NCBI GenBank assembly: GCA_963775465.1
Contig: CAVZIW010000010.1
Coordinates: 1 to 64,000 of the forward strand
Reading direction: 5' to 3'
DNA from: Candidatus Bathyarchaeota archaeon
GTDB taxonomy: Archaea; Thermoproteota; Bathyarchaeia; Bathyarchaeales; Bathycorpusculaceae
Length of the DNA stretch: 64,000 nucleotides
Under the pieces are notes generated by a model, which was given only the letters and a program-made list of their open reading frames with translations, searched no databases and had not been told where the DNA came from. Both the position numbers and the translations under genes were made by a program. Positions 1 through 64,000 of this stretch are shown here, in pieces. Position 1 is the first letter of the stretch, and every line of letters begins with the position of its first letter.

Positions 1-1
1 A

Positions 2-640
2 CATGAAGACCTAATCGCTTTCTCCAACCACCGTTTCTATGATGACACTTTGATAACTTTCCCCTCTGCCAAATGCCAAACAGATAACTTGGGCGTAAAA
101 CTTGTTCATGTTCCAGAAGGTGTCTACGATCGGGGAGGTACTAGAAGCAACTTTAGAGAAGCAGAAAGAGTTGCCGATTTAGTTTTTGATCACTTTAAGA
201 GATATCCAAAAAAAACCCTTGGTATAGTTACTTTTAGCGTCGCACAAATGGAAACTATAGCAGATGCAATTGATCGCCGCCTTAAAGAGCGACCTGAATT
301 TGACCATTTTTTCAAAGAAGATCGTTTAGGCGGTTTCTTCATTAAGAATCTTGAAAATGTTCAAGGTGACGAACGCGACGTCATTTTCTTTAGTGTGGGG
401 TACGGATTTGATCATCATGGACAGATAACGATGCATTTTGGGCCTCTCAATAAACCAGGAGGCGAACGACGTCTAAACGTGGCGGTTACACGTGCTCGAG
501 AAAAAGTGGTGCTTATTACCTCCATCAAATCTTCTGACATCGATCCCGATACCAAAGCTTTAGGGATTCAAACATTACGTGCCTACCTTTATTATGCAGA
601 GAATGAACCAGAAACTATACAACGCTTATTCTTCAGTTGA
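2..640 (+). CDS. C-terminal helicase part (AAA_12, SF1 DNA2/NAM7-like) of a large DUF4011-type helicase-nuclease; 5' partial, continues into 579..1670 across a frameshift
   Basis: Frame open from base 2 (HEDLIAFSNHRFYDDTLITFP); SF1 motifs GIVTFSVAQ, NLENVQGDERD, RRLNVAVTRAR. Confidence 0.85.
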   Translation, partial: HEDLIAFSNHRFYDDTLITFPSAKCQTDNLGVKLVHVPEGVYDRGGTRSNFREAERVADLVFDHFKRYPKKTLGIVTFSVAQMETIADAIDRRLKERPEFDHFFKEDRLGGFFIKNLENVQGDERDVIFFSVGYGFDHHGQITMHFGPLNKPGGERRLNVAVTRAREKVVLITSIKSSDIDPDTKALGIQTLRAYLYYAENEPETIQRLFFS

Positions 641-1670
641 CGAATTCGATTCTGCCATAGATAAAGATGTTTCAGATGAAATCAAGAAACTCGGATATCA
701 GATTGTTCCACAAGTTGGCTGTAGCGGTTTCAAAATTGACATCGGCGTAGTTGATCCTGTTAATCAAGGATGCTTCCTACTGGGAGTAGAGTGCGACGGT
801 ACAACCTATAAATCAAGTAACAGTGCCCGAGACCGTGACCGTCTCCGCGAACAAGTTCTAAGAGAACTGGGTTGGACTATTCACCGTATTTGGTCACCAA
901 CCTGGGTGGCAAGACGCGACAGTGAAATCCGACGCCTCAAAGAAGCGCTTGAGCAAGCCCAAAAACGGCAGATAGAGCAGGAAATCCAGCAGCCTCAAAT
1001 TTATTGCGAAGATGAGTCAACGGCAGAAATGGACGTACATAAAAACAATTTTGCCGGCATTGAAAAAATAGGGGTGCCCTACAAAATCCACCCCCTTAAA
1101 GCAAATTATAATCCTTACATTAAAGCAATCACAACAGAAAGCACCAATGAAACAAAAGTAAAAAACGCGTTTTATTTTCCAGAAAACCGAGAAAACCAAA
1201 CTAAATTACTTGCTGAACTAGTCCAAAATGAAGGACCAGTACATATTGACTACGCTGTTAAACGCTTAGCAAAATCATGGGGAATTAAACAGGTCAATCC
1301 AAAAATCTCACATGCTGTCAAAGAAGCCTTAAACAACCTGATCAGAGAACAAAAAGTAGTTATCAAAGGTAGCTTTCTGTGGCCACCTGAACTAGGCGAA
1401 ACGCCCGTTCGAGTTCCGCAAAAAGGTGTTCCCGAATCCAAACGCAAACCCCAATACATCGCTCCTGAAGAAGTTGAATCTGCCATGGGAATCATCGCTC
1501 AACATGCCTTTGGCATTAGTAAGGATTCACTGGTTTCAGAAACTGCTCGAGTGTTTGGTATAACCTATAGGGGTAAAGATGCAAAACAAATATTTACAGA
1601 AATACTAGAACGGCTGATTAGGGAACGAAAACTCGTTTGCAAAGACGGCGATACAGTTAACGTCGCTTAG
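579..1670 (+). CDS. Vsr/MTES_1575-like restriction-endonuclease domain plus DUF3320-like winged-helix region; C-terminus of the upstream helicase
   Basis: QVGCSGFKIDIGV, LGVECDGTTY, RDRDRLREQVLRELGWTIHRIWS are typical of the nuclease domain that follows DUF4011 helicases; overlaps upstream ORF in the +1 frame. Confidence 0.8.
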   Translation: MPTFIMQRMNQKLYNAYSSVDEFDSAIDKDVSDEIKKLGYQIVPQVGCSGFKIDIGVVDPVNQGCFLLGVECDGTTYKSSNSARDRDRLREQVLRELGWTIHRIWSPTWVARRDSEIRRLKEALEQAQKRQIEQEIQQPQIYCEDESTAEMDVHKNNFAGIEKIGVPYKIHPLKANYNPYIKAITTESTNETKVKNAFYFPENRENQTKLLAELVQNEGPVHIDYAVKRLAKSWGIKQVNPKISHAVKEALNNLIREQKVVIKGSFLWPPELGETPVRVPQKGVPESKRKPQYIAPEEVESAMGIIAQHAFGISKDSLVSETARVFGITYRGKDAKQIFTEILERLIRERKLVCKDGDTVNVA

Positions 1671-2347
1671 TTCGCATTTATTTTTTTTATAAGTATTGGT
1701 AGATCTGTCAGAGCTGTTATGATGTAATTTGCGCCGCTAGAAGAGAGTTGTTCTTTTGTTGAGATACCGTTTGGTAGTCCTACGGCGATTGCTTTAAGAT
1801 CTTTTGAACTTTGCATATCCACCACACTATCACCCACAATTACAGTATTTTCTGGAAGTGCATTTAGAGCTTTGAGTGCTAATTCACATTGTTCGGTATT
1901 GGGTTTAACGTATTTGACTTTGTCCCGTGAGACTATTACTCCGAAAGATTCCTCAATTTTGAAGCGGTGAAGAATATATTTTGTTGCTTTTTCTCCGCTT
2001 GTCGTGCATAATCCTATTTTTAGTTTCATTCTTTTGAGTTCCTGTAATGTTTCGATAGCGCCAGTTAATAGGCTTGTTGAGGCTGCAGCTTCTGTTTCAT
2101 ATTTTTCAGCGATGCTTAATGTTTGGGCTCGAACTTCTTTGAATGCTTCATTTGACTTCGACTTGTTTTTAACATAGATTTCTGTCTTTTTTAGCATCTC
2201 AAAAATGTTTTCGTTAACGTCAAGTATTGATCCGGGAACTCCCGCTCGCATTAGATAGCTTCTTACTTCTGCCCTCAACGATTTATAATCAAGGTTAAAA
2301 TGGGCAAGCGTTCCGTCTAAATCGAATATTACAGCTTCAATGGACAT
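1667..2347 (-). CDS. HAD-family hydrolase (phosphoglycolate phosphatase-like)
   Basis: DLDGT motif I, KP motif III, VGDSVVD motif IV. Confidence 0.9.
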   Translation of the reverse strand: MSIEAVIFDLDGTLAHFNLDYKSLRAEVRSYLMRAGVPGSILDVNENIFEMLKKTEIYVKNKSKSNEAFKEVRAQTLSIAEKYETEAAASTSLLTGAIETLQELKRMKLKIGLCTTSGEKATKYILHRFKIEESFGVIVSRDKVKYVKPNTEQCELALKALNALPENTVIVGDSVVDMQSSKDLKAIAVGLPNGISTKEQLSSSGANYIITALTDLPILIKKINAN

Positions 2348-2431
2348 GACTTTTAGCTCCGCTCTTCTCTATGGCTGGGGTTAAAGCAGTCCTAACAGAA
2401 ATATACTTTGCGGTAATCCGAAACTCAACTT

Positions 2432-3403
2432 TTACTCTGTTACAACCACCTTTAGTGGCTTTTCGACTGGATTGTCAGCGGTTTGAAGTGCTTTTTCAAA
2501 ATCCTCAAGCTTAAACCTGTGAGATATGAGTCCTTTTACATCGACAATTCTTCGAGAAATTAACTCAACAGCCAAAGGATACTCCACAGGTGAAATGTAC
2601 ATAGTGAAAAAGGAAGCTTCATCGGCATCCTCTAAGTTAAGGTACCCCTTAGATTCACCCACTAACGCCACCTTTCCAGTCTTCTTAACCAAATATGGTG
2701 TTTGAACAACTGCAGCTGTAGTTCCCGCAGCTTCAACCACAAAATCAGAGCCCCGTTTGGTTAGTTTTCGTACAGTTTTAACAACATCTTCTCTCTTTGC
2801 GTTTATAGTTACATCAGCGCCATACTTCTTTGAAAGCTCAAGTCTATAATCCATCAAATCCACCGATATCACACGGCAACCTTTCATTAATGCTATTTGC
2901 GTCATAAGCAAGCCAATTGCTCCCTGACCAATTACTGTAACCCAGTCGCCAACGTTTGGTTGCAGGTAATTTAGAACTCGAAGCGCCAAAGCAACTGGCT
3001 CTACCACTGCAGCCTCTTCATCATTAATGTTTTTTGGAACAGGAACTAAGCTTCGAGGAAGCATCGCTTTTGATTCAGCAAAAAAACCGTTCTTAGTTAA
3101 ACCATAAAATTTTCCCCGGGTGCAATATGTGGGGTATCCTTTAAGGCAGAAGTCGCAGTGCCCACAATTGACAATGGGAACCATGACAACTCGTTCTCCC
3201 GTATCCTCTCGGATTCCGCAGGCATCGTGTCCTATGATTGTTCCTTTCTTCATCCATTTCCAGTTGCCTCGATAAAAGTGCAAATCGGTGCCACATATGC
3301 TTCCAGCTTTAAACTTTACCAGAACTCTGTTGCTCCTTACTTTGGGATCTGGAACATTTTCAATTTTAATCTGACGGGGTCCACGGTAAATGGCGGCTTT
3401 CAA
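2432..3403 (-). CDS. Zinc-dependent alcohol/sugar dehydrogenase (MDR family)
   Basis: ICGTDLH, GHD (GHE variant), structural Zn CGHCDFC...C, Rossmann GQGAIG. Confidence 0.9.
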   Translation of the reverse strand: MKAAIYRGPRQIKIENVPDPKVRSNRVLVKFKAGSICGTDLHFYRGNWKWMKKGTIIGHDACGIREDTGERVVMVPIVNCGHCDFCLKGYPTYCTRGKFYGLTKNGFFAESKAMLPRSLVPVPKNINDEEAAVVEPVALALRVLNYLQPNVGDWVTVIGQGAIGLLMTQIALMKGCRVISVDLMDYRLELSKKYGADVTINAKREDVVKTVRKLTKRGSDFVVEAAGTTAAVVQTPYLVKKTGKVALVGESKGYLNLEDADEASFFTMYISPVEYPLAVELISRRIVDVKGLISHRFKLEDFEKALQTADNPVEKPLKVVVTE

Positions 3404-3513
3404 AAACAGTCAACTCTAATGTATAGTATGTATTAAAATGTGGTATTAATCTTGCTGAATTTTTTTTGCGGTAGACTAATAACCTAAATGTTGTATCTTT
3501 TGGTTGAGGTCCT

Positions 3514-3729
3514 ATGAATCTGGATCAATATTCTAAAGAACAGCTTTGGCAATTGCTCGTTGAATCTGTTCATGCTTCAGTTATGTATCCAACCCATAAG
3601 GCATACACCCGAGACAGCATCTTACCCAATCAACCAGATGTTTCAGCAACTGAGCTTTCAGAACGCTTAGGCATGCCGCTTGGGGAGGCAATAGTTATCT
3701 TAAACGAGTTGATTGAGGAAAAAAAATAG
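3514..3729 (+). CDS. Small hypothetical protein with HTH-like C-terminus
   Basis: 71-aa ORF with GAGGT RBS upstream; ATELSERLGMPLGEA is helix-turn-helix-like. Confidence 0.65.
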   Translation: MNLDQYSKEQLWQLLVESVHASVMYPTHKAYTRDSILPNQPDVSATELSERLGMPLGEAIVILNELIEEKK

Positions 3730-3887
3730 TTTAGCCATTTTTGCAGAAACCATTTTTTCTTCTAGACAAACAATTCTTCTTAGCCATCTAAAGCATCCAC
3801 GCAAAAAATTTTTAGAAATTAAATCGTCAACAAAAGAGCGTATACTATTGCTAATATTCATATTAAAGGATGAACGGAGTATCTGTC

Positions 3888-4931
3888 CTAAAGAATCTGC
3901 ACGCTTGAAGCCTTAAATACGATACAGACATCGGCACCAATGTTGAGCGCAAGCTCGTTAAAAGATCGTTTAGTTATTTGAACCAGAAAAACCCTACCGA
4001 CATCCACCTTAAGTTTTACAAGCGAGTCTAAATCAATGATCTCTGCTATCTTTCCCTTAAGCACATTTCTTGCACTTGACTCAACAGCTTGTTGGCACAA
4101 AATAATGTCCTGCGGATTAACAAAAATAGATACTTTGCCGTCCTTTTGATCGGCAACTTCAACCTGTACATTATTTCCCAAGTCGACGATTGTTGTGCCT
4201 TTTGATGTTATTTCAGCTTCACCAGCGAATGTATTGTCAATTGCTGCAAAGCTGGCCAGATTCCTGGAGAGTTTACTGAAAACCTCTACCGGTGCTCCCA
4301 CTTCAGAAATCTTCCCTTCATTCATCAAAGCGATGCGGTGAGGAAACGTCTTAGCTTGAAATATGTTGTGGGTCGCCATCACTATAGTAACTTTGTTTTC
4401 ACGATTAACTCTATCAATAACTTCTTCAAGTATGCCAGCGTTCTTAGGATCCAGGTTAGCTGTGGGCTCATCTAAGAGCAAGAGTTTCGTTTTGAGAACT
4501 AAAGCCCTCGCGATAGCGACTCTTTGCTGCTCGCCGCCCGAAAGCTTTTTTGCGTTGCGTTTCTCAAACCCTTCCAGCTTGACAAGTTTGAGTGCTCTTT
4601 TTATTTCTTCATCGCGTGTAGACTGAGGTACTTTTCTTACTTTCAATCCATAGGCAATGTTGTTATAAACTGAAGTACTGAAAACGGTTGTCTTCTGAAA
4701 CACAAGAGTGCTCTGCATTCTCTCTTTTTCAGTATTTTTGTAATTTACCTTTTTACTTTGGAATATGACTTCGCCACTTGTTGGATTTTCAATAAAAGCA
4801 AGAATTTTTAGTATCGTTGATTTTCCAGAGCCATTAGGTCCCAGTAGTGCCAATATTTCTCCTTCATGTATCTGAAGGTTTACGGAGTTGACTACTGTAT
4901 TGTTATAGTATGTCTTAGTAACGTTCTTCAA
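3888..4931 (-). CDS. tupC: Tungstate/molybdate ABC transporter ATPase with C-terminal TOBE domain
   Basis: GPNGSGKS, LSGGEQQR, LLLDEP; TOBE motif SSARNVLKGKI; operon with tupAB. Confidence 0.85.
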   Translation of the reverse strand: MKNVTKTYYNNTVVNSVNLQIHEGEILALLGPNGSGKSTILKILAFIENPTSGEVIFQSKKVNYKNTEKERMQSTLVFQKTTVFSTSVYNNIAYGLKVRKVPQSTRDEEIKRALKLVKLEGFEKRNAKKLSGGEQQRVAIARALVLKTKLLLLDEPTANLDPKNAGILEEVIDRVNRENKVTIVMATHNIFQAKTFPHRIALMNEGKISEVGAPVEVFSKLSRNLASFAAIDNTFAGEAEITSKGTTIVDLGNNVQVEVADQKDGKVSIFVNPQDIILCQQAVESSARNVLKGKIAEIIDLDSLVKLKVDVGRVFLVQITKRSFNELALNIGADVCIVFKASSVQIL

Positions 4932-4942
4932 TTCTGCAGTGA

Positions 4943-5710
4943 TTATTGGTCTGCAAGCTCTCCTTTTCTTTTTCTTAATTTGGCAAAGGACCCTTTAGCC
5001 GTTTCTACTATTAAATTTGTTTTCCTTAGTACAATTATTGAGATGTTTATGATGAAAAGTATGCTGACTAATATTATTCCCAATGCTATGGCTAGACCAA
5101 GTTCGCTGATTTGAACATCACGTGAGATGGCTGTTGTTAATACGTCAGTTCTGTTGCCTCCGCCGGCAATGTTTCCACCTACTAGTAAGACTACTCCTAA
5201 CTCTCCTATTGCTCGGTTAAAGCTGGCAATATCCGATAAGATGATTCCGTTGGCTGCCTCTTTTAGAACTGCTATTTGTGCCTGAGATTCTGAGGCCCCG
5301 AGCGTTTTGGAGAGGTTCATTATTTCTGGATCGACTGATTCGATGGAGGAGACGCCTATGCTTATCAAAATTGGTGTTATTAGTATTGCTTGACCCAGCA
5401 TTATAGCGCCGGGAGTATATAGTAGTCCTAGAAATCCCAAGGGTCCTCCTCTTGAAAACATTAAGAAAAGAATCAAACCCAAAACTACTGTGGGCAAACC
5501 TATTAGGGTATTTAGGATTGCTTTGATTATTGTTTTTCCTCGAAATTCTTTGAGGGCAATTACTAATGCGAGTGGTGTTCCCCAAAGTATGGCTAAAATA
5601 ACTGCTGTTCCGGAAAAAAAGAGGGAGCGGAGGACTATTCCTTCTATTTCTGGGTTGCCTGTGAATATTAGCTGGAAGGCCTGTATTACTTCGCCGAGTA
5701 TATCAGCCAA
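4943..5710 (-). CDS. tupB: Tungstate ABC transporter permease
   Basis: LIGLPTVVLGL, GPLGFLGLLYTP, FNRAIGELG...GGNI typical of TupB. Confidence 0.85.
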   Translation of the reverse strand: MADILGEVIQAFQLIFTGNPEIEGIVLRSLFFSGTAVILAILWGTPLALVIALKEFRGKTIIKAILNTLIGLPTVVLGLILFLMFSRGGPLGFLGLLYTPGAIMLGQAILITPILISIGVSSIESVDPEIMNLSKTLGASESQAQIAVLKEAANGIILSDIASFNRAIGELGVVLLVGGNIAGGGNRTDVLTTAISRDVQISELGLAIALGIILVSILFIINISIIVLRKTNLIVETAKGSFAKLRKRKGELADQ

Positions 5711-5721
5711 TTCACTGTCCT

Positions 5722-6736
5722 CTAATCGTAGAGCTGATAATCGTTAACTCTGTATTGTGGTGCGCATTCTGAGCCGTCGAAGAAGGCGTAATCTTTTATC
5801 CAACTGACTATTGGTTGGGGCGCGTTGTCTTTTAGCGGTTGCACTGCTTCATGGAAGAGGGTTTCTCCGTAAGTGTCTAGCCCGTAATTGTTGATTATTT
5901 GTTGAGTCTCTGGGGAAATCAAGTATTGTATGAAATCCATTGCATCATTGAAATTAATGCTGTCGTGTATGGTTTTGTTAGCTTGAACCGTTTGCGTATT
6001 CACAGCCATTACACTGTAAACGTTAAGAAGTGACTGTTCTTCAGTTATAAGTGCCTTAATTTCTATTGAACCATCTGCGTGGAATTTTAGGTAAGTGCCG
6101 ATGTCGGAGAGTGTGTATGCATCTTTTTGGTTAGCAACGGTTAGGGTTGCGCCCATGCCTTGTCCTGTGCTTGCAAACCAGGGTTCAGTAGAGAGTTCTG
6201 TGTAATTGTAGCCAGCTTCAGTCCATAGGCTTTTCTCTTTTGAGTTTGTGCCTGAGTTGTCTCCTCGAGAAACCCAGATTTGGCTTGCTCCTGACTGGTC
6301 AGGCATGTTTTGTCCGTATTGTACTATGTTGAATAATGCTTCAGCAGCTGTTTTTCCTTGGATTTGCGCTGGATCGTCTGCTGGTCCGACAATTGTGAAG
6401 AAATTATATGCTATGATTTTTCTGTTTACACCAAATCCCCCGTCTAGAAATTCTTGCTCTACTGAGGGTGCGTGAACCAGGACAATGTCAGCATCTCCGT
6501 TTTCCGCTTGTTGTATAGCTATGCCTGTACCTACTGCTACAATGTTTAAGTCAACGTTGTGTGTTGCTTCATAGTCGCTTTCTATAGCGTTCAATAAGTC
6601 CTGTATCGTATAAGCTAGTGGTTGTCGAGATGAAAACTCTTCGCTTAGAGAAGTTGTTAAAGTATACCAATGTACCCGCAATGACTATAATGGTTACGAG
6701 TGCAGCTACGATGATTAGTTTTTGCCACATTTGCAT
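5722..6736 (-). CDS. tupA: Tungstate-binding protein TupA with a +1 frameshift near 6598
   Basis: ATG at 6736 gives membrane anchor MQMWQKLIIVAALVTIIVIAGTLVYF then the TupA signature ISTTTSLYDTGL; one extra base (GGA-C-TTA-TTG) shifts into ORF 5722..6681 carrying VGTG, VHAP, SRGDNSGT, GQGMG. Confidence 0.85.
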
Positions 6737-6748
6737 GATAAACACCGT

Positions 6749-6772
6749 CGTTATGTTTGGAAATACATATCA
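6749..6772. promoter_or_regulatory. Candidate ModE-type operator in the divergent tupA/modE promoter
   Basis: CGTTATGT-N8-ACATATCA imperfect palindrome resembling ModE boxes; lies between a minus-strand TTTATAAG TATA-like box (~6778-6785) and the tupA start. Confidence 0.5.
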
Positions 6773-6810
6773 TTATCCTTATAAACCTTATCGTGACTAA
6801 TTAAACTGGC

Positions 6811-7368
6811 TTGTTAACCAATAAAAAACACACTCTCTCATGCAAAGTATGGATTGAAATCAAAGGTAAACCCTTAATCGGCAAGGGCGGCGCAGAAATA
6901 CTAGCTGCGATCCAAAAAGAGAACTCAATTTCTAAAGCTGCGGAAACATTAGGCATGTCTTATCGTTACGTTTGGAATTACATACAGGAAATCCAAACAG
7001 TAATGGAAGAACAGATCGTGGAAACTTTCAAAGGAGGCAAATCAGGCGGGGGAGGAGCAAAACTGACCGTTTTAGGGAAAGATTTGCTTAATGAGTATAG
7101 ACAAGCTGAAAGTTACTTTGATAGAGTTATAACTGATCAGGGTAGTTCGGAGGTGAAATGTTTGAAGATAAGTGCAAGAAACCAGCTTAAAGGAAAAGTC
7201 GTAGCTGTAGACAAAGGTATCATAACTGGTAAAGTTAAGGTTGAAATTACTATGCCTATAACTATCACATCCGTTATTACAAAAGAAGCCATAGAAGAAT
7301 TAGATATAAAAGTTGGAGACGAAGTTTCAGCAATCGTGAAATCAACAGAAATCATGATTGCAAAATAA
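6811..7368 (+). CDS. modE: ModE-family transcriptional regulator (wHTH + TOBE)
   Basis: SISKAAETLGMSYRYVW, GGKSGGGAKLT, ISARNQLKGKV; divergent from tup operon. Confidence 0.88.
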   Translation: MLTNKKHTLSCKVWIEIKGKPLIGKGGAEILAAIQKENSISKAAETLGMSYRYVWNYIQEIQTVMEEQIVETFKGGKSGGGGAKLTVLGKDLLNEYRQAESYFDRVITDQGSSEVKCLKISARNQLKGKVVAVDKGIITGKVKVEITMPITITSVITKEAIEELDIKVGDEVSAIVKSTEIMIAK

Positions 7369-7374
7369 TTTTTT

Positions 7375-7926
7375 TTATTCCACTACGTACCGGTAGGTTA
7401 TATGTTCGCCTGCTGTAGTGCTTTTTCTTGTAATTTTCAAGACATCACCCGGTTGAGCGCCAATTGCCTTCACTGCCGGATCGCCAGACTTGATTTGCGG
7501 CATCTGATAAGGTTTGACTTTAAATTGGGCGAGAAGTTCCTTCTTTTCTTTTTCTGATATGATTTCATGGAAGGGAACTAATGCGTGTTCGAATATGTCA
7601 AAGACAGGGAAGGATTTCGGTAAAAGTTCAACATTCTTCTTTTTTGCGCCAAGCTTAACGGCATGAGTGTAACGGCCTTCAGTGACTACAATTGCTCGAT
7701 CGATTTCTTTTTCCTTCATTATCTTGTAGAGGGTGTTCATGGCTGCGATGCCGACAGTGGCTTCGCCAAGGATGCACCAGACGATTGCTCTTTCTTTGTC
7801 TTTTGGAATGTCGATGATGTAGGCGTATGCGCCTTCAAATTTTTCTTTTTCAACAAGTTTGTATTTTCTGAGTTTAATCAGGACTTCCGCTTTGCGCTCT
7901 TCGATTGTTTCGATTTTGGTGCTCAA
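7375..7926 (-). CDS. rpoH: DNA-directed RNA polymerase subunit Rpo5/RpoH with RPB5-like N-terminal jaw domain (~183 aa)
   Basis: C-terminal HALVPFHEI...PQIKSGDP...[22 protein letters not shown]; probable TTG start at 7926 after GAGGT. Confidence 0.9.
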
Positions 7927-8173
7927 ACCACAAACCTCAAAGTAAGAATACTCGCAACCTAAAATAATCATTTGCCCTTAAACTTTATGGTTTGTAGAGT
8001 GCAAGTTTGTGTTTGACTTGGCTATTTCTATGGTGATGGTTTTTTTGGGCGCGAGTTTCTTGGTTATGATTATTTAGTTATGATAGTTTTTGTTTTGATT
8101 GTTTTCGCTGGCGGTCAGAATTGGGTTGAATAATCATGGTTATAATTATTTTCAGTTTTTTTATTTGTCCGCT

Positions 8174-8210
8174 AGAACAACAACACTTGAAAAATTTTTG
8201 TTGTTGTTCT
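8174..8210. repeat. Perfect 12-bp inverted repeat with 13-nt spacer
   Basis: AGAACAACAACA (8174-8185) / TGTTGTTGTTCT (8199-8210). Confidence 0.8.
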
Positions 8211-8403
8211 TCCGAACCTTTCTATGCAAGTGGCAGCTTTTGGAGTCTGTTGCTATAAATTTTTCCTGAGAATAACATTGATTTGTTTTTATCAATCAAG
8301 CCACAAGTAAACTTTATTTTTTCTTAGACGGTTGATGTGCCTTAATTTTTTGAACGGCATTGTTGAAATTGCGGTTACAAAGGCAACTTCTTTGGTTTTT
8401 GAG

Positions 8404-8985
8404 TTAGGTCTTCACTAGTTTGTAGCCCATTTTGTTTCCCATGCCGTACTTGTAGGCTAGGTTGATTATCAGGTTTGCCATGGATTCCAAGTTGCGTGCA
8501 GCTGCTAATGGTCCGCAGTCGACTGGGTCAAAGCCTATGTCTTTGGTTAGTTGAGCCACTGTTTTTTTAGCCTCTAAGTTGTCTCCGGCGATGAATGCAG
8601 TTAACTGTTCGTTGCCTATTCTTGCTGTGCTTTGGTTTGGTGCAAACACAGTGTTAAAGGCTTTTACTACATATGCTTCGGGTAGTTTTTTCTGTGTTTG
8701 TTCCGCTGTAGATGTCGTGCAGCTGATTCCCAAGTTCATGTTTGCTCCAATGGCGTTCATGACATCAATTACAATCTTTTTGTCGGCGAAAGGTTTGATG
8801 TTTTCTATTGCGTTATCTGAGTTTTCGTGGGGAACTGCAAGGATTATGAGTTCTCCCCATTTTGCAGCGTCAGAGACGTTTTCTTTTGGGTCGCGGTGAC
8901 CAAATTTTATTTGATGTCCAGCTTTGCTAAGTCCATTTGACAGTGCAGTGCCGACATTGCCTTTTCCTATGATCGCGATCTTCAA
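8404..8985 (-). CDS. NADP oxidoreductase, F420-dependent family (Fno/NpdG-like)
   Basis: KIAIIGKGNVG, ILAVP, VVKAFNT, GFDPVDCGPL; probable TTG start at 8985. Confidence 0.85.
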   Translation of the reverse strand: MKIAIIGKGNVGTALSNGLSKAGHQIKFGHRDPKENVSDAAKWGELIILAVPHENSDNAIENIKPFADKKIVIDVMNAIGANMNLGISCTTSTAEQTQKKLPEAYVVKAFNTVFAPNQSTARIGNEQLTAFIAGDNLEAKKTVAQLTKDIGFDPVDCGPLAAARNLESMANLIINLAYKYGMGNKMGYKLVKT

Positions 8986-9228
8986 AAATTTTATCCCTCT
9001 AAAATAATACAAGTTAGGTCTTGGTCTTTAGAAGTTGTGACTGTCATCTGACTACAACAAACCCTTCTATAGGAAACAATGGGGTAGAACAGTTTTGTTT
9101 ATTAATATCTGTTTTATTCTGTCTTTTTGTCGGTTTTAGTTTAACTGACTTTAGTATTTTCCCTAATATATTAGGGAGAAGCTCTATTTGTGATAGTGAA
9201 TATCTATGCATATACAAGGTGTAAAAAT

Positions 9229-10863
9229 ATGAGTCAAAATCAAATGTTCTGTTACCAATGCGAACAAACAGCTAAAGGAACAGGATGTACAGTTGCGGGT
9301 GTATGCGGCAAAACCGCCGATGTAGCTAACATCCAAGACTTGCTTGTTTACATGCTAAGAGGCTTGAGCCAACTATCTATTGAATCAGCAAAAGCTGGAA
9401 TTAGGGACGAGAAAATTGATGTCTTTACTTGTGAAGCTCTATTCGCTACCCTAACAAACGTAAACTTTGACCCCGAATCTTTGGCAGAATACGTACGAAA
9501 GACAGCTCAATACCAAGATCAAATTCGAAACAGACTTCAAGGCGTAAAAGGCAAAGTTGACACACCATTTAATCTGCAAATAGAAAAAACAACTGAAGGT
9601 TTAGTTGCACAGGGCAAAAAATACGGAATAAACTCTGAACCAGCAATGGACGCAGACTTGCACTCTCTCCAATGGCTATTAACATATGGCCTAAAAGGAG
9701 TAGCAGCATACGCATACCACGCTTATTTACTGGGAAAAAAAGACAACAAAGTCTTCGACTTCATCTACGAAGGTTTAACCGCACCATTCAAAAAGACACT
9801 TAGCACAAATGATTTAGTCGGTTTAGTTTTCAAATGTGGCGAAATTAACATCCGTGCAATGGAGCTCCTAGACGCGGGAAACACAGAAAGATACGGCCAC
9901 CCAGTTCCAACCAAAGTGCCATTAGGCCACAAGAAAGGCAAGGCAATTCTCGTCTCAGGACACGATCTCATGGATTTAGAAGAAATACTAAAACAAACTG
10001 AAGAAAAAGGCATAACTGTCTACACACATGGAGAAATGCTCCCAACCCATGGATATCCAGGACTCAAAAAGTACCCAAATTTCTACGGTCACTACGGAAC
10101 AGCATGGCAAAACCAACAAAAAGAATTCGCTGCTTTCCCAGGTGCAATTCTCATGACAACCAACTGCATCCAACGCCCCGTCGAAAGCTACAAAGCAAAT
10201 ATTTTCACAAGTGGACCAGTCGCATTCCCAGGCGTGAATCACGTTGCAGGAAGAGACTATTCTGAGGTAATTAACAAAGCATTAGAAATGCCAGGTTTCC
10301 AAGAGGACACAGATGGTAAGACTGTCCTTGTGGGCTTTGGCAGAAATGCGGTGCTTAGCGTTGCAGGAAAAGTAATAGACGCCGTCAAGAATGGACACAT
10401 TAAACGATTCATACTTGTAGGTGGATGCGACGGAGCAAAACCCGGACGAAGCTACTATACCGAATTCGTGGAAAAAGCACCCAACAACACAATAATTTTA
10501 ACTTTAGCATGTGGTAAATTCCGATTCTTCGACAAAGAACTAGGCACAATTGATGAAATACCAAGACTTCTAGACATCGGACAATGCAACGATGCTTATT
10601 CAGCCGTAAAAATCGCTCAGGCTTTAGCAGATGCATTCAAAGTCGGAGTAAACGACCTGCCCCTCTCACTAGTGTTATCGTGGTATGAACAAAAAGCAGT
10701 TGCCATATTGCTGTCGCTGCTCTACTTGGGTATAAAAGACATAAGAATCGGACCAAGCCTACCCGCCTTCATAACACCAAACATCCTAAACGTACTCGTT
10801 GATAAATTCAACATAATGCCTATAAGTACACCGGATGCAGATCTTCAGGCAATAATGAAGTAA
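9229..10863 (+). CDS. hcp: Hybrid cluster protein (hydroxylamine reductase)
   Basis: MFCYQCEQTAKGTGCTVAGVCGK, SGHD, THGEMLP, GGCDG, GQCND, WYEQKA. Confidence 0.96.
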   Translation: MSQNQMFCYQCEQTAKGTGCTVAGVCGKTADVANIQDLLVYMLRGLSQLSIESAKAGIRDEKIDVFTCEALFATLTNVNFDPESLAEYVRKTAQYQDQIRNRLQGVKGKVDTPFNLQIEKTTEGLVAQGKKYGINSEPAMDADLHSLQWLLTYGLKGVAAYAYHAYLLGKKDNKVFDFIYEGLTAPFKKTLSTNDLVGLVFKCGEINIRAMELLDAGNTERYGHPVPTKVPLGHKKGKAILVSGHDLMDLEEILKQTEEKGITVYTHGEMLPTHGYPGLKKYPNFYGHYGTAWQNQQKEFAAFPGAILMTTNCIQRPVESYKANIFTSGPVAFPGVNHVAGRDYSEVINKALEMPGFQEDTDGKTVLVGFGRNAVLSVAGKVIDAVKNGHIKRFILVGGCDGAKPGRSYYTEFVEKAPNNTIILTLACGKFRFFDKELGTIDEIPRLLDIGQCNDAYSAVKIAQALADAFKVGVNDLPLSLVLSWYEQKAVAILLSLLYLGIKDIRIGPSLPAFITPNILNVLVDKFNIMPISTPDADLQAIMK

Positions 10864-10999
10864 TTCCTCTCTTCCTTTTTTAGAAATCATTTTTTTTATC
10901 TTAGCCCAATGTTCTATAAAAAATAAATTTTGGCGAACTGGTATTTCAACTAAACTTTCCTAAAATTTATAAAATAAAGTGATGGCTATTTTTGATGAG

Positions 11000-12287
11000 C
11001 TATTCAAGGTGGTATGCTTCTTCGCCGTGTTGACTCAAATCCAACCCTTCATCTTCCTCTTTAGGGCTTACTCTGAGTGGTGAAAATACATCAACAATCC
11101 TAAGCAGCAAATAAGAACCTGCAAACGCAAATGCAGATACAACCAAAACGGCAAGTAATTGGACACCAAGCTGATAAATGTTTCCATCAACAATCCTTGT
11201 ACTGCCGGATTAATCGCCGCTGTTGCAAACAAACCAACAGCAACTGCGCCAATGATTCCTCCGATTCCATGGCAGGCAAAACATCTAGCGTGTCGTCAAT
11301 TTTTGAGCGACCTGCTCGCCAGTTAGCTATCAAATTGGATATTATCCCTGCAGCTAATCCGATGACTACTGCCGAAGTGAAGTCGACATAGCCTGCATGC
11401 TGCTGTTACAGCTGCTATCCACAAACTGCGCCCAACTGAGATGCCGATCGCTGATGGCTTTCCCTTTATTACCCAATCCATTATCATCCAGCTACTGCCG
11501 CAGCCGCTGCCGCTAAGTTTGTGGCAATAACAGCTGAAACAGCTAAGTTGTCGGCTGCAAGTGCGCTCCCTCCGTTAAAACCAAACCATCCAAACCATAG
11601 TAGACCAGCTCCTAGAATTACATATGGGATGTTTGTTGGTTTAAACTCCGTTCCCATGCCTGGAGCACTTGGCGCTTTATTGTCTAAGCTTTCATTTGAT
11701 CTTTCCAGTAAACACAACCTTTTCTTCTGCCAACGATCAATGCAGCTGCCAAAGCGGATAACCCCGCGGTACATGCACTACAATGCCGCCCGCAAAATCG
11801 ACAGGCGCCTAAGACATGTAAGCCACCCATTAACATTCCAAATCCAATGCGCGATAGGCGAGTAGATAAGCGTGGACCATAAAATACAAAAATAAGCAGG
11901 GACTTGAATCGAATTCTTTCTGCGCATGCTCCAATGATAAGATGCGGGAGTGATTGCGGCGAATTTCAGTTGGAAGGCAAAAAATAGGAACTTCAGGAAT
12001 GCCTGATGCATAAGTTGGATTGACATGTGTTTATGGTTATTCCATTTAAGCCTACAAGTGACAGATTTCCGATAACGCCACCAATGCTAGGTCCAAACAC
12101 AAGACTGTAACCCCAGAAGAACCAGACTAGACTGACAACGGCAAAAATGAGCGATACATTGAACTAATGTTGACACAAGGTTCTTTCTACGAACTAACCC
12201 GCCGTAGAAGAAGGCTAATGCAGGAGTCATTAGCATTACGAGTGCGGTTGATACTAAGACCCATGCGATATCTGCTGCGTTTTCCAT
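11000..12287 (-). pseudogene. amt: Ammonium transporter (Amt) copy 2, broken by many single-base indels
   Basis: Collinear with 12534..13844: [75 protein letters not shown]-stop; roughly eight or more frame changes read by eye. Confidence 0.9.
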
Positions 12288-12533
12288 ACCTTTCCCTATT
12301 TTGAATGTGTTTGTTCATGCGTTTTGTTAAAACTAATATTTAAACTATGCATTCGCTTCAATTGTAAGTGCAAAAATTAACAATTGTCCAACATTTTATT
12401 TGTAAGTCTTTTGAGCATGCAGCATAAAGTTCAGAAATCTTGTCTGATCGCAAATTTGTTCAAAAAATAAGTAAAATCGGGTAATTCTGTCCAGAACAAA
12501 ACAAACAAAGAAAAATTGTGGGAGGTGATTAGC

Positions 12534-13844
12534 CTAATCTAACTGGTAGGCTTCTTCACCGTGTTCGCTAACATCTAAACCTGCATCCTCTGCTTCTTCG
12601 CTAACTCTGAGCGGAGAGAATAGGTTTACCAACTTTAGCAGCCCATAGGAGCCGAAGAACGAAAACGGTACAATAATCGCGACCGCGATTAGCTGGTCGA
12701 CGAATTGTCCAACGTTTCCGTAAAGTAGACCGCTTGCACCACCGATTGCTGCAGAGGCAAATATTCCAGTGCCTATGGCGCCCCAAATGCCGCCAACACC
12801 GTGACATGCGAAGACATCCAATGAATCGTCGATTCTTGATCTGCCAGCTCTCCAGTTTGCAACCAAGTTGGAGATTATTCCTCCGATAAAGCCCATAATC
12901 AAAGCAGCGGTGGGGCCAACAAAGCCTGAAGCAGGTGTTATCACGACTAAGCCTACGACTGCACCTACAGCCATACCAACTGCTGACGGTTTGCCTTTAA
13001 TTAGCCAATCCATTAACATCCAGCTCACAGCTGCTGCAGCTGCCCCCAAGTTTGTAACTACGAGCGCTGAGACTGCTAGGTCGTTTGCTGCTAATGCACT
13101 GCCCGCGTTGAATCCAAACCAGCCAAACCATAGTAATGCTGCACCTAACAGCACATAGGGGATGTTAGTTGGCTTGAAAGATGGAGGCGGAGCGTCTAGC
13201 TTTGCCATGTGACTTTTCCATGGAATTGAAAGTCCTGAACCTCCTGGGGATGTTGAGCATGCTCCTGTCTTTCTTCTGCCGACAACGAGAGCTGCAGCCA
13301 AAGCGGAGACACCAGCGGATATGTGGACAACTAACCCCCCAGCAAAGTCTATGGATCCTAAGGCTTTTAGCCAGCCATCAGGGTTCCAGACCCAGTGAGC
13401 GATTGGTATGTAGATAAATGTTGACCACAGTACAATGAAAATTAGAAGTGATCTAAATCGAACTCTTTCTGCGCAGGCACCGATTATTAATGCTGGTGTG
13501 ATTGCTGCGAATTTTAACTGGAATGCAAAGACTAGCAATGTCGGTACAGTTGCTGCAAGAGCAGGGGTAACGTCATGTATACCTATCCCCGCAAGTCCTG
13601 CAAGAGATAGGTTTCCAATTACTCCGCCAACGCTGGGACCAAAAGCTAAGCTATATCCGTACACTGCCCATATGATACTTATTACTGCAAAAATTATGAA
13701 GCACTGAGCGATCGTGGATACTAGGTTCTTTTTCCGTACTAAGCCTCCGTAGAAGAAACCTAATGCGGGGGTCATCAACATTACTAGGGCCGTTGATGTA
13801 ATTAACCATGCTATATCTCCAGAGTTTGTTACAGTTGCACTCAT
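12534..13844 (-). CDS. amtB: Ammonium transporter (Amt/AmtB), intact
   Basis: [38 protein letters not shown] (twin His), GLDVSEHGEEAY. Confidence 0.96.
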   Translation of the reverse strand: MSATVTNSGDIAWLITSTALVMLMTPALGFFYGGLVRKKNLVSTIAQCFIIFAVISIIWAVYGYSLAFGPSVGGVIGNLSLAGLAGIGIHDVTPALAATVPTLLVFAFQLKFAAITPALIIGACAERVRFRSLLIFIVLWSTFIYIPIAHWVWNPDGWLKALGSIDFAGGLVVHISAGVSALAAALVVGRRKTGACSTSPGGSGLSIPWKSHMAKLDAPPPSFKPTNIPYVLLGAALLWFGWFGFNAGSALAANDLAVSALVVTNLGAAAAAVSWMLMDWLIKGKPSAVGMAVGAVVGLVVITPASGFVGPTAALIMGFIGGIISNLVANWRAGRSRIDDSLDVFACHGVGGIWGAIGTGIFASAAIGGASGLLYGNVGQFVDQLIAVAIIVPFSFFGSYGLLKLVNLFSPLRVSEEAEDAGLDVSEHGEEAYQLD

Positions 13845-14194
13845 TTATTATTCACCATTAGACATATGTATACTTTTTTTTGTATTGATTGTGCATTTAT
13901 CTCAAACAACTATATAAAAGTATCCGTTTGAAAACAAACAAAGCAATTTAGTAAATGGATGTTTGAAAAAATCAATGAATATGCTACAAGTGTCCACATT
14001 TGACTAACAAACTTTCCAAAATATCAAAATTTATCCATAAAATAACCAAATTATTGACCAATTACCAATAAAATCATTAAATTCTTCCAAAGTAGTCAAC
14101 TAACTAATCAAAAAAACAAGTTCGCTTTCTCTTCTTACGCGTAAAACTTATAACGCTACAATCGCAATCTTTGCGAACAGAAGGTCCACAGCAA

Positions 14195-15100
14195 ATGAAA
14201 TTTGGCGCATATACTTTTCAACCGCAAAAAACCCAGGGATTCGACTTCCAAGTTCTCCGTGTAAAACCAGAAACCGGCCTCAGAATAAAACCAGAATCCG
14301 ACATGTACAGCAACATTGCAGTATTTGCTGACACTTTGACTGTACAAAACCATCCTGACTGGGTTTCTCAGTCACCACTTGGTCCTGCTAAATTTGGAAA
14401 CAACAACTTCAATATTTATTGGAGTATGGTGTGCCCTACACAGCCAGATTACAGAGAAGAACAATTAAAATACATCGCAGAATTGGACAGACAGTCACCA
14501 GGTATATGGCTAAATAGCCAATACTTCGCTGACCACGACCATTGCACCTGCTCTCGGTGCCAAGAAAAGTGGCACAAAAGTGGCTTAAGCTGGCTTGAAT
14601 GGCGCAAAAAAGAAGTAAATGATTATATGGCTCAAATACGCGGCACAGTCAAAAAAGAACTCGTATTCTGCCTTCAACCAGATCCAGTAAGCTCATATGA
14701 ACGCTACGGCGTAGATTTTAGCGATTTTGCGAAATACGCCGACAAATTCTGTGTTGTGATGTTTAGCAAAAACTATGCAACACCATGGTATTGGGAAATG
14801 TTGGTGAGAGGCTTCAAGAAACTTTTAAGCAAACCTTTCTATGTGAGTTTGTACGTTTATGGTCCCGGCGACAACCCAAAAGATGTGCCCTTACCATCCG
14901 AACTGATGACAGTAACAGTCAGATGTGCTCGAGCAGGTGCCAATGGTTTTCTCTACTTAACTGACGGCAATAGCCAAATGGTAGATTTCCAAAAAGCTGC
15001 ATTCACAGACACAGCGATGCTTTCACGTCTTAGAACGTTCGGCGGAACACCGGTTCAACAGGTTATTGACAGGTTTGAAGATTGGAAAAAAATTCTTTAG
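14195..15100 (+). CDS. Putative glycoside hydrolase-like TIM-barrel protein with CxCxxC motif
   Basis: VCPTQPDYRE, GIWLN, HCTCSRC, WLEWRK, GVDFSDFAKYAD resemble GHL/DUF187-type barrels; ATG at 14195. Confidence 0.55.
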   Translation: MKFGAYTFQPQKTQGFDFQVLRVKPETGLRIKPESDMYSNIAVFADTLTVQNHPDWVSQSPLGPAKFGNNNFNIYWSMVCPTQPDYREEQLKYIAELDRQSPGIWLNSQYFADHDHCTCSRCQEKWHKSGLSWLEWRKKEVNDYMAQIRGTVKKELVFCLQPDPVSSYERYGVDFSDFAKYADKFCVVMFSKNYATPWYWEMLVRGFKKLLSKPFYVSLYVYGPGDNPKDVPLPSELMTVTVRCARAGANGFLYLTDGNSQMVDFQKAAFTDTAMLSRLRTFGGTPVQQVIDRFEDWKKIL

Positions 15101-15172
15101 ATCTGCCTTTTCTTGTTTTTATCAAATTTTCTACCCTATCGTTAAATTACCGCAGAGATTTTTGATCACCAT

Positions 15173-16450
15173 TTACGTTTTTCTATATCTCAACAAAGCC
15201 GCAAACCCGCCCAACTCTGCAAGCTTTACTTTTTCTTCAGACTCAGCAGATATAACCTCAACTTTAGCATCGGTTTGCGACGCAGCATCTTCTAAAACAT
15301 CAATTATGTCTTTCTCTTCAATTTGATATTCAAGTGCAGTACATTTTTCGCATGGGCTTGAAGTAACCTTCTTCATGGTTTGAACATCATTTTTGTTCAA
15401 TATCACTGCTTTTATTTGTCCACACCTTTTGCAAACAGTTTCATATTCAATCATTTCCGAACTGTCCGTTGAAAGCACAACTTCAGCTTCGCCTTTCTTT
15501 AGCGCTTCCAAAACTGAATCTAAGCCATAAGTTACCAAACCGTTTTGTTTAGCTAATTCAGCGAGAACCCGTTGCACAGCTCTTTTCTCTTCAGGCACAC
15601 ACATTTCTCTTATCGTTACGGATGATTTGCTGAGAACTTCCCTAACGCCTTTTTCCCCCGTAAATTGTGTATCAACCATATCCAATAGTGAATTTTTAAG
15701 TTCGTAATGGAGATAATTGCCCTCAACAAACTCATTTTTGGTTTTTCCCGGACCTCCGACGATTAAAACTGTAACTTGATTATTTTCCAAAAACAGTTTC
15801 GCTGCATGTTCGGCAATCCGACGGAAAAAGAAGTTGACTTCCATATCACGTTCACGTTCATACCGCCTTTGACTTTGCCCTCCTTTTTTTGTCTTCCCCG
15901 GAATTCCTGAAGTGATGTCTCTGCTAAGTTCCAGTTGATCTGCAATAAATACTCCAAAGCCAGCCTCTTTTGAATCTAAAGCTATTAATCCCACAATTTT
16001 TTGGTCTCGAAGCATTTCTCTTAGCGGTTCAAGCTGGAAATGGCTGTCAACTTTGTAGACGTATTTTCCGATAGGTTTTGGTGGAACAATTTGTTCAAAA
16101 ATTGTAACTTCTCCTTCAATATTGTTTATGGCAGTTCCCATGAACATTGCAAGTCCGTTTTCTGGGATCTCTTTTTGTTGTTTAAGGTGATGAGTTATGC
16201 TTTTGAGGTTTTCTTTAAAGTGCTTTTTTTCGTTATCGAATCTCATATCGGTGGAATCAGATTCTCCTTTAAGAAAGGCGATAACATCATCGATTGATGT
16301 CTTTGGTGGAATGTAAAGTGAAACAAAATCCATCTCTCTGCCTTGTTGGTTGGATAAATATGCTATGAGCTTTCTTAGTTTGTGTAGTTTCATTGAATTA
16401 GAGGTAGCTTCATGGCATGCGTGAAAATGGTTTATTTTTTTATCAATCAA
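15173..16450 (-). CDS. Peptide chain release factor aRF1-family protein, divergent paralogue
   Basis: VSLYIPP, GLAMF, KKGGQSQRRYER, GGPGKTK, YGLDSV, LGGFAALLRY; start may be ATG 16393. Confidence 0.88.
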   Translation of the reverse strand: MIDKKINHFHACHEATSNSMKLHKLRKLIAYLSNQQGREMDFVSLYIPPKTSIDDVIAFLKGESDSTDMRFDNEKKHFKENLKSITHHLKQQKEIPENGLAMFMGTAINNIEGEVTIFEQIVPPKPIGKYVYKVDSHFQLEPLREMLRDQKIVGLIALDSKEAGFGVFIADQLELSRDITSGIPGKTKKGGQSQRRYERERDMEVNFFFRRIAEHAAKLFLENNQVTVLIVGGPGKTKNEFVEGNYLHYELKNSLLDMVDTQFTGEKGVREVLSKSSVTIREMCVPEEKRAVQRVLAELAKQNGLVTYGLDSVLEALKKGEAEVVLSTDSSEMIEYETVCKRCGQIKAVILNKNDVQTMKKVTSSPCEKCTALEYQIEEKDIIDVLEDAASQTDAKVEVISAESEEKVKLAELGGFAALLRYRKT

Positions 16451-16534
16451 TTAATGCGCCATCACATTGGTTATGGTCTTAAATGATTTATCAATTCCTT
16501 AAGATATACGTCTTATAATTCTTCTTTGGATTAA

Positions 16535-16621
16535 TGGCGCGGGATGTGGGAATTGAACCCACGCGGCCTTTCGACCACAGACTTAGCAGGCCTGCCCCAT
16601 ACCAGGCTTGGGGAATCCCGC
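16535..16621 (-). tRNA. tRNA-Ser(GCT) with encoded CCA
   Basis: Acceptor GCGGGAT/ATCCCGC, discriminator G, CCA; anticodon arm CAGGC-CTGCTAA-GTCTG; long variable arm; T-arm GTGGG-TTCAATT-CCCAC. Confidence 0.93.
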
Positions 16622-17215
16622 ACGCTAATATTCTGTTTTTCTAAGTCCGATTCAGAGACATTGAAATGTTCAGATTTGAGCGCCGAAGTGATAGTCTCAG
16701 AAGTTGAGTGTAAGGTAATTTAATTAAAGTTTTCTGAGCATTTAAAGTTCAAAACTGTTGCTACGCATATCATTTTGGCTATTGACAGCAATATCAATTA
16801 CTCGCAGAGTGTATCTGTTGTTCCAAAAATCTTATAACCTTGAATAGATCGCTCCTGAAAACAGCAACTATTTTTTGCTTTGTTTTCGGCCAAAAAAGGG
16901 AGAAGGAAAGAGCAACTGCAGACTCTTTTTAATGGCAGAGTATTCAATGCCTTTAAGAGTCTTTTACGCGCTCACTCAATTTCTTCTTCTTATTTATCTA
17001 GGAAAGTGCTCTTTCCCAAAAATAATTAGATCTTGAGGGGATTTAAGATTTGTGTATTGTAAGGAAGTTACAACTATTTTTAGAATACGAAAACAAGCAA
17101 TTTTTCTTTACTTAGCCATTGTCTTTCACAACTATACCCTTTCTGAGAAATAATGTGACCTTGTGTTTTTGGCTATGATTGAAACTTGAATAGAAACAAG
17201 CTCCAATAGTAAATC

Positions 17216-17410
17216 ATGGCTTTCCAGTTAATTACTCTTCCAATCTCAGTAGTATGCGTGCTTGTGTTTGTAATGACTCGATAACTTTTTTATAAAATGA
17301 GAAAAGAAGCAAAAATTTACCGTTTCCTATTCAACGTAACAATAATTGGGATACCGATATTGGTGGTTTTATTTGTTTACTCGATTATCATGACATTATT
17401 GGTAGTTTAA
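17216..17410 (+). pseudogene. Small two-helix membrane protein interrupted by in-frame TAA (or a 37-aa peptide 17297..17410)
   Basis: MAFQLITLPISVVCVLVFVMTR*LFYKMRKEAKIYRFLFNVTIIGIPILVVLFVYSIIMTLLVV*. Confidence 0.35.
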
Positions 17411-17784
17411 GATTGTATGTAAATTATTATTTAATTTCATGATGTTTTTTTATGAATTTCACTTTTTGGCAAAGGTGTTTGCTTAACAATTAAGGTTGGG
17501 ATTTTAGAAAACTGCAGGATAACTATTGGCGTCTATTGTAATCTGACAATAATTCTTGGCAGGTTCGGAATGTGTTGCAGAATTACTTGGCAACTTTGGC
17601 TCACACTTATACATTTACGATAATCCAGCCTATCAAGCATCAGATAAATCAGATCAAATTCTGTACTGGAGCAAACATGCTGAATTTGCCTTAATCAAGT
17701 AACTATTACTTTAAATTATGCATTTTACTATCTAAACAAAGACCAAATACGCAGTTTTTCTGCGGTCGATAGTTGGTGCTTTAA

Positions 17785-18216
17785 ATGACGATTAAACTTA
17801 CAAAATCTGAAATAACCTTCGTTAAAGAACTTCCCGTATGTCGCTTAGCGACTGCGACTGAAGATTGCGAGCCAGTGGTGCGTCCAGTTTGGACAGTTTT
17901 TGACGGAGTTTATGTTTACTTTGCCTCTGATCCTGACACTCCAAAACTTGAGCATATTGAGTCTAACCCTCAAGTGTCTCTGGTTTTTGATGACTACGAT
18001 CATAGTAATTGGTCAAATAATAAAGGTGTTCGCATTCAAGGTGAAGCGGAAATTCTCTGGAAAGGCAAAGAATACGTATATGCACATGATTTGCTTAAAG
18101 AAAAATTTCCAGAGTATAAAACTGCGGATGGCAGCTGGAAAGAAGGCGAAGTGCCAATAATCAAGGTCACTCCGACGAGTATTAGCAGATGGTCTTCTGG
18201 AAAATGGAAAAAATAA
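17785..18216 (+). CDS. Pyridoxamine 5'-phosphate oxidase-like split-barrel protein (possibly F420-binding)
   Basis: CRLAT...PVVRPVW, KLEHIESNPQVSLVFD, GVRIQGEA. Confidence 0.85.
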   Translation: MTIKLTKSEITFVKELPVCRLATATEDCEPVVRPVWTVFDGVYVYFASDPDTPKLEHIESNPQVSLVFDDYDHSNWSNNKGVRIQGEAEILWKGKEYVYAHDLLKEKFPEYKTADGSWKEGEVPIIKVTPTSISRWSSGKWKK

Positions 18217-18300
18217 CACATGCAAATCTCTCATGATAGTAAAATGAGATAAGAGCGGCTGGGCTACTTCTCTAGCGGGCACAATAGTTCTCGTCGTTGG

Positions 18301-18479
18301 TTGGATGCCTGGATTTTCGCCTATATTGGATTCAACAAACTTAAACCTGCCACTGCTCAAACTCATTTCTATCAAACTCAGCATTCAACAACACAGGCTC
18401 ACACAAAAAGTTGCCCCAATTGTGGAACAGAAAAAACCCCGACAGAAATTTCTGCGGGTCATGTGGCAAATCCATATAA
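18301..18479 (+). pseudogene. Remnant of a zinc-ribbon membrane protein
   Basis: CPNCGTE in one frame, NFCGSCGKSI-stop in another; upstream hydrophobic stretch is disrupted. Confidence 0.5.
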
Positions 18480-18582
18480 TAACGCCAATTTATCAATTAA
18501 CCATTCTACCAATATCCAGCTTCATAAAAAATCTTATATTTGAGATGCGGTTCCTTTTGGATAGAAAAGTTGTGATTAGTTT

Positions 18583-19563
18583 ATGTCTGTTAAAATAACA
18601 TCCGAGTATATTGACCTCTTAAACAAGGCAGTTGAACGCGAACTCCAAGTTTCTATTCAGTATTTTCTTCAACATGCAAAAATGGAAAAACTAGTCCGCC
18701 GAACAATTCCCGAAAATATACTGCTCGATAAAACCACTTACGACGCAGTTGGAAAAGTTCTAAAAGAAATATCAATCCAAGAAATGAAACATGCAGCAAG
18801 CATAATGGAACGCATATACTTTTTGGGCGGCCAAGCAACCACCAAAGCAAGCAAGCCTGCAGTCGGCGACAGCATTAGTCAATTCGCCAAATTAGGCGTT
18901 GCAGCTGAAGAAGAAGCTCTGGCACTGTACCGAAAAATCATAGAAACAGCAGCGCAAATAGGTGACTGGCAAACACGTGAACTTTTCGAAAAAATCTATA
19001 AAGACGAAGAAGAACACCTCTTCAAATTCCAAGAATACACAAAGTTCCCGGATGAAAAAGAAACTCCAAGTATAGTTCCTCCCCCTGAATGGAGGAAAAT
19101 CTACACTGATGATTACTTTACTCTTCTAAACAAAGCTGTAGCAGCCGAAATAACAGGAATCGTGCAATACACTAACCAACATGAAAAAGCCAGCTTTCTT
19201 GCCCTACGAATGAAAAACACCCCACTTGAAACTATTGCAGACACTAACAAAGCGAGCGTTGTCAGCAAACTCCTCAAAGACATCTTTATGGTAGAAATGG
19301 AACATCTTGAAAAAATTAGTGAACGCATTTATCTTCTTGAAGGCGAAGCAGCAACCAAACCTGATCCCTTGCCAGTTGTCGGAGAAACCGCAGACGACTT
19401 CCTAAAGCTTGACCATGCTCTCGAAAGTAGCGCTATTGCACTTTACCGGCAAATCATTGCTGAAGCTCTGAAACGAGGGGATACAACAACACGACGAATT
19501 TTCGAAGATATTGTAATGCAAGAAGAAGAGCACTTCTGGACATTTGACGATTTCGTTAAATAA
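18583..19563 (+). CDS. Tandem two-domain bacterioferritin/ferritin-like protein
   Basis: Two repeats of E...QY...H, EMxH...ERIY.L.G, E..A...Y..II, TR..FE.I...EEEH. Confidence 0.88.
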   Translation: MSVKITSEYIDLLNKAVERELQVSIQYFLQHAKMEKLVRRTIPENILLDKTTYDAVGKVLKEISIQEMKHAASIMERIYFLGGQATTKASKPAVGDSISQFAKLGVAAEEEALALYRKIIETAAQIGDWQTRELFEKIYKDEEEHLFKFQEYTKFPDEKETPSIVPPPEWRKIYTDDYFTLLNKAVAAEITGIVQYTNQHEKASFLALRMKNTPLETIADTNKASVVSKLLKDIFMVEMEHLEKISERIYLLEGEAATKPDPLPVVGETADDFLKLDHALESSAIALYRQIIAEALKRGDTTTRRIFEDIVMQEEEHFWTFDDFVK

Positions 19564-19724
19564 AAAAAATCTTTTCTCTTTTTTGTTTTTTTACATTTTT
19601 GAATATTTCATAAATGCATTTTTGATACTTTGGTAAATGGTAAAATCGAGTGTTGTTAAAAGACAAATTTCCGAAAAGTTAAATTCCTTTGTTTCCAAAG
19701 AGTAATATAGCAGAGGCTAAGAGG

Positions 19725-19862
19725 ATGAGCAAGAATAATTAGCCTCGTTTCATAAACTGCGGAAACTTTATCGATGAATGCAAATGTGTATGCCCCTATT
19801 GTGGCGAGACAGCAAAGTGCACCTGTTGCATAGGTAGCGATAAAGCAACTGGCGGCGGATAA
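19725..19862 (+). other. Cys-rich micro-protein frame with in-frame TAG at codon 6 (pseudogene or read-through)
   Basis: MSKNN*PRFINCGNFIDECKCVCPYCGETAKCTCCIGSDKATGGG*; GAGG upstream; 35 nt before korA. Confidence 0.55.
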
Positions 19863-19897
19863 CCTCTCTACAAAATTTTCAAGGAAAGAAAAACGAT

Positions 19898-22778
<2,881 letters not shown>

Positions 22779-22890
22779 GATTATAATATGAAAAAGTGAG
22801 AAGCTTCTCCTTTCTTCCCACATCCTACTTCTTTGTGATGCATATAAACCCCTAATTCTATTATCGATATATGTCAGCGACAAGTTTTTC

Positions 22891-23247
22891 TTAGCCTTCA
22901 CTTACATAGCAGTCCGCAGTGAACCGAGGTGTGCAAATGCAATAGAACACTAAGTCGGTTTCGCCTATGTTTGTGATGCTTTGTGATGTCTCTGGTGGGA
23001 TAATGACAACATCGCCAACGTTTACTTCAGTTGGTTTTAAACCTGCAATTGTTACTTTTCCTTTTCCTTGGGTGATTAGGTAAATTTCCTCTACTCCTTT
23101 GAGGTGATGGGGTACGGTTGTGACGCCTGGTTTAACTCTAGCTCGGGCAATCGAAATGGCTTTTTCACTATAGTTTTCGCCGACAAAGCATCGCTCGTCT
23201 GTATAGTTTTCGTTTAACTGATTGGCTTTTTTAATTATAGGTCTCAT
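22891..23247 (-). CDS. Cupin domain protein
   Basis: PHHLKGVEEIY, GDVVIIPP, ITNIG. Confidence 0.85.
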   Translation of the reverse strand: MRPIIKKANQLNENYTDERCFVGENYSEKAISIARARVKPGVTTVPHHLKGVEEIYLITQGKGKVTIAGLKPTEVNVGDVVIIPPETSQSITNIGETDLVFYCICTPRFTADCYVSEG

Positions 23248-23480
23248 TAATAGTCCATCTTTTTAATGGTTGGGTTTGAATAATGAAGTGCATCTGTGCA
23301 TGTAAAGGTTTTTTGATTATATTGCTTGCGCAAGGCTTAACCTATCTAATATTCAGGTGAATATGGTTTCTTTTACGATTTTAGGTTATTTTTTGGTTTA
23401 TTGTTTTTGTGCTTTTTGTGTATTTTTTATGGTGTTTGTTTTGGAGTTTCGGGTTTTATTGCAGGTTTAATGTGAAAACA

Positions 23481-23542
23481 GCTTATATATGCGCTAAGGA
23501 TAGTGTATGAGACATGCTTATCAACACTACGCATATATTTGC
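23481..23542. promoter_or_regulatory. Pair of related 12-bp pseudo-palindromes upstream of nrdR-nrdD-nrdG (candidate NrdR boxes; the first overlaps a TATA-like box)
   Basis: GCTTATATATGC (23481-23492) and GCATATATTTGC (23531-23542). Confidence 0.4.
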
Positions 23543-23561
23543 CGCATGAGTATGTATACCT

Positions 23562-24011
23562 ATGAGATGTCCCTACTGCAACTCTGAAGAAAACAAAACC
23601 CTCGAAACTCGTGATTCTCCAGAGAACACCACACGAAGACGCAAAGAATGCATCAGCTGTGGCAAACGCTATACAACATACGAGTACCTGGAAACTATCG
23701 AACTAATGGTTAGAAAAAAAGACGCTCAGATAGAACGCTTTGACGTAAACAAAATAATCCGTGGTTTGCAGAAAGCATGTGAAAAAAGACCCGTGACCAT
23801 GAATCAAATTAACGAGTTAGCCAGCAAAGTACGCCAAGACCTCATGTCAAAGGGTGCCGAGGAAGTTTCATCACGAGAAATCGGCGACCTCATAATAAAA
23901 TATCTGAAAAGTGTTGACCGAATTGCATACATTCGCTTTGCTTCGGTTTACAAGCAATTTGAAGAACCTGACGATTTCAGAAAATTACTCTTAGAAGTGA
24001 AAAAATCATGA
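23562..24011 (+). CDS. nrdR: Transcriptional repressor NrdR
   Basis: MRCPYC...TRRRKECISCGKRYTTYE, ATP cone, IAYIRFASVY. Confidence 0.95.
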   Translation: MRCPYCNSEENKTLETRDSPENTTRRRKECISCGKRYTTYEYLETIELMVRKKDAQIERFDVNKIIRGLQKACEKRPVTMNQINELASKVRQDLMSKGAEEVSSREIGDLIIKYLKSVDRIAYIRFASVYKQFEEPDDFRKLLLEVKKS

Positions 24012-26134
24012 AGTTTGTCCTAAAACGAGATAGTAAATTAGAACCATTCGATCAAGAAAGAATCACAATAGCCATTTGGAAAGCTGCAAAAGCAGTAGGC
24101 GGTAAAGACAAGGAACAATCTAAACTCATCAGCGACAAAGTCGTAGCTGAGCTTAACAAGATTTACGGTGACGATGGCGTGCCCACCGTTGAAGGTATTC
24201 AAGACCTTGTTGAAAAGCAGTTAATTGAAAACGGACATGCCCAAACGGCAAAGGCATACATTCTGTACCGTAAACAGCACACCGATATGCGCGAGTTAGC
24301 ATCGTTGCTTAGTTCTTCTGACATGGTAGATCAGTACCTTGAGGTTGAGGATTGGCGTGTTAAAGAAAACAGTAACATGAGCTATTCACTCCAAGGTTTA
24401 AACAATTACCTCTCCTCAACGGTTATTGCCAAATATTGGATTTCACGAATTTATCCTTCAAACATAGCTGAGTCTCACTTCTCAGGTGACCTGCACATTC
24501 ACGACTTGGGAGTCTTGGGTCCTTATTGTGTTGGCTGGGATATAAGCGACTTGTTACTTTCAGGTTTTGGCGGTGTCTCAGGTAAAATTGAAAGTAAACC
24601 CGCTAAGCACTTCCGTACTGCGCTTGGGCAAGTTGTGAACTTTTTCTACACATTGCAAGGCGAAGCGGCAGGTGCACAGGCTTTTAGCAACTTTGACACT
24701 TACCTAGCTCCATTCATACGATATGACCATTTAACATCCAAAGATGTTGAGCAGGCTCTGCAAGAATTCTTCTTCAACATGAACGTGCCCACCCGCGTCG
24801 GATTCCAAACTCCATTCACTAATTTAACTTTGGACTTGACTGTTCCTAACTTCATGAAGGATGAAGCCGTATTGTTCAACGGAAAAGTCACTCAAGACAC
24901 CTACGGTGACATGACAAAAGAAATGGACATGTTCAATACTGCTTTTGCATCAGTTATGAAGCAGGGCGACTCTAAAGGTCGAGTTTTCACTTTCCCCATT
25001 CCAACCTACAACATTACCGAAGACTTCGACTGGGACTCACCGGTCTCACAAGCCATCTTTGAAGTCACAGCCAAATATGGCGTCCCATACTTTAGCAATT
25101 TTGTCAACAGCGACATGAAACCCGAAGATGTTCGTAGCATGTGCTGCCGTTTACGAATTGACAATCGGGAATTACGTAAACGCGGAGGCGGTTTCTTCGG
25201 TGCCAACCCATTGACAGGTAGCATCGGTGTTGTAACATTGAACATTCCACGAGTCGGATACCTAGCTAAAGACGAAGATGAATTCTTCGAGCGTTTAGGT
25301 AATTTAATGGAAACCGCACGTGCCAGTTTAGAGCTTAAACGAAAAGTTCTGGAAGCATTTACCGAAAATGGTTTGTATCCCTATTCACGCCGCTATCTTC
25401 GGCATGTGAAAGAAGGCTATGATAAGTATTGGAAGAACCATTTCTCAACCATAGGCATCGTAGGAGTTAACGAAGCAATCGTGAACTTGCTAGGACAAAA
25501 CATTGCATCTAAAGACGGACAAGCCTTTGCAGTTAAAATGCTCACTTTCATGCGTAAACGTTTAGCAGATTACCAAGAAGAAACAGGCAGCATATACAAC
25601 CTTGAAGCCACCCCCGCCGAAGGCACAAGCTACCGCTTAGCACGTATAGACAAAAGACGTTACCGCGACATCATATTTGCTAACCAGAAAAACGTTGTCT
25701 CCGACCACGCTCAACCCTTCTACACTAACTCTTCCCAGCTTCCAGTTGACTTTTCTGGCGACCTCTTTGATGCACTTGAACATCAAGAAACTCTACAGTC
25801 ACTATATACAGGTGGAACAGTATTCCATATATTCCTTGGTGAACGTCTGCAATCATGGAAATCCGCAGCTGAACTCATCAAGAAAGTCGCATGGAACTCT
25901 AAACTTCCATACTTCACTCTGACCCCAACCTTTAGCGTTTGCCCAACTCATGGCTATACAAGCGGCGAACACAGACAATGCCCAGTATGTGGCGCACCAA
26001 GCGAAGTTTACTCACGTGTCGTGGGTTACCTCCGACCAGTTGATCAATGGAACGACGGCAAACAAGAAGAGTTTGCCATGCGCAAAACCTTCGACCGCTC
26101 CACAGTTATCTCAACAGCACCAGTGACAGTTTAG
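24008..26134 (+). CDS. nrdD: Anaerobic (class III) ribonucleoside-triphosphate reductase
   Basis: N-terminal ATP cone, HIHDL, PYCVG, SMCCRL, ATPAE, glycyl-radical motif YSRVVGYL. Confidence 0.95.
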   Translation: MKFVLKRDSKLEPFDQERITIAIWKAAKAVGGKDKEQSKLISDKVVAELNKIYGDDGVPTVEGIQDLVEKQLIENGHAQTAKAYILYRKQHTDMRELASLLSSSDMVDQYLEVEDWRVKENSNMSYSLQGLNNYLSSTVIAKYWISRIYPSNIAESHFSGDLHIHDLGVLGPYCVGWDISDLLLSGFGGVSGKIESKPAKHFRTALGQVVNFFYTLQGEAAGAQAFSNFDTYLAPFIRYDHLTSKDVEQALQEFFFNMNVPTRVGFQTPFTNLTLDLTVPNFMKDEAVLFNGKVTQDTYGDMTKEMDMFNTAFASVMKQGDSKGRVFTFPIPTYNITEDFDWDSPVSQAIFEVTAKYGVPYFSNFVNSDMKPEDVRSMCCRLRIDNRELRKRGGGFFGANPLTGSIGVVTLNIPRVGYLAKDEDEFFERLGNLMETARASLELKRKVLEAFTENGLYPYSRRYLRHVKEGYDKYWKNHFSTIGIVGVNEAIVNLLGQNIASKDGQAFAVKMLTFMRKRLADYQEETGSIYNLEATPAEGTSYRLARIDKRRYRDIIFANQKNVVSDHAQPFYTNSSQLPVDFSGDLFDALEHQETLQSLYTGGTVFHIFLGERLQSWKSAAELIKKVAWNSKLPYFTLTPTFSVCPTHGYTSGEHRQCPVCGAPSEVYSRVVGYLRPVDQWNDGKQEEFAMRKTFDRSTVISTAPVTV

Positions 26135-26147
26135 GTGAACATGTGAA

Positions 26148-26825
26148 GTGAAGTTTAGTGGACTGCAAAAAACCAGTCTCTTGGATTATCCTGACAAAGT
26201 AGCAAGCGTGCTCTATACACCTGGCTGCAATCTCCGTTGTCCTTTTTGCCATAATTGGCGAATCGTAGTTGACCCACAACCGCCTTTTCTCCAAGAAGGC
26301 GCTGCCCTACAAATTTTGGAGCGCCGAAAAAAATACGTTGACGCTGTCGTTATCTCAGGCGGCGAACCATGTATGCACAAGGAACTCCCAAGGTTTCTCG
26401 CTAAACTTAAAGAACGCGGATTCAAAGTGAAACTAGATACAAACGGTTTCTATCCTAATGTTCTAAAAGAATGCCTACCACAAGTTGATTACGTTGCTAT
26501 GGACATTAAAACCAGCCAGGAAAAATACAAGCTACTGGGCGCAACCGACACAACAGGTTTCATGAAATCCATCGACCTTCTTAAGTCAGGCAAAACCCCA
26601 TTCGAATTTCGCACAACAGTAGTCCCGGAAATCGTGACAGCCCAAGACATCACTTGCATAGCTAAAATGATTAAAGGTTCAAAAATTCATGCCCTTCAAC
26701 AATTCGTACCCCAAGACACGCTGGATAAACATTTTCAAACTTTGATGGTTTATGCTCCCGAAACGATTTCTGAATTCGCAAAAGAAATCCAGCCTTTCAC
26801 TGAGAAAGTCATTCTGAGAGTTTAA
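26148..26825 (+). CDS. nrdG: Anaerobic RNR activating enzyme (radical SAM)
   Basis: GCNLRCPFCHN, SGGEP, KLDTNG, EFRTT; follows nrdD. Confidence 0.93.
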   Translation: MKFSGLQKTSLLDYPDKVASVLYTPGCNLRCPFCHNWRIVVDPQPPFLQEGAALQILERRKKYVDAVVISGGEPCMHKELPRFLAKLKERGFKVKLDTNGFYPNVLKECLPQVDYVAMDIKTSQEKYKLLGATDTTGFMKSIDLLKSGKTPFEFRTTVVPEIVTAQDITCIAKMIKGSKIHALQQFVPQDTLDKHFQTLMVYAPETISEFAKEIQPFTEKVILRV

Positions 26826-26964
26826 CCTAAACTTAAATCTTATTTTTTCGCTTATTTCCAAGTCTCAATTAAGCTTGTTTGGAGTACACATATCGTAATT
26901 GAGAGCAATACAACATCATCGTTATCAAAAGCGCTGTTTTTCATTTAAGGGTTGACAGAAACAA

Positions 26965-27600
26965 CTAGAGTTCTTTCTTAAAATAATGTTCTAGTAGTCT
27001 TCTGGTTCCTCTGCGCATAATCTCTGAAAGCGTCGCTGCAGTAATTCCCAATTTTGTTGCCAACTCTGCCATTCCAATTTGCCTAGGATAATCAAAAAAG
27101 CCGCTTTTAAGTGCCAACCAGAAAATTCTCTCCTGATTCTCAGTTAGAACCCCGATTTGTTGTTCGAATTTGCCTATTTTTACAACGTTAACTTTGTGTC
27201 CTGCTTTTTCTAGGTCTGTGATTATTCCTCTGTAAGCCTCAAACGTGGGTACCATGAAACTGTAGGTTATGATGTTGTTTTGCATGCTTTTTCCTGAAAC
27301 CAAAAAGGCATCGTGTTCAAGAATCGTGTTGCATACTTCGCAGCCTTCGCTTTCAAGCCAAACTGAAGACTTACTTTCCACATGACCTTTGGCGGCGAGT
27401 TCTTTTGGGACTTTTTTTGCCTGATCTTCGCCGATGTCCATTAGGTGCCGAACTGAGCCTGTGCTCGAGCTACGTACATCTACGACTTTGAGGTGGCTAA
27501 AACCTAGAGAGGCGAGTTTGCCTACCATTTTGCATTGTTTATTTTCGACCTCTATTACAACTTGATAGGGTTCACGCCAGGCATCAACCAAACTATTCAA
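26965..27600 (-). CDS. Bat/HTH_10-type transcriptional regulator
   Basis: LTENQERIFWLALKSGFFDYPRQIGMAELATKLGIT. Confidence 0.85.
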   Translation of the reverse strand: MNSLVDAWREPYQVVIEVENKQCKMVGKLASLGFSHLKVVDVRSSSTGSVRHLMDIGEDQAKKVPKELAAKGHVESKSSVWLESEGCEVCNTILEHDAFLVSGKSMQNNIITYSFMVPTFEAYRGIITDLEKAGHKVNVVKIGKFEQQIGVLTENQERIFWLALKSGFFDYPRQIGMAELATKLGITAATLSEIMRRGTRRLLEHYFKKEL

Positions 27601-27665
27601 CCTTGTAGACTAACTTGTTGGATGTACTGTTTAAAGATGATTGTAAAAACAAAAAAGAAAGTGGT

Positions 27666-28826
27666 TTAGATTTTGTAGTATTTTGCGTAGAGCACTATGC
27701 CCGCTATCAATATTCCGATGCAGCTTACTGAAACTACAGCTAAATCAAGTAATATCGTTATGCTTGTTAGAGGTGCGCCGCGAAGGAACAGTGAAGTTAA
27801 GGCGTCAGTTACATAGTAGCTGGGAATAAATTTGCCTATGATTTGGGCGCCGCCAGAGAGAGATGCGCCTACAAAGGTTCCAAGAAACAGTTGTGGTAGT
27901 ACGAAGAGGAAGCTTAAACCTGTGGCTGCGCTGGAGGATTTCGCGACAGTGGCGGTGATTAATCCGAACCCTACGTTGGATACGCTGAATACTAAGATCA
28001 AGATGAATGCAAATATGTAGCTTGTGATACCGACTGCTGGTTTGAAGCCCATGACATAAGTCATTGCGAAAACCAATGCTGCTTGAATCAACGCTATGGC
28101 CATGTAGGATAGCACTTGGCTGCTCATGAATTCGGTTGGTGTTACGGGGGAGATGCGGATGCGTTTCATCATGCCGTTTTCTTTGTCTTGTGTGAATGAT
28201 TGAGCCACCATCATTATGAGGAATATCGAAGCAAATGTGAACATGCCTGGTGCAATGAAGTCAAGAGTTGAAGCTTGTTTTACTTCGACTAATGATGCAG
28301 TTTGTAGTGTTAATGGACTTTGATTTGTTTGTTGGTTTTGGTTGGTTATGCCTGTTAGGACTTGTTGGATAATTGGTGGAACAGCTTGAGTCGCGACCAA
28401 TGAGCCTTTGTCAAGGTAGAGCGGTACTGTTGTATTGACCCATTGGTTGGGGCTGTTTGGAGATTCAAAATACGCCGTGATGCTTTGGCTAAAGCTGGCT
28501 GGAATGAGCACAACTGCTTGAACTTTTCCTTGACTTAATTCAGCTTGGGCAGTTTGGTTGTCATCATAAATATGGACGTTTATTATTTTGGTGTTTGATA
28601 GTGCATCAATGAACATTTGAGAGTATTGCTGGCTATTGGCTTGGTCTTGGCTTGCTACGCCAACTTGATAAATTGTAGTTTGATTGCCGCCAAAACCACC
28701 AAATGAAGCGCCAAAGGCAAATACGAAAACTATGGGGAACAAGAAGATCATGAATAAAACTGCAGGTTCACGGATGGTTTTCTTTAGTTCTTTTTTGGTT
28801 AACGCGAAGACTCGTTGGAGATTCAT
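27666..28826 (-). CDS. ABC-2 type exporter permease
   Basis: N-terminal TM, large extracellular loop, FIAPG, DKENGMMKRI..SP, multiple C-terminal TMs. Confidence 0.88.
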   Translation of the reverse strand: MNLQRVFALTKKELKKTIREPAVLFMIFLFPIVFVFAFGASFGGFGGNQTTIYQVGVASQDQANSQQYSQMFIDALSNTKIINVHIYDDNQTAQAELSQGKVQAVVLIPASFSQSITAYFESPNSPNQWVNTTVPLYLDKGSLVATQAVPPIIQQVLTGITNQNQQTNQSPLTLQTASLVEVKQASTLDFIAPGMFTFASIFLIMMVAQSFTQDKENGMMKRIRISPVTPTEFMSSQVLSYMAIALIQAALVFAMTYVMGFKPAVGITSYIFAFILILVFSVSNVGFGLITATVAKSSSAATGLSFLFVLPQLFLGTFVGASLSGGAQIIGKFIPSYYVTDALTSLFLRGAPLTSITILLDLAVVSVSCIGILIAGIVLYAKYYKI

Positions 28827-29573
28827 TTAGAGTTCCTCCCGCATGTTTCTTCCTGTTAGTTGTATGAAGACTTCTTCTAAGTTTTTGACTTTGTTCTTGG
28901 ATATGAGCTCTTTTGGTGTTCCTAATGCTATGAGTTTGCCATGATCGATTATTCCAACTCGGTCGCAGAGTTCTTCGGCCTCTTCCATGTAGTGGGTCGT
29001 TAAGATTATGGTTTTACCGTTGGTTTTCTGTTCTCCGATGAAGTCCCAAACTGCATGACGAGATTGAGGATCCATGGCAACGGTCGGTTCATCTAAGAAT
29101 GCAATTTGGGGATCATGGATCAGGGCAAGTGCGAGGCTTAGACGTCTTTTCATTCCACCGCTGTATTTTGCGGTTACTCTTTTTGCGTCATCTTTGAGTG
29201 CCATCTTTTCCAGCAATAGCTCGCTTCTTTGTTTTATGGCTTTCTTGTTCATCGCATATAGGTTTCCAAACAAGGCAAGGTTTTCTGCGCCGGATAGGTA
29301 TGGATAGATTGCGGTTTCTTGGATGCATACGCCAATGAGTTCTTTTACTTTCTGTTGATCCTTCTGGATGTCATAGCCGTAGATTGTGGCTGTTCCACTT
29401 GTGGGTTTTATTAGTCCACATAGAATGCTGATGATGGTTGTTTTTCCTGCTCCATTAGGTCCTAGCAGCCCAAATAGTTCACCTTTGGCTACTTGGAGGC
29501 TAAAGTTTTCCACAGCCAGTTTGTCTTCATATTTTTTAGTCAAGTTATCTATTTTTATTGATGTTTCACTCAT
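28827..29573 (-). CDS. ABC exporter ATP-binding protein (DrrA-like)
   Basis: GPNGAGKT, YSGGMKRR, LDEPT, TTHYMEEA; probable start ATG 29573. Confidence 0.92.
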   Translation of the reverse strand: MSETSIKIDNLTKKYEDKLAVENFSLQVAKGELFGLLGPNGAGKTTIISILCGLIKPTSGTATIYGYDIQKDQQKVKELIGVCIQETAIYPYLSGAENLALFGNLYAMNKKAIKQRSELLLEKMALKDDAKRVTAKYSGGMKRRLSLALALIHDPQIAFLDEPTVAMDPQSRHAVWDFIGEQKTNGKTIILTTHYMEEAEELCDRVGIIDHGKLIALGTPKELISKNKVKNLEEVFIQLTGRNMREEL

Positions 29574-29711
29574 TTCTAATTCTTCCATTGAGTCTACATG
29601 GGAGTCTGCGAATTTAGTTTCATGTTTACTAATCAATTTAACAAAATGCCCTTTAAACACCTAATAAGTCACTTTTTGACATCAAGTAATTGAAAAAAGG
29701 GAACTCCATTC

Positions 29712-30626
29712 TTAGGGAACTTTATCCCTCCAGGTTTTGAAAATGTACCCTGTGTAGATTATGTTCGGGGCAACAGCCTGAATGGTTGGCTCTGATTCCA
29801 TGCTTTCACGGTTGTCCTTAAGCTCTTTGGTGGTAGGCGTCCAAACCATGAAAACATAGCTGTCGGGAATGTTGCTGAAACTCCAATAGAAAATTGTGTT
29901 CGGGTAATGTTTCTGCAAAATTAGGTTTGCTGCATTGGGGTTCGCATCACTTTTGATGTTAACGTGAAAAATGCTGATGATGTCATTTGAAGCGTCAGGG
30001 TACCATTCGATCGAAAACTGAATCAAAAAATTCTTAATCATCATCGAAAGTCTTCGGCGAACAGTTTTTGTTGAAATACCTAACTCTTCTGCCACAACTG
30101 AAACTGGTTTTCGTGAATCATCCTTTAAGGAGCGGATGATTTTGTAATCTAATTCGCATAACTTGTTTTTTGAGTCAAGTTTGACGTTTTTCAGCATGGG
30201 TGGAAATGGAAATCCTGTTAAGCCGACTGTTGGTTCTAATATCTCTGCGTTTTCTTTCACAAAACGAACCAGTGCTTCCATTTCGTTTAGGCTCTTTAAG
30301 TAAGCAGCGATGTAGAGGAAATTCCCCCCTCCTACGGCTAGCCAGTAGATTGATCCATTATTCTCCATTTTTGTTTTTAGACTGGCAATTGATTTGGTTT
30401 TGGAGTTGCCGTAAATAAAGACGTGGATAGCGTTTTGGGCGAAGATGCTCAAGCTTGTAGTGAACTTGCGGATTATGCCTGTGTCGATTAAGCTTTGTAT
30501 GCGATTATGTACTGCTGTGACTGATAAGTCAAGTTTTTCTGCAAGTTCTCGGTAGGAAAGCCTTGAGTTTGCGAGCAGAAGTTGACAGAGTATCAAATCT
30601 GTTTTGTCCAATGTTCCACCGATCAA
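29712..30626 (-). CDS. Lrp/AsnC-family regulator with two HTH modules
   Basis: LDKTD...NSRLSYRELAEKLDLSVTAVHNRI and LDYKII..LKDDSRKPVSVVAEELGISTKTVRRRL. Confidence 0.88.
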   Translation of the reverse strand: MIGGTLDKTDLILCQLLLANSRLSYRELAEKLDLSVTAVHNRIQSLIDTGIIRKFTTSLSIFAQNAIHVFIYGNSKTKSIASLKTKMENNGSIYWLAVGGGNFLYIAAYLKSLNEMEALVRFVKENAEILEPTVGLTGFPFPPMLKNVKLDSKNKLCELDYKIIRSLKDDSRKPVSVVAEELGISTKTVRRRLSMMIKNFLIQFSIEWYPDASNDIISIFHVNIKSDANPNAANLILQKHYPNTIFYWSFSNIPDSYVFMVWTPTTKELKDNRESMESEPTIQAVAPNIIYTGYIFKTWRDKVP

Positions 30627-30703
30627 GCGCTAATAGTTGTTCTATTGCTTAAAGGCTTTTGGGGCGATAATAGACTACTATTTTTAGGACTCCAAGTGCT
30701 TTT

Positions 30704-30762
30704 TTGTTTAGTCAAGAAAAAGTTGACTGCCTTAATTTCTTGTTTAGTCAAGAAATCTTGAC
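30704..30762. repeat. 16-bp direct repeat (36-bp period), each copy starting a GTCAA..TTGAC palindrome; candidate operator array
   Basis: TTGTTTAGTCAAGAAA at 30704 and 30740; GTCAA-N7-TTGAC (30711-30727) and GTCAAG-AAAT-CTTGAC (30747-30762). Confidence 0.7.
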
Positions 30763-30909
30763 AAGAAACCTTTTATCACGAAATAATAAGAGCACATTAT
30801 GTGCAATGATTGAAGTTGATTCAGACTTTGTTAACTCAGTTCCTTTCCTCTATCTTAGCGGTGCATAGGGTAGGTTCTTTGCAAAAATATATGTATACTA
30901 AAAGACAAT

Positions 30910-32556
30910 GTGGTTATATGGGCAAGGGTGGTAACAATTAGACAGCGAACGTTTCTTTGTTTATCCATTGCTGCTCTTGTTGTTGTTTGCTTGCTGAGTG
31001 TGCAATACGTTGAGTTAGGCAATTCTTGTTATGGTCCTTGCATAACCTCTGATATAGACAAAACCCAACTGGACATAAATCAAACAGTCACAGTAACAGG
31101 GCAAGTTTGTCCAGCGGCTGAAAATAAATCCATTCGCATTGCCTTTACCAGACCTGATTATACCTACATCGAACAATACTCATTAACTGACCCCGTTAGC
31201 GGGAATTTTTCAGTTACTCAAGTGCTTGATATGGCAGGGTACTGGAATATTTTTGCCATCGACGGGCATATCTGCGATCGTCTCTTTGCCCAAGTCACTG
31301 ATCCAGCCAATCCCGACGCGCCTCCTCCAAGCCCAAGTGTACCTTTAAACTACAAACCCAACTACTCCGTAATCGGTGTCACAGCGGTCTTCCTAAGCGC
31401 TGGTTCAATTATATTCTTTTTTGGGACAAGAAATAAAACTCGGAAAATTAGTTCTATACGTTTATTTGTCCAAGTAGCTTTAATTTTTGTCATATTTTTT
31501 GGCATATTTATTGATCACTATGGTTTGCCTGTGCCTGCTGCTCAGATTGCACCTCACGAACTCGACATTGAAACTAGTGTTTTGGGAGTGGGTATGCCCG
31601 ATGGAATTCCAGCGCCATTCTTTGGTTGTTTCTATCCTTGCGGAAGAATTACAACTTGTGCTCTCTGGCAGATTCAAGCCTACATTTATCCGTTCTTTGA
31701 TGTTGGCGGTGGCTGGGGCGTTCATTACGATTCTGCAGGTTTGGCTCGGTTGGCGGTGGTTTTTGGAATTATTATTTTAGCTGCTGTTGTTTTAGGGCGG
31801 TTTTGGTGTGGTTGGGTCTGCCCCTTTGGCTTATACGTTGATTTAATGACTCGACTGCGTAAAGCTTTGAAGATTAAGCGTCGAGAGTTATCTGATAGAT
31901 TCAATACCCGTTTCCACCAGTTAGGTTACGTCATCTTGGCGCTCATAATTATCTTAAGTGTGGTTTTCGGGGCTCAAGCAATAGCGGGCACGCAGTTAGT
32001 GGCAGGAACTGAAAAAGGCGGTTTTGTCTACACGTACTTCTCAGCTCCATTTTGTCAAGTTTGTCCGATGAAGCCTCTTTGTATACTCTCGGAAACAAGT
32101 GTTGGTTTAATGAGGCCAGAATGGATAGTTCAAAACACAACAGGGCAGTTCTGGCAGTTAGGGTATTTCATAACTTCGACTAATTTGATCATTTTTGGTT
32201 TGGTTACATTGGCGGCTTTCTTTTTTAGGCGTTCATGGTGCCGCATCTGCCCGCTTGGAGCTTTGCTCGCACTCTTTAACCGTTTTGCTCCCTTTCGATG
32301 GATTAGCGGGGTTCGCCTCAATAAGGTTGAGGAGAAATGCACTAAGTGTGGAATCTGTAAACGGGTTTGCCCAACTCAAGTAAAAGAAGTCTATGAACAA
32401 AAGAGCGGTGATGTCGCGAGTTCACAATGTATTTATTGTTTGCGTTGTGTGGAGATGTGCCCTAGCGAAGATTGTTTGCAGTTTAAGTTTGCTGGAAAAA
32501 CGGTTTGTAAGTCTAGGAATTGGTTAATTAAATCGGATACGATTATTGGAGAATAA
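30910..32556 (+). CDS. Membrane polyferredoxin (NapH/MauN/NosR-like 4Fe-4S binding protein) with N-terminal extracellular domain
   Basis: WCGWVCPFG, CQVCP, WCRICPLG, CTKCGICKRVCP, CIYCLRCVEMCP; multiple TM segments. Confidence 0.88.
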   Translation: MVIWARVVTIRQRTFLCLSIAALVVVCLLSVQYVELGNSCYGPCITSDIDKTQLDINQTVTVTGQVCPAAENKSIRIAFTRPDYTYIEQYSLTDPVSGNFSVTQVLDMAGYWNIFAIDGHICDRLFAQVTDPANPDAPPPSPSVPLNYKPNYSVIGVTAVFLSAGSIIFFFGTRNKTRKISSIRLFVQVALIFVIFFGIFIDHYGLPVPAAQIAPHELDIETSVLGVGMPDGIPAPFFGCFYPCGRITTCALWQIQAYIYPFFDVGGGWGVHYDSAGLARLAVVFGIIILAAVVLGRFWCGWVCPFGLYVDLMTRLRKALKIKRRELSDRFNTRFHQLGYVILALIIILSVVFGAQAIAGTQLVAGTEKGGFVYTYFSAPFCQVCPMKPLCILSETSVGLMRPEWIVQNTTGQFWQLGYFITSTNLIIFGLVTLAAFFFRRSWCRICPLGALLALFNRFAPFRWISGVRLNKVEEKCTKCGICKRVCPTQVKEVYEQKSGDVASSQCIYCLRCVEMCPSEDCLQFKFAGKTVCKSRNWLIKSDTIIGE

Positions 32557-33497
32557 TGAGATTGAAAAGTACATCTAAAAAAACGATATTTTTTGTGATC
32601 ATGTTAGCTTTTTATTTGTCGCTCCTGGTTACTATTGAGCCCGTTAGTTCACAACCTCCCTTACCAACAATTCTTATCCAACCTGACGGCACTGTTTCTC
32701 CCCCGTCAGCGCCTATAATCCAGAAAGGTAACACCTACACTTTTACTGATAATATCTATTCTACTCTAAAGATTCAAAAAAGCAATATAGTGCTTGATGG
32801 TGCAGGGTACACGCTTTATGGTTCATACAACGGAACAGCGATGGATGTGTGGGTATTAGGTGAAGGGCCAGATCAGTTACCTCAAGGTATCTTGGCGCAA
32901 TATACGATTGGCATAGATTTAGCAAGCAGAACCGTGGAAGGAGTTTCAATCAGCAATCTGAATATACGCAATTTCAGTATTGGTATGTACATCTGGACCA
33001 AAAACAACACAATAACAGGAAATGCTGTTTACAACAACATCGTGGGCATACTGCTTTCCGGCGAAAATGAAACCGTCACTCAAAACTATATTTCTCAAAA
33101 CCAAAGGGGGCTATTCTTTGGTTTTAACAATCAAGGTGACACAATACCCCAAGACATTGAAATCAACCATAACGACTTTGAAAACAACGTGATCCAACTT
33201 AATGGCTGCGAATGCAAAGATTTCAACACAACTGAACCACCACACTGCTGGGACAACGGTAGAGAAGGCAATTTTTGGAGTGATTATAACGGAACTGATG
33301 CAAACAATGACGGCATAGGTGATACACCATACGTAATTGATCTCTTAAATCTAGATCGCTATCCCCTCATGCAAAGTCCCATTCAACCGGACTCTCCGAC
33401 ATTAATCTCCTTTGAGACGATAGGTTTGGGCGTTTTAGCGGCTGTTGTATTGGTTGCTGTGTCTTTAATCGTTTGGAACAGACGTAAAAGAATGTAG
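32556..33497 (+). CDS. NosD-like parallel beta-helix surface protein
   Basis: Signal peptide, SNIVLDGAGY, N-x-I repeats, GNFWSDYNGTDANNDGIGDTPY, C-terminal TM anchor. Confidence 0.85.
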   Translation: MRLKSTSKKTIFFVIMLAFYLSLLVTIEPVSSQPPLPTILIQPDGTVSPPSAPIIQKGNTYTFTDNIYSTLKIQKSNIVLDGAGYTLYGSYNGTAMDVWVLGEGPDQLPQGILAQYTIGIDLASRTVEGVSISNLNIRNFSIGMYIWTKNNTITGNAVYNNIVGILLSGENETVTQNYISQNQRGLFFGFNNQGDTIPQDIEINHNDFENNVIQLNGCECKDFNTTEPPHCWDNGREGNFWSDYNGTDANNDGIGDTPYVIDLLNLDRYPLMQSPIQPDSPTLISFETIGLGVLAAVVLVAVSLIVWNRRKRM

Positions 33498-33554
33498 TTT
33501 GTTTCCAGTATTCTTTTATTCTGTTTTTGAAATTATGTTTCGAAGGTTTGTTAA

Positions 33555-34148
33555 ATGAAGGTTGTTGCTTTTAATGGGAGCGCTCGAAAAGACGGAAACA
33601 CTGCTGCTTTAATTCAGCGCATTTTCAAAATTCTAGAGGCAGAAGACATCGAAACTGAATTCGTTCAGCTTGCAGGCCAGCAAATTCACGGTTGCACTGC
33701 ATGTGGAACCTGCCGCAAGCTTAAAAACAAAGAATGCAAGATCGTAAATGACAATGTTAACTTGTATATACAAAAAATGGTTGAGGCCGACGGCATTATT
33801 CTTGGTTCACCCACCTATTTTTCCATGATGAGTAGCGAAATGAAAGCATTAATTGACCGAGCAGGTTTTGTGGGAAGATCGAACGATGATTTGTTTAAAC
33901 GCAAAGTAGGCGCAGCTGTAGTTGCTGTACGTAGGGCAGGAGGTATTCCAACCTTTGACGCTATAAACCACTTCTTTCTTATCAGTCAAATGATTGTTCC
34001 TGGTTCCTCTTACTGGAATGTCGGAGTAGGTTTGAGCAAAGGGGACGTCGAAAAAGATGAGGAAGGCATGAAAACTATGGAAGATTTAGGCAGAAACATG
34101 GCTTGGTTGCTCAGAAAGTTGAATTCGTCTGAACATAAAGAGCTTTAA
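33555..34148 (+). CDS. Iron-sulfur flavoprotein (Isf/flavodoxin family)
   Basis: [16 protein letters not shown]-x7-C, GSPTYF, KALIDR. Confidence 0.9.
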
Positions 34149-34178
34149 ATCCCAAACCTCCCCTATATATCTTGAAAG

Positions 34179-34514
34179 GTGACTTTGATGGTAAAGAAAG
34201 GATCCGAAGAATCTCATGATGCTTGCGTTTTGGCGATTGCGGAAGAACTAAAAAAAGATAAATGGGAAGTCAAAGCCAACTTGGAAGGTTGGAATAAACC
34301 TGAAAAAGTTGGTCCGATGGTTCCTGACGTGGTCGCGCAGAAGAAGGGTTGTTTGACAAGACTATGTCAAGTGGCAACTGAAGAAATGTTCCAAGGGGAC
34401 AAGGCACGTTATGTGGAATTCAAGAATTACTGTGATGAGTATGATTACAAGTTTTTCATTGTTAAGGATGGAAAACGCCAAGAGATTGACCCCAGAAGTT
34501 TAGTAAAAAAATAG
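34179..34514 (+). CDS. Hypothetical protein, possible restriction-endonuclease-like fold
   Basis: H...IAEEL...WEVKA...VPDVVA; GGTGA RBS. Confidence 0.65.
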   Translation: MTLMVKKGSEESHDACVLAIAEELKKDKWEVKANLEGWNKPEKVGPMVPDVVAQKKGCLTRLCQVATEEMFQGDKARYVEFKNYCDEYDYKFFIVKDGKRQEIDPRSLVKK

Positions 34515-34660
34515 CTGAAAAGGAAAATCGGTTATATCAGGTGATTGAAAACATACAGATTGCCTAGAGCTAAAGGTTGCTTGTAAGTTGGAGCTAAGTT
34601 GTGTTAATTAGAAAAATAGTTTTTTTAATTTTAATTTTCGAGGAAAAAACCTAAGTAACT

Positions 34661-34687
34661 AATACTTGAATCTTAAAGTCAAGTATT
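34661..34687. repeat. 9-bp perfect inverted repeat (terminator hairpin or operator)
   Basis: AATACTTGA-N9-TCAAGTATT, between convergent ORFs. Confidence 0.6.
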
Positions 34688-34690
34688 TTT

Positions 34691-34780
34691 TTATCGTGAT
34701 TGTTTTTTTGCTGCTGCAAGTCCGATTGGGCATTTTCTGTATCTGGGTACTTCGAACTCGAAGAGAGAAGTTTTCTTCAT
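34691..34780 (-). CDS. Putative 29-aa peptide
   Basis: MKKTSLFEFEVPRYRKCPIGLAAAKKQSR*; TTTAAATA TATA-like box ~30 nt upstream; hairpin just downstream. Confidence 0.4.
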   Translation of the reverse strand: MKKTSLFEFEVPRYRKCPIGLAAAKKQSR

Positions 34781-34885
34781 TTTAGTTCGTCGTTGATTTG
34801 TGTACTTTTTATTTAAAACGTTTTCGCTCTAAATGTAGTGTTTTTCTCATTAAACAGACGCTATAAGAGATTTGCGTCTACTTTG

Positions 34886-35515
34886 TTAATAGAAGCATTG
34901 AATGTATTCTCGAACTTTGAATTTCACACCTAAATTATTTGCGAGCGCTTGCACTTTGGCTAAATTGACTTCCGGTAAACGAACAGCTGTTGCCTCAACT
35001 TCAAGCAACTTTTTGGTTCTGCAAATAAAATCGAGTAGGGCTTCATAGGCTTCTGGAAAATTTGGCTTGCAGATTTCCATGTATTTTTCTTTGGTTTCTG
35101 CGTTTAAGCTAACGCTTACTTTTTCGATTCCTGTATTCTTCATTTCCGCGGCGACATCTCTTCCTGGATTGAGGAGGTAACCATGTCCATTTGTATCTAC
35201 TCGCATTTTTAGTGGCCTACCATAATATTGTCTAACCCATTTGGCGACTTCAAGCAATGCATCCAATCGCTCTGTTGGCTCGCCAAAACCGCAAAAGACT
35301 AATTCATCCCAGTTTCGCAAATGCAAAACCTCGGATAATTCGGTTTTAATTTCTTTGACGGTGGGCTCTTCTTTGAGTTTTAGGTTGAATCCTCCAACCC
35401 CGCGTTTGTATTTGCGTATGCAGAAGTAGCAGCAATTGGAGCATTGGTTTGTTATGTTGAGATAAAGCGTGTTGTCTAGCCAATACACCGTTTTAGGTCT
35501 GTCGTTCTCAACCAT
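34886..35515 (-). CDS. TatD-associated radical SAM protein
   Basis: LYLNITNQCSNCCYFCIR, VFCGFGEP, DTNGHG, SVSLNA. Confidence 0.88.
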   Translation of the reverse strand: MVENDRPKTVYWLDNTLYLNITNQCSNCCYFCIRKYKRGVGGFNLKLKEEPTVKEIKTELSEVLHLRNWDELVFCGFGEPTERLDALLEVAKWVRQYYGRPLKMRVDTNGHGYLLNPGRDVAAEMKNTGIEKVSVSLNAETKEKYMEICKPNFPEAYEALLDFICRTKKLLEVEATAVRLPEVNLAKVQALANNLGVKFKVREYIQCFY

Positions 35516-35677
35516 ATTTTGTTTTCACTGCCAACAATTTTTCAATGAAAACTACGCTCTTATACCCTATAGATGTACCTCTCTTTGAGATTTTATCTTC
35601 AGACAGGTGGATTTATTTCAGGTTTTGCGAATACTTTTTGTCTACCAGAAGGCAATAGTAAGAGATGTGAACGTTCG

Positions 35678-36550
35678 GTGTCTCTTATTTCAAGCTTTGA
35701 TCCATGGCGTTCTGGCCTTTGCACTTGCCCACCTAAGCTTACTTTTAACCCTTACACTGGATGCGACCATCAATGCCTCTACTGTTACGCTTCAAGTTAC
35801 ATCTCCAACTTTAAAGATTGCCACCCAAAAAAAGACTTAATCGCAAGATTAAGGCGGGAAGCGGCAAAGCTTAGTGGCCAAACAATATCTATTGCCAACT
35901 CTTCTGACCCTTATCCGCGAAAAGAAGCCTCTGAATGCTTAACTAGGCGGTGTCTTGAGGTGTTAGCGGGTTGCAACTGTAAAATCCAAATCATAACAAA
36001 AAGCAACATAGTTGCTCGAGATGACGACCTCTTGAGCAAGATTCCCGCAACAGTTGCTTTAACAATAACAACGGATAACGAATTTTTAGCTAGCATTATT
36101 GAGCCAAATGCGCCAAAACCTTTTCAGCGAATTAGAGCTGCTCAGGACTTAATCGAGGTAGGTGTTCCTGTTTCTGTTCGCATCGACCCAATCATCCCCA
36201 ACATAAATGACCAACCCCAAAAACTTATAAAAACTCTTGCAAACATCGGGGTTAAGCATATAACCTGTTCGACTTACAAAGCAAAATCTGACAACTGGAA
36301 ACGTCTGAATGATGCATTGCCTAAAGTAATGGAACAGCTTAAACCGCTGTATTTTCAAGAAGGAGAAAAAATCGGCGGAAGTGCACTCTTGCCCAAAAAT
36401 TATCGCTTCAAACTCCTTAAAAACGTGAGGGAGCAGGTTTTAGCGATGGGGCTACAGTTTGGGGTGTGCAGAGAAGGGATGACCGAGCTGAACACCGCGG
36501 TATGTGATGGGTCATGGCTTTTGCCCAAAACAAAAGGAGGCTTTGTTTAA
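35678..36550 (+). CDS. SPL-family radical SAM protein (DNA repair photolyase-like)
   Basis: NPYTGCDHQCLYCYA, SSDPYP, ITKS, IEPNAP, RIDPIIP; probable GTG start at 35678. Confidence 0.85.
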   Translation: MSLISSFDPWRSGLCTCPPKLTFNPYTGCDHQCLYCYASSYISNFKDCHPKKDLIARLRREAAKLSGQTISIANSSDPYPRKEASECLTRRCLEVLAGCNCKIQIITKSNIVARDDDLLSKIPATVALTITTDNEFLASIIEPNAPKPFQRIRAAQDLIEVGVPVSVRIDPIIPNINDQPQKLIKTLANIGVKHITCSTYKAKSDNWKRLNDALPKVMEQLKPLYFQEGEKIGGSALLPKNYRFKLLKNVREQVLAMGLQFGVCREGMTELNTAVCDGSWLLPKTKGGFV

Positions 36551-37653
36551 TGCAGAATCGTGTGATTATGCTGGCGGATTTTGATTATTTTTTTGCCCAA
36601 TGTGAGGAACTTCGTGACCCTTCAATTAAAGATAAGCCTGTGGTTGTGGGAGTTTATTCTGGCCGTACTGAGGATAGCGGGGCGGTGTCTACTAGTAATT
36701 ATATTGCTCGCGAATTTGGTGTGAAGTCCGGTTTGCCTTTATTTATGGCTAAACGTAAATTGGAGGGTACGGATGCTGTTTTCTTCAAGGTTGACCATAA
36801 ATATTATGACCAAATCAGTGATCGAATAATGCAGATTTTCCGAACATATGCTAGTAGCCTTGAGCAGGTCAGTGTGGACGAAGCTTATTTGGACGTTACT
36901 GAGGAGGTTGATGGAAGCTTTGAAAAAGCTATGGAGTACGCCCAGACGATCAAGGCAGATGTAAAAGTTCAAGTTGGCATTTCTTTTTCTATCGGTGTTG
37001 GTCCGAACAAACTTCTTGCCAAAATTGCTTGCGACAGCCAAAAACCTGACGGTTTAACTATTGTGAAACCTGAAGATGCGGAATCTTTTCTTGCGCCCCT
37101 TTCAGTTGATTGCCTTTTAGGTGTCGGTAAAAAAACCAACAAGCGTATGGAGCAGATGGGCATTAGAACTATCGGTGATCTTGCCAAGTACGATTGCCAG
37201 AGGCTGATTGAAGTTTTCGGCAAAACTGTGGGAATATACTTTCATAATGCAGCTAATGGTATAGATAACGAACCCGTTATGGAACAGGGTGATGCCGGAT
37301 CCATCAGCCGTATAGGTACTCTAAAGCAGGATACGCGAGACCTGGATTTTATTTTGCAGAAAACCGATGAACTAATCGAAGATATCCACAAGGACGTTTC
37401 GGCTAAGAAGTTGAGTTTCAAAACTGTGTCAATCTACATGGTAATGGTGGATTTAAGCAGTAAAACACGTTCTGTAACATTAGATCAACCTGTAAAAGAT
37501 AAGGAGACAATTAAACGAAATACCCGCAGCTTGTTTGAGAAGTTTCTGGGAGAATCTACTCTTGAAATCCGAAGAGTCGGTGTGAAAGTTTCAGGGTTTA
37601 GCAAAGAAGAGCCTAATCAGAGGCAGTTAACAACCTTTTTCCAGAGTACATGA
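36550..37653 (+). CDS. dinB: DNA polymerase IV (Y family)
   Basis: DFDYFFAQCE, SNYIAREFGVKSG, SVDEAYLD, KPDG, GVGKKT; C-terminal PIP-like QRQLTTFF. Confidence 0.94.
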   Translation: MQNRVIMLADFDYFFAQCEELRDPSIKDKPVVVGVYSGRTEDSGAVSTSNYIAREFGVKSGLPLFMAKRKLEGTDAVFFKVDHKYYDQISDRIMQIFRTYASSLEQVSVDEAYLDVTEEVDGSFEKAMEYAQTIKADVKVQVGISFSIGVGPNKLLAKIACDSQKPDGLTIVKPEDAESFLAPLSVDCLLGVGKKTNKRMEQMGIRTIGDLAKYDCQRLIEVFGKTVGIYFHNAANGIDNEPVMEQGDAGSISRIGTLKQDTRDLDFILQKTDELIEDIHKDVSAKKLSFKTVSIYMVMVDLSSKTRSVTLDQPVKDKETIKRNTRSLFEKFLGESTLEIRRVGVKVSGFSKEEPNQRQLTTFFQST

Positions 37654-37774
37654 ATTTTTTTGCCTGATTGCTGCAAATTGATGGTTTCTAAATTGGGTTA
37701 CATCAGCACTTTCTTTGAACCCGTGACGGTAACCTTTTTTTCCAGGAAATATTGATACTATTTAGTGATTCTTT

Positions 37775-38362
37775 TTGTCTTCTCCTAAAAAAATGTTGCC
37801 GCCTGATCAAACCGCTACAGCCCGTATCTTGCGTTGGGGGAGTGATCATCCAGGAATAACTTCAGTTAACCCTCAACTGAAAAGAGAAAAGTACACGTTG
37901 ACTATCGACGGTGAAGTTGATAAGCCTGTTACACTTAGCTGGATTGATTTTTTGGCGTTACCCAAAACAGTTTCTATTAGTGATTTTCACTGTGTAGAGG
38001 GATGGAGCGTTTTGGATTGTAGCTGGGAGGGTGTTCTAATCCGAGACATTGAAAATCTAGTCAAGCCTCGAGATGTCGCGCGCGCTGTTTCTTTTGAGTC
38101 TGCTGACAACTATCTAACGTCCCTATTCCGTGAAGAGCTAGCCGGTGATGACGTATTGTTAGCTTACAAACTTAACGGTGAATTTCTTGAAGAAGGTTTG
38201 GGGGCCCCTGTGCGTCTAATCGTGCCAGATAAGTATGCTTACAAGAGTGCCCTTTGGGTGGTGAGACTGCGGTTTACGAGAAATAAGGAGTTGGGTTTTT
38301 GGGAGCGCCGAGGTTATAGTGACAGTGCGGATGTGTGGCGAAATGACCGTTTCAGGCGCTAA
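37775..38362 (+). CDS. Molybdopterin-dependent oxidoreductase (sulfite oxidase/MsrP-like)
   Basis: DFHCVEGWS, WEGV, GAPVRLIVP, YKSALW, GFWERRGY. Confidence 0.88.
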   Translation: MSSPKKMLPPDQTATARILRWGSDHPGITSVNPQLKREKYTLTIDGEVDKPVTLSWIDFLALPKTVSISDFHCVEGWSVLDCSWEGVLIRDIENLVKPRDVARAVSFESADNYLTSLFREELAGDDVLLAYKLNGEFLEEGLGAPVRLIVPDKYAYKSALWVVRLRFTRNKELGFWERRGYSDSADVWRNDRFRR

Positions 38363-38514
38363 CTTACCAAGATGTTTCTTAGAATTAGACGCTTTGCAGG
38401 ATATTTTTTTGTTATTTTCAATACTTACTGCTGATTCATAAGAGATTTTAAAGCGATGGAAAATGTTTATAAGTTAACTTTGATATCGCGTTGTCTCTTT
38501 AAGAGGTAGAAAAA

Positions 38515-38664
38515 ATGTCACAGCAAAATGATCTGAGGCGTAAAGAAGACTTTCAAGCAATCGTCGAATCATCCACTAATTTGCCGAAAGATAGTCGGAA
38601 GAATGAGTCTTCACAGAAACGTAAAGACGACGCAGAACAAGCGCTTTACCTGACTAGAATATAG
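38515..38664 (+). CDS. Putative 49-aa hydrophilic protein
   Basis: MSQQNDLRRKEDFQAIVESS...AEQALYLTRI*; GAGGT RBS and TTTATAAG upstream, T-rich tract downstream. Confidence 0.55.
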   Translation: MSQQNDLRRKEDFQAIVESSTNLPKDSRKNESSQKRKDDAEQALYLTRI

Positions 38665-38741
38665 TCTTCAATTTTTTCTTGATGGTTGTACTCTTTTATA
38701 GTTGTGTCCCTTCGTTTAGTTGTTGCAGGAGAAGCTAAACC

Positions 38742-39185
38742 TTGAATTACACGCAAACTTCGCTAGGGAGAATTTTTGTGCTCCGGCTTCACCAGAACGA
38801 ACGTTTACACGAAATAATAGAGAGCTTCGCAAAAGAAAAACGGGTCAAAAGTGGGATGTGCTTTTTTTTGGGCGGTGCAGAAGACAAGAGTAAAGTTGTT
38901 GTTGGACCTAAAGATGGCAAAGCAACCCTTCCTGAACCTATGATTACTCTGTTAAAAGGCGTGCATGAAGGCTATGGGGTAGGCACGATATTCACTGATG
39001 AGGCAGGTGCGCCAAAGTTACATATGCATGCAAGTTTTGGCAGAAACGATAATACCGTATCTGGTTGTGTTAGGAAGGGTGTAGATGTCTGGCAAATTGG
39101 TGAAGTTGTGATTTTCGAATTTTCTGGGGGTTCAGCGAAAAGAGCAAAAAATAAGGAAACTGGTTTTGAGCTCTTGGAGTGCTAG
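38742..39185 (+). CDS. PPC/DUF296 domain protein
   Basis: GRIFVLRL, HEGYGVGTI, LHMHASFG. Confidence 0.85.
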   Translation: MNYTQTSLGRIFVLRLHQNERLHEIIESFAKEKRVKSGMCFFLGGAEDKSKVVVGPKDGKATLPEPMITLLKGVHEGYGVGTIFTDEAGAPKLHMHASFGRNDNTVSGCVRKGVDVWQIGEVVIFEFSGGSAKRAKNKETGFELLEC

Positions 39186-40792
39186 CCTAAGAAGCGTACT
39201 AGGAAGATTCTGTGTCCCATCCAGCCGTTGTAGTCTCCCCAGAAAGGTTGATCCTGCGGATCACCGAACCGTCCAGTATTGTAGATCATTTGTTCCACCT
39301 GGGTGTAGTCTAATGTTGAGTTAAAGAATTTTGTATTTATTCCGAAATCATAGAGAATTATGTACTTCACGTTTCGCTCCACACAAAGGTTGAGGAATTC
39401 TGTGATGTTGAAATTTGGAGTAAAAGCATCAACAGCTAAAGAGGGGTATTGCCAAATTTGGTCGCCAGACATGTTCTTAGGTAAGTAAAAGCGAAACATG
39501 TCTTGACTAAGAAGGTTAAAAGAGCAGACCAATACAGCAGATTGAGTTTGACTTAAATTTCCTGCCAAATAGCTGGCAGCCTCTTGTATTGGAATGTGAA
39601 TTTGGTCACGAACTGTCATTTGATAAGCGTCATAGCTGCTGTAAGCGACTGCAGAAGCTATAACGATTATGAAAAGGGCTGCTGCGATCTTTTTTCTCCG
39701 ATCGGAGTTTATGCCTTTTTCTTGAGGTTTCCAACTTCGAACTCTTGCGTATAGAAAAATGATAAAACAAGCAGCTGAAATGGCTAAAATTGGGAATAAA
39801 GGCGTCACATAACGCCACTGTCGGTTAGGAATCCACGTGAAAAATCCGTAAATAACCAAAAACCAGGTTAGAAGAAATATATCTTGTTTACTTCTTCTGT
39901 AAGCAAACAATCCTAATCCGCAAAGTCCCAAAATGAATATGGGCAACGAGATCGGGTGAACAGGTATGTCTTTGAATGGCCATGCCATTTCCATTAAATA
40001 ATAAATGGGGAGAGGTTGGAAACGGTTACTGTAAGCGGGGCGGTCTTGTCCACCCTCACTTATAACGTATTGAATTGTTTCAAATTTGGTTACTCCGTTG
40101 TAATGGTAAATCATGAAAAACCAAGGCATTACCACTAAAACCGCAACCAATACAATTACCAGAAGCTTTGCCAGGTTCAACGTGAGTTTCTTTCTGGAAA
40201 GGAACAGAATACTCAAGAACATCGCTATAGCCGCTACAACAATCTGGTATTTAGCGAGAATACCAATTCCCAAAGCTAAACCACTAAAAATTAGTGTCTT
40301 GTTGGAGTCTTTGGTCAACCAACTGTAAAATGTGAACATAACCAAAGTGAAGAAAAATATAAGCATGGTTTCAAGTAAGGTGACTCGCGATAACCAGAAA
40401 AAACCTGGCATAGTGCCCAGAAGAACACTTGATATTAATGCTGTTTTTGTTCCGTAGGTTTTTTTCACAAACAGGAACAACAAGCCAATTGCCAACATTG
40501 CAAATGTGGTAGCTACTAATCGCCCCGCAATTTGATCGGCTCCAAAGATTTTTAAGTACCCAGTTGTGACCAAATCAAAGATTGGTGGGTAGTACCCGTA
40601 AGTAGTCATGTAACTCCAAATTTGTCCACGTACGAGTAGTGTGCCGCCATAAAGGTGGGGCATTTCATCCCACTGAACAGACATATACCCGATTTGATAG
40701 AGAGCAGCGACAGCAAAGATAATCAAGAAAACCAGCAAAACCAATTTGTAGCGATGCTTTTTTGCGAACCCTACCTTGGTTTGTGTGGACAT
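39182..40792 (-). CDS. GT-C membrane glycosyltransferase (PMT_2/GT39-like)
   Basis: WDEMPH, YPP, GRL, LAKY, RYVTPLFP; many TM helices. Confidence 0.85.
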   Translation of the reverse strand: MSTQTKVGFAKKHRYKLVLLVFLIIFAVAALYQIGYMSVQWDEMPHLYGGTLLVRGQIWSYMTTYGYYPPIFDLVTTGYLKIFGADQIAGRLVATTFAMLAIGLLFLFVKKTYGTKTALISSVLLGTMPGFFWLSRVTLLETMLIFFFTLVMFTFYSWLTKDSNKTLIFSGLALGIGILAKYQIVVAAIAMFLSILFLSRKKLTLNLAKLLVIVLVAVLVVMPWFFMIYHYNGVTKFETIQYVISEGGQDRPAYSNRFQPLPIYYLMEMAWPFKDIPVHPISLPIFILGLCGLGLFAYRRSKQDIFLLTWFLVIYGFFTWIPNRQWRYVTPLFPILAISAACFIIFLYARVRSWKPQEKGINSDRRKKIAAALFIIVIASAVAYSSYDAYQMTVRDQIHIPIQEAASYLAGNLSQTQSAVLVCSFNLLSQDMFRFYLPKNMSGDQIWQYPSLAVDAFTPNFNITEFLNLCVERNVKYIILYDFGINTKFFNSTLDYTQVEQMIYNTGRFGDPQDQPFWGDYNGWMGHRIFLVRFLG

Positions 40793-40978
40793 AGGGTTAA
40801 TGCTGGTGTTTTGGGATATGTTTAGCGACCCCTTTTATGGAAAGAGAATTAGTGAATCGACATCTAAAAAGACTTTGCCAAAGCTCCCAAAATGTTGTTC
40901 TTTAAAATTTGAGGGATATACGCAAGTCATTTATGGGTAAGAATAGTTTGTTTTTGCGTTCAGGAAGAGTAATACAAT

Positions 40979-41704
40979 TTGAAAAACAGCCAGCCCACCA
41001 AGGAAATTTCAATTCTGTTGCCTGCCTTTAACGAGGCCGTCCAGATTGAACGATGTATCCTTGAAGTGGAAAAAGCTGTCAAAGCGCTTTCAAAATCTTA
41101 CGAAATAATCGTGTCAGAAGACGGTAGCACAGACGGAACTGCGGAAATCGTTGAGAGAATGGCAAAAAATAACCCAAACCTTTTCCTTCTGCATTCGCCA
41201 ACGCGCCTTGGAAAAGGGAAAGGCATCAAGAACGCCCTTAGTTTCTCAAAAGGCAGAATTATAACATTCATGGACGTTGATTTAGCAACTGATCTCGATT
41301 GTTTGCCAGAACTTCTAAAGGTAGTTAAAGAAAATCGTGGAATGGCAATAGGGTCAAGACATGTTAAGGGTTCAGTTGTTCAGCGTCGATTATCCAGAAC
41401 TTTGTTTAGTTTAACCTACAACGTACTGGTTCGACTGCTGTTTTTAGACGGAATAAATGATCATCAATGTGGCTTTAAGACTATGAGTCGAGATGTTGCC
41501 GAAGTTGTATTGAGCAGTTCTAAATCTGACGGATACTTTTTTGATACAGAAATGATTGTCAGGTGCAAAAACCTTGGCTTTTCTGTTGTTGAAGTCCCTG
41601 TCAAATGGTCGGAGAGAAACAAAGGCGGCTCGAAAGTTAACCCCGCTAGAGATTCAAAAAAGATTGGCATGGACATGTTGGCTTTTAGATTTAGGCATAA
41701 ATAA
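40979..41704 (+). CDS. GT2 dolichyl-phosphate glycosyltransferase
   Basis: LPAFNE, EDGSTDGT, GKG, MDVDL, GSR, DHQCGFK, FDTE. Confidence 0.9.
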   Translation: MKNSQPTKEISILLPAFNEAVQIERCILEVEKAVKALSKSYEIIVSEDGSTDGTAEIVERMAKNNPNLFLLHSPTRLGKGKGIKNALSFSKGRIITFMDVDLATDLDCLPELLKVVKENRGMAIGSRHVKGSVVQRRLSRTLFSLTYNVLVRLLFLDGINDHQCGFKTMSRDVAEVVLSSSKSDGYFFDTEMIVRCKNLGFSVVEVPVKWSERNKGGSKVNPARDSKKIGMDMLAFRFRHK

Positions 41705-41769
41705 TTTTTTTCATAAAGAGGAGTCATCTAATTAGGCAATTTTGAACTATTGCTCCAGGTTCTCCTGTT

Positions 41770-42420
41770 TTATTTTTCCCTCATTCTTTTCAGCTTTTGG
41801 AACTCATACATGAGGTTCAAGTTAAAAGGGACAGCTTTCCCAACGGCTTGACAGCGACCTTTAACAATTGCCTCTGCAATTAATTCAACACTGGGTTCAT
41901 CGACTTCAATAACAGTATAACCATAGCCAATTTGTGGTCCATAATGTGCGTCAGTTCCTCCGACATGGGAGAGATTTAAGCGCTCAGCTGTTTGAGAGGC
42001 TTTCTTAACGCTTCTTTTGAAAGGAAATGCTCTAGCGTTTATAATCTCGATAGCATCAAAGGTGCCACAGACACTTTCTTTTAGACCGCTCTTGAACAAT
42101 ACAAACGGGTGACAAGCAATAGCCACCCCTCCTGAATTATGAATGCGTTCCACTGTCTCTGCGGCATTTAAACCACTGGGAATCAATTCCTTTACATTCA
42201 ACGCTACGATGTGTCCATCGCTACTGGAAACCTCCATACCTGGAATTATCAAAAAATCGGTTTCTTCTGCAATCTTATAGGCGCCATCTAGGTAATTATG
42301 ATCCGTTACTGCAACAGCGTTTAATCCACTTTTTTTTGAGTAATAGATAAGGTCTTTGGGCGTTATTAGTGAATCATTTGAATAAGTAGTATGGACATGC
42401 AGGTCAGCTTTGATTTGCAT
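41770..42420 (-). CDS. PHP-domain phosphoesterase
   Basis: DLHVHT, VTDHN, GMEV, HPF, GGTDAH. Confidence 0.9.
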   Translation of the reverse strand: MQIKADLHVHTTYSNDSLITPKDLIYYSKKSGLNAVAVTDHNYLDGAYKIAEETDFLIIPGMEVSSSDGHIVALNVKELIPSGLNAAETVERIHNSGGVAIACHPFVLFKSGLKESVCGTFDAIEIINARAFPFKRSVKKASQTAERLNLSHVGGTDAHYGPQIGYGYTVIEVDEPSVELIAEAIVKGRCQAVGKAVPFNLNLMYEFQKLKRMREK

Positions 42421-42432
42421 TGCTTAGCCTCA

Positions 42433-44133
42433 CTACTTAGGTTGATTTCCCATTTTAACTCTTATTTGCGCCAGTTGCTCGTCAAGTTTTTCTTCGTCAG
42501 TTTCTACTTTGTGGAACAAAGGTATAGGTTTGGAGATTTTGTGCCCAGCTTCAACAGGTTTTAAAGCATCGAACCATTTTTCTTCGTGAACATTTCCATT
42601 GAGTTGCAAGGTTTGCCAAATCTGTTCTGCTGTTTGAGGCATAAAAGGCTCCGATAAAGTGGCTAAAGCCTTAACAACTTGCGCCGCAACGTAAAAGATT
42701 GAACCTGCTTTTTCCTTGTCAGTTTTCATCAGATTCCAGGGTTCTTTGGTATTTAGATACTGATTGCCTATTCGGCTTATTCCGATTAATGTGTTTGCCG
42801 CAGATTGTAGTCGGCAATCTTCAAGTTCTGTAGCGGCTTGTTCTACTTTTGTCTTTATCGTCTGTAGTAATGCCTCATCATCTTTGTCTATTTTGGACGG
42901 GGCTGGAATGTGCCCTTCAAACTTGCTGGCAATAAAAGAGAGAGTGCGGTGAATGAAGTTGCCGTATGTATCGTTTAAGTCTGCGTTAATTTTGTCGCTA
43001 AAGGCGCTCCATGTAAAGTTGGTATCCTTGCTCTCAGGGCGAGTCGCAATCAGGAAGAAGCGCCAATAGTCTACAGGGAACATTTCCAAAGCTTCGTCGA
43101 TCCAGATTCCGACTCGTTGGCTCTTTGAAGCTTTTTGACCTCTAAACTGAAGGAACTCAGTAGCAGAAACATTCCACGGCAAGTTATATCCTTGTCCTGA
43201 AGCCAGAAGGAGTGCTGGTAGAATTATGGTGTGGAAGGGTATGTTATCTTTGCCTACAAAATAGAGCGTTTTAGCATCTTTATCAAACCAGAATTTCCGC
43301 CATTTCTCCGGTTTTCCAAGACGTTGGCATTGTTCGATCGTTGCAGAAACATAACCTAGAACCGCATCAACCCATACATAGATGGTTTTTCCCTCTGCAC
43401 CTTCAAATGGCGCTGGGATGCCCCATTCGACGTCACGTGTTACGGCTCGGGGTTTTAAGCCTTCTTTTATCCAGTTTAAGCTAAAATTTTTAACATTAGC
43501 TGGCAACTGCTGATTTTCTCTGAGGTATCGAGTTAAGGGGTCAGCAAGTTTAGAGAGATCAATGTACCAGTGCTTTGTTGTTTTCACTGTAGGTTTACTT
43601 TTGCAGATCACACAGTACGGTTCAACAAGTGAAGTGGGTTCAAGGAGCTTGCCGCACATGTCGCATTGGTCACCACGGGCTTTCTCACAGCCACAGTAAG
43701 GGCATTTGCCTTCTACAAATCGATCTGGTAAAAATCGTTGATCATGGTCGCAATAGAGCATTTGGGTCTCTTTGCTTAATATATAGCCGTTTTGTTGGAT
43801 TTCAAGTAAAGTTTTTTGAACAAACTGTTTATGGATGGGGCTCTCTGTTGTTGTGTAATTGTCAAAGGATGCATTCCATTTATGGAAGAGTTCGGAGACT
43901 TTGGCGTGATTTTTGTCTGTTAGGGTTTTTGGCGTAATGCCTTGTTTAATTGCTTCAACCTCAATTGGTGTGCCGTGAGTATCAGATCCGCTAACCATTA
44001 GCACGTCACTGCCTTTGAGCCTGTAATACCTTGCTGCAACATCTGCCGAAAGGACCGATCCCACTAAATTACCAAGATGTGGCGTAACGTTGATGTATGG
44101 CCAAGCGGAGGTAACTAAAACTTTTTCTGGCAA
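42433..44133 (-). CDS. metG: Methionine--tRNA ligase
   Basis: AWPY...HLGN, SGSDTHG, Zn knuckles, YVWVDA, GKDNIPFH, KASKS; probable TTG start at 44133. Confidence 0.96.
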   Translation of the reverse strand: MPEKVLVTSAWPYINVTPHLGNLVGSVLSADVAARYYRLKGSDVLMVSGSDTHGTPIEVEAIKQGITPKTLTDKNHAKVSELFHKWNASFDNYTTTESPIHKQFVQKTLLEIQQNGYILSKETQMLYCDHDQRFLPDRFVEGKCPYCGCEKARGDQCDMCGKLLEPTSLVEPYCVICKSKPTVKTTKHWYIDLSKLADPLTRYLRENQQLPANVKNFSLNWIKEGLKPRAVTRDVEWGIPAPFEGAEGKTIYVWVDAVLGYVSATIEQCQRLGKPEKWRKFWFDKDAKTLYFVGKDNIPFHTIILPALLLASGQGYNLPWNVSATEFLQFRGQKASKSQRVGIWIDEALEMFPVDYWRFFLIATRPESKDTNFTWSAFSDKINADLNDTYGNFIHRTLSFIASKFEGHIPAPSKIDKDDEALLQTIKTKVEQAATELEDCRLQSAANTLIGISRIGNQYLNTKEPWNLMKTDKEKAGSIFYVAAQVVKALATLSEPFMPQTAEQIWQTLQLNGNVHEEKWFDALKPVEAGHKISKPIPLFHKVETDEEKLDEQLAQIRVKMGNQPK

Positions 44134-44306
44134 CCTAATCTCCAACAAACGGTTAAGTACCAACCTTATTAAAATTGCTATAATAAACGCAATGAGTTCA
44201 AAGTCGATTTTAACCTCTTTTACTGTGGCTGGGTATTTAAAAATCTTGGATTCTTTGGGAATGCTTAAATTTTAAAGTTACAATACCCGTAACTTGAGGA
44301 CTGCCT

Positions 44307-45380
44307 TTGCCTTATTGTCGAAGATGCGGAACCAAACTTGATGAAACTGCACATTTCTGTTATAAATGTGGAACGCCAGGTGCTTTACCTTACTCGTACC
44401 TGCCGCCCCCGCCTCCTAAATCTCAAGTTCCTCTGAGAAAAGATCCAGTCATAGTAATTGCAATTGTCTTAATGTCAATATTGCTTGCAAGCGTTTTTGT
44501 AGCAATTTTGCTTAGTGCACCTTTTGCAACAATTAATATAGAACAAACTTACCAAGACAATACCGCTAACATTGATATGTTAAACCTAAACTTTCAATCT
44601 AGTGCTGCAAAAGTTACAATCTTTACTCAAAAAATTAACGACAATAATTTCTTGATTGCAATTGATGGGATAGCTTCGAAAGGTATGTTTAGTGGCGAAA
44701 CTGGTAACCCCATAGCATTAACCACTTATAATGGCACCGAAGACGGCGTTTTAACAATAACAATTATCCTTGAAGAATCAACTGCTTTTTCTAGGTTAAC
44801 AGTGGACTGTACGATTTATGTTAACCCTGAATTGAAACTAAGTCTTAACGTAACCTCCAAAGCGGGACAGGTCAGCTTAACCGCCGATAAAGAAGCGACC
44901 TTTCAAAATCTTAATCTTCAGAGTTCTGCGGGGCAAGTTCAAGCAAACCTGCAGAATGCAACGATTGAGGGAAATTTGTCTCTTAAAACTCAAGCTGGAA
45001 GAGTGGATTTTAGAGTAAGCCAGGTCAAAGTTGAAGGGAACAATACAATCACTCTGCAGGCTAACACTGGATCTATAAATATGGATATTAATGAAACTAA
45101 GACTCTTCAAGGAAACCTCTATGTTAACGCTCTTACGGATTTGGGTTCTATAAACTTGGATTTAGCTGTGGATAGTGGTGTTGCAGCAAAGGTGACTTCC
45201 CAAACTAGCCTTGGAAGTATCCATATTACGCAAAAGAATTTTTCAGGTAGTCAATCTCCAATTCAATCGAACAATTACCCTGATCAGAGTAACATTGAAA
45301 TTAACAACAAGACTAACCTCGGCAGCATCAATATAAACGCAAACTATCAATCTGTAACAAGCCCAAACACTAGAAACTAA
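44307..45380 (+). CDS. Zinc-ribbon membrane protein with adhesin-like (DUF4097-type) beta repeats
   Basis: CRRCG...FCYKCG, Pro-rich linker, TM helix, repeated xxAG/LGSI strands. Confidence 0.78.
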   Translation: MPYCRRCGTKLDETAHFCYKCGTPGALPYSYLPPPPPKSQVPLRKDPVIVIAIVLMSILLASVFVAILLSAPFATINIEQTYQDNTANIDMLNLNFQSSAAKVTIFTQKINDNNFLIAIDGIASKGMFSGETGNPIALTTYNGTEDGVLTITIILEESTAFSRLTVDCTIYVNPELKLSLNVTSKAGQVSLTADKEATFQNLNLQSSAGQVQANLQNATIEGNLSLKTQAGRVDFRVSQVKVEGNNTITLQANTGSINMDINETKTLQGNLYVNALTDLGSINLDLAVDSGVAAKVTSQTSLGSIHITQKNFSGSQSPIQSNNYPDQSNIEINNKTNLGSININANYQSVTSPNTRN

Positions 45381-45442
45381 AAACATCAAGAAAGCCCTAA
45401 ATGTTTAAAACTCTCTACAGACCTTTTTAGGATAATAAAGAG

Positions 45443-45682
45443 GTGAATTTTTTGGTACAAATAACTCGTCAACAACTCCAAGAAAACAACGGAAAAAATG
45501 GGAAACCAGCCTATGTTGCTTATCAAGGCAAAGTCTACGAAGTTACAGACAGTAGCTTCTGGATGGAAGGAGACCACCTAGGAATGCATGAAGCAGGCAA
45601 AGATTTAACAGAAGAATTAGAAATGGCGCCGCATAAAGACGAAAATCTTCAGAGAGTAAAATTAGTAGGTGACTTGGTTTAG
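45443..45682 (+). CDS. Cytochrome b5-like heme/steroid-binding protein
   Basis: NGKNGKPAYVAYQGKVYEVT, GDH, HEAGKDLT, APH. Confidence 0.88.
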   Translation: MNFLVQITRQQLQENNGKNGKPAYVAYQGKVYEVTDSSFWMEGDHLGMHEAGKDLTEELEMAPHKDENLQRVKLVGDLV

Positions 45683-46914
45683 AAAATGAAGTTTAGCACA
45701 GAATCAACTCTGTGCAAAGCTTCAAACACATTTTTTATGTCTTTAACACTCAAAGTTTCCCTTGTTTTGTAAAGTTCATTAACTGTTGTGTTCAGGCAAT
45801 CAAAGGCCGATTTTACGTCTAAATCGTTGTTCATATTGCGTTCAAAATCAACTTTTATTTTCTTTGTTGTCTCTTCATGTTTTGCATTTTCATTAGTTGC
45901 TTTTATTTCTGTTATCTCAGAAATCATTTTTCTGAAACTATCTAACATTTGGCTCGTTTCTGCTATCTTTTCATAAGTAAAATTCAGTTTTTTCCTATAG
46001 CATCCATAGATTAAGAAGAACCTCAATTGATCACCGCTAAAACCCTGAGTGGAAACATCGCTTGTATAGAGTACATTGCCTTTGCTTTTGGACATTTTTG
46101 CGCCATCAACAAAAAGATGACCGCCATGAAGCCAGTAGCGTGAAAACTGTTTTCCTGAACATGCCTCTGCAACCGCCAGTGTGTAGTCGTGATGTCTGAC
46201 CAAATTGTCAATTCCTCCGCAGGCAACATCAATAGAAAAACCCATTTGTTTTGTTACTATTGCTGCATCTTGAATGTTCCAAGCCGGTCTGCCTCTGCCA
46301 ATTGTTGTATCGTAGCAAAAATCTTCTCGGTCGCAGCCATGCCACAAAACAAAGTCGCCTTTATTCCAAGGTGTTCCAGGATAAGTATCCAAATGGAAGT
46401 GTCGTTTCTGTTTGGGCCATTTTGTAATGTCAAGGTGTGCAAGTTTGCCAAAACCACCGAACTTTAGGGGGTCATAATATGCGTTTTTTTTGCCATTGTA
46501 AGAGTACCAATAAGCATATCCATTTTCGAGAAGTTTAGAAATTAATTTGACTGATTGATCAACTGCTTTTGATGCTCTAATTGGGTAGGTTGGCTTTTTG
46601 ATTCTTAATAGCTCAAAATCTTTAAAAAAAACGTCTTCGTTTTTTGCTGTCAACTCTTCAACTGTCACTTTTTCTTTTTTAGCTTGTAAAATTGCTTTGT
46701 CTTCGATATCTGTTAATGTCATTAATCGCTCGACTTTGTAGCCTTGGTATTCCATGTATCGTTGGAAGATGTCTTCGAAAAGGAAGGTGCGGAAGTTCCC
46801 GATGTGGGCCCGTTGATATGTTGAGGGACCACACGTGTACATTTTGACCTTCATGTCTTTGGCTGGTTTGAACCCTTCAATTTTGCAAGTTAATGAATTG
46901 AAAATTTTCAGCAT
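45679..46914 (-). CDS. Cysteinyl-tRNA synthetase-like ligase (MshC-like architecture, altered active site)
   Basis: YTCGPSTY..AHIGN, TDIEDK, KMSKS, DALR-like helices; only 411 aa. Confidence 0.85.
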   Translation of the reverse strand: MLKIFNSLTCKIEGFKPAKDMKVKMYTCGPSTYQRAHIGNFRTFLFEDIFQRYMEYQGYKVERLMTLTDIEDKAILQAKKEKVTVEELTAKNEDVFFKDFELLRIKKPTYPIRASKAVDQSVKLISKLLENGYAYWYSYNGKKNAYYDPLKFGGFGKLAHLDITKWPKQKRHFHLDTYPGTPWNKGDFVLWHGCDREDFCYDTTIGRGRPAWNIQDAAIVTKQMGFSIDVACGGIDNLVRHHDYTLAVAEACSGKQFSRYWLHGGHLFVDGAKMSKSKGNVLYTSDVSTQGFSGDQLRFFLIYGCYRKKLNFTYEKIAETSQMLDSFRKMISEITEIKATNENAKHEETTKKIKVDFERNMNNDLDVKSAFDCLNTTVNELYKTRETLSVKDIKNVFEALHRVDSVLNFIF

Positions 46915-46923
46915 TTTTTGGTT

Positions 46924-47400
46924 TTACTCAGTTGGATTTTGTTCTTGTTCGATTTGTCTTAATGTATTTTTTGCTTCCTCGACGTGGCGTTCTGCTTTAG
47001 TTTGCGAAACAAAAACGTGTCGAACAATACCCTTCTTATCGATAATGTATGTTACTCGCCCTGGGATTATTCCCATAGTTGAAGGTACACCATACAGTTC
47101 TCGCACTTTATTATCCACATCTGCAAGAAGAATAAATGGTAGTCCGTAATGTGTGGCGAAGGATTTGTGCGATTCTACGCTTTGCCCGCTTACTCCAATG
47201 ACTTCAGCTCCTAATTCTGTCAGTTCTTCATAGTTATCCCTAAAAGTGCATGCCTCCTTGGTGCAGCCTGATGTTTCATCTTTAGGGTAAAAATAGAGAA
47301 CTATGTTTTTCTTGCCCAAATATTCTGAGAGAGTTACATTGTCCCCCATCTGTGAAGGAAGTGTGAAATCAGGTGCTTTATCTCCTGCTTTAACTTGCAA
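46924..47400 (-). CDS. bcp: Peroxiredoxin (BCP/PrxQ)
   Basis: GDKAPDF, YFYPKDETSGCTKEAC, GRVTYIID; TTG start after GGTGA. Confidence 0.93.
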   Translation of the reverse strand: MQVKAGDKAPDFTLPSQMGDNVTLSEYLGKKNIVLYFYPKDETSGCTKEACTFRDNYEELTELGAEVIGVSGQSVESHKSFATHYGLPFILLADVDNKVRELYGVPSTMGIIPGRVTYIIDKKGIVRHVFVSQTKAERHVEEAKNTLRQIEQEQNPTE

Positions 47401-47500
47401 AAAATCACCGAACAATATTGACTTTAATAGGCTATTATTGTTTTCGTAGATCAAAATCAAATGTTATAAATGGCAATGTGTATAGAAACATGGCGATTGT

Positions 47501-48100
47501 TTGGAAAAAACATTGAATGCTGTCAACCATCAATGTCACGCTATATATTTTGTTGCTTCTGGGGTTCCAGTTGTTTTTTTCCACGGTTTATCCTATACTG
47601 GTAAGATTTGGCAACAGATCGGCGTAACTGACCTCTTAACTGAGAAGCGCATTCCTTTCTTAGCATTGGATATGCCATATGGGATGAGAAGTCAATGTCA
47701 ACCAAAAACGCGTAGCCCAGAAAAAAACATCCTTTTTGCAAATGAAGCAATCAACTCTGTTTTCGAGTCTCAAACTCCTATTTTGGTTGGTGCAAGCATC
47801 GGCGGAAACATTGCACTCAGATACGCAACACGGTTTCCTGCTAAAGGTTTGTTATTGATTGCCCCTGCAAGATCTCTTGAACCAGACATTCTAAAGGCGT
47901 ATAATCAATTCAAATTTCCCTCAACTATTGTTTGGGGTTCCGAAGATAATATCGTTGCAAGTGAAGACATGCGTACTTTGGTTGATAAGTTGCCAAACGC
48001 AAAACTAGTTATCTACGATGGCGCAGGTCATTCTGCTTACAAGGACCAATCTGATCGTTTTAAACATGATTTACTTGAGTTATACGCAAGGTCAGAATAG
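47501..48100 (+). CDS. Alpha/beta hydrolase (ABHD14-like)
   Basis: FHG, DMPYG, GASIGG nucleophile elbow, WGSED, GAGH. Confidence 0.88.
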   Translation: MEKTLNAVNHQCHAIYFVASGVPVVFFHGLSYTGKIWQQIGVTDLLTEKRIPFLALDMPYGMRSQCQPKTRSPEKNILFANEAINSVFESQTPILVGASIGGNIALRYATRFPAKGLLLIAPARSLEPDILKAYNQFKFPSTIVWGSEDNIVASEDMRTLVDKLPNAKLVIYDGAGHSAYKDQSDRFKHDLLELYARSE

Positions 48101-48124
48101 GCAGTTTTGCAGGAGTATGTTGGC

Positions 48125-48682
48125 TTAGTGTGGTTTAGCTTTTATTATATAATGGTGAGGTCCGGCATCCCTCGCGTCTATCAAAGTGAACCCTGCTGCC
48201 TTCATTAGCCCTTCGGCATATTCTTCGCTGAACCTAATGTTGATAGGTGGACCAAACGGCATCGCTATTTTTTTCCAATCCAAGTCAACTAGCATTCCTG
48301 TTGGCTTGATCATTTGCCAAGCATTGTCAAGCACTTTTGCGGGGTTGCTAAAGTCATGTAAATCCATGCTGTAAAATATGAAGTCGGCGCAATGGCTGCA
48401 AAAAACAGTATCTTCGGCTTTTCCTGCTTTTGTGGTTATGTTGGTTAAGCCCTCGGAAGAAGCTTTGAGTTTTAGTTTCTCAATGGCTTGACTGTCGACA
48501 TCGATAGCGTAGACTCTTCCTTTTTCACCAACTTTTTTTGCAGCTAGAATACTAAAGAAGCCGTCGCCGCACCCAACATCAACAAAAGTCATGCCTGAAT
48601 GTAATTCATGCAAAATAATTTCTGGATTGTACCATGAGCGTCTGGTTGCTTCGTCGAGGCTGAATCCACCGTGACATCCCAT
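48125..48682 (-). CDS. Class I SAM-dependent methyltransferase
   Basis: VDVGCGDG, VYAIDV, LHD, KPTG, DW...GPP. Confidence 0.88.
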   Translation of the reverse strand: MGCHGGFSLDEATRRSWYNPEIILHELHSGMTFVDVGCGDGFFSILAAKKVGEKGRVYAIDVDSQAIEKLKLKASSEGLTNITTKAGKAEDTVFCSHCADFIFYSMDLHDFSNPAKVLDNAWQMIKPTGMLVDLDWKKIAMPFGPPINIRFSEEYAEGLMKAAGFTLIDARDAGPHHYIIKAKPH

Positions 48683-48691
48683 AAGCTGGCA

Positions 48692-48988
48692 CTACTTTTC
48701 CAGGAGTTGTCGAATTTGTTTTTCGTGTGTTTGGCGAGTTGTGAGGGGGTAAATCTCTCTGTCTAAGTCAAAGAACATTGGATCTTGCCCGATGATTTTG
48801 GAGAGTTTTTCGTCTGATTCAGCGTTGACAATTAACATACTTCCCTGTTGCCCAATTAAGTGGTAGTAGGTTTCTAGAGTTTTTTCTTTTTCTAAGTCTT
48901 CAAAATACTTGAATTGCAGCGGAAGCATCCTTGACCATTTTTCAATCGAAACTTCACGTTTAACTTTTTGAATTATTAGGAATTTCAT
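48692..48988 (-). CDS. Muconolactone isomerase/DUF3303-like small protein
   Basis: MKFLII, GSMLIVNAES, DP, EIYPL pattern. Confidence 0.6.
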   Translation of the reverse strand: MKFLIIQKVKREVSIEKWSRMLPLQFKYFEDLEKEKTLETYYHLIGQQGSMLIVNAESDEKLSKIIGQDPMFFDLDREIYPLTTRQTHEKQIRQLLEK

Positions 48989-49071
48989 AGCTCATTCCAT
49001 ACAAAGGTAACTGGGGTTAACTATAAAGCCTTTTTAAAAAATGGAAAAATTGAGATTGAAGAGGGCGAAGT

Positions 49072-49215
49072 TTATTCTTTCTTTTCTCCGTGTCCCTTCC
49101 ACATTTCCTGCATTCTCATGGGCATTTTTGACATTGCATCTTTGGCTAGATCCATCAATTGTTCATTAACTTCAAGTTCAACTGTTATCTTTAGTTTGCC
49201 TTTTTTTTCTGCCAT
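49072..49215 (-). CDS. Putative 47-aa protein, coupled to upstream ORF
   Basis: MAEKKGKLKITVELEVNEQLMDLAKDAMSKMPMRMQEMWKGHGEKKE*; starts 1 nt after the stop of 49217..49522; preceded by GGAGGTGG. Confidence 0.7.
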   Translation of the reverse strand: MAEKKGKLKITVELEVNEQLMDLAKDAMSKMPMRMQEMWKGHGEKKE

Positions 49216-49216
49216 T

Positions 49217-49522
49217 TCAGTCATGGAACCACCTCCTGTATCTGTATAACTGTTGAGGAAAAAGGTTAGAGAGAAGATGCACAGCTTGTTTACCTGTTAG
49301 CTCCAAGTCGATTTCGATTCGATAATGAAACTTGCCTAAACGTTTTGTGTGGGTTTTGTATTTACCGATTACTTCAGTATCCCTGAAGCGGTGTAATTGT
49401 TGATTAACAAGAAGCGTTATTGCTGTGGGTGCTAAGGGTTCAAAGACAAGAGCCGTTCTGAACAACACTCGGATAGCGCTTCCTATGAGCGATTCTGAAA
49501 TCGATGCTCGATTATTTGCCAT
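49217..49522 (-). CDS. Hypothetical protein
   Basis: 101-aa ORF with GAGG RBS, first gene of an apparent two-gene unit. Confidence 0.65.
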   Translation of the reverse strand: MANNRASISESLIGSAIRVLFRTALVFEPLAPTAITLLVNQQLHRFRDTEVIGKYKTHTKRLGKFHYRIEIDLELTGKQAVHLLSNLFPQQLYRYRRWFHD

Positions 49523-49655
49523 GATTTTTCCTCAAAATTTAAGCTACAAAATCGAGATATTATCTCCTAAATCATTAATCCTTTACTTGATTAAAAACTT
49601 TTTTAGAGACGAATTTTTAAGTTACTCCAGAAATTAAAGTCAAGGCGTTCTCTAA

Positions 49656-50159
49656 ATGTCACTTGAAGAAATACAGATGCAAATTTACGGTTGCAAAAAA
49701 TGCCGTCTCTGGCAAGGAGCAAAGCACGCTGTTCCAGGCGAAGGACCATTAAACTCCAAAGTAATGATTGTTGGGCAAAATCCGGGTTCGGATGAAGATG
49801 AAACGGGGCGGCCGTTTATTGGCAGGGCAGGAAAATACCTCACAAAAACCCTTGCTGATTTCGGAATAAACCGTGAAGAAGTATTCATAACAAATATAGT
49901 GAAACATGTTTCACCAGGAAACCGCAAGCCTCTTCCAGATGAAGTAGTTGCATGCCTACCTTATCTGACTGAGCAAATCAGAATAATTAAACCAAAAATT
50001 ATTGTTCTTCTAGGCGCCTCTGCAAAAGAAACTCCCCGACAGCAAGGAATAGAATACTTCGAAGTTGTTCATCCTTCCGCTGCCATGCGATTTACAAAGA
50101 TGCGTGAACGATTCAGAACACAAATCGAGCAATTAGCAAACCGCATTAACCGAATTTAG
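49656..50159 (+). CDS. Uracil-DNA glycosylase, family 4-like
   Basis: CKKCRL, VPGEG, GQNPG..ED..GRPFIG.AG, TNIVKH, HPSA. Confidence 0.88.
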   Translation: MSLEEIQMQIYGCKKCRLWQGAKHAVPGEGPLNSKVMIVGQNPGSDEDETGRPFIGRAGKYLTKTLADFGINREEVFITNIVKHVSPGNRKPLPDEVVACLPYLTEQIRIIKPKIIVLLGASAKETPRQQGIEYFEVVHPSAAMRFTKMRERFRTQIEQLANRINRI

Positions 50160-50267
50160 CTAACTACCCATATCACGGGCTAAATGTCATATTCATTTTA
50201 CAGATAGTGCGCTCTTGTAGTAAAGGTAACTCTAGATAATCCATCTTGGAGATATAATTTCTAAAAT

Positions 50268-50897
50268 TTACTTCATTGGTTGCCTTATTATGGTTCTCAA
50301 TTTCTCTGGTGCTATCCTGCCGGGGTTGTTTAGATAGATTTCATGATGTTTGCCCCTTAGAGTGTACCCGATGTTTTGAATAAACTCATGTATCTTCGCG
50401 ATGGTTGCTCCTTCGCTTGAATATGGTCCAATATACATGATTTGCGCGGCCTTCCCCTCGAAGAAACTTTCAAACCGTATTTTAGCGATCGCTGGCAGGT
50501 CTTTCTTTTTCTTTATTTGTTCAATTGCTTCTTTTACGTCTTCAGAGGTAACATATTGGGGTTGCATTATCATCGCGGTCCATTTCCATTCGTCTTTGCG
50601 ATCTGCGCTGAATTTTGTCATGTCGTCAGCCCACCATAATCCCTCTAGAGGCAAAACCACATAGTCGACATCTCTGCTTTTTTTGATCATGAACTTGAGA
50701 GTATATGAAACACTAAACAATGCTTCAATTGCCACTATGTACTCAGGGGAATTGTTGGGGGATCTCTGTCCGTCAACCATAAGAAAATTCATAGCTGGCA
50801 CGTCAACAACTGTGACTTCTTTAGATGAAGCATTGTAGAATTCTTTACACTGTTTTTTTATATCCACTTTATCCATAATAATCCAATCAAACTCCAA
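50268..50897 (-). CDS. GyrI-like small-molecule-binding protein
   Basis: PLEGLWW, WKWTAMIMQP, GPYSSE, HHEIYL, LRTIIRQP. Confidence 0.88.
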   Translation of the reverse strand: MEFDWIIMDKVDIKKQCKEFYNASSKEVTVVDVPAMNFLMVDGQRSPNNSPEYIVAIEALFSVSYTLKFMIKKSRDVDYVVLPLEGLWWADDMTKFSADRKDEWKWTAMIMQPQYVTSEDVKEAIEQIKKKKDLPAIAKIRFESFFEGKAAQIMYIGPYSSEGATIAKIHEFIQNIGYTLRGKHHEIYLNNPGRIAPEKLRTIIRQPMK

Positions 50898-50986
50898 TCC
50901 TGCCTAAGACAATAAATAATTTTTTGCATTAGGCGATAGAATTTTGATTTTTAAATTTAGGAATTGAAAAAAACCAGAGTTCATGA

Positions 50987-53053
50987 TTAGGTTGCTCTTG
51001 GATTTATAGCGCCTTTGGTGTAGGGAATGAACTCGCGAATTTGCTCAATAGAGACCTTGCCTGCTTTTTCCCGTTGGTCTTTTGACAACTTGAGCGTTAG
51101 TGTCTTGAGAGTCTGCTTAAGCAAGTCTTTCCCCATGTTATCTCCAGGACTTATGATAATATATGATTTTGTTTTGGCTTTAACAGCATCTATCGGACCG
51201 CCAACAAAAACGGTTTCTTCGCCTACAACCAGGCCGACTGCGACTCGAAGTGGTGTATTCCTATACCAATTACGTTTCCCAGAAACAAAGAACGCTCCAT
51301 GAGGCACAGACTCGCCAGATGGACCACTTTTACTGAGCTGATCGACTTTAACCCAGTAAACATCCACCGATCCTGCATTCTCACGCCAAGCCCTAGAAAA
51401 AGACGCTGCGAATTCACTAGCTTCTTTTAGGGTTTGTTCGCCGATCGAGTTTCCTTCTGCTTTGACGACAACAAACGGCGCTCCTGTGATTTCTGCGTGG
51501 AAAACAACATCTTCCTGTGAGGTGTACTTCTTGACCAAAACTTCGTTACTGACAGTATCTTTGCCCGCAACCACCAACAAACCCTCCGATGAAAAAAACC
51601 AACGGAATTTTTCATACCACTCCCTGTTTGCCATTTCTTCTTTACGTTTAGAGAGGGCTTCCATAATTTCAGCAGGTTTGAGACTTTTCATGTGCTCCGC
51701 TTCGGCTAACTCGCGCTCAGCTCTTGATAGTTTGCGTTTCGAATCTTGCAGAGCTGACAGGGCACCCTGAGCTTTTTCTTTTGCGTGTTTGCCACGTTCA
51801 TAATATCTATTCGCGTTATCAAAAAGCGAATCCCGCAAGTTAAAGCTAAAATGAAAATTGTCTAAATCTAGGTTTAAGGCCAGGTTTTTGCCGTCAAACG
51901 ATTCAACATATATTGCAGGAATCTTGCCGGCTTTTTTAGCTGCCATAACGGTTGAGATAATTTTGTCCCAGTCGTGTCCCTTCTGGTTTGCTTTTATAAG
52001 TTGTTCTTGGAACGTTTGAAACATATTAAAATGGGCGTAGATTGTATCGCCGATCTGCTTGTCCTTCTCAGATTTCTTCTGATCCTCTACGATAGATTTC
52101 TCTTGTTCAGCTACCACTCGTTTGAGGCGTTGGGTTTCCTGTTTTAATTTGTCAGTCTCGATGCTTCCAGCTGCTTTCTCAGCAACAGTTACTCGCAAAT
52201 AAAACTCATCCAAAGCTTGATTGAAAGATTCGTAAACCTGAACTTTCAAACCCTCATAACGTTTGAGTTTGAAAGGGACGGCATCTAAATAGTCACCGTT
52301 CTTATCCAAGATTATACTCGGCTCAAACTTACACTCCAAAACAGGCAAAAGCAAGCTTTGAAGCGCCTCAAAAATCGCTTTAACTTCATCAACGGTCAAA
52401 TCATTGCTGGGTTTAGTTTTTTCTACTTGTGCCCTAAGCAAAAGCTCTTCAGCGTAAACTCCACCAATACCCAAAGACCTTGCTAATCCTCGAACAACTT
52501 CTACATTGGCAGTGCTTTTTAAGATATCTTGGAGTTCGAGCATGGATACTTTGAAGGGGTTTTTTCCGCTAGAAGGTGGAAGCACAAGAGTTACTTTGTG
52601 CAAGATGTCGCGGTCTCTCATCTTCTTAAATTCCAAAGCTTGGATGATTGCGTCTTTCTCGTTTGTCAAGATAATGTTACCGTCGCCGAAAAGTTCCACC
52701 ACTAACTTGAGCATTCCAATTTTGGTTTCAAAGGTAATTGTTACGATTCTCTCAAATCCAGCTTGCTCAATTCCTCTTAACCACGAATCACGCAGATACT
52801 TGCGCATCATCATGCAGAAAGCTGGGGGCTCAGCGGGGCTTTCTTCCGCATAGCTTGTCGAGTGGAGCCTTCTGCCTGCTTCAACCACCAGTCTTATGGG
52901 TGGATTGTCGGTTTTGTGCAGTTTAAAGATTAAAGTTTTTTCTCCGAATTGGTAGATGTTATTCACTCTGGAATTAGGGATTAGCGTTTTTAGTTCTTCA
53001 GTTGCTGCAGCTATATCAAAGCTTGTAAATTCTTTTTTACGCAACTCTTGCAC
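50987..53053 (-). CDS. rqcH: Ribosome quality-control factor RqcH/Rqc2 (NEMF family)
   Basis: TSFDI, F.MMMRKYL, ELFGDGNIIL, coiled coil, NANRYYE, WYEKFRWF, NEVLVKKY, FHAEITGAP. Confidence 0.93.
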   Translation of the reverse strand: MQELRKKEFTSFDIAAATEELKTLIPNSRVNNIYQFGEKTLIFKLHKTDNPPIRLVVEAGRRLHSTSYAEESPAEPPAFCMMMRKYLRDSWLRGIEQAGFERIVTITFETKIGMLKLVVELFGDGNIILTNEKDAIIQALEFKKMRDRDILHKVTLVLPPSSGKNPFKVSMLELQDILKSTANVEVVRGLARSLGIGGVYAEELLLRAQVEKTKPSNDLTVDEVKAIFEALQSLLLPVLECKFEPSIILDKNGDYLDAVPFKLKRYEGLKVQVYESFNQALDEFYLRVTVAEKAAGSIETDKLKQETQRLKRVVAEQEKSIVEDQKKSEKDKQIGDTIYAHFNMFQTFQEQLIKANQKGHDWDKIISTVMAAKKAGKIPAIYVESFDGKNLALNLDLDNFHFSFNLRDSLFDNANRYYERGKHAKEKAQGALSALQDSKRKLSRAERELAEAEHMKSLKPAEIMEALSKRKEEMANREWYEKFRWFFSSEGLLVVAGKDTVSNEVLVKKYTSQEDVVFHAEITGAPFVVVKAEGNSIGEQTLKEASEFAASFSRAWRENAGSVDVYWVKVDQLSKSGPSGESVPHGAFFVSGKRNWYRNTPLRVAVGLVVGEETVFVGGPIDAVKAKTKSYIIISPGDNMGKDLLKQTLKTLTLKLSKDQREKAGKVSIEQIREFIPYTKGAINPRAT

Positions 53054-53197
53054 CGTTTGAGGTCTATATTATATTCCACTATGAAATAACCATTTACGCT
53101 TACTTGGCAAAAAGATAGGTTGAGCAGGCAGAAACGGTTAATACTTAGGCATCTTTTTTAAGTAAGAACAAAATATATGTGCCAAGGATAGATTCAC

Positions 53198-53494
53198 ATG
53201 ACCCCTTTAGTTCGCCTCTACTGGATAAGAGTCACATTAGGAATAATCGCAGCCGCAATATCTGCAGTAATGGCTGAGTTAATCGGGACCCTAACTGACA
53301 TCACAACACTTGTAAACAGCATAACCATAGCCTTACTGATATATTTCATAACATACTACATTCTTCGAGCAGTCTTCAGAGACAAAATAGAAAAGCCCTC
53401 AAAAATCCTGAGTACAGGAATAGGAATGTACTTTTTTGCGTGGATAGCCTTCTTTGTCTTATTCTACACGATAATCCACATAGTAGTCGCATAA
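53198..53494 (+). CDS. Three-TM membrane protein, EMC6/Rab5ip-like
   Basis: 98 aa, 3 TMs, YWIR at TM1, C-terminal GIGMYFFAWIAFFVLFYTIIH. Confidence 0.65.
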   Translation: MTPLVRLYWIRVTLGIIAAAISAVMAELIGTLTDITTLVNSITIALLIYFITYYILRAVFRDKIEKPSKILSTGIGMYFFAWIAFFVLFYTIIHIVVA

Positions 53495-53511
53495 AAAAAT
53501 TTTATTATTAT

Positions 53512-53961
53512 TTATTTTTCTTGATTCTTCTGGAGAAAATTCCCCATAGTCACTTGACTCTTATCACTGCGAAGTGTCTCAACCTTTTCAGGTACAGCAG
53601 CTTTGCCATTTGGGCTGGGAATTTCCATACGAGTTAAGATACGCATGCAGTCTGCCCAAGCAGAAAAATACCCGCGGTCAAAATCAGCATGCAATCCATT
53701 GCCCATCTGATCAAGAAACTCTTTTCGGTAAGCGTGCAAGGCAACCTTGTCACTTAAGTCAAGTTTAGAAAAGAAAGCGTAGTCATCAGAACTACTTTTT
53801 CTGGAAAGATACATACCGTAGAGTGCTCTAAAGTACCCTCGGTTCCAATCTGTTTTCTGCATTTTTTGTTTAACACGTTCCAGTTCACGCTCAGCTTCGG
53901 CAAACTGCCTGCCAACGATGAGCTGGAAGTACCTTGTAACTAAAGCTTGAGATATCGGCAT
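53512..53961 (-). CDS. Hypothetical helical protein coupled to radA
   Basis: 149-aa ORF starting 2 nt after the radA stop; internal RGYF repeat. Confidence 0.75.
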   Translation of the reverse strand: MPISQALVTRYFQLIVGRQFAEAERELERVKQKMQKTDWNRGYFRALYGMYLSRKSSSDDYAFFSKLDLSDKVALHAYRKEFLDQMGNGLHADFDRGYFSAWADCMRILTRMEIPSPNGKAAVPEKVETLRSDKSQVTMGNFLQKNQEK

Positions 53962-53963
53962 AT

Positions 53964-55007
53964 TTAGCGTCCACGTGATTTAGTTGCTTTCTCTTCTTCA
54001 GAGACATCTTCTATTCCGTTTTCGGTGACTTTAAGGATTTCCTCTCCTTCGGGCAAATATGGGCTTGAAACCAGCCTTGCGATTCGTATGGGTCCATGGG
54101 AAGCACGACGCAAGTAAATGCGAGTGTGACTAGTGTGACCAACAATATTTCCACCAATTGGGTGGATAGCGTCGCCAAAGAACTGGTCAGGTTTTGCCAT
54201 AACTTGATTAGTGACGACAGCCGCTGCATTAAACGCGCGAGATAACGCGACAAGCTTATGCATATGCTTGTTAAGTCTTTGTTGGCGTGACGCCAACATT
54301 TCTCTGCCTATGTATTCGCTTCGGAAATGTGCGGTTAACGAGTCAATTATGATGAGTTTAATATTGTTTGCTTTGATTATTTCGTCAGCGTTCTCCAAGA
54401 GAAACATCTGATGATCGCTTGTGTAAGCTTCTGCATAAATAATGTTTTTAACAGCCTCTTCAGGTTCTAAACCTGCGAATCTTGCCATTTGCACTATGCG
54501 TTCAAGCCTAAACGTGTTTTCTGTGTCAATATAGAGAGCTGCGCCGTTTAACCCCCCTTTTTCAGGAGGAAGTTGAACATTAACGCACAACTGGTGGCAC
54601 ATTTGGCTCTTACCGCAACCATATTCACCGTAAAACTCAGTTATGGTTTGGGTTTCTAAACCACCATCAACCATTTTGTCCAATGCTTTACTGCCCGTGG
54701 TGATTCGTGCTACAGATTTGCGCATTTTGAACAATTCGTCAGCGCGAATAAATGCTATCCCGATGGAAGATCGTGCGGCTTCTATAATTTGGAAAGCTTT
54801 CTTCTCGCTAACACCGACTGGGTCAAGTTCCCTGCTGGTTGCCATAGCTACGGATTCCACGGTATGGTAACCGAGGTCACGCAGTTTAGCCGCGGTTGCG
54901 GGACCAACTCCTGGCAGGTCTTCTATAAACTCGTATTTTTTCTTATTTGCTTCCATTTGAGCCTGTCTATCGCTGAATTCTTCTGCAGGACCATCGTCTT
55001 CAGACAT
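53964..55007 (-). CDS. radA: DNA repair and recombination protein RadA
   Basis: HhH EDLPGVG, FIRADE, GEYGCGKSQ, YIDTENTF, DSLTAHFRSEY, IGGNIVGH. Confidence 0.97.
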   Translation of the reverse strand: MSEDDGPAEEFSDRQAQMEANKKKYEFIEDLPGVGPATAAKLRDLGYHTVESVAMATSRELDPVGVSEKKAFQIIEAARSSIGIAFIRADELFKMRKSVARITTGSKALDKMVDGGLETQTITEFYGEYGCGKSQMCHQLCVNVQLPPEKGGLNGAALYIDTENTFRLERIVQMARFAGLEPEEAVKNIIYAEAYTSDHQMFLLENADEIIKANNIKLIIIDSLTAHFRSEYIGREMLASRQQRLNKHMHKLVALSRAFNAAAVVTNQVMAKPDQFFGDAIHPIGGNIVGHTSHTRIYLRRASHGPIRIARLVSSPYLPEGEEILKVTENGIEDVSEEEKATKSRGR

Positions 55008-55076
55008 AAATTTCACACTTTTATGTTGATGTATAATACGAGCTATTTAAAACACGCGAATAGACATACATTTTTC

Positions 55077-55709
55077 TTAGTGGAGGGCTAGTTGAAAGTG
55101 AAATTTTAAAGTACAGATTTCTCCTTTGATATTCACCTTCCGCATATTCACAAAAAATTTAGGGAGGAATAACGCCCATTCGTGAGCATTCTTCTTTGAG
55201 ACTACTTTAATGTTTTTTAAGGATTGACATTTCTGGACATATTCGTCGCCTTCAAGGGTGCTTTGACGGAAGTCGCTGATTAACTGTTGTATCTCCATGG
55301 TAATCTCATAGATCCTTGCTTTAATTTGATCCATATAAGAGACCGCTTATTCCTGAACAATCACTTCGGAAGGTGTCAAAGCTGTCTTTATTACGCCGTC
55401 TTCAATACGTAGGATTCGAGTTGATACTCGAGCGACGCTGGGGTCATGTGTAACCATGATCATAGTTTTACCCAGTTCCTGATTATTTTTAACAAGGTAG
55501 TCCGCTATGATTCTTGGATTTGCCGTATCCAATTCGCCAATAGGTTCATCTGCAAGTATGATAGGTGCGTCATTAGCTAGAGCGGAAGCTATTGTGATTC
55601 TTTGTTGTTCTTCTCCAATTAATTCTTCAGGCTTATGACGAGTTCGGTCTTGTAGTCCAACGGTATTGAGAAGATCTTGAAAGCGTTGTTTTTGTTCCCG
55701 CGTGGACAA
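55077..55709 (-). pseudogene. Truncated LolD/MacB-type ABC ATPase remnant
   Basis: No Walker A; degenerate signature LIGEEQQR, ADEPIGELD, MVTHD; in-frame TAA at 55347-55349 separates a C-terminal extension (55077..55334). Confidence 0.75.
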
Positions 55710-55915
55710 GTTTGGTAATAATTGTCAGAGTCGATCTAGCGTGGTGGGGATTTTGAAAATTAATGCTCTATCAGGTGTATTCTATATGATTTCCAGATTT
55801 TTTATGTGGTCTTCTTTCTGAAATAATGTGTTTTGATGTTGTTGCAATACTTGCGCAACCACAAATTTTCATAAGTAATCTTTCAGAAGTATTACTTTAT
55901 ACTGGAAGAGTTCTT

Positions 55916-56041
55916 GTGGCTAAATGTCCTAACTGCGGAACAGAAGTTGCTAAACCGAGCCGTTCATTGAGGAATCATTTTTTCTGCGTTGAAGCCTATA
56001 ACTGCAAAAATTGCAAGATAACTTTCAAAGTGAAACATTAG
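55916..56041 (+). CDS. Small zinc-ribbon protein (Cren7-like zinc-finger family?)
   Basis: (M)AKCPNCGTEVAKP...YNCKNCKITFK; GTG start at 55916. Confidence 0.6.
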   Translation: MAKCPNCGTEVAKPSRSLRNHFFCVEAYNCKNCKITFKVKH

Positions 56042-56115
56042 CGCATGCTTGATAATTCTGCATTTAGGAAAGATTTTTAATACCGATATAATTTAGATTC
56101 TTTTGGCTGTTACCC

Positions 56116-56334
56116 TTGGATAGATTACAAGCTATGGCTATGTTGAAAGAGTTGGCTGTTAATGATTTAGTTGACCCTACCTATGTGTCGATGGTTGAAG
56201 CAAAGCCAAACCATTTTCAGATTCAAATTAAATGTGATTACAATAGACTAAAAATAGAAGAGTACGCAAAAAAAAACGGTTTAACTATATCTGAGGATAA
56301 AGACCGAAAATACTTAGTAATTTTCAAGCCATAA
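56116..56334 (+). CDS. Hypothetical protein
   Basis: 72-aa ORF with protein-like composition and a TATA-like box upstream. Confidence 0.65.
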   Translation: MDRLQAMAMLKELAVNDLVDPTYVSMVEAKPNHFQIQIKCDYNRLKIEEYAKKNGLTISEDKDRKYLVIFKP

Positions 56335-56504
56335 CTGTAAATCTTCTACTCTTGAGATCACCTTCACCCTTCTGCAACTTTTTGATCTTTAAATAAAAGC
56401 AAAATGTCCTTAGACTTTTTTTGGACCTTGGATGCAAAAGAACTGAATATTAAAAAATTGGGCGCCAGAAACAATTAAATCGCCAAGTTCATTTCTATAA
56501 GAAC

Positions 56505-57899
56505 ATGAATAATTTTCTGGACTCTCTCAAGCAAGAAAATATGAGTCTATTTACCGATTTCTACGAATTGACAATGTGTGCAGCCTACTTTGATAATAAT
56601 AACTTTGAACCTGCAACATTTGACCTCTTTATACGTCGTCTTCCAGAAAACCGATCATACTTTCTTTTTGCCGGTTTAGAACAATCGTTACAGTATCTGC
56701 AGACTATCAACTTTTCTGAAGAACATTTAGCTTACCTAAAAAACCAGGGCTTTGGAGAGGACTTTCTGGATTATTTATCTGGATTTAGCTTTTCGGGTGA
56801 TGTGTGGGCTATTCCTGAGGGCACAGTAGCTTTTCCCAATGAACCACTAATCCGCATAACTGCCCCAATAATCGAGGCTCAGTTGGTGGAAACATTCCTT
56901 CTAAACACCGTTAACCTGCAAACAATGATGGCAACTAAAGCTTCACGTATAGTCCACGCTGCAAAAGGCAAAGCCATAATTGAATTCGGTTTGCGTCGCG
57001 AGCACGGTATTGACGCAGGAATGAAGGTGGCACGGTCAAGCTACATTGCAGGCTGTCAAGGATCCAGCAATGTTTTGGCAGGCTTGACTTATGAGATTCC
57101 AGTGTTTGGTACTATGGCGCACTCATTTGTGATGTCATATGCAAAGGAAATTGATGCTTTTCGCGCTTTCTCCAAGACTTTTCCAAATAACTCAACTCTA
57201 CTTATCGATACTTACAATGACATTGCAGGTGCAGAAAAAGCCGCTGAAGTAGCTAAAGAACTTGAAGCAAAGGGATTTAGACTTGGTGGGATCCGACTTG
57301 ACAGCGGAGATTTAACAAAAACAAGTAAACAGGTAAGGAAAATACTTGATGAGCAAGGCTTGGGGTACGTTAAGATTTTTGCAAGCGGGGACCTCGATGA
57401 ATATCAAATTAGCAAACTGCTAAAGGATGAAGCACAAATCGATGCGTTTGGAGTAGGCACAAAAATGGGAACATCCGCCGACCGACCGTATCTTGATGTA
57501 ATTTACAAGCTATGCGAAACGATGAACCCTGAAGGGACCTTTTCGCCGATAATGAAACTAAGCAAGGACAAAAATACCTTGCCTGGGCGAAAACAGGTGT
57601 TCCGTTCTAAATCCAAGGAGGGCGTTTACCAAAAAGATACAATTGCGCTTGCTGAAGAAAAAATTGAGGGTGATCCCTTGCTCTCGAGAGTAATGGAGAA
57701 TGGCAAGTTGTCCTACAAGCTGCCATCTTTAAAGGAAATCCGATGCTCTGCACAGGAAAACATGTTCCAGTTACCTGCCCCGTACAAGGAATTAACTAAC
57801 GCTCCAACATATCCTGTTGAATTGAGTTTGAAACTTCAAGACTTAATTAAAACTTTAAGAAGCCAACTAACACAAAACGAAATTCTCCATAAATCCTAA
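56505..57899 (+). CDS. pncB: Nicotinate phosphoribosyltransferase
   Basis: TDFYELTM, EFGLRR, GTMAHS, LIDTY, IRLDSGD, FGVGT. Confidence 0.95.
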   Translation: MNNFLDSLKQENMSLFTDFYELTMCAAYFDNNNFEPATFDLFIRRLPENRSYFLFAGLEQSLQYLQTINFSEEHLAYLKNQGFGEDFLDYLSGFSFSGDVWAIPEGTVAFPNEPLIRITAPIIEAQLVETFLLNTVNLQTMMATKASRIVHAAKGKAIIEFGLRREHGIDAGMKVARSSYIAGCQGSSNVLAGLTYEIPVFGTMAHSFVMSYAKEIDAFRAFSKTFPNNSTLLIDTYNDIAGAEKAAEVAKELEAKGFRLGGIRLDSGDLTKTSKQVRKILDEQGLGYVKIFASGDLDEYQISKLLKDEAQIDAFGVGTKMGTSADRPYLDVIYKLCETMNPEGTFSPIMKLSKDKNTLPGRKQVFRSKSKEGVYQKDTIALAEEKIEGDPLLSRVMENGKLSYKLPSLKEIRCSAQENMFQLPAPYKELTNAPTYPVELSLKLQDLIKTLRSQLTQNEILHKS

Positions 57900-58019
57900 A
57901 GAACGCGAAAAAATTCAACTCATCTATATAAAGAATAATCCAATAACCTGTGAAAATGGCAAACACTTAATAGCCTTTCCAGAAAAGGTGTAACTCTAAA
58001 TCCAAACGGAGAACCAATA

Positions 58020-59225
58020 TTGCAAAATCAACCGGCTATAATAGCTGTTGGAAGAACAAAGTTTGGCGAATACTACGGCAAAGAACCAGAAAAGCTAATC
58101 GAGGAAGCTTGGCTTGCAGCTTCAAATGACTGCTGTATCGAACGTAAAGACCTCGAAGCGTGCTATATGTCTGACTGTCTTCTTCCCATCACAAACAAAC
58201 TGGGATTAGAAGAAGGGTTCCTCTCAGAATTAACCGAACTCCATGTACCCATGGAAGTAACCCGTTCCTTCAGCGCAGCACTTCTTACCGCTTGCCATGC
58301 TATTCAAGCAGGCGTTTATGGCACTGTTTTAGTTGGTGGAATAGAAAAAATGACTGACCGCTGGGACAAAATACGTGATGATCTTATGTTACTTGATGAC
58401 CCGTGGAGTTACTTTGCAGGTGGCACCCCTGAATCTAACCATGAATTAATGCTTCGCGCTTACATTAAAAAACATAATATTACAGGTCAAAATCTGGACA
58501 CGCTAAATCTGGCTCTCGCCGAGATAGCAGTCAAGAACCACGCCAACGCATCCAAAAACAAGTATGCTCAGTACCAAAGAAAAATTACTGTTGAACAAGT
58601 TTTAACCGCAAGAAAGCAATCTCATAAATCATTAGGGCTTTACGATTTTGCCCCCATATCTGATGGAGCATCTGCATTAATTCTCACCAATGAGTCTGTT
58701 GCAAAAGAAATAAGTGATCGACCGATCCACATTTTAGGACTTGGCGCAGGAACTGACTTCCTAAATTACCCGGCGCGGGAGGACCTATCCCGTTTTATCG
58801 CCGCTGAATATGCCATGAACACTGCTTCAAAAATGGCTAACATAGCGCCCTCAGATTTGCAGGTTTTTGAGGTTAATGATCAATCTACAGTGATGGAGAT
58901 GATTTCACTGGAAGATTTAGGTTTATACAGGCCTGGAACTGCTTGGAAAAATATTCATGAAGGTTTACAGAATAGCGAAAATAGCTACACTAAAAAGGGT
59001 ACACCCCTTTATGTGAACACTGATGGTGGTCTAAAAGCGGACGGCAACCCATTAGGGGCAACCGGCGGTGCACAGATTTTTGAGGTTTTCCATCAACTCC
59101 GCGGAACTGCAGATGAAAGGCAAATTAAAAATGCTGATGGCGTGCCAAAACAGGGCTGTGTCGTTGAATTTGAGGGGTTTGGAACCAAAGCTTATGCCAC
59201 AATACTAGGAGACAAAACTAGATGA
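58020..59225 (+). CDS. Thiolase-fold protein (archaeal acetoacetyl-CoA thiolase homologue) lacking canonical catalytic residues
   Basis: GRTKFG, GGIEKM, KNH.NA..N..AQ, PISDGASA, NTDGGL..G.P.GATG; overlaps the HMGCS gene. Confidence 0.88.
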   Translation: MQNQPAIIAVGRTKFGEYYGKEPEKLIEEAWLAASNDCCIERKDLEACYMSDCLLPITNKLGLEEGFLSELTELHVPMEVTRSFSAALLTACHAIQAGVYGTVLVGGIEKMTDRWDKIRDDLMLLDDPWSYFAGGTPESNHELMLRAYIKKHNITGQNLDTLNLALAEIAVKNHANASKNKYAQYQRKITVEQVLTARKQSHKSLGLYDFAPISDGASALILTNESVAKEISDRPIHILGLGAGTDFLNYPAREDLSRFIAAEYAMNTASKMANIAPSDLQVFEVNDQSTVMEMISLEDLGLYRPGTAWKNIHEGLQNSENSYTKKGTPLYVNTDGGLKADGNPLGATGGAQIFEVFHQLRGTADERQIKNADGVPKQGCVVEFEGFGTKAYATILGDKTR

Positions 59226-60730
59226 GTAGCGAACCTATCGAACGCCGGGTTTCGTACTTAGGAGATCGCCTTAAGGCTTGTCGTTGTCAATGCTGCGGCA
59301 AAGAATACTTCGAAGTACGCGACTACTGCAGCATTTGCGGCAGAAAAAGTTACGGAAAAATGGCTAGCATAGATCTATTTTTCGATAAAGGAAAACTTGA
59401 ACTTGCAACTTACATAAACGAACCCACAAACAAATTCATGAAACTTTCAAGTTTTATCTACGGAATCGTCTCTTTTCATGATGGCAAAATTCGGGTGCCC
59501 GCTAGACTAACCGACCAATTGCTTTGTGACGGTCAAGATGTTGACATATCAAGTTTTGAAGGCAGAGAAGTAATCCCAAGGTTCCGAAGACGCTATTCAG
59601 TCGGAAAAGGCGATGTAATTCCAACAATCTCATTAGCTTTCACCCTTGCAGATGAGTACTATCCTCACCAAGAATACAAAATCGTCCAACCAACTAAGGA
59701 ATATGAACTTCCAGGTATCATCGGCTATGGAGTCTACACTTCTCGTTTCCGTATTAAAGAAAGAAATTTGGAGCGCGCTGTACCATTCATAGATGAAGAC
59801 TCTGTTACAGCTTCCGTTGAAGCTGGAAAACTAGCGCTTATCCATTCGGGTCTGGATAGTTCGCTTGTAGGTAAAGTCTATGTTGGTTCTGAATCAAACC
59901 CGTATGCAGTTAAGCCAATTGCGTCCAAGGTAGCGCAGGTCTTGAAATTAGGTGAAGAAGACGACGATATACAAGGTGTTGACGCAGTGGACACAGAATT
60001 TGCGTGCAAAGCAGGTTCAAGCATGTTTAAGGATGCAGCTGCTCTCGTGAGTTATCCCCGTTCAAACATAAAAAACGCGATGGTAATAGGTGCAGATAAT
60101 TCGCAAGCAGCTCCACGCGGATGCCCCGGAGGCGAACTCGATACCTTTGTAGGTTATGGTGCCGCTGCATTTCTCTTTGGAAAATTAGATGTCATCGCAG
60201 AAGTTGAAGGTTGGTATTCTTGTACCTCAGACACACCTGACTTTTGGCGTCGCGATGGGGAACCATTTCCAAGCCACGGAGGACGTTTTACAGGCGACCC
60301 AGCTTACTTCAAACATGTTCGCAAAGCCGCTAGCAAACTCATGGAACAATCCAACTTGCAAGCATCCGACATTAACTATTTTGTGCCCCATCAACCAAAC
60401 CCAACGTTTCCAGTTAGAATAGCAAAAGAACTAGGCTTCAAAGACGAACAATTCTCTCCTTCACTAGTGATAAACAAGTTTGGTAACACATATTCCGCTT
60501 GCTCTCCTGCAGGTCTAGGTTCAGTACTTGACATTGCAGAACCTGATCAACGAATCTTAATGGTTAGCTACGGTTCAGGAGCCGGAAGCGACGCATACCT
60601 TCTACGAACCACAAGCCAAATTCTCGAAAAGCGAAAACGCCAAAAAATTAATGTGAAATCCCAAGCTGAAAACCCCTTCATAGAATATGTCGATTACACA
60701 ACCTATAGAAGACTCAAACTAGGAATGTAA
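59222..60730 (+). CDS. DUF35 (Zn-ribbon/OB-fold) fused to hydroxymethylglutaryl-CoA synthase
   Basis: N-terminal CQCCG...YCSICG + OB fold; HMGCS motifs DEDSVT, GSESNPYAVKP, EFACKAG, DFWRR, HQPN, GNTYS, SYGSGAGSD. Confidence 0.92.
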   Translation: MSSEPIERRVSYLGDRLKACRCQCCGKEYFEVRDYCSICGRKSYGKMASIDLFFDKGKLELATYINEPTNKFMKLSSFIYGIVSFHDGKIRVPARLTDQLLCDGQDVDISSFEGREVIPRFRRRYSVGKGDVIPTISLAFTLADEYYPHQEYKIVQPTKEYELPGIIGYGVYTSRFRIKERNLERAVPFIDEDSVTASVEAGKLALIHSGLDSSLVGKVYVGSESNPYAVKPIASKVAQVLKLGEEDDDIQGVDAVDTEFACKAGSSMFKDAAALVSYPRSNIKNAMVIGADNSQAAPRGCPGGELDTFVGYGAAAFLFGKLDVIAEVEGWYSCTSDTPDFWRRDGEPFPSHGGRFTGDPAYFKHVRKAASKLMEQSNLQASDINYFVPHQPNPTFPVRIAKELGFKDEQFSPSLVINKFGNTYSACSPAGLGSVLDIAEPDQRILMVSYGSGAGSDAYLLRTTSQILEKRKRQKINVKSQAENPFIEYVDYTTYRRLKLGM

Positions 60731-60832
60731 GAACTAGAAATTTTATTCTTTTATTTCATTGAACACAAAAGTTTTGGACTTGTTAAAGCCTTTAAATAAG
60801 TAGTTGTAAATACAGGCAATTGTGAATGAGCT

Positions 60833-61696
60833 ATGAGTCAGTGTTTGATGCTTTTTTCTGACGGTGGAGCACGTGGAAATCCAGGTCCAGCAGCCATCGC
60901 ATTTGTAGCCTTAAACGAAGGAGGCGAAATAATAAAGACGGCTGCCCAATTCATTGGTATTCACACAAACAACCAAGCTGAATATCGAGCACTCTTGTTA
61001 GGTTTAAGCTTTGCTAAAGGTACCAAAACCCAAGAGGTTATCTGTCACCTCGACAGCGAACTGGTTGCAAAACAACTCAACGGCGAATATACCGTAAAAA
61101 ACTCTCAGCTTCAACAACTCTGGCAAAAAGTCCAAGAACAAAAACGATACTTTAAACAAATTATTTTTGTTAATGTTCCAAGAGAGCATTCTCAAATCCA
61201 AAGAGCAGATGCACTAGTTAACAAAACTTTAGATGAACAAGCTGCAAAAATATCAACTAAAGGATTAATCGAATTAAATCAGACTTCGAATGGTGAAGTG
61301 GAAAGTAGTATGTTTGTACATGCTAGTATTCGCACAAGCAATATGGAGCGGTCAATAGATTTTTACTCAAAATTTTTAGGGTTAAGAGTTAAGAGTCGCC
61401 GAGAAATCAAGCAGACCAACGCGGAAATAGCTTTTCTCCAAGATTCCCAAAGTAAAGGTTGCACACTAGAGTTGACATTTTATCGTGATCAAGAAAAGTT
61501 TGATCAGCCACCCTATGAAAATCGACTATTTGACCATTTAGGTTTCATAATCTTCAACATGGAAGAAACTATTTCCTGCTTGAAAAACGCTGGTGTGACT
61601 GTGACGGATGAACCCTTCAAACTAAATGAGAACACAACAATTGCTTTTATTGAAGACCCAGACGGAACCTTGATTGAGTTAATCGAACATAAATAA
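60833..61696 (+). CDS. Ribonuclease HI fused to a VOC/glyoxalase domain
   Basis: DGGARGNPGPA, TNNQAEY, DSELV, ADALVN; then HASIRTSNM..SIDFY, LELT, DHLGF, FIEDPDGTLIELI. Confidence 0.88.
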   Translation: MSQCLMLFSDGGARGNPGPAAIAFVALNEGGEIIKTAAQFIGIHTNNQAEYRALLLGLSFAKGTKTQEVICHLDSELVAKQLNGEYTVKNSQLQQLWQKVQEQKRYFKQIIFVNVPREHSQIQRADALVNKTLDEQAAKISTKGLIELNQTSNGEVESSMFVHASIRTSNMERSIDFYSKFLGLRVKSRREIKQTNAEIAFLQDSQSKGCTLELTFYRDQEKFDQPPYENRLFDHLGFIIFNMEETISCLKNAGVTVTDEPFKLNENTTIAFIEDPDGTLIELIEHK

Positions 61697-61720
61697 ATTA
61701 TTTCACAACTAAAACGCAAA

Positions 61721-62377
61721 CTAAAACAAATAAATAAGCCAGCATTTCCATGTAGCAAATATTATCTTTAAATTAGCCTTATTATTTCCACCAATACGAG
61801 GCTTACTGCGTCTTGACGGAGCTACATAATTGATTTCGCCCACCTTAAAACCATGCTTTCTTGCAGCAACTAAAAATTCACCGCCAAAAGTTTCCCCACC
61901 AAGAATATTCTGAGTAATTGCTTGTTTTTTATAAGCTCTGAAATTCGAGAAAAAATCCGAAACTCCAATCGTTTTACCCAATGTTTTAGATGCTAATCTC
62001 TCTGAGAAACGAGGTACAACTGTTCGGGAAGCTACTACTACATCATAAACATTTAATTTTTCTACTAAGGCAAGTATCTTTTCAGGTGTGTTCTCTAAAT
62101 CAGAATCAATGGTTACTATTATTGAAAATCTAGATAGTTTTGCCCCAAACAGTAGACCCTTTGTCTGTCCTTCTCTAACTTTGCCAACAGCAATATCTGC
62201 AAACTGTTTTGCAACTTCAAGAGTTCCATCCAATGAACTATCATCAACAACGATTATTTCATGAGGTATTCCACTGAGTGTTTGGTTGACTCTACGTATT
62301 AGCTCTTCAATATTTTCTTTTTCGTTCCAAGTAGTAGTCACGACGGATACACCGTCAATTTTGAAGTTTGAATCCAT
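61721..62377 (-). CDS. GT2 glycosyltransferase
   Basis: TTWNE, VVDDSSLDGT, IDSDL, ASR. Confidence 0.85.
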   Translation of the reverse strand: MDSNFKIDGVSVVTTTWNEKENIEELIRRVNQTLSGIPHEIIVVDDSSLDGTLEVAKQFADIAVGKVREGQTKGLLFGAKLSRFSIIVTIDSDLENTPEKILALVEKLNVYDVVVASRTVVPRFSERLASKTLGKTIGVSDFFSNFRAYKKQAITQNILGGETFGGEFLVAARKHGFKVGEINYVAPSRRSKPRIGGNNKANLKIIFATWKCWLIYLF

Positions 62378-62590
62378 TAGGTTCCATAAGCCTCTTTGAA
62401 GGTTAAAAGTTCTTTTGCTTCTAAAAATTTTCTTCTTTTTCTCCTTCTTTTTTATGTCTTGTTTTTCTTTTCAATCTTGGGTTTTTCAGTCATACTACAG
62501 TGAGATGTAACATCGTAATGTTAAAATAATTGGAGGACTGATGTGTTAACGAATTTCAAAATTAGGATAAATTAATAGAAGGAATGAAAA

Positions 62591-63895
62591 ATGAGCAAAA
62601 GCGATAAACCCCACTTAAACCTTATAATCATGGGGCACGTTGATGCCGGAAAATCAACATCAACTGGGCACCTACTATACTTAGCAGGAGCAATTGACGA
62701 AAGGACAATCAAATCGTATCAAGACGAAGCAGAAAAAATGGGCAAAGGCACATTTGCATTTGCTTGGGTCCTTGACAACCTCAAAGAAGAACGTGAGCGA
62801 GGTGTTACAATTGACCTTAGATTCCTGCAGTTCCAAACCAAGAAATATAATTACACGGTAATTGATGCACCTGGTCACAGAGACTTCGTCAAGAACATGA
62901 TTACAGGCGCAAGTCAAGCAGATGCCGCAGTTCTGTTTGTTTCATCCAAAAAAGGTGAATTCGAAGCAGGTATCGGCGCAGGTGGACAAACAAGAGAACA
63001 TGCATTCTTAGGTTTCACTTTGGGTATCCGACAAGTTATCGTTGCAATTAATAAGATGGACGATATCTCATCTAACTACAGCCAAGAAAGATACGACGAA
63101 ATTAAGAATGAAGTTTCTAGAATGCTCAGAATGGTTGGCTATAAAGTTGATAAAATTCACTTTGTTCCATGTTCAGGATGGACAGGCGAAAACCTGCTTA
63201 AGAAAAGCGATAAAATGCCATGGTATACAGGTCCAACCCTCATGGAAGCATTTGATATGTTGGAAATACCAAGCAAACCAACTAACAAGCCCCTTCGTGT
63301 TCCAGTTCAAGATGTTTACACTATCACAGGTATCGGTACGGTTCCAGTGGGCAGAGTAGAAACAGGCACACTCAAGCCAGGAGCAAAAATCATCTTTATG
63401 CCATCAAACAAGACAGCTGAAGTTAAATCAATCGAAATGCACCACACTAGCATTCCAATCGCAGAGCCAGGCGACAACATTGGCATGAACGTTAGAGGAA
63501 TCGCAAAAAATGACGTTCACCGAGGAGATGTCGCTGGTCCAGCTGAAAACCCACCAACAGTTGCAAAAGAATTCATCGGACAAATCATTGTTATCTATCA
63601 CCCAACAGCTATCGCCGCAGGATACACACCAGTCCTCCACTATCATACAGGACAAATCGCAGTTAAATTCACTGAACTCATAAAGAAAATTGACCCACGC
63701 ACTGGACAAGTATCCGAAGAGCACCCAAGCTACCTCAAAACAGGAGATGCTGCTTGGGTACGAATGGAACCACTTCACCCCATCGCAATCGAAACCTTCA
63801 CTGATTTCGCAGAACTCGGTAGATTTGCAATTCGAGACATGGGCACAACTGTTGCAGCAGGCGCCGTTAAAGAAATAACTAAAAAGGGATTATAA
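62591..63895 (+). CDS. tuf: Translation elongation factor aEF-1 alpha
   Basis: [45 protein letters not shown]. Confidence 0.98.
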
Positions 63896-64000
63896 ACCTC
63901 CCTTTACCATTTTTGTGTTTGTTATTTTAACGAAATTCTAAATAATTATTTCCTGTTTTAGAGGTAACTTAAGTCTTATACGCAACAATTATTGTTTCTC

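Follow-up and report, generated by a model that had tools for sequence, protein, structure and literature searches.

An accessory aRF1 paralogue family of Bathyarchaeia with replaced stop-codon decoding motifs and a variable GGQ glutamine

The window analysed here is a stretch of 64,000 nucleotides from a Candidatus Bathyarchaeota archaeon (contig CAVZIW010000010.1, positions 1 to 64,000). It carries, on the minus strand, an intact aRF1-family open reading frame of 425 amino acids, with a TTG start immediately 3' of a TAA; in P0003, a 90%-identical relative, an ATG stands at the position of this TTG. The features of the locus are the following.

15173..16450, minus strand: coding sequence of the aRF1 paralogue, 425 aa, TTG start, stop codon at 15173-15175
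16535-16621, minus strand: tRNA-Ser(GCU), 84 nt upstream of the paralogue on the same strand, a positional neighbour only
16400..16450, minus strand: N-terminal extension, residues 1-17, LIDKKINHFHACHEATS, which canonical aRF1 does not have
16001..16399, minus strand: N domain, residues 18-150, Pfam eRF1_1, eRF1 N-domain fold, dN/dS 0.21
16328..16342, minus strand: GREMD at the position of the GTS loop, placed by alignments
16238..16258, minus strand: DSTDMRF at the position of TASNIKS, placed by alignments, where the clade varies most
16037..16057, minus strand: YKVDSHF at the position of YxCxxxF, Cys replaced by Val, Phe138 invariant, placed by alignments
15596..16000, minus strand: M domain, residues 151-285, Pfam eRF1_2 (111.2 bits), dN/dS 0.17
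15875-15883, minus strand: GGQ, inside SGIPGKTKKGGQSQRRYERER, from translation of the exact coordinates
15176..15595, minus strand: C domain, residues 286-425, Pfam eRF1_3, dN/dS 0.20
15341-15433, minus strand: Zn knuckle CKRC...CEKC, within the C domain

All three Pfam domains of the family scored above their cut-offs, with 26.6 bits for eRF1_1 (cut-off 23.8), 111.2 bits for eRF1_2 and 61.3 bits for eRF1_3, and the NCBIfam aRF1 model TIGR03676 gave 350.6 bits for a cut-off of 234.7. The scores with the models of Pelota/Dom34 (TIGR00111, 70.4 bits, cut-off 177.65) and of Balon/Rv2629 (NF052289, 26.9 bits, cut-off 320) were below the cut-offs. An assignment to baeRF family 10/acVLRF1 was rejected: PF18854 and PF18859 reached 48.5 and 46.1 bits on the stretch where eRF1_2 reached 111.2, and these are overlapping, weaker matches from related families. 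Pfam and the translated coordinates confirmed that the GGQ, the M and C domains and the Zn mini-domain are intact, as described in a first-pass annotation of the sequence; the cysteines of the Zn knuckle (C340, C343, C367 and C370) are invariant in the paralogue alignment (A1). The decoding motifs were placed by alignment to the aRF1 of PDB 4af1, to the canonical aRF1 of the same genome and to 42 other aRF1 sequences, and these alignments set GREMD, DSTDMRF and YKVDSHF at the positions of GTS, TASNIKS and YxCxxxF, in agreement with the same annotation.

With an input of 73 diverse rows, AF2 yielded a model with a pLDDT of 83, while a shallow input of 26 close relatives gave a pLDDT of 42 and was unusable. 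The best structural match of the model is the aRF1 4af1 (E 7e-37, TM 0.71/0.74), followed by ribosome-bound eRF1, and its N domain fits onto that of human eRF1 (2llx) with a TM of 0.86 and an rmsd of 1.5. Balon structures are also among the fold matches, at ranks 20-36, well below aRF1 and eRF1. Residues 1-13 of the N-terminal extension are disordered in this model; the extension nevertheless has an open and conserved frame in 89/89 loci, with a dN/dS of 0.34-0.38, and contains Cys12 in 86/86 loci and Phe9 in 85/86.

A NIKS-bearing canonical aRF1, which the first-pass annotation had proposed to look for, is encoded at another place in the genome (C12). It scores 516.5 bits, carries TASNIKS, YRCDSRF and GGQ, and is 33% identical to the paralogue. 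The genome also encodes pelota, a single aEF1A and an RqcH homologue. The suggestion that the paralogue acts with RqcH and aEF1A was not borne out: both are encoded, but RqcH is found in control archaea as well, and no link specific to the paralogue was seen. The predicted complex of the paralogue with the aEF1A of the window had a score of 0.00, a value obtained without controls that gives no verdict either way. The paralogue is auxiliary to a canonical aRF1 in 8 of the 9 paralogue-bearing genomes checked, the exception being G175 (94% complete), in which no canonical aRF1 was found.

The pattern of substitutions is common to 120/120 listed relatives, which are 58-93% identical, so that the motif losses are not due to chance. 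Within one Bathyarchaeia family the distribution of the paralogue is patchy: 95 of 332 genomes carry it, and these fall in 10 of 70 genera. None of the 252 sampled genomes of other Bathyarchaeia families has it. These aRF1 paralogues form an accessory family restricted to that single Bathyarchaeia family. In the maximum-likelihood tree, the clade lies beside the canonical aRF1 of Nitrososphaeria, but a grouping with the canonical aRF1 of Bathyarchaeia is not rejected by the AU test (p 0.147), and the donor is therefore left unnamed. Public records label such genes "peptide chain release factor aRF-1". Our literature search turned up no publication that deals with an aRF1 paralogue of Bathyarchaeia, the matches to "aRF1" being swamped by the Arf1 GTPase; these genomes may already be in the list of archaeal genomes with two aRF1 given in PMC12626013.

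The position directly downstream of tRNA-Ser on the same strand, pointed out at first pass, is correct for this locus but does not reflect a general linkage: a tRNA-Ser lies upstream in only 2 of 22 other loci, L044 and L045, which are the two closest relatives, and in 0/8 genome loci and 0/12 other metagenome loci scanned. The location of the paralogue differs between all the genomes examined, and no neighbour family is common to at least 3 of 9 loci. Synteny is seen, by contrast, at the canonical aRF1 locus: counting aRF1 itself and shadow ORFs, 9 families recur around it in 6 of the same genomes. Among the 78 neighbouring ORFs of the 9 loci, Pfam identified only housekeeping and miscellaneous families, and in none of these loci does an operon join the paralogue to genes of hibernation or stress. 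A mobile-element, virus or defence origin was considered and rejected, as PADLOC and PHROGs returned no match and the neighbours are of the housekeeping and miscellaneous kinds; IMG/VR contained only 3 distant partial relatives, with 31-45% identity over part of the protein. For expression, 20 public runs were listed, the RNA-labelled or presumed-RNA ones each containing ~5% of the sampled words. Four metatranscriptome runs showed coverage on the tRNA-Ser only; as the flanks are unlike, these reads come from other organisms, and the runs are uninformative on the expression of the paralogue.

The pooled NG86 dN/dS is 0.20 over 1507 pairs (0.21, 0.17 and 0.20 for the N, M and C domains), and the window copy differs from its nearest relative by a dN of 0.034 and a dS of 0.211. 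An open frame is present in 89/89 extracted loci and dozens of positions are invariant in the paralogue alignment. The clade is under purifying selection. Its members evolve about 3 times faster than canonical aRF1: between same-genus genomes the paralogue is 50-63% identical and canonical aRF1 84-88%. Two broken copies were found, with 10 stops in G372 and 2 stops in G407. The gene is neither the only aRF1 of its genome, which together with normal termination at all stops had been named as fatal to the initial proposal, nor a neutral singleton, which had been named as equally fatal. The real clade and the purifying selection that had been anticipated for the NIKS-less sequences were both recovered in the tree and in the rates; the invariant GGQ anticipated with them was not.

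Within the N domain, the NIKS-equivalent residues 62-76 have a dN/dS of 0.61, compared to 0.21 for the remaining N domain, and sites 62, 67, 68 and 69 of this decoding loop are among the 6 most-changed of the 425. At the YxCxxxF site, Val replaces Cys in 78/86 loci, with Tyr and Phe retained. Because the NIKS-equivalent loop drifts almost freely, we infer that stop-codon reading has been lost from the N domain. Of the two possibilities first raised, a codon-independent or an altered-specificity factor, an unconstrained decoding loop fits the former and does not fit a new, fixed specificity.

The GGQ loop shows a different distribution of changes. The segment GKxxKGG-x-SQRRYERxR is unchanged across the clade, both Gly being invariant, with zero changes at sites 181, 182, 185, 186, 189-191, 193-196, 199 and 201 and at least 15 at site 192, that of the Gln. 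Other residues take the place of this Gln in 49 of 86 loci (Q37 S36 W7 A2 M2 E2) and in 47 of 121 proteins (Q74 S28 E7 W6 M5 A1). The dN/dS is 0.19 for Q-Q pairs, 0.19 for S-S pairs and 0.16 for W-W pairs, and 0.05-0.07 for the loop when site 192 is left out. As selection is equal in the members devoid of Gln, the catalytic Gln is not needed by the family. The earlier argument, that the protein keeps GGQ and is therefore a hydrolase, is accordingly weaker than stated. Pro was found at site 192 in none of the 86 loci and none of the 121 proteins, even though a single step would turn the codons for Q, S and A into CCR, and G397 has no in-frame TAG at the Gln site. That W, M and E can freely stand in for the Gln is equally compatible with an abandonment of catalysis, and the missing Pro could reflect loop geometry alone.

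To our knowledge, every release-type factor known to hydrolyse retains the Gln. In the part of PMC5799190 that bears on this loop, mutation of either Gly is described as abolishing release, the Gln side chain as having a packing role, and the invariance of the Gly as the consequence of a special backbone geometry needed for release. In addition, the backbone amide of the Gln has been proposed as the catalyst of hydrolysis (PMC6742477, in part).

Considering these data, our tentative reading, with a probability of about 0.42, is that of a stop-codon-independent A-site factor, whose GG loop would dock in the peptidyl-transferase centre in a release or rescue role. The paralogue would still enter the ribosomal A site, with an N domain that would not read the stop codon, and the M-domain loop would still dock in the peptidyl-transferase centre, since GKxxKGG-x-SQRRYERxR never changes. 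There, the backbone of the loop is predicted to promote peptidyl-tRNA release without need of the Gln side chain, a chemistry that we take as the likeliest because the Gly-Gly is invariant and Pro never occupies the Gln site. The protein would then be deployed under particular conditions as a stop-codon-independent release/rescue factor. On the basis of its sequence features, the action of the paralogue on ribosomes probably involves no recognition of stop codons, and peptidyl-tRNA hydrolysis by it is plausible.

The main rival, possible but less probable in our estimation, is a non-catalytic A-site occupant plugging the peptidyl-transferase centre, which would be either Pelota-like, with splitting together with ABCE1, or Balon-like, with a hibernation role and a delivery of the EF-Tu/aEF1A type. 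The dispensable Gln, replaced in 49/86 loci even by the bulky W and M at unchanged selection, and the unconstrained NIKS loop are both consistent with such an occupant. Balon offers a precedent, being like the paralogue an aeRF1-type protein without NIKS, devoid also of GGQ, and binding the A site independently of mRNA according to the part of PMC10901736 concerned; its structures occur among our fold matches, from rank 20 on. In the same sense, Burroughs and Aravind read Gln-less aeRF1 relatives as catalytically inactive (PMC6514570, in part). Nevertheless, Pelota and Balon lost the entire GGQ loop, whereas two Gly and ~13 flanking positions are fixed here, and the Gly invariance was attributed to a backbone geometry specific to release in the part of PMC5799190 cited above. 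The genome, moreover, already encodes Pelota, and no operon connects the paralogue with hibernation or stress genes in the 9 loci.

A terminator of altered specificity, whose codon set would be narrower or different, like that of ciliates with variant codes or the one formerly suggested for users of pyrrolysine, is very unlikely. In its favour, the NIKS K is still present at site 70 in 69/86 loci and the S at site 71 in 59/86, E63, Y132 and F138 are kept, and the predicted N-domain fold is intact. However, constraint is weaker on the decoding loop than on any other part of the protein, and the loop varies even between close relatives, which is unexpected for a fixed codon reader, and the window copy has R and F at the NIKS K and S positions. 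All three stops are in normal use in the genome (TAA 556, TGA 223, TAG 222 in 1001 long ORFs), the 37 tRNAs identified include no suppressor and no PylS scored above the cut-off; the 2025 PNAS survey, in the part considered, reports that the number of aRF1 copies does not follow the use of pyrrolysine (PMC12626013). A duplicate in decay or devoid of function, to which the fast evolution (50-63% identity against 84-88% for canonical aRF1 in same-genus genomes), the patchy distribution and the few broken copies could point, is largely refuted by the dN/dS of 0.20 in the 1507 pairs and in all three domains, by the open frame of all 89 extracted loci and by the dozens of invariant positions. An improbable extension of the release reading, in turn, would be a naturally Gln-free GG-loop factor, chemically active at the peptidyl-transferase centre, for codon-free release of nascent chains, maybe with a relaxed choice of nucleophile, recruited in a PrfH-like manner to damaged or blocked ribosomes; conflict with viruses or translation-targeting toxins would then drive horizontal spread, multiple copies and turnover of the decoding loop.

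Pelota splits ribosomes and is not known to hydrolyse. The release/rescue reading can be set against this and other known systems. Canonical aRF1 (TIGR03676; PDB 4af1, 3agk) has the same three-domain fold, GG loop, Zn knuckle and C-terminal GGxAAxLR[YF]. The paralogue differs from it by the replacement of NIKS, of the YxCxxxF Cys and of the GTS-site residues, by an unconstrained NIKS loop, by a Gln of GGQ that is replaceable within the clade, by an N-terminal extension of 17 residues that is conserved and contains an invariant Cys, and by its accessory, non-syntenic occurrence. Pelota/Dom34 likewise belongs to the aeRF1 superfamily and is an A-site factor working without a stop codon, but its N domain is Sm-like and it lacks the GGQ loop, while the paralogue has the eRF1 N-domain fold and a GG loop. 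In Balon/Rv2629, an HP motif and a lasso loop are present and the GG loop is absent, in contrast to the conserved GG loop and the weak NF052289 match (26.9 bits) of the paralogue. ArfB/ICT1, codon-independent bacterial and organellar GGQ factors, and PrfH have the bacterial RF fold, unrelated to that of aRF1, and retain the Gln; with them, the proposed role would share the concept of codon reading lost and action at the peptidyl-transferase centre. PrfH is described as an unusual release factor (PMC1586002, in part). Methanosarcina aRF1-2 is likewise a second aRF1 homologue beside an active one, in another phylum; for M. barkeri, only one of the two aRF1 copies is reported to support termination in vitro (Alkalaeva et al. 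2009, as cited in parts of PMC2943090 and PMC12626013). The branching of our clade with Thermoproteota aRF1s suggests an origin independent of aRF1-2.

These data call for caution in annotation, the label "aRF-1" being carried by proteins that probably do not terminate at stop codons. We know of no codon-independent peptide-release factor in archaea; if the reading of Gln-free release is true, the paralogue would be the first, and a natural experiment on the purpose of the conserved Gln. The family represents a selected, widespread paralogue in which the Gly-Gly loop is kept while the decoding loop and the "universal" Gln are free to vary. It opens to direct test the actual requirement for the glutamine of GGQ, and the way in which stalled or idle ribosomes are handled by Bathyarchaeia, which are abundant in sediment and peat.

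We examined the NIKS-less aRF1-family gene of the window, hereafter the paralogue, by translating its exact coordinates, together with three further features:

15173-16450, minus strand: aRF1 paralogue CDS, a 425-codon open frame with a TTG start directly after a TAA
84 nt upstream of the paralogue, minus strand: tRNA-Ser(GCU)
51632-53023, minus strand: RqcH/NFACT_N homologue, 693-aa open frame, 234.9 bits
62591-63895, plus strand: aEF1A, single copy in the genome, 672.8 bits

The protein contains all three eRF1 domains (Pfam; eRF1_1 26.6 bits, eRF1_2 111.2, eRF1_3 61.3) and scores 350.6 bits with the NCBIfam aRF1 equivalog TIGR03676 (cut-off 234.7). A pelota identity was rejected, the score being far under the NCBIfam pelota profile cut-off. 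The GGQ lies within SGIPGKTKKGGQSQRRYERER and the CKRC...CEKC knuckle is present, and every motif string quoted in the first-pass annotation was borne out by the translation. Upon alignment to the solved aRF1 4af1, the canonical NIKS-bearing aRF1 of the same genome and 42 further aRF1 sequences, GREMD occupies the GTS position, DSTDMRF that of TASNIKS and YKVDSHF that of YxCxxxF; most of the 42 present NIK[SD] and YxCxxxF.

The AlphaFold2 model (pLDDT 83, pTM 0.65, deep alignment of 73 rows) shows disorder limited to residues 1-13. Its top PDB match in Foldseek is aRF1 4af1 (E 7e-37, TM 0.71/0.74), followed by ribosome-bound eRF1 structures, with Balon and Pelota further down the ranking, and its N domain superposes on that of human eRF1 (2llx) with a TM of 0.86 and an rmsd of 1.5 Å. 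Profile and fold both place the paralogue, its aRF1 fold intact, in the aRF1/eRF1 family, but it presents neither NIKS nor the Cys of YxCxxxF, and the Gln is not invariant across its clade. The clade keeps an N-terminal extension missing from canonical aRF1 (consensus EKxxHFHxCQxATTNS), with Cys12 in 86/86 loci and Phe9 in 85/86. In the window the start can only be the TTG at 16450, unless the gene begins at the ATG of Met20 and so lacks the conserved Phe9 and Cys12. The TAA at 16451-16453 stands where the two closest relatives, loci L044 and L045, have a Lys codon (AHKLIDQK), and a GTG further upstream is a possible start in the relatives.

The genome assembly, 92% complete with 2.42 Mb in 15 contigs, also carries a canonical aRF1 that has TASNIKS, YRCDSRF and GGQ (contig C12, 516.5 bits, 33% identical to the paralogue), and a pelota gene on contig C1. 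All three stop codons are used (TAA 556, TGA 223 and TAG 222 in 1001 ATG-ORFs of at least 250 aa), none of the 37 tRNAs is a suppressor (ARAGORN) and PylS gave nothing above cut-off; nothing in the genome points to an altered code. As for the proposed action with RqcH and aEF1A, both genes are present in the window, 35 kb and 46 kb from the paralogue respectively, but no evidence links them to it.

The paralogue is a family, not a singleton. Among 5.8 billion protein clusters searched, the best 120 relatives listed all share 58-93% identity with the window's protein, and several are named 'Candidatus Bathyarchaeia archaeon' aRF-1. Across 301 sampled Bathyarchaeia genomes the matches are bimodal, with 49-100% identity in 9, the window's own included, and at most 39% in the rest, the latter being canonical aRF1. 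All nine carriers belong to one family, and none of the 252 sampled genomes of other families has the paralogue. In a census of all 332 genomes available for the window's family it was found in 95 (55 of the 169 of high quality), in 10/70 genera and in 74 of the 119 other genomes of the window's genus; eight genomes have two copies, and a few copies are broken (10 stops in genome G372, 2 in G407). One carrier, G193, has a further aRF1-like copy with 8 stops and a canonical-type copy with 2 (C5:532009-533232 and C2:6748-7875), in an assembly of only 6 contigs where indel errors are possible.

Nine genomes and 80 metagenome contigs supplied 89 loci of the gene, all with an open frame and 86 of them distinct at the DNA level. 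The pooled dN/dS is 0.20 (Nei-Gojobori, 1507 pairs, dS 0.05-1), confirming purifying selection on the clade in all of its domains (N 0.21, M 0.17, C 0.20; N-terminal extension 0.34); the window's copy and its nearest relative differ by dN 0.034 and dS 0.211. The family is nevertheless fast-evolving: between the window's genome and four of the same genus, canonical aRF1 is 84-88% identical and the paralogue 50-63%. A decaying copy, for which the few broken genes might speak, is poorly supported beside these values and very improbable.

Sites 62, 67, 68 and 69, in and beside the NIKS-equivalent loop, are among the six most-changed of 425 on the clade tree, and residues 62-76 have a dN/dS of 0.61 versus 0.21 elsewhere in the N domain. 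The K of NIKS is kept in 69/86 loci and the S in 59/86, the window's copy having R and F there. The decoding loop is free to change, and a loop with such drift would not be the reader of a fixed codon. An altered codon specificity, which the replaced decoding motifs could also suggest, is thus poorly supported and improbable.

The first-pass annotation, which proposed testing whether GGQ is invariant in the clade, needs its main correction here: the Gln (site 192) is replaced in 49/86 loci, while GG never is.

Residues at site 192
86 distinct loci: Q 37, S 36, W 7, E 2, M 2, A 2, P 0 (the metagenome scan patterns, KGG[QS]SQRRY plus a second motif, bias towards Q and S)
121 proteins (the window's and the best 120 relatives listed): Q 74, S 28, W 6, E 7, M 5, A 1, P 0

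On the clade tree this site shows at least 15 changes, with at least 9 between Q and non-Q; the subclade of the window's copy has Q. Both Gly and positions 181, 182, 185, 186, 189, 193-196, 199 and 201 show zero changes. As the genetic code dictates, the codons seen at the site can be ordered so that each differs from the next by one base: CAG (Q), GAG (E), GCG (A), TCG (S) and TGG (W). Pro, one step from Q, S and A codons, never occurs in either set. By pair type, dN/dS is 0.19 (Q-Q), 0.19 (S-S) and 0.16 (W-W); for the loop minus site 192 it is 0.05-0.07 in all groups. Selection on Gln-less members is as strong as on Gln-bearing ones.

The neighbours of the paralogue in nine genomes (±8 kb, less at contig ends; Pfam) are unrelated housekeeping genes without mobile-element hallmarks, and no family is common to three or more loci. 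In contrast, the canonical aRF1 region of six of the same genomes gave nine such families. Antisense shadow ORFs and aRF1 itself are counted among them, and some five are genuine neighbours kept in 4-5 of the 6 loci. The position of the paralogue is therefore mobile, and its distribution accessory and non-syntenic. The tRNA-Ser adjacency noted on the same strand stands for the window and its two closest relatives, but was seen at none of the other loci scanned (8 from genomes, 12 from metagenomes). A 309-aa ORF (14171-15100, plus strand), without Pfam, PADLOC or PHROGs family, converges on the paralogue. In one other genome a homologue of this ORF (L040 3269-4192) sits some 4 kb away from the paralogue, the sole indication of a common neighbourhood. 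The paralogue had no match in PADLOC or PHROGs and only three distant partial relatives in IMG/VR (L204-L206, 31-45% identity over part of the protein), on contigs of 61-156 kb that could belong to large viruses or be cellular ones wrongly filed as viral.

At 50% clustering the clade gives one full-length representative (P0025) and fragments. The next-best matches (41-44% identity) are NIKS-bearing, the canonical aRF1 of Nitrososphaerales and Nitrososphaeria in named records. In the tree (IQ-TREE, 55 rows, LG+C20 PMSF) the clade has an SH-aLRT of 100 and a stem of 0.8, and is sister to Nitrososphaeria canonical aRF1 (joint support 100), apart from that of Bathyarchaeia; the AU test does not reject grouping with the latter (ΔlnL 26.6, p 0.147). 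It may have originated by ancient transfer or by in-lineage duplication with acceleration.

Among other aRF1 sequences, many canonical representatives have an intein exactly between Q and S (KGGQ|C...HN|SARRY); those inspected, P0122, P0125, P0132, P0145, P0147, P0154 and P0159, are 538 to 1452 aa long, P0122 and P0125 grouping with Nitrososphaeria-type aRF1 in a tree and P0145 and P0147 having KGGW before the intein. In P0123, P0126 and P0131 an insert sits within the N domain instead. P0210, P0221, P0225 and P0261 form a long-branch aRF1-like clade with GGQ and without NIKS; P0137, P0157, P0173 and P0211 combine NIKS or NIKL with GGW or GGF; and P0161 (SEIKS, YNYRRNHKF, GGE) groups with Bathyarchaeia canonical aRF1.

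The paralogue would retain A-site entry, act there without reading a stop codon and place its GG loop into the peptidyl-transferase centre. Bacterial release factors stay active in vitro with Gln substitutions other than Pro. According to published work, mutation of either Gly abolishes release because of the special backbone geometry of the pair, the side chain of the Gln serving in packing (PMC5799190); hydrolysis can be catalysed by the backbone amide of this Gln (PMC6742477), and GGQ mutations lower efficiency or admit other nucleophiles (PMC9589212, citing Shaw & Green 2007). The invariant GG, the tolerance of any residue with a backbone N-H and the absence of Pro together fit best a backbone-mediated release, which would be independent of the Gln side chain. 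We tentatively favour, at a probability of about 0.4, a stop-codon-independent release or rescue factor, close to the rescue role first suggested. The main rival, a non-catalytic plug of the A site and peptidyl-transferase centre, like Pelota or Balon (PMC10901736, PMC6514570), accommodates the labile Gln, less readily the unchanging GG loop, and is somewhat less probable.

A second aRF1 is also present in Methanosarcina; of the two copies in M. barkeri, one was inactive in vitro, as cited in PMC2943090 and PMC12626013. The latter, a 2025 survey without functional analysis, reports that 4.3% of archaeal genomes (n = 81) have two copies. The literature search, which covered this survey in part, found no description of the Bathyarchaeia family, its decoding-loop loss or its labile Gln. 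Canonical aRF1 accompanies the paralogue in 8 of the 9 carriers first examined. In the ninth, G175 (94% complete, about 40 contigs), the paralogue and pelota are present and canonical aRF1 was not found, probably through an assembly gap; if this absence is real, the paralogue would be able to terminate translation.

Follow-up and report, generated by a model that had tools for sequence, protein, structure and literature searches.

Paralogues of aminoacyl-tRNA synthetases that do without tRNA reading have repeatedly given rise to new chemistry, namely MshC in mycothiol synthesis, GluQRS in the glutamylation of queuosine and CysRS* in recoding. In the common parent of the first and the last of these, cysteinyl-tRNA synthetase (CysRS), the zinc ligands are, in the E. 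coli enzyme, presumably C28, C209, H234 and E238. MshC is the model for tRNA-independent acyl transfer. As for the RNA-directed systems, the report on CysRS* (Mukai et al., Nucleic Acids Res 2016, PMC5389517) places its gene in some Desulfobacterales downstream of selC* and selB*, with the enzyme thought to charge a special tRNA-Cys(UCA) with cysteine. It also gives a precedent for tRNA charging by a CysRS that has a changed CP1 and lacks the anticodon domain. GluQRS/YadB is a truncated GluRS that glutamylates the queuosine of tRNA-Asp (PMC9437257).

Here we describe a CysRS-derived gene in the window, that is, the whole 64-kb stretch of Candidatus Bathyarchaeota DNA that was analysed. We suggest, with a confidence slightly better than even, that the gene is intact and maintained by selection, that it belongs to a CysRS-derived family not described before, and that its product acts as an accessory enzyme beside the normal CysRS, in a dispensable stress-response role.

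A shortened second copy of CysRS

The gene (P0001) is located at 45679..46914 on the minus strand and encodes, from an ATG start, a protein of 411 aa. Residues 15-320 match the class I CysRS catalytic domain (Pfam PF01406, E 4.8e-74), and the NCBIfam cysS model TIGR00435 is matched with 309.0 bits over profile positions 1-400 of 466. The last ~66 positions of this profile, corresponding to the anticodon-binding domain, have no counterpart in the paralogue, and the genome's own CysRS is ~70 residues longer at the end in alignment A1. The AF2 model (mean pLDDT 93.0) comprises the Rossmann catalytic core, CP1, the stem-contact fold and the helical bundle, its helices ending the model at residue 407 with no anticodon-binding domain after them. 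The lack of this domain, claimed in the preliminary description, is thus seen in profile coverage, alignment and predicted structure alike. The best structural match of the model is CysRS 8qhp (Foldseek, TM 0.89), which is also the closest relative in sequence (E 8.9e-61); the ESM Atlas clusters carry only the generic label 'class I tRNA ligase / CysRS / MshC'. Judged by these scores, the similarity of the paralogue to CysRS, as well as that of the upstream ORF to AhpC/TSA, is far beyond chance.

The housekeeping enzyme is encoded elsewhere. The canonical cysS of the same genome (G000:C11:63369-64754) reaches 505.9 bits on TIGR00435, whereas the paralogue with its 309.0 bits stays under the curated cut-off of 340 bits. 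The profile search of the genome returned no SepRS over its cut-off. The canonical copy and the paralogue are also found together in all four other carriers checked. By these profile scores, the gene of the window is a second, shortened CysRS copy, accessory to the genome's normal CysRS, and it had rightly been called a paralogue rather than the cell's CysRS.

The rebuilt pocket and its conservation

Residue equivalences were taken from the HMMER alignment of the paralogue to E. coli CysRS (1li5); all features below are on the minus strand. The parts needed for ATP chemistry are kept: the class I HIGH signature is present as HIGN (residues 37-40, 46795..46806) and KMSKS is at residues 273-277 (46084..46098), both by translation. 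Cys28 (46831..46833), which aligns with Zn ligand C28 of the E. coli enzyme, is invariant in the family. The translated positions bear out that HIGN, KMSKS and the first Zn cysteine are intact. The alpha-amino-group residues G29 and T68 (T68 in both proteins) are present, together with W212, the equivalent of W205. In contrast, canonical WHIEC is replaced by WNIQD (residues 212-216, 46267..46281), and PHHENE by RHHDYT (residues 240-245, 46180..46197); both substitutions had been noted from the sequence and hold in translation and in the alignment to 1li5. In the first motif N213, Q215 and D216 stand for H206, E208 and C209. In the second R240, D243, Y244 and T245 stand for P233, E236, N237 and E238, while H241 and H242 retain H234 and H235. 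Hence two of the four Zn ligands are kept (C28 and H234) and two are replaced (C209 by D and E238 by T). By alignment, Cys28, Asp216 and His241 make up the pocket of the family, in place of the Cys, Cys, His and Glu of CysRS; N213, Q215, R240, D243 and Y244 are fixed around these three residues.

Canonical CysRS (TIGR00435, PF01406; PDB 8qhp, 1li5/1u0b) shares with the paralogue the Rossmann, CP1, stem-contact and helical-bundle domains in addition to the conserved motifs and residues named above. Unlike it, the paralogue has neither the anticodon-binding domain nor the usual CP1 loop. The latter is rebuilt as WPKQKRHFHLDTYPGTPWNKGDF (residues 166-188, 46351..46419; alignments A1 and A3), a basic stretch peculiar to the family, in which P167, D176, Y178, N184 and G186 do not vary. 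By analogy with the CP1 region as discussed in PMC5389517, this is presumed to be the acceptor-binding loop.

Since the ATP chemistry is kept and the zinc/cysteine pocket is rebuilt, the paralogue may catalyze some other joining reaction. In such a reaction ATP and an alpha-amino acid would bind at a putative three-ligand (Cys/Asp/His) metal site with the formation of the aminoacyl-adenylate. Cysteine is the most likely amino acid, or else a close analogue with a thiol or hydroxyl group. The acyl group would then be passed on, with the rebuilt CP1 loop rather than an anticodon selecting the acceptor. For this acceptor we lean, tentatively, to an amine, either on a small molecule or on a protein; an RNA, acylated at its 3' end or on a modified base, is a possible choice of somewhat lower probability, and the case of no dedicated acceptor, with thioester or dinucleotide chemistry, is less probable again. 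The tRNA independence and the 'non-standard substrate' of the paralogue, both put forward in the preliminary description, are likewise something that we infer rather than observe.

The substitutions are conserved. Among the 170 family loci, WN[IVL]QD, RHHDYx and H[ILV]GN are each present in 165 and xCGPS in 164; KMSKS is found in 147, and 15 more have xMSKS with T, P, S or A as the first residue. In the alignment of 34 sequences, reaching down to 40% identity, C28, T68, W212, N213, Q215, D216, R240, H241, H242, D243 and Y244 are invariant; the position of T245 is variable across the family (T/N/V/S/I/A). The window copy is of full length and carries every family-invariant residue. It has GRP[AS]WN[IVL]QD, RHHDYx and xCGPS, falls in the range of ~400-425 aa without the anticodon domain and is placed in the clade, which together define the WN[IVL]QD/RHHDY family. 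This clade is single (27 of the 143 rows of the tree, SH-aLRT 99; the tree contains no MshC sequence). For 52 intact relatives median dN is 0.24 and median dS, where computable, is 2.7, i.e. saturated. The concern that the substitutions might be unconserved decay is thus answered by the motif counts, by dN lying far below dS and by the single clade.

At least 588 family stretches were detected among the species genomes scanned. The hosts are mostly archaea, Bathyarchaeia and others, along with Thermodesulfobacteriota. In the genus of the window genome 18 of 24 genomes have the paralogue, two of the 18 copies being broken, and 6 of 24 lack it. It occurs in one of 16 genomes from other families of the same order. 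Of 401 genomes sampled from the phylum to which G041 belongs, 11 have it, G041 among them. The distribution is dispensable and patchy. No fused forms of the family were found: the 122 longer proteins at E <= 1e-30 among 4501 candidates, with 36% identity at best, are all outside the family, being CysRS of the canonical type that carry a fused PALP or GT2 domain. A published description of the WN[IVL]QD/RHHDY family was not found in the literature searched.

Genomic neighbourhood

Upstream of the paralogue, at 46924..47460 on the minus strand, lies the gene for a Bcp/PrxQ-type peroxiredoxin (AhpC/TSA, PF00578, 5.2e-40) with the Cys-x4-Cys arrangement (YPKDETSGCTKEAC); the Pfam match starts at residue 26, which leaves the start codon of this gene uncertain. 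Between the stop codon of bcp and the paralogue's ATG lies the 9-nt spacer AACCAAAAA (46915..46923, minus strand), so that the distance given in the preliminary description is exact. The scan of this spacer for promoter- or terminator-like sites gave nothing above the shuffled expectation; thus, bcp and the paralogue are probably co-transcribed in the Bathyarchaeia clade of the window. On the other side, a convergent ORF for a cytochrome b5-like protein of 79 aa (45443..45682, plus strand) overlaps with its end the stop codon of the paralogue, and its synteny holds in 55 of 80 rows from that Bathyarchaeia clade.

The functional link to Bcp proposed earlier is weakened by the wider comparison. 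Of 80 rows, 53 have Bcp immediately upstream; these belong to one Bathyarchaeia clade and share at least 59% identity with the window protein. Within that clade 10 rows do without Bcp, as do all 15 of the more distant loci that were analysed; the adjacency is synteny of one Bathyarchaeia clade.

In other lineages the genes next to the paralogue are different. Five of 12 bacterial loci have an alpha/beta-hydrolase-OsmC fusion nearby, and in metagenomes the order OsmC-fusion, HPF-CSD, CNNM, paralogue recurs. An Lpd-like disulfide reductase is located within four genes of the paralogue in 4 of 69 groups, Dps/ferritin and DinB flank it in another archaeal clade, and in locus L116 an Fe/Mn SOD is two genes upstream. 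Among 120 immediate neighbours AhpC-TSA was matched 5 times, Pyr_redox_2 3 times and OsmC twice. None of the three is among the families with at least two members in 120 control genes (4-6 genes away), of which 25 of 145 families are listed, so that single matches there are possible. The five AhpC-TSA neighbours are not independent, since every one of them belongs to a sub-group within a single syntenic Bathyarchaeia clade, and the comparison is one of raw counts with a 'stress' category set after the data were seen. In many lineages the adjoining genes are unrelated: FBP aldolase/PFK, M48 peptidase, LonB, MTD, cupredoxin/U32, MatE, transketolase and UDP-glucose dehydrogenase. The redox/stress theme of the neighbours across lineages is weak. 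Taken with the probable co-transcription with bcp, it suggests a dispensable stress-response role for the family rather than one in core translation.

An alpha/beta hydrolase gene also adjoins the paralogue in the window. A specific relationship between it and the hydrolase of the bacterial OsmC fusion was rejected, the best BLASTP segment having 20 bits and E 0.048.

Alternative reactions

The alternative that survives best is an RNA-dependent enzyme without anticodon reading, similar to CysRS* or GluQRS/YadB, which would attach its amino acid to one particular tRNA or to some other RNA. We regard it as unlikely, yet deserving more weight than the others below. The precedent of a CysRS that charges tRNA with changed CP1 and no anticodon domain, as given in PMC5389517, speaks for it, and so does the CP1 loop of the family, which is rebuilt, invariant and strongly basic. 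The gene also stands alone with no biosynthetic operon, as is often the case for translation-related genes. The stem-contact and helical-bundle domains retained in the AF2 model fit as well, but are not diagnostic because MshC keeps the same ones (Foldseek). The resemblance to CysRS* lies, in general terms, in a second cysS copy, no anticodon-binding domain, an altered CP1 and occurrence in relatives of sulfate reducers. In contrast, the present family has no linked tRNA gene, is found mostly in archaea and has a remodelled cysteine pocket, and it is probably distinct from CysRS*. The likeness to GluQRS/YadB is by analogy only, as a class I synthetase paralogue without anticodon domain that acts on RNA, and the parent synthetase is another one.

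The tRNA genes argue against an RNA substrate of this kind. ARAGORN found none at 16 of the 17 family loci scanned, the remaining one, L087, having a single tRNA-Leu(CAG) upstream. The sole tRNA of the window is a tRNA-Ser 29 kb away from the paralogue. With intron search off, the same program found in the genome a single tRNA-Cys(GCA) and neither a tRNA-Sec nor a suppressor tRNA. The 25 families listed for the 120 immediate neighbours contain no EF-Tu or SelB family. With no linked tRNA gene, the paralogue does not look like CysRS*.

The second alternative, which we find doubtful to a somewhat greater degree, is a tRNA-independent ligase of the MshC type. It would couple a sugar or another amine with cysteine, or with a related thiol amino acid, yielding a new low-molecular-weight thiol to be used with Bcp. 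The preliminary description had called the protein MshC-like, and for the domain architecture this stands: MshC (TIGR03447; PDB 3c8z, 8hfm) is likewise CysRS-derived, ~410 aa long and devoid of the anticodon-binding domain, and its structures superpose on the AF2 model with TM 0.82-0.84 (Foldseek). For family membership it does not. On TIGR03447 the paralogue reaches 184.4 bits versus the cut-off of 485.1 bits, and in the genome search with the same model it scores 185.8 bits versus 243.2 bits for the canonical cysS, being no closer to MshC than the housekeeping enzyme is. The cut-off was reached by none of 10 short CysRS-like representatives. MshC also differs from the family in its hosts: the latter is found in archaea and Thermodesulfobacteriota, with no Actinomycetota record among the 80 loci listed. 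On the profile scores, the paralogue is not MshC by descent.

The partners expected for mycothiol-like synthesis were not detected. The 12 GT4-type matches to MshA in the genome are all below the 462.5-bit cut-off (best 140.7 bits), and MshB/LmbE-type deacetylases gave no match at E <= 1e-5 in this genome, which is 92% complete. No glycosyltransferase, deacetylase or acetyltransferase recurrently adjoins the paralogue in any lineage. The basic loop of the WPKKKRRF type would be unexpected for a neutral sugar acceptor. The peroxiredoxin, OsmC and Lpd-like disulfide reductase genes adjoining in separate lineages are consistent with such a ligase. So is the presence of an NF004947-type disulfide reductase in 20 of 20 carriers versus 7 of 21 non-carriers (41 relatives), to which we give little weight because the comparison follows genus boundaries and is confounded by kinship. 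As for the use of the thiol with Bcp, adjacency confined to one clade, and lost in 10 of its rows, speaks against it; the Cys-x4-Cys pair and the best NCBIfam names, 'thioredoxin-dependent' peroxidases, also mean that no special thiol is called for.

Very unlikely is a back-up CysRS charging ordinary tRNA-Cys, for example in a form less sensitive to zinc-thiolate oxidation. The stress-linked neighbours and the retention of Cys28, His241, Trp212, Thr68, HIGN and KMSKS would suit it. However, the anticodon-binding domain and half of the Zn ligands are lost, CP1 is rebuilt, and the score stays below the cysS cut-off. Moreover, there are close relatives that carry a broken copy or lack the gene, and all of them retain the canonical one. 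A decaying or non-catalytic relic, to which the broken copies (G021, G022/L024 and L089) and the absence from a quarter of the genomes of the genus could point, is barely credible given the full-length window copy with all family-invariant residues, dN far below dS, ATP motifs conserved across domains of life and the confidently predicted structure.

The preferred reading, an accessory enzyme maintained by selection, concerns a family that is large, extends across the divide between archaea and bacteria, is strongly constrained and has a redesigned metal pocket. We know of no dedicated redox thiol in Bathyarchaeia and many other anaerobes. As a speculation that we hold improbable, the family would make a new amino-acid conjugate, such as a thiol of low molecular weight or a cofactor, RNA or protein that has been cysteinylated, against oxygen or peroxide stress in anaerobic archaea and bacteria, with the Lpd-like disulfide reductase and the peroxidases that adjoin in several lineages as partners. 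If the enzyme did build a redox thiol, or mark RNA or protein under stress, a real gap would be filled. The question can be tested at the bench, since one carrier is a named strain, Desulfoferrobacter suflitae strain DRH4 (locus L094).

Sequence, fold and pocket of the paralogue

The paralogue is a 411-aa protein (P0001; ORF with ATG start at 45679..46914, minus strand), and the class I CysRS catalytic domain (Pfam PF01406, E 4.8e-74) covers its residues 15-320. With the NCBIfam cysS model it scores 309.0 bits, below the 340-bit cut-off, and matches profile positions 1-400 of 466 only. In alignment A1, three full-length CysRS, among them that of the genome itself, exceed it by ~70 residues at the C-terminus. 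The AlphaFold2 model, built with 34 family sequences as input, is confident (mean pLDDT of 93.0, pTM of 0.92), and its final element is a helical bundle. CysRS structures are the nearest in Foldseek (8qhp, TM 0.89; 1li5 and 1u0b, 0.84-0.86), followed by those of MshC (0.82-0.84).

With the numbering set by HMMER alignment, P0001 keeps the E. coli CysRS residues C28, T68, W205 (W212 in P0001), H234 (H241) and H235 (H242), and HIGN and KMSKS are intact. The changes relative to E. coli CysRS are H206 to N213, E208 to Q215, C209 to D216, P233 to R240, E236 to D243, N237 to Y244 and E238 to T245. All motif coordinates were confirmed by translation, and the preliminary description had observed the protein correctly in every detail, including the 9-nt spacer in front of it.

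The altered motifs are family-wide. Among the 170 analysed loci, WN[IVL]QD is present in 165 (WSIQD in one, no match in four), RHHDYx in 165 (final residue T in 74, N in 59, V in 19, S in 8, I in 3 and A in 2), H[ILV]GN in 165 and xCGPS in 164; KMSKS is found in 147 and T/P/S/A-MSKS in 15 others. The failures are mostly split or truncated ORFs (loci L024, L089, L147, L174). In the 34-sequence alignment, with the lowest identity of 40%, C28, G29, P30, S31, T68, E71, W212, N213, Q215, D216, R240, H241, H242, D243, Y244 and the MSK of KMSKS are invariant, as are P167, D176, Y178, N184 and G186 of the CP1 loop. Between P0001 and 52 intact relatives the median dN is 0.24 and dS is saturated (median 2.7 where computable), hence dN/dS is at most about 0.1, with the caveat of the saturated dS.

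The pocket residues have taken up a new arrangement and are fixed in it. The ATP-binding signatures of CysRS are kept together with G29, T68 and the Trp lid; G29 and T68 hold the alpha-amino group in CysRS, according to the E. coli structure work. Position 245 is not a ligand, since its residue varies freely, whereas D216 is invariant. We suggest that the metal site would have three ligands, Cys/Asp/His, with one or two coordination positions free for the substrate. Because Asp/Cys/His zinc sites bind substrate thiolates in protein prenyltransferases, the first candidate would be cysteine or another thiol amino acid related to it. Given the harder ligands and the polar residues N213, Q215 and Y244, a hydroxyl or carboxylate side chain might also fit. 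The CP1 loop is invariant and basic, and the acceptor would therefore be a defined, probably anionic one, for example the end of an RNA, or a metabolite with a phosphate or carboxylate group.

An accessory copy in addition to the canonical cysS

The pattern scan of one genome per prokaryote species gave at least 595 matching stretches, at least 588 of which encode a relative. Titles among the best 80 matches are Bathyarchaeia/Bathyarchaeota, Hodarchaeota, Methanoperedens, Methanocellales, Methanocella, Syntrophobacter and Desulfoferrobacter suflitae strain DRH4, and a few stand under other bacterial bin names. A metagenome scan seeded with distant family members added 80 more loci.

Of the 143 rows in the tree, 122 are library representatives (those of 380-560 aa among 150) and 21 are family and own sequences. 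Sequences with the motif group together in a single clade (27 rows), which also includes P0129, with a scrambled middle part, and the long-branch P0179; its SH-aLRT support of 99 is to be taken with care because the method was ‘quick’ LG+G4. Being unrooted, the tree gives no order of events. Branching inside the family is at odds with the organism names of the record titles, with Methanocella- and Hodarchaeota-titled loci placed inside Bathyarchaeia, and this discordance suggests transfer or mis-binning.

The window's genome (2.42 Mb, 15 contigs, 92% complete) encodes a canonical cysS on contig C11 (63369-64754), which scores 505.9 bits, above the cut-off, and has no SepRS above its cut-off. 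With this copy elsewhere in the genome and the motifs family-wide, the proposed reading of P0001 as a conserved non-housekeeping paralogue is supported. ARAGORN, searching for intron-less tRNAs, finds 38 tRNAs, with one tRNA-Cys(GCA) and neither tRNA-Sec nor a suppressor tRNA among them. One call, for a tRNA-Asp whose anticodon would be the unusual ATC (contig C15, 42286-42357), may be false or an odd tRNA.

Every genome among 40 relatives has a canonical-type match, about 33-38% identical to P0001. Within its own genus, 18 of 24 genomes have a paralogue-level match (E <= 1e-100), which in two of them (G021 and G022) is in pieces with stop codons; outside it, 1 of 16 genomes from other families of the order has one. 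Both copies are also present in each of four further carriers that were found by way of loci (G041-G044). Among 401 genomes sampled from the phylum of G041, 11 encode the paralogue, G041 itself counted. From these distributions the paralogue is dispensable and its occurrence patchy. Broken copies, with stop codons or frameshifts, lie at G022:C6:14149-15380 (= L024), G021:C7:9933-10896 and L089:9989-11257, and the copy most closely related to that of the window (86% identity) is among them. G041 and G042, both Syntrophobacteraceae-titled, have a third, distant match (G041:C53:233099-234313; G042:C1:5026267-5027478), 23-25% identical over nearly the whole query, each within an uninterrupted frame about 800 aa long.

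Gene neighbourhoods

The AhpC/TSA gene bcp (46924..47460, minus strand, Pfam) is directly upstream of the paralogue. Translation places the 9-nt minus-strand spacer AACCAAAAA between them, in which a consensus scan finds no promoter-like or terminator-like site; the two genes are likely co-transcribed. In the set of 80 rows (the window and 79 genome loci, L094 left out) the gene order is methyltransferase > hydrolase < bcp > paralogue < cyt-b5 < membrane protein, with Bcp directly upstream in 53 rows and a cytochrome b5-like ORF downstream in 55. Because all rows with Bcp or cyt-b5 synteny are at least 59% identical to P0001, they form a single clade with shared synteny. Within this clade, 10 rows have the hydrolase gene directly abutting the paralogue and lack bcp, and none of the 15 more distant genome loci (L082-L097 minus L094) has bcp. 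The suggestion that the paralogue works with Bcp is not supported as stated. Two genes downstream of the paralogue is a 576-aa MetRS-like ORF (42433-44163, minus strand), identified from translation and tRNA-synt_1g matches in the control set; the corresponding gene cluster shows synteny across 36 of the Bathyarchaeia-clade loci.

At the 15 more distant loci the neighbours are mixed: FBP aldolase/PFK, M48 peptidase, Lpd-like reductase, LonB, MTD/DinB, CNNM and cupredoxin/U32. An alpha/beta-hydrolase-OsmC fusion is near the paralogue in 5 of 12 bacterial loci, and in L094 it is the next gene upstream. CNNM occupies that upstream position in 3 of the 12, and an Fe/Mn SOD is two genes upstream in L116. 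Orders repeated in metagenome loci are OsmC-fusion > HPF-CSD > CNNM > paralogue; Dps < SDR < paralogue > DinB; DctM > aldo-keto reductase > paralogue > FBP aldolase; MatE > paralogue; and paralogue > PRAI-like. In HPF-CSD, which recurs in this order in bacterial loci with OsmC-fusion and CNNM (L110:5379-5939, L180:3770-4297), a cold-shock domain is fused with the PF02482 domain of ribosome hibernation factors. The PRAI (TrpF)-like gene is directly downstream on the same strand in L094 (11258-11983) and three metagenome loci (L160:5061-5789; cluster 34), and scores below all NCBIfam TrpF cut-offs.

As a bias check, one locus per 70%-identity group was kept (69 groups), and 120 immediate neighbours were compared with Pfam, giving CNNM 6, Cyt-b5 6, MatE 5, AhpC-TSA 5, FBP aldolase 4, Pyr_redox_2 3 and OsmC 2. 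The control set was 120 genes lying 4-6 genes away, from a random 150 of 253; AhpC-TSA, OsmC and Pyr_redox_2 are not among its families with at least two members (25 of 145 families listed). Within four genes of the paralogue, 4 of the 69 groups have an Lpd-like class I disulfide reductase, named dihydrolipoyl dehydrogenase by NCBIfam (two of four above cut-off); the mycothione reductase model matches all four with lower scores, below cut-off. The stress or redox neighbourhood is suggestive, with the signal weakened because the category was picked post hoc, the AhpC-TSA neighbours do not count as independent cases, and many of the contexts have nothing to do with stress. The paralogue may have some redox role.

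MshC, CysRS* and other CysRS-type proteins

P0001 had been described as MshC-like. However, it scores 184.4 bits with the MshC model against a cut-off of 485.1, and when the whole genome is searched with this model, the canonical cysS (243.2 bits) exceeds the paralogue (185.8 bits). In the same 92% complete genome MshA has 12 GT4-type matches, none at cut-off, and MshB/LmbE has no match. Thus the resemblance is one of architecture, not descent, and the designation is not supported as stated.

CysRS*, according to PMC5389517, is a second cysS with the anticodon domain absent and CP1 changed, downstream of selC* and selB*. In contrast, 16 of the 17 WNIQD family loci scanned with ARAGORN have no tRNA gene, L087 has one tRNA-Leu, and the sole tRNA of the window is 29 kb from the paralogue; the comparison with CysRS* is by description, not sequence. 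An excerpt of the review PMC9437257 names CysRS* and MshC as the only CysRS paralogues, and our literature searches found no description of the WNIQD family.

On the canonical side, the motif clade is adjoined in the unrooted tree by short CysRS-like proteins (P0162, P0141, P0131/P0134, P0205/P0255) of about 405-417 aa, which lack the anticodon domain and keep canonical WHIEC/HHENE-type zinc motifs. None reaches the MshC cut-off, and these lineages could include CysRS* or other ligases.

Four CysRS-type proteins (P0176, P0252, P0261, P0251) read WHIED ... HHECE, with Asp for the zinc cysteine of WHIEC and a new Cys two residues ahead of the Glu ligand, as if the zinc ligand had moved. In many proteins of about 724-754 aa (P0280-P0377), some source-named Dehalococcoidia, Chloroflexota or SAR202, the CysRS-type catalytic domain is joined to a family 2 glycosyltransferase domain (PF00535); with a cysteine ligase and a sugar transferase in one fusion, a single protein could make a sugar-cysteine thiol. 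P0132 and P0272-P0277 (about 764-776 aa, named Nanoarchaeota or Woesearchaeota) are fusions of CysRS with PALP (PF00291, cysteine synthase-type), so that a single polypeptide would both synthesize cysteine and charge tRNA.

What the first reader, a model, noticed from the sequence alone, without database searches (positions are those of the whole stretch)
58020..60730. Apparently dead thiolase coupled to a DUF35-HMG-CoA synthase fusion: rewired entry to the mevalonate pathway
Seen: the thiolase has EVTRSFSAA where E-x-A-C-A-S-G (nucleophilic Cys) is expected, EVNDQS for E-x-HD-C/A-F, and GNP for GHP, yet it is full length and overlaps the next gene by 4 nt. That gene fuses DUF35 to an HMGCS with intact Glu/Cys/His motifs. 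Known: archaeal thiolase, DUF35 and HMGCS form a channelling complex in which thiolase supplies acetoacetyl-CoA. Inference: the thiolase is kept as a scaffold or CoA-binding pseudoenzyme, so acetoacetyl-CoA must come from another source (another thiolase, catabolism, or the synthase itself), or the module performs different acyl chemistry.
Basis: partly seen in the sequence, partly recalled or inferred. Interest (0 to 1): 0.78.

Follow-up and report, generated by a model that had tools for sequence, protein, structure and literature searches.

The report
Dead thiolase partner of HMG-CoA synthase
In this Bathyarchaeon the "thiolase" gene coupled to the only HMG-CoA synthase has lost every thiolase catalytic residue yet is kept under strong selection, most likely as a non-catalytic partner that docks on the synthase's fused DUF35 domain, so the first step of membrane-lipid synthesis must be supplied from elsewhere.

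Summary
Observation confirmed. ORF 58020-59225 is a full-length thiolase-fold protein (pThl). It lacks the nucleophilic Cys, the His and Cys of HDCF, and the His of GHP. It overlaps by 4 nt a DUF35::HMG-CoA synthase fusion (59222-60730) whose E-C-H-N tetrad is intact.

This is not decay. All 162 clade members examined lack these residues. dN/dS is 0.05-0.14. pThl is followed by the fusion in 42 of 42 loci, across 48 of 51 sampled genomes of the order.

Sister Bathyarchaeia families have an intact thiolase before the same fusion, so the loss is derived. The segment newly constrained in pThl (residues 119-142) coincides with the predicted docking surface for the DUF35 domain (ipSAE 0.82; best control 0.00).

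This genome has a second, intact thiolase+DUF35 pair on another contig, the likely acetoacetyl-CoA source.

Two points stay open. Three relatives (93-97% complete) have no other thiolase-superfamily enzyme. The old active-site positions are fixed to new residues (R82, Q288, S289, N343, E383, E385).

I found no paper describing this. The scan had already met the same family in four other Bathyarchaeia windows. Verdict: a new variant of the archaeal thiolase/HMGCS/DUF35 complex.

The parts
58020..59225 (+). pThl: thiolase-fold protein without thiolase catalytic residues (401 aa, TTG start)
   Evidence: ORF. Pfam PF22691 and PF00108. NCBIfam best hits are all below their cut-offs: 265.9 against 420, and 212.2 against 600 for the M. 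thermolithotrophicus thiolase equivalog. Model pLDDT 84.4, best fold match 6ET9_C with TM 0.88/0.90.
58254..58274 (+). Former nucleophile elbow, residues 79-85 (EVTRSFS); Cys absent
   Evidence: Alignments. No Cys in 162 of 162 clade members. R82 in 40 of 42 loci, S83 in 41 of 42. In the model the strand 78-81 is followed by the helix 84-96.
58365..58469 (+). Residues 116-150: clade-specific hyper-conserved segment, predicted docking surface for the DUF35 domain
   Evidence: Residues 119-142 are among the 5% most conserved windows in pThl, while the same stretch is variable in active thiolases (entropy 0.28 against 2.36). 16 of these 24 residues are in the predicted interface.
58869..58886 (+). 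Former HDCF loop, residues 284-289 (EVNDQS)
   Evidence: The His position is Y32/N9/C1 in 42 loci. The Cys has become Q in 41 of 42, and the Phe has become S in 42 of 42. Active thiolases have H, C and F in 61, 61 and 60 of 61.
59043..59051 (+). Former GHP loop, residues 342-344 (GNP)
   Evidence: N in 41 of 42 loci and S in 1; H in 61 of 61 active thiolases. The surrounding KADGNPLGATG is the most conserved window of pThl.
59166..59177 (+). Former C-terminal NxGG loop, residues 383-386 (EFEG)
   Evidence: E383 and E385 in 42 of 42 loci; active thiolases have N (51 of 61) and G (58 of 61) there.
59222..59225 (+). ATGA overlap of the pThl stop with the fusion start
   Evidence: The distance from stop to start is -11 to +5 nt in 42 of 42 pThl loci.
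59222..60730 (+). DUF35::HMG-CoA synthase fusion (502 aa)
   Evidence: Model pLDDT 80.8, best fold match 6ESQ_I with TMt 0.86.
59270..59617 (+). DUF35-like zinc-ribbon and OB-fold domain (residues 17-132)
   Evidence: phmmer to 6ESQ_E, E 2.9e-7. C22, C25 and C36 are invariant, with the fourth Cys at position 39. All-beta in the model. All predicted contacts to pThl lie in residues 10-139.
59714..60718 (+). HMG-CoA synthase domain (residues 165-499) with intact E224/C262/H390/N422
   Evidence: TIGR00748 match over 165-499 and NF003274 above its cut-off. The tetrad is invariant in 26 of 26.
60113..60124 (+). Four-residue insertion PRGC (residues 298-301) in an HMGCS loop, seen only in fusions partnered with pThl
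   Evidence: Present in 21 of 21 pThl-partnered fusions and 115 of 116 full-length database homologues. Absent in 5 of 5 fusions whose partner thiolase keeps both His. pLDDT is below 50 in the monomer model.

Best explanation
pThl is a descendant of the thiolase subunit of the archaeal thiolase/HMGCS/DUF35 complex that can no longer carry out thiolase chemistry. It is kept as an obligate structural subunit of the HMG-CoA synthase.

Shown:
- The catalytic residues are lost across the whole clade.
- The gene is under purifying selection.
- It is always coupled to the fusion gene.
- It descends from an operon-linked thiolase that is still intact in sister families.

Predicted: pThl docks through residues about 116-150 onto the OB-fold of the DUF35 domain fused to the synthase.

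Inferred:
- The subunit survives because the synthase needs it for assembly, and perhaps for the CoA site that lies at the thiolase-synthase interface in the canonical complex.
- In this genome acetoacetyl-CoA is made by the separate intact thiolase+DUF35 pair on contig C8. It then reaches the synthase free, or through a transient contact, rather than by the built-in channel.
For: Loss of catalytic residues:
- The Cys, both His and the HDCF Cys are missing. In 162 clade members examined: no Cys at the nucleophile column, no His at the HDCF position, N (or S) at GHP.
- H284A in the HDxF motif of the archaeal thiolase abolishes HMG-CoA formation by the complex, and H294Y nearly abolishes activity of a related thiolase (PMC12960953, passages read).

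Selection:
- NG86 dN/dS is 0.049-0.138 for the six closest pairs. The median is 0.069 over the 74 of 820 pairs with unsaturated dS. The neighbouring fusion has a median of 0.052.

Linkage:
- pThl is immediately followed by the full fusion in 42 of 42 loci. The junction is -11 to +5 nt.
- pThl is present in 48 of 51 sampled genomes of the order, plus G037.
- The 3 genomes without pThl (G014, G044, G050) also lack the fusion and carry a 454-466 aa bacterial/haloarchaeal-type HMGCS instead.

Descent:
- In a FastTree of 78 rows, pThl (SH-like 100, stem length 0.48) groups (SH-like 98) with the operon-linked thiolases of other Bathyarchaeia families. Of the 6 operon-linked thiolases fetched from those families, 5 are intact and all 6 stand before the same fusion. 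The C8-type thiolase lies elsewhere in the tree.

Binding:
- Predicted complex of the fusion with pThl: ipSAE 0.82 (runs 0.82, 0.83, 0.82); best of 3 controls 0.00. The mark was reached by 116 of 157 solved complexes and 2 of 215 mismatched pairs. Runs agree in at least 97% of contacts; partner pLDDT 92.
- All contacts on the fusion lie in the DUF35 domain.
- The contacts on pThl cover 16 of the 24 residues of segment 119-142. That segment is hyper-conserved in pThl but variable in active thiolases.

Other source of acetoacetyl-CoA:
- G000:C8:128145-129320 encodes a thiolase with EAAC, EVHDCF and GHP intact, overlapping a free DUF35 gene.
- It scores 497.8 bits against a cut-off of 420 on PRK06064, and 439.5 on the M. 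thermolithotrophicus thiolase model. pThl scores 212 on that model.

Pathway and expression:
- HMG-CoA reductase is present.
- Weak hint of expression: short metatranscriptome contigs with at most one mismatch cover parts of both genes.
Against: - G082 (95% complete), G190 (93%) and G026 (97%) carry pThl, the fusion and HMG-CoA reductase. They have no other match to PF00108 or PF22691, no other KAS III-like protein and no convincing 3-hydroxyacyl-CoA dehydrogenase. In them 'another thiolase supplies it' fails unless the gene sits in the missing few per cent.
- A pure scaffold usually lets its old active site drift. Here R82, Q288, S289, N343, E383 and E385 are fixed in 40-42 of 42 loci, and H141 in 42 of 42.
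- The partner synthase gained an Arg-containing loop insertion at the same time.
- The complex prediction resembles a solved complex (6ESQ/6ET9), so the pass may be from memory. It was also a 1:1 model that shows no thiolase-synthase contact.
- Nothing links the C8 thiolase to the mevalonate pathway by context: it lies between CobD and an ABC transporter.
- The three genomes that lost pThl and the fusion keep a C8-type pair, so that pair also has a role independent of this synthase.
- No biochemistry was done.
Confidence: 0.62

Rival explanations
1. pThl is not dead but rewired. The four former catalytic loops now carry a new conserved set of residues (R82, S83, Q288, S289, N343, E383, E385). 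These would form either a new catalytic site or a high-affinity site for an acyl-CoA (acetoacetyl-CoA capture, or handling of HMG-CoA). Alternatively, the synthase, with its new Arg-containing loop, performs both condensations with help from pThl. The module would then make or acquire acetoacetyl-CoA in an undescribed way.
For: - The new residues at the old catalytic positions are fixed in 40-42 of 42 loci spanning 54-100% identity. E383 and E385 are kept even in the deepest branch, L046.
- S83 is the Ser of the CxS motif; in L046 it is Cys.
- The PRxx insertion in the HMGCS loop co-occurs with pThl in 21 of 21 fusions and is absent in 5 of 5 others.
- Three genomes at 93-97% completeness have no other thiolase, KAS III-like enzyme or clear 3-hydroxyacyl-CoA dehydrogenase, but keep HMGCS and HMG-CoA reductase.
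- Thiolase-fold proteins with repurposed sites and DUF35 partners are known: Ltp2 and Sal (PMC12329534, passages).
Against: - Position 286 varies (Y32/N9/C1). L046 changes four of the positions: S83C, 286C, Q288P, N343S.
- There is no Cys nucleophile and no His to activate a Ser.
- I had no coordinates, so I could not test whether these residues line an open pocket.
- Overall conservation is high everywhere (144 of 401 positions at 97% or more), so fixation alone is weak evidence.
- 44 of 49 pThl-bearing genomes in the class sample have at least one further thiolase-family match, and 2 of the remaining 5 have a bacterial-type thiolase.
- MAG incompleteness could explain the three exceptions.
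Confidence: 0.2
2. pThl is an Ltp2/Sal-type retro-aldolase or an SCP2-thiolase-like protein (SLP) acting on another acyl-CoA. Its linkage to HMGCS would then be incidental.
For: - Most clade members read YDQS where Ltp2, Sal and TbSLP read YDHF, YDCY and YDCF (PMC12329534 passages).
- These proteins are among the fold matches: 6OK1_A, 9MYR_A, 5AB4_A.
- They also lack the nucleophilic Cys and pair with DUF35.
Against: - The window's own protein and 9 of 42 loci have N, not the catalytic Tyr. The position of Ltp2's second Tyr is not known to be matched here; the GHP position holds N or S.
- Sal's catalytic Cys in YDCY is Q here.
- The best fold and sequence matches are the mevalonate-complex thiolases, not the aldolases.
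- pThl is linked to HMGCS in 42 of 42 loci and lost together with it.
- There are no hydratase or steroid-type neighbours.
Confidence: 0.03
3. The gene is a decaying pseudogene or a strain-specific accident.
For: All catalytic residues are gone, and NCBIfam scores fall below every cut-off.
Against: - The reading frame is intact and full length in all 42 loci (one stop reported lies at the gene's end).
- dN/dS is 0.05-0.14.
- 3252 database proteins match at E<=1e-20 among the 8000 scored, and the best 120 are 76-100% identical.
- The substitutions are identical across an order.
Confidence: 0.01

Closest known systems
[quoted passage not shown]
   Same: - The same three modules are present. pThl's best fold match is its thiolase chain (TM 0.88/0.90, 33% identity).
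- The fusion's best match is its HMGCS chain (TMt 0.86, 40% identity).
- The fusion's N-terminus matches its DUF35 chain.
- The predicted docking of thiolase on DUF35 passes the mark.
   Different: - The thiolase subunit has none of the CxS, HDxF or GHx catalytic residues, so the channelled first condensation cannot occur in it.
- DUF35 is fused to the N-terminus of the synthase.
- The synthase has a 4-residue insertion.
- A separate thiolase+DUF35 pair lies elsewhere in the genome.
Bacterial PhlABC, MucABC and the P. fluorescens ACAT/HMGS-DUF35 complex (PMC12960953, Nat Commun 2026; passages read)
   Same: They have the same tripartite architecture with one thiolase-superfamily subunit turned non-catalytic and retained. 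A fused synthase-DUF35 protein occurs in P. fluorescens.
   Different: - This case is the mirror image. In the bacterial complexes the HMGS unit has lost its E-C-H-N tetrad and the ACAT unit keeps its Cys. Here the HMGS is intact and the ACAT unit is dead.
- Domain order here is DUF35-HMGCS.
- The context is primary metabolism in an archaeon.
Operon-linked intact thiolase plus DUF35::HMGCS fusion of other Bathyarchaeia families
   Same: Same two-gene unit and same fusion (about 50% identity). It is the nearest tree neighbour of pThl.
   Different: - Those thiolases keep EAAC, EVHDCF and GHP.
- Their fusions lack the PRxx insertion and have E in place of the fourth zinc-ribbon Cys.
Ltp2-ChsH2(DUF35) and Sal-Shy(DUF35) steroid aldolases; T. 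brucei SLP (PMC12329534, passages read)
   Same: Thiolase-fold proteins without the nucleophilic Cys. They are partnered with DUF35 and often have Tyr at the HDCF His position.
   Different: - Their catalytic Tyr/Tyr or Tyr/Cys residues are not conserved in pThl (N in the window's protein).
- Partners and pathway differ.

Membership tests
Archaeal acetoacetyl-CoA thiolase (ACAT of the thiolase/HMGCS/DUF35 complex) | Thiolase fold | tested here: met
   PF22691 at 88.7 bits and PF00108 at 40.4 bits. Model TM 0.88/0.90 to 6ET9_C.
Archaeal acetoacetyl-CoA thiolase (ACAT of the thiolase/HMGCS/DUF35 complex) | Nucleophilic Cys of the CxS motif | tested here: not met
   A gap or T81/R82 stands at that column. 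No Cys in 162 of 162 clade members; Cys in 61 of 61 active thiolases compared.
Archaeal acetoacetyl-CoA thiolase (ACAT of the thiolase/HMGCS/DUF35 complex) | HDxF motif (His, and the acid/base Cys of HDCF) | tested here: not met
   NDQS in the window. The His position is Y/N/C, and the Cys has become Q in 41 of 42 loci. The motif definition and the H284A result come from PMC12960953. The acid/base role of the HDCF Cys is from PMC12329534 passages and recall.
Archaeal acetoacetyl-CoA thiolase (ACAT of the thiolase/HMGCS/DUF35 complex) | GHx His | tested here: not met
   GNP: N in 41 of 42 loci and S in 1.
Archaeal acetoacetyl-CoA thiolase (ACAT of the thiolase/HMGCS/DUF35 complex) | Curated model score (NF053570 AcCoTHIOL_METTL; NF004720) | tested here: not met
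   212.2 against a cut-off of 600; 265.9 against 420. The genome's C8 thiolase scores 439.5 and 497.8.
Archaeal acetoacetyl-CoA thiolase (ACAT of the thiolase/HMGCS/DUF35 complex) | Gene linkage and binding to DUF35/HMGCS | tested here: met
   Adjacent in 42 of 42 loci. Predicted complex 0.82 against a best control of 0.00; 116 of 157 solved complexes and 2 of 215 mismatched pairs reach the mark; a like complex is solved, so the pass may be from memory.
Archaeal acetoacetyl-CoA thiolase (ACAT of the thiolase/HMGCS/DUF35 complex) | Acetoacetyl-CoA forming or cleaving activity | not testable with these tools
   Needs an enzyme assay.
Archaeal HMG-CoA synthase | Curated model score and E-C-H-N tetrad | tested here: met
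   NF003274 at 356.8 against a cut-off of 244. E224, C262, H390 and N422 are invariant in 26 of 26. (TIGR00748 at 312.3 is below its cut-off of 353.35.)
DUF35 (zf-ChsH2 PF12172 + OB_ChsH2_C PF01796) | Zinc ribbon followed by OB-fold | tested here: met
   phmmer to 6ESQ_E at 2.9e-7 over residues 17-132. Cys at 22, 25, 36 and 39. All-beta in the model. PF12172 in 18 of 26 orthologues and PF01796 in 8 of 26, but the window's own protein misses both at E<=0.01.
Ltp2/Sal-type thiolase-fold aldolases | Catalytic Tyr of the YDxF/Y motif plus second Tyr (Ltp2) or Cys (Sal) | tested here: not met
   The window's protein has N286 and Q288. Tyr is found in 32 of 42 loci only. Motifs are from PMC12329534.
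PhlC/MucB-type C-acetyltransferases | Retained CxS Cys and GHx, with HDxF lost | tested here: not met
   Cys and the GHx His are both absent. Motif pattern is from PMC12960953.

The most novel reading that the evidence does not exclude
In this large Bathyarchaeia order the entry into the mevalonate pathway does not use a thiolase at all. The complex of pThl and DUF35::HMGCS, with its rebuilt pocket (R82, S83, Q288, N343, E383, E385) and the new Arg-containing loop in the synthase, would make or capture acetoacetyl-CoA by chemistry not yet described. Possibilities are both condensations on the synthase, or a Cys-independent condensation or transfer in pThl.

This would explain why genomes such as G082, G190 and G026 keep HMGCS and HMG-CoA reductase but have no other thiolase-superfamily enzyme.
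Probability: 0.15. Interest if true: 0.9.

Novelty: new variant of a known kind. Interest (0 to 1): 0.6.

Why it matters
Every archaeon needs isoprenoid lipids. The accepted picture is that a thiolase/HMGCS/DUF35 complex overcomes the unfavourable thiolase reaction by channelling acetoacetyl-CoA; PMC12960953 calls the complex near-universal in archaea.

Here a whole order of Bathyarchaeia, a class with many metagenome-derived genomes, keeps the architecture but with a dead thiolase subunit. Either the channel is dispensable and the subunit is needed only for assembly, or the first step is done in an unknown way.

Public annotations call this protein 'acetyl-CoA C-acetyltransferase' (JGI names). 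Metabolic reconstructions of Bathyarchaeia therefore credit them with a thiolase they may not have.

The case is also the natural mirror image of the bacterial complexes, in which the synthase subunit is the dead one. That makes the pair a good system for asking why pseudoenzyme subunits are retained.

Tried and rejected
Searches that led nowhere:
- P0184, a second fully degenerate relative (xQKN). It had no match at E<=1e-60 in 301 genomes of the phylum sample and none in genome contigs, so its context and origin stay unknown.
- P0124 (Cys to Ser, second His to Asn). Genome contigs returned only two distant loci, at 39% and 26% identity.

- The Cys-less representatives P0127 and P0133 are named Thermoplasmata archaeon, and P0143 is named Heimdallarchaeaceae.
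- The 11 metagenome loci I could fetch with P0127 (39-62% identity; 11 examined of 20 returned) all keep Cys, His and His. Several sit in HMGCS-thiolase-DUF35 order.
- The wider claim is therefore not confirmed here.

Technical failures:
- The IQ-TREE run on 139 rows did not finish. I used FastTree on 78 rows instead, dropping P0222, P0255 and all representatives numbered above P0190.
- The first dN/dS script timed out and was replaced by my own NG86 code. dS is saturated in 746 of 820 pThl pairs, so only the close pairs are informative.

Other checks:
- 3-hydroxyacyl-CoA dehydrogenase as a route to acetoacetyl-CoA in this genome: the one clear copy lies in a sugar-modification cluster (epimerase, DegT aminotransferase, hexapeptide transferase), so it gives no support.
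- Rfam and tRNA scans of 52000-64000 found nothing.
- Metatranscriptome runs hold only short contigs (shares 0.06-0.08). Uncovered parts say nothing, and I name no habitat from them.
- Vogeli et al. 2018 could not be read.
- I had no access to model coordinates, so pocket geometry was not examined.


Full report
**What is there.** The window is contig C10 of a 2.4-Mb Bathyarchaeia assembly of 15 contigs, 92% complete. At 58020-59225 (+) lies a 401-aa ORF. It overlaps by 4 nt a 502-aa ORF at 59222-60730 (+). The flanking genes are a nicotinate phosphoribosyltransferase and an RNase H-glyoxalase fusion, both unrelated, so this is a two-gene unit.

ORF 1, which I call pThl, has the thiolase fold. 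It hits PF22691 at 88.7 bits and PF00108 at 40.4 bits. Its model has pLDDT 84.4 and pTM 0.89. The best structural match is the thiolase chain of the M. thermolithotrophicus thiolase/HMGCS/DUF35 complex (6ET9_C, TM 0.88/0.90, rmsd 2.5 A, 33% identity). It falls below every NCBIfam cut-off, for example 212.2 against 600 for the model of that same thiolase.

ORF 2 is a fusion.
- Residues 165-499 are an archaeal HMG-CoA synthase (NF003274, 356.8 bits against a cut-off of 244). The best fold match is 6ESQ_I.
- Residues 17-132 match the DUF35 chain 6ESQ_E (E 2.9e-7).
- Among 26 aligned orthologues, 18 hit the DUF35 zinc-ribbon model PF12172 and 8 hit the OB-fold model PF01796. The window's own copy misses both at E<=0.01.

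**The catalytic residues.** PMC12960953 (passages read) defines the archaeal ACAT motifs as CxS, HDxF and GHx. It shows that H284A in HDxF abolishes HMG-CoA formation by the archaeal complex. I compared pThl with solved thiolases, with this genome's own intact thiolase, and with 60 other active thiolases.

| Motif in active thiolases | pThl in the window | State across the 42 loci |
|---|---|---|
| E-A-A-C-A-S (nucleophile Cys) | EVTR-SFS, a gap or T81 at the Cys column | no Cys in any |
| HDCF | NDQS | His position Y32/N9/C1; Cys to Q in 41; Phe to S in 42 |
| GHP | GNP | N in 41, S in 1 |
| C-terminal N-x-G-G | E-F-E-G | E383 and E385 in 42 |

The synthase's E224, C262, H390 and N422 are invariant in 26 of 26 fusions.

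**Not decay.**
- A word-indexed search found 3252 proteins at E<=1e-20 among the 8000 candidates scored. The best 120 are 76-100% identical, and all 120 lack the Cys and both His.
- An exhaustive search of 50%-identity representatives shows a discrete family. There is one full-length representative (P0121, 559 bits) plus fragments, then a drop to 212 bits at 39% identity.
- NG86 dN/dS for the six closest pairs is 0.049-0.138. The median is 0.069 over the 74 of 820 pairs with unsaturated dS, and the maximum is 0.162. The fusion next door has a median of 0.052.
- Short metatranscriptome contigs with at most one mismatch cover parts of both genes. This is only a weak hint of expression, because RNA libraries can hold DNA.

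**Distribution and linkage.**
- In a sample of 201 genomes of the class, pThl-grade matches (54% identity or more) occur in 48 of the 51 genomes of the window's order, plus one genome (G037) filed outside it.
- In all 42 loci I examined (30, of which L014 is cut by its contig end, and 12) pThl is directly followed by the full fusion. The stop-to-start distance is -11 to +5 nt.
- The three genomes of the order without pThl (G014, G044, G050) also lack the fusion. They carry a 454-466 aa synthase of the bacterial/haloarchaeal type instead.
- pThl and the fusion are thus gained, kept and lost together.

**Origin.**
- Five loci from two other Bathyarchaeia families (L047-L051) have the same fusion, preceded by a thiolase with all motifs intact.
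- A sixth locus (L052) has lost the Cys but keeps both His.
- In a FastTree of 78 rows, pThl (SH-like 100, on a stem of 0.48) groups with these operon-linked thiolases at SH-like 98. The genome's other thiolase lies elsewhere in the tree. Rows left out: P0222, P0255 and representatives numbered above P0190. An IQ-TREE run on 139 rows did not finish.
- The loss is therefore derived, within an already fused operon.
- The fusion co-evolved. A four-residue insertion (DNSQAA-PRxx-PGGELD) is present in 21 of 21 pThl-partnered fusions and in 115 of 116 full-length database homologues. It is absent from the 5 fusions whose partner keeps both His.

**What pThl does.** Two results point to a structural partner.
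- The segment that became most constrained in pThl is residues 119-142. Its entropy is 0.28, in the top 5% of windows, whereas the same stretch is variable in active thiolases (entropy 2.36).
- A predicted complex of the fusion with pThl scored ipSAE 0.82 (runs 0.82, 0.83, 0.82), against 0.00 for the best of three controls. That mark was reached by 116 of 157 solved complexes and 2 of 215 mismatched pairs. The runs agree in at least 97% of contacts, and the partner's pLDDT is 92.
- All contacts on the fusion lie in residues 10-139, the DUF35 domain.
- The contacts on pThl are residues 116-150, 201-204 and 249-256. They include 16 of the 24 residues of the hyper-conserved segment.
- A like complex is solved (6ESQ/6ET9), so the pass may reflect memory of that structure. 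It shows likeness, not binding. It was also a 1:1 model without the thiolase-synthase interface of the real oligomer.
- PMC12960953 describes the fused CoA-binding site as lying at the HMGS-ACAT interface. The subunit may therefore be needed to complete the synthase's CoA site. This is inference.

**Where acetoacetyl-CoA comes from.**
- This genome has a second locus, G000:C8:128145-129721. It encodes an intact thiolase (EAAC, EVHDCF, GHP) that overlaps a free DUF35 gene.
- That thiolase is closer to the canonical mevalonate thiolase model than either pThl or the operon-linked intact thiolases: 439.5 bits against 212 and 350. It is the obvious supplier.
- Its neighbours, CobD and an ABC transporter, say nothing about its role.
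- Thiolase/DUF35 pairs also serve other pathways in archaea (bioRxiv 10.1101/2024.07.05.601840, passages read).
- Of the 49 pThl-bearing genomes in the class sample, 44 have at least one further thiolase-family match. Two of the other five have a bacterial-type thiolase (PF00108, 272-278 bits).
- Three genomes have nothing else: G082 (95% complete), G190 (93%) and G026 (97%). They have no other PF00108 or PF22691 match, no other KAS III-like protein, and only weak Rossmann-type hits to the 3-hydroxyacyl-CoA dehydrogenase model. They do have HMG-CoA reductase.
- G082 and G190 are the only two species of their genus in the collection.
- The order-wide survey adds G279 (91% complete) as a further genome of at least 90% completeness whose only PF00108 hit is of pThl strength. 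G228 (95% complete) has a similarly weak single hit, but I did not check that it carries pThl, and its genus otherwise looks like the pThl-free type.
- Incompleteness may explain these cases. If it does not, the scaffold-plus-other-thiolase model is insufficient for them.

**The open alternative.** The old catalytic positions have not drifted. R82 is present in 40 of 42 loci, S83 in 41 (it is the Ser of CxS, and Cys in L046), Q288 in 41, S289 in 42, N343 in 41, E383 and E385 in 42, and H141 in 42. This fits either a pocket that still binds something or a new catalytic set.

Against a catalytic role:
- Position 286 varies.
- The deepest branch, L046, changes four of the positions.

An Ltp2/Sal-type aldolase is unlikely, because the window's protein has N where those enzymes need Tyr. 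I could not inspect model coordinates.

**Known or new.**
- I found no paper describing a dead thiolase partner of an archaeal HMG-CoA synthase. One search (Bathyarchae + HMG-CoA synthase + thiolase) returned 0 papers. The one paper holding Bathyarchae + mevalonate + acetoacetyl-CoA (PMC11052028, passages read) does not mention thiolase.
- The closest published parallel is the mirror image: bacterial complexes with a dead synthase subunit and a live thiolase subunit (PMC12960953).
- Supplements of these papers were not opened.
- This scan had already noted the same family in four other Bathyarchaeia windows, and similar cases in Asgard and thaumarchaeal genomes. Those are AI notes, not independent evidence. 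Their reading agrees with mine, which I had stated before seeing them.
- One note's wider claim, about most Thermoplasmatota, was not confirmed with the 11 loci I could fetch. Cys-less thiolase-like representatives named Thermoplasmata and Heimdallarchaeaceae do exist. About 41 of the 118 full-length 50%-identity representatives nearest to pThl lack the Cys, and most of those keep both His.

**Verdict.** This is a new variant of the archaeal thiolase/HMGCS/DUF35 complex: a conserved pseudo-thiolase docked on a DUF35-fused, active HMG-CoA synthase. The unresolved question is the source of acetoacetyl-CoA in some members.

Noticed in passing
window 60833-61696 (+): A 287-aa protein fuses an RNase H-like domain (RVT_3 61.7 bits, RNase_H 34 bits; residues 5-131) to a glyoxalase/VOC domain (PF00903 55 bits; residues 162-283). 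This is an unusual pairing.
   Followed up: no
G000:C5:131-1226 (outside the window): A second HMG-CoA reductase copy at the start of contig C5 is in three pieces with in-frame stops (1 TGA, 2 TAA). An intact copy lies at C6:232703-233800.
   Followed up: no
L058-L060 (G050, G014, G044; same order): Three genera of the order have replaced pThl and the DUF35::HMGCS fusion by a 454-466 aa HMG-CoA synthase of the bacterial/haloarchaeal type (NF041302 311.7 bits, TIGR01835 267.8 bits, both below cut-off). They keep only the C8-type thiolase+DUF35 pair.
   Followed up: partly
L052 2497-3681 (-) (G004, another Bathyarchaeia family): The operon-linked thiolase here has lost the nucleophile-Cys region but keeps both His (EVHDAT, GHPVGATG). 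Its fusion lacks the PRxx insertion. This is either a separate loss or an intermediate state.
   Followed up: partly
alignment A2, fusion residues 22-39: In fusions partnered with pThl, the DUF35 zinc ribbon has four Cys (CxxC...CxxC). In fusions partnered with an intact thiolase, the fourth Cys is Glu (CxxC...CxxE).
   Followed up: no
proteins P0124-P0270 (50%-identity representatives): About 41 of 118 full-length thiolase-like representatives nearest to pThl lack the nucleophilic Cys (S, D, P, E, N, G or A instead), and most of them keep both His. Some are named Thermoplasmata archaeon (P0127, P0133) or Heimdallarchaeaceae (P0143). Their function and gene context are unknown.
   Followed up: partly
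window 55347-55709 (-): Read by eye, this 120-aa ORF looks like the C-terminal half of an ABC-transporter ATPase without its N-terminal half. It may be a truncated gene. I did not scan it against any library.
   Followed up: no
L081-L084 (metagenome contigs): Four near-identical contigs carry two tandem thiolase-like genes, each flanked by a DUF35-like ORF.
   Followed up: no
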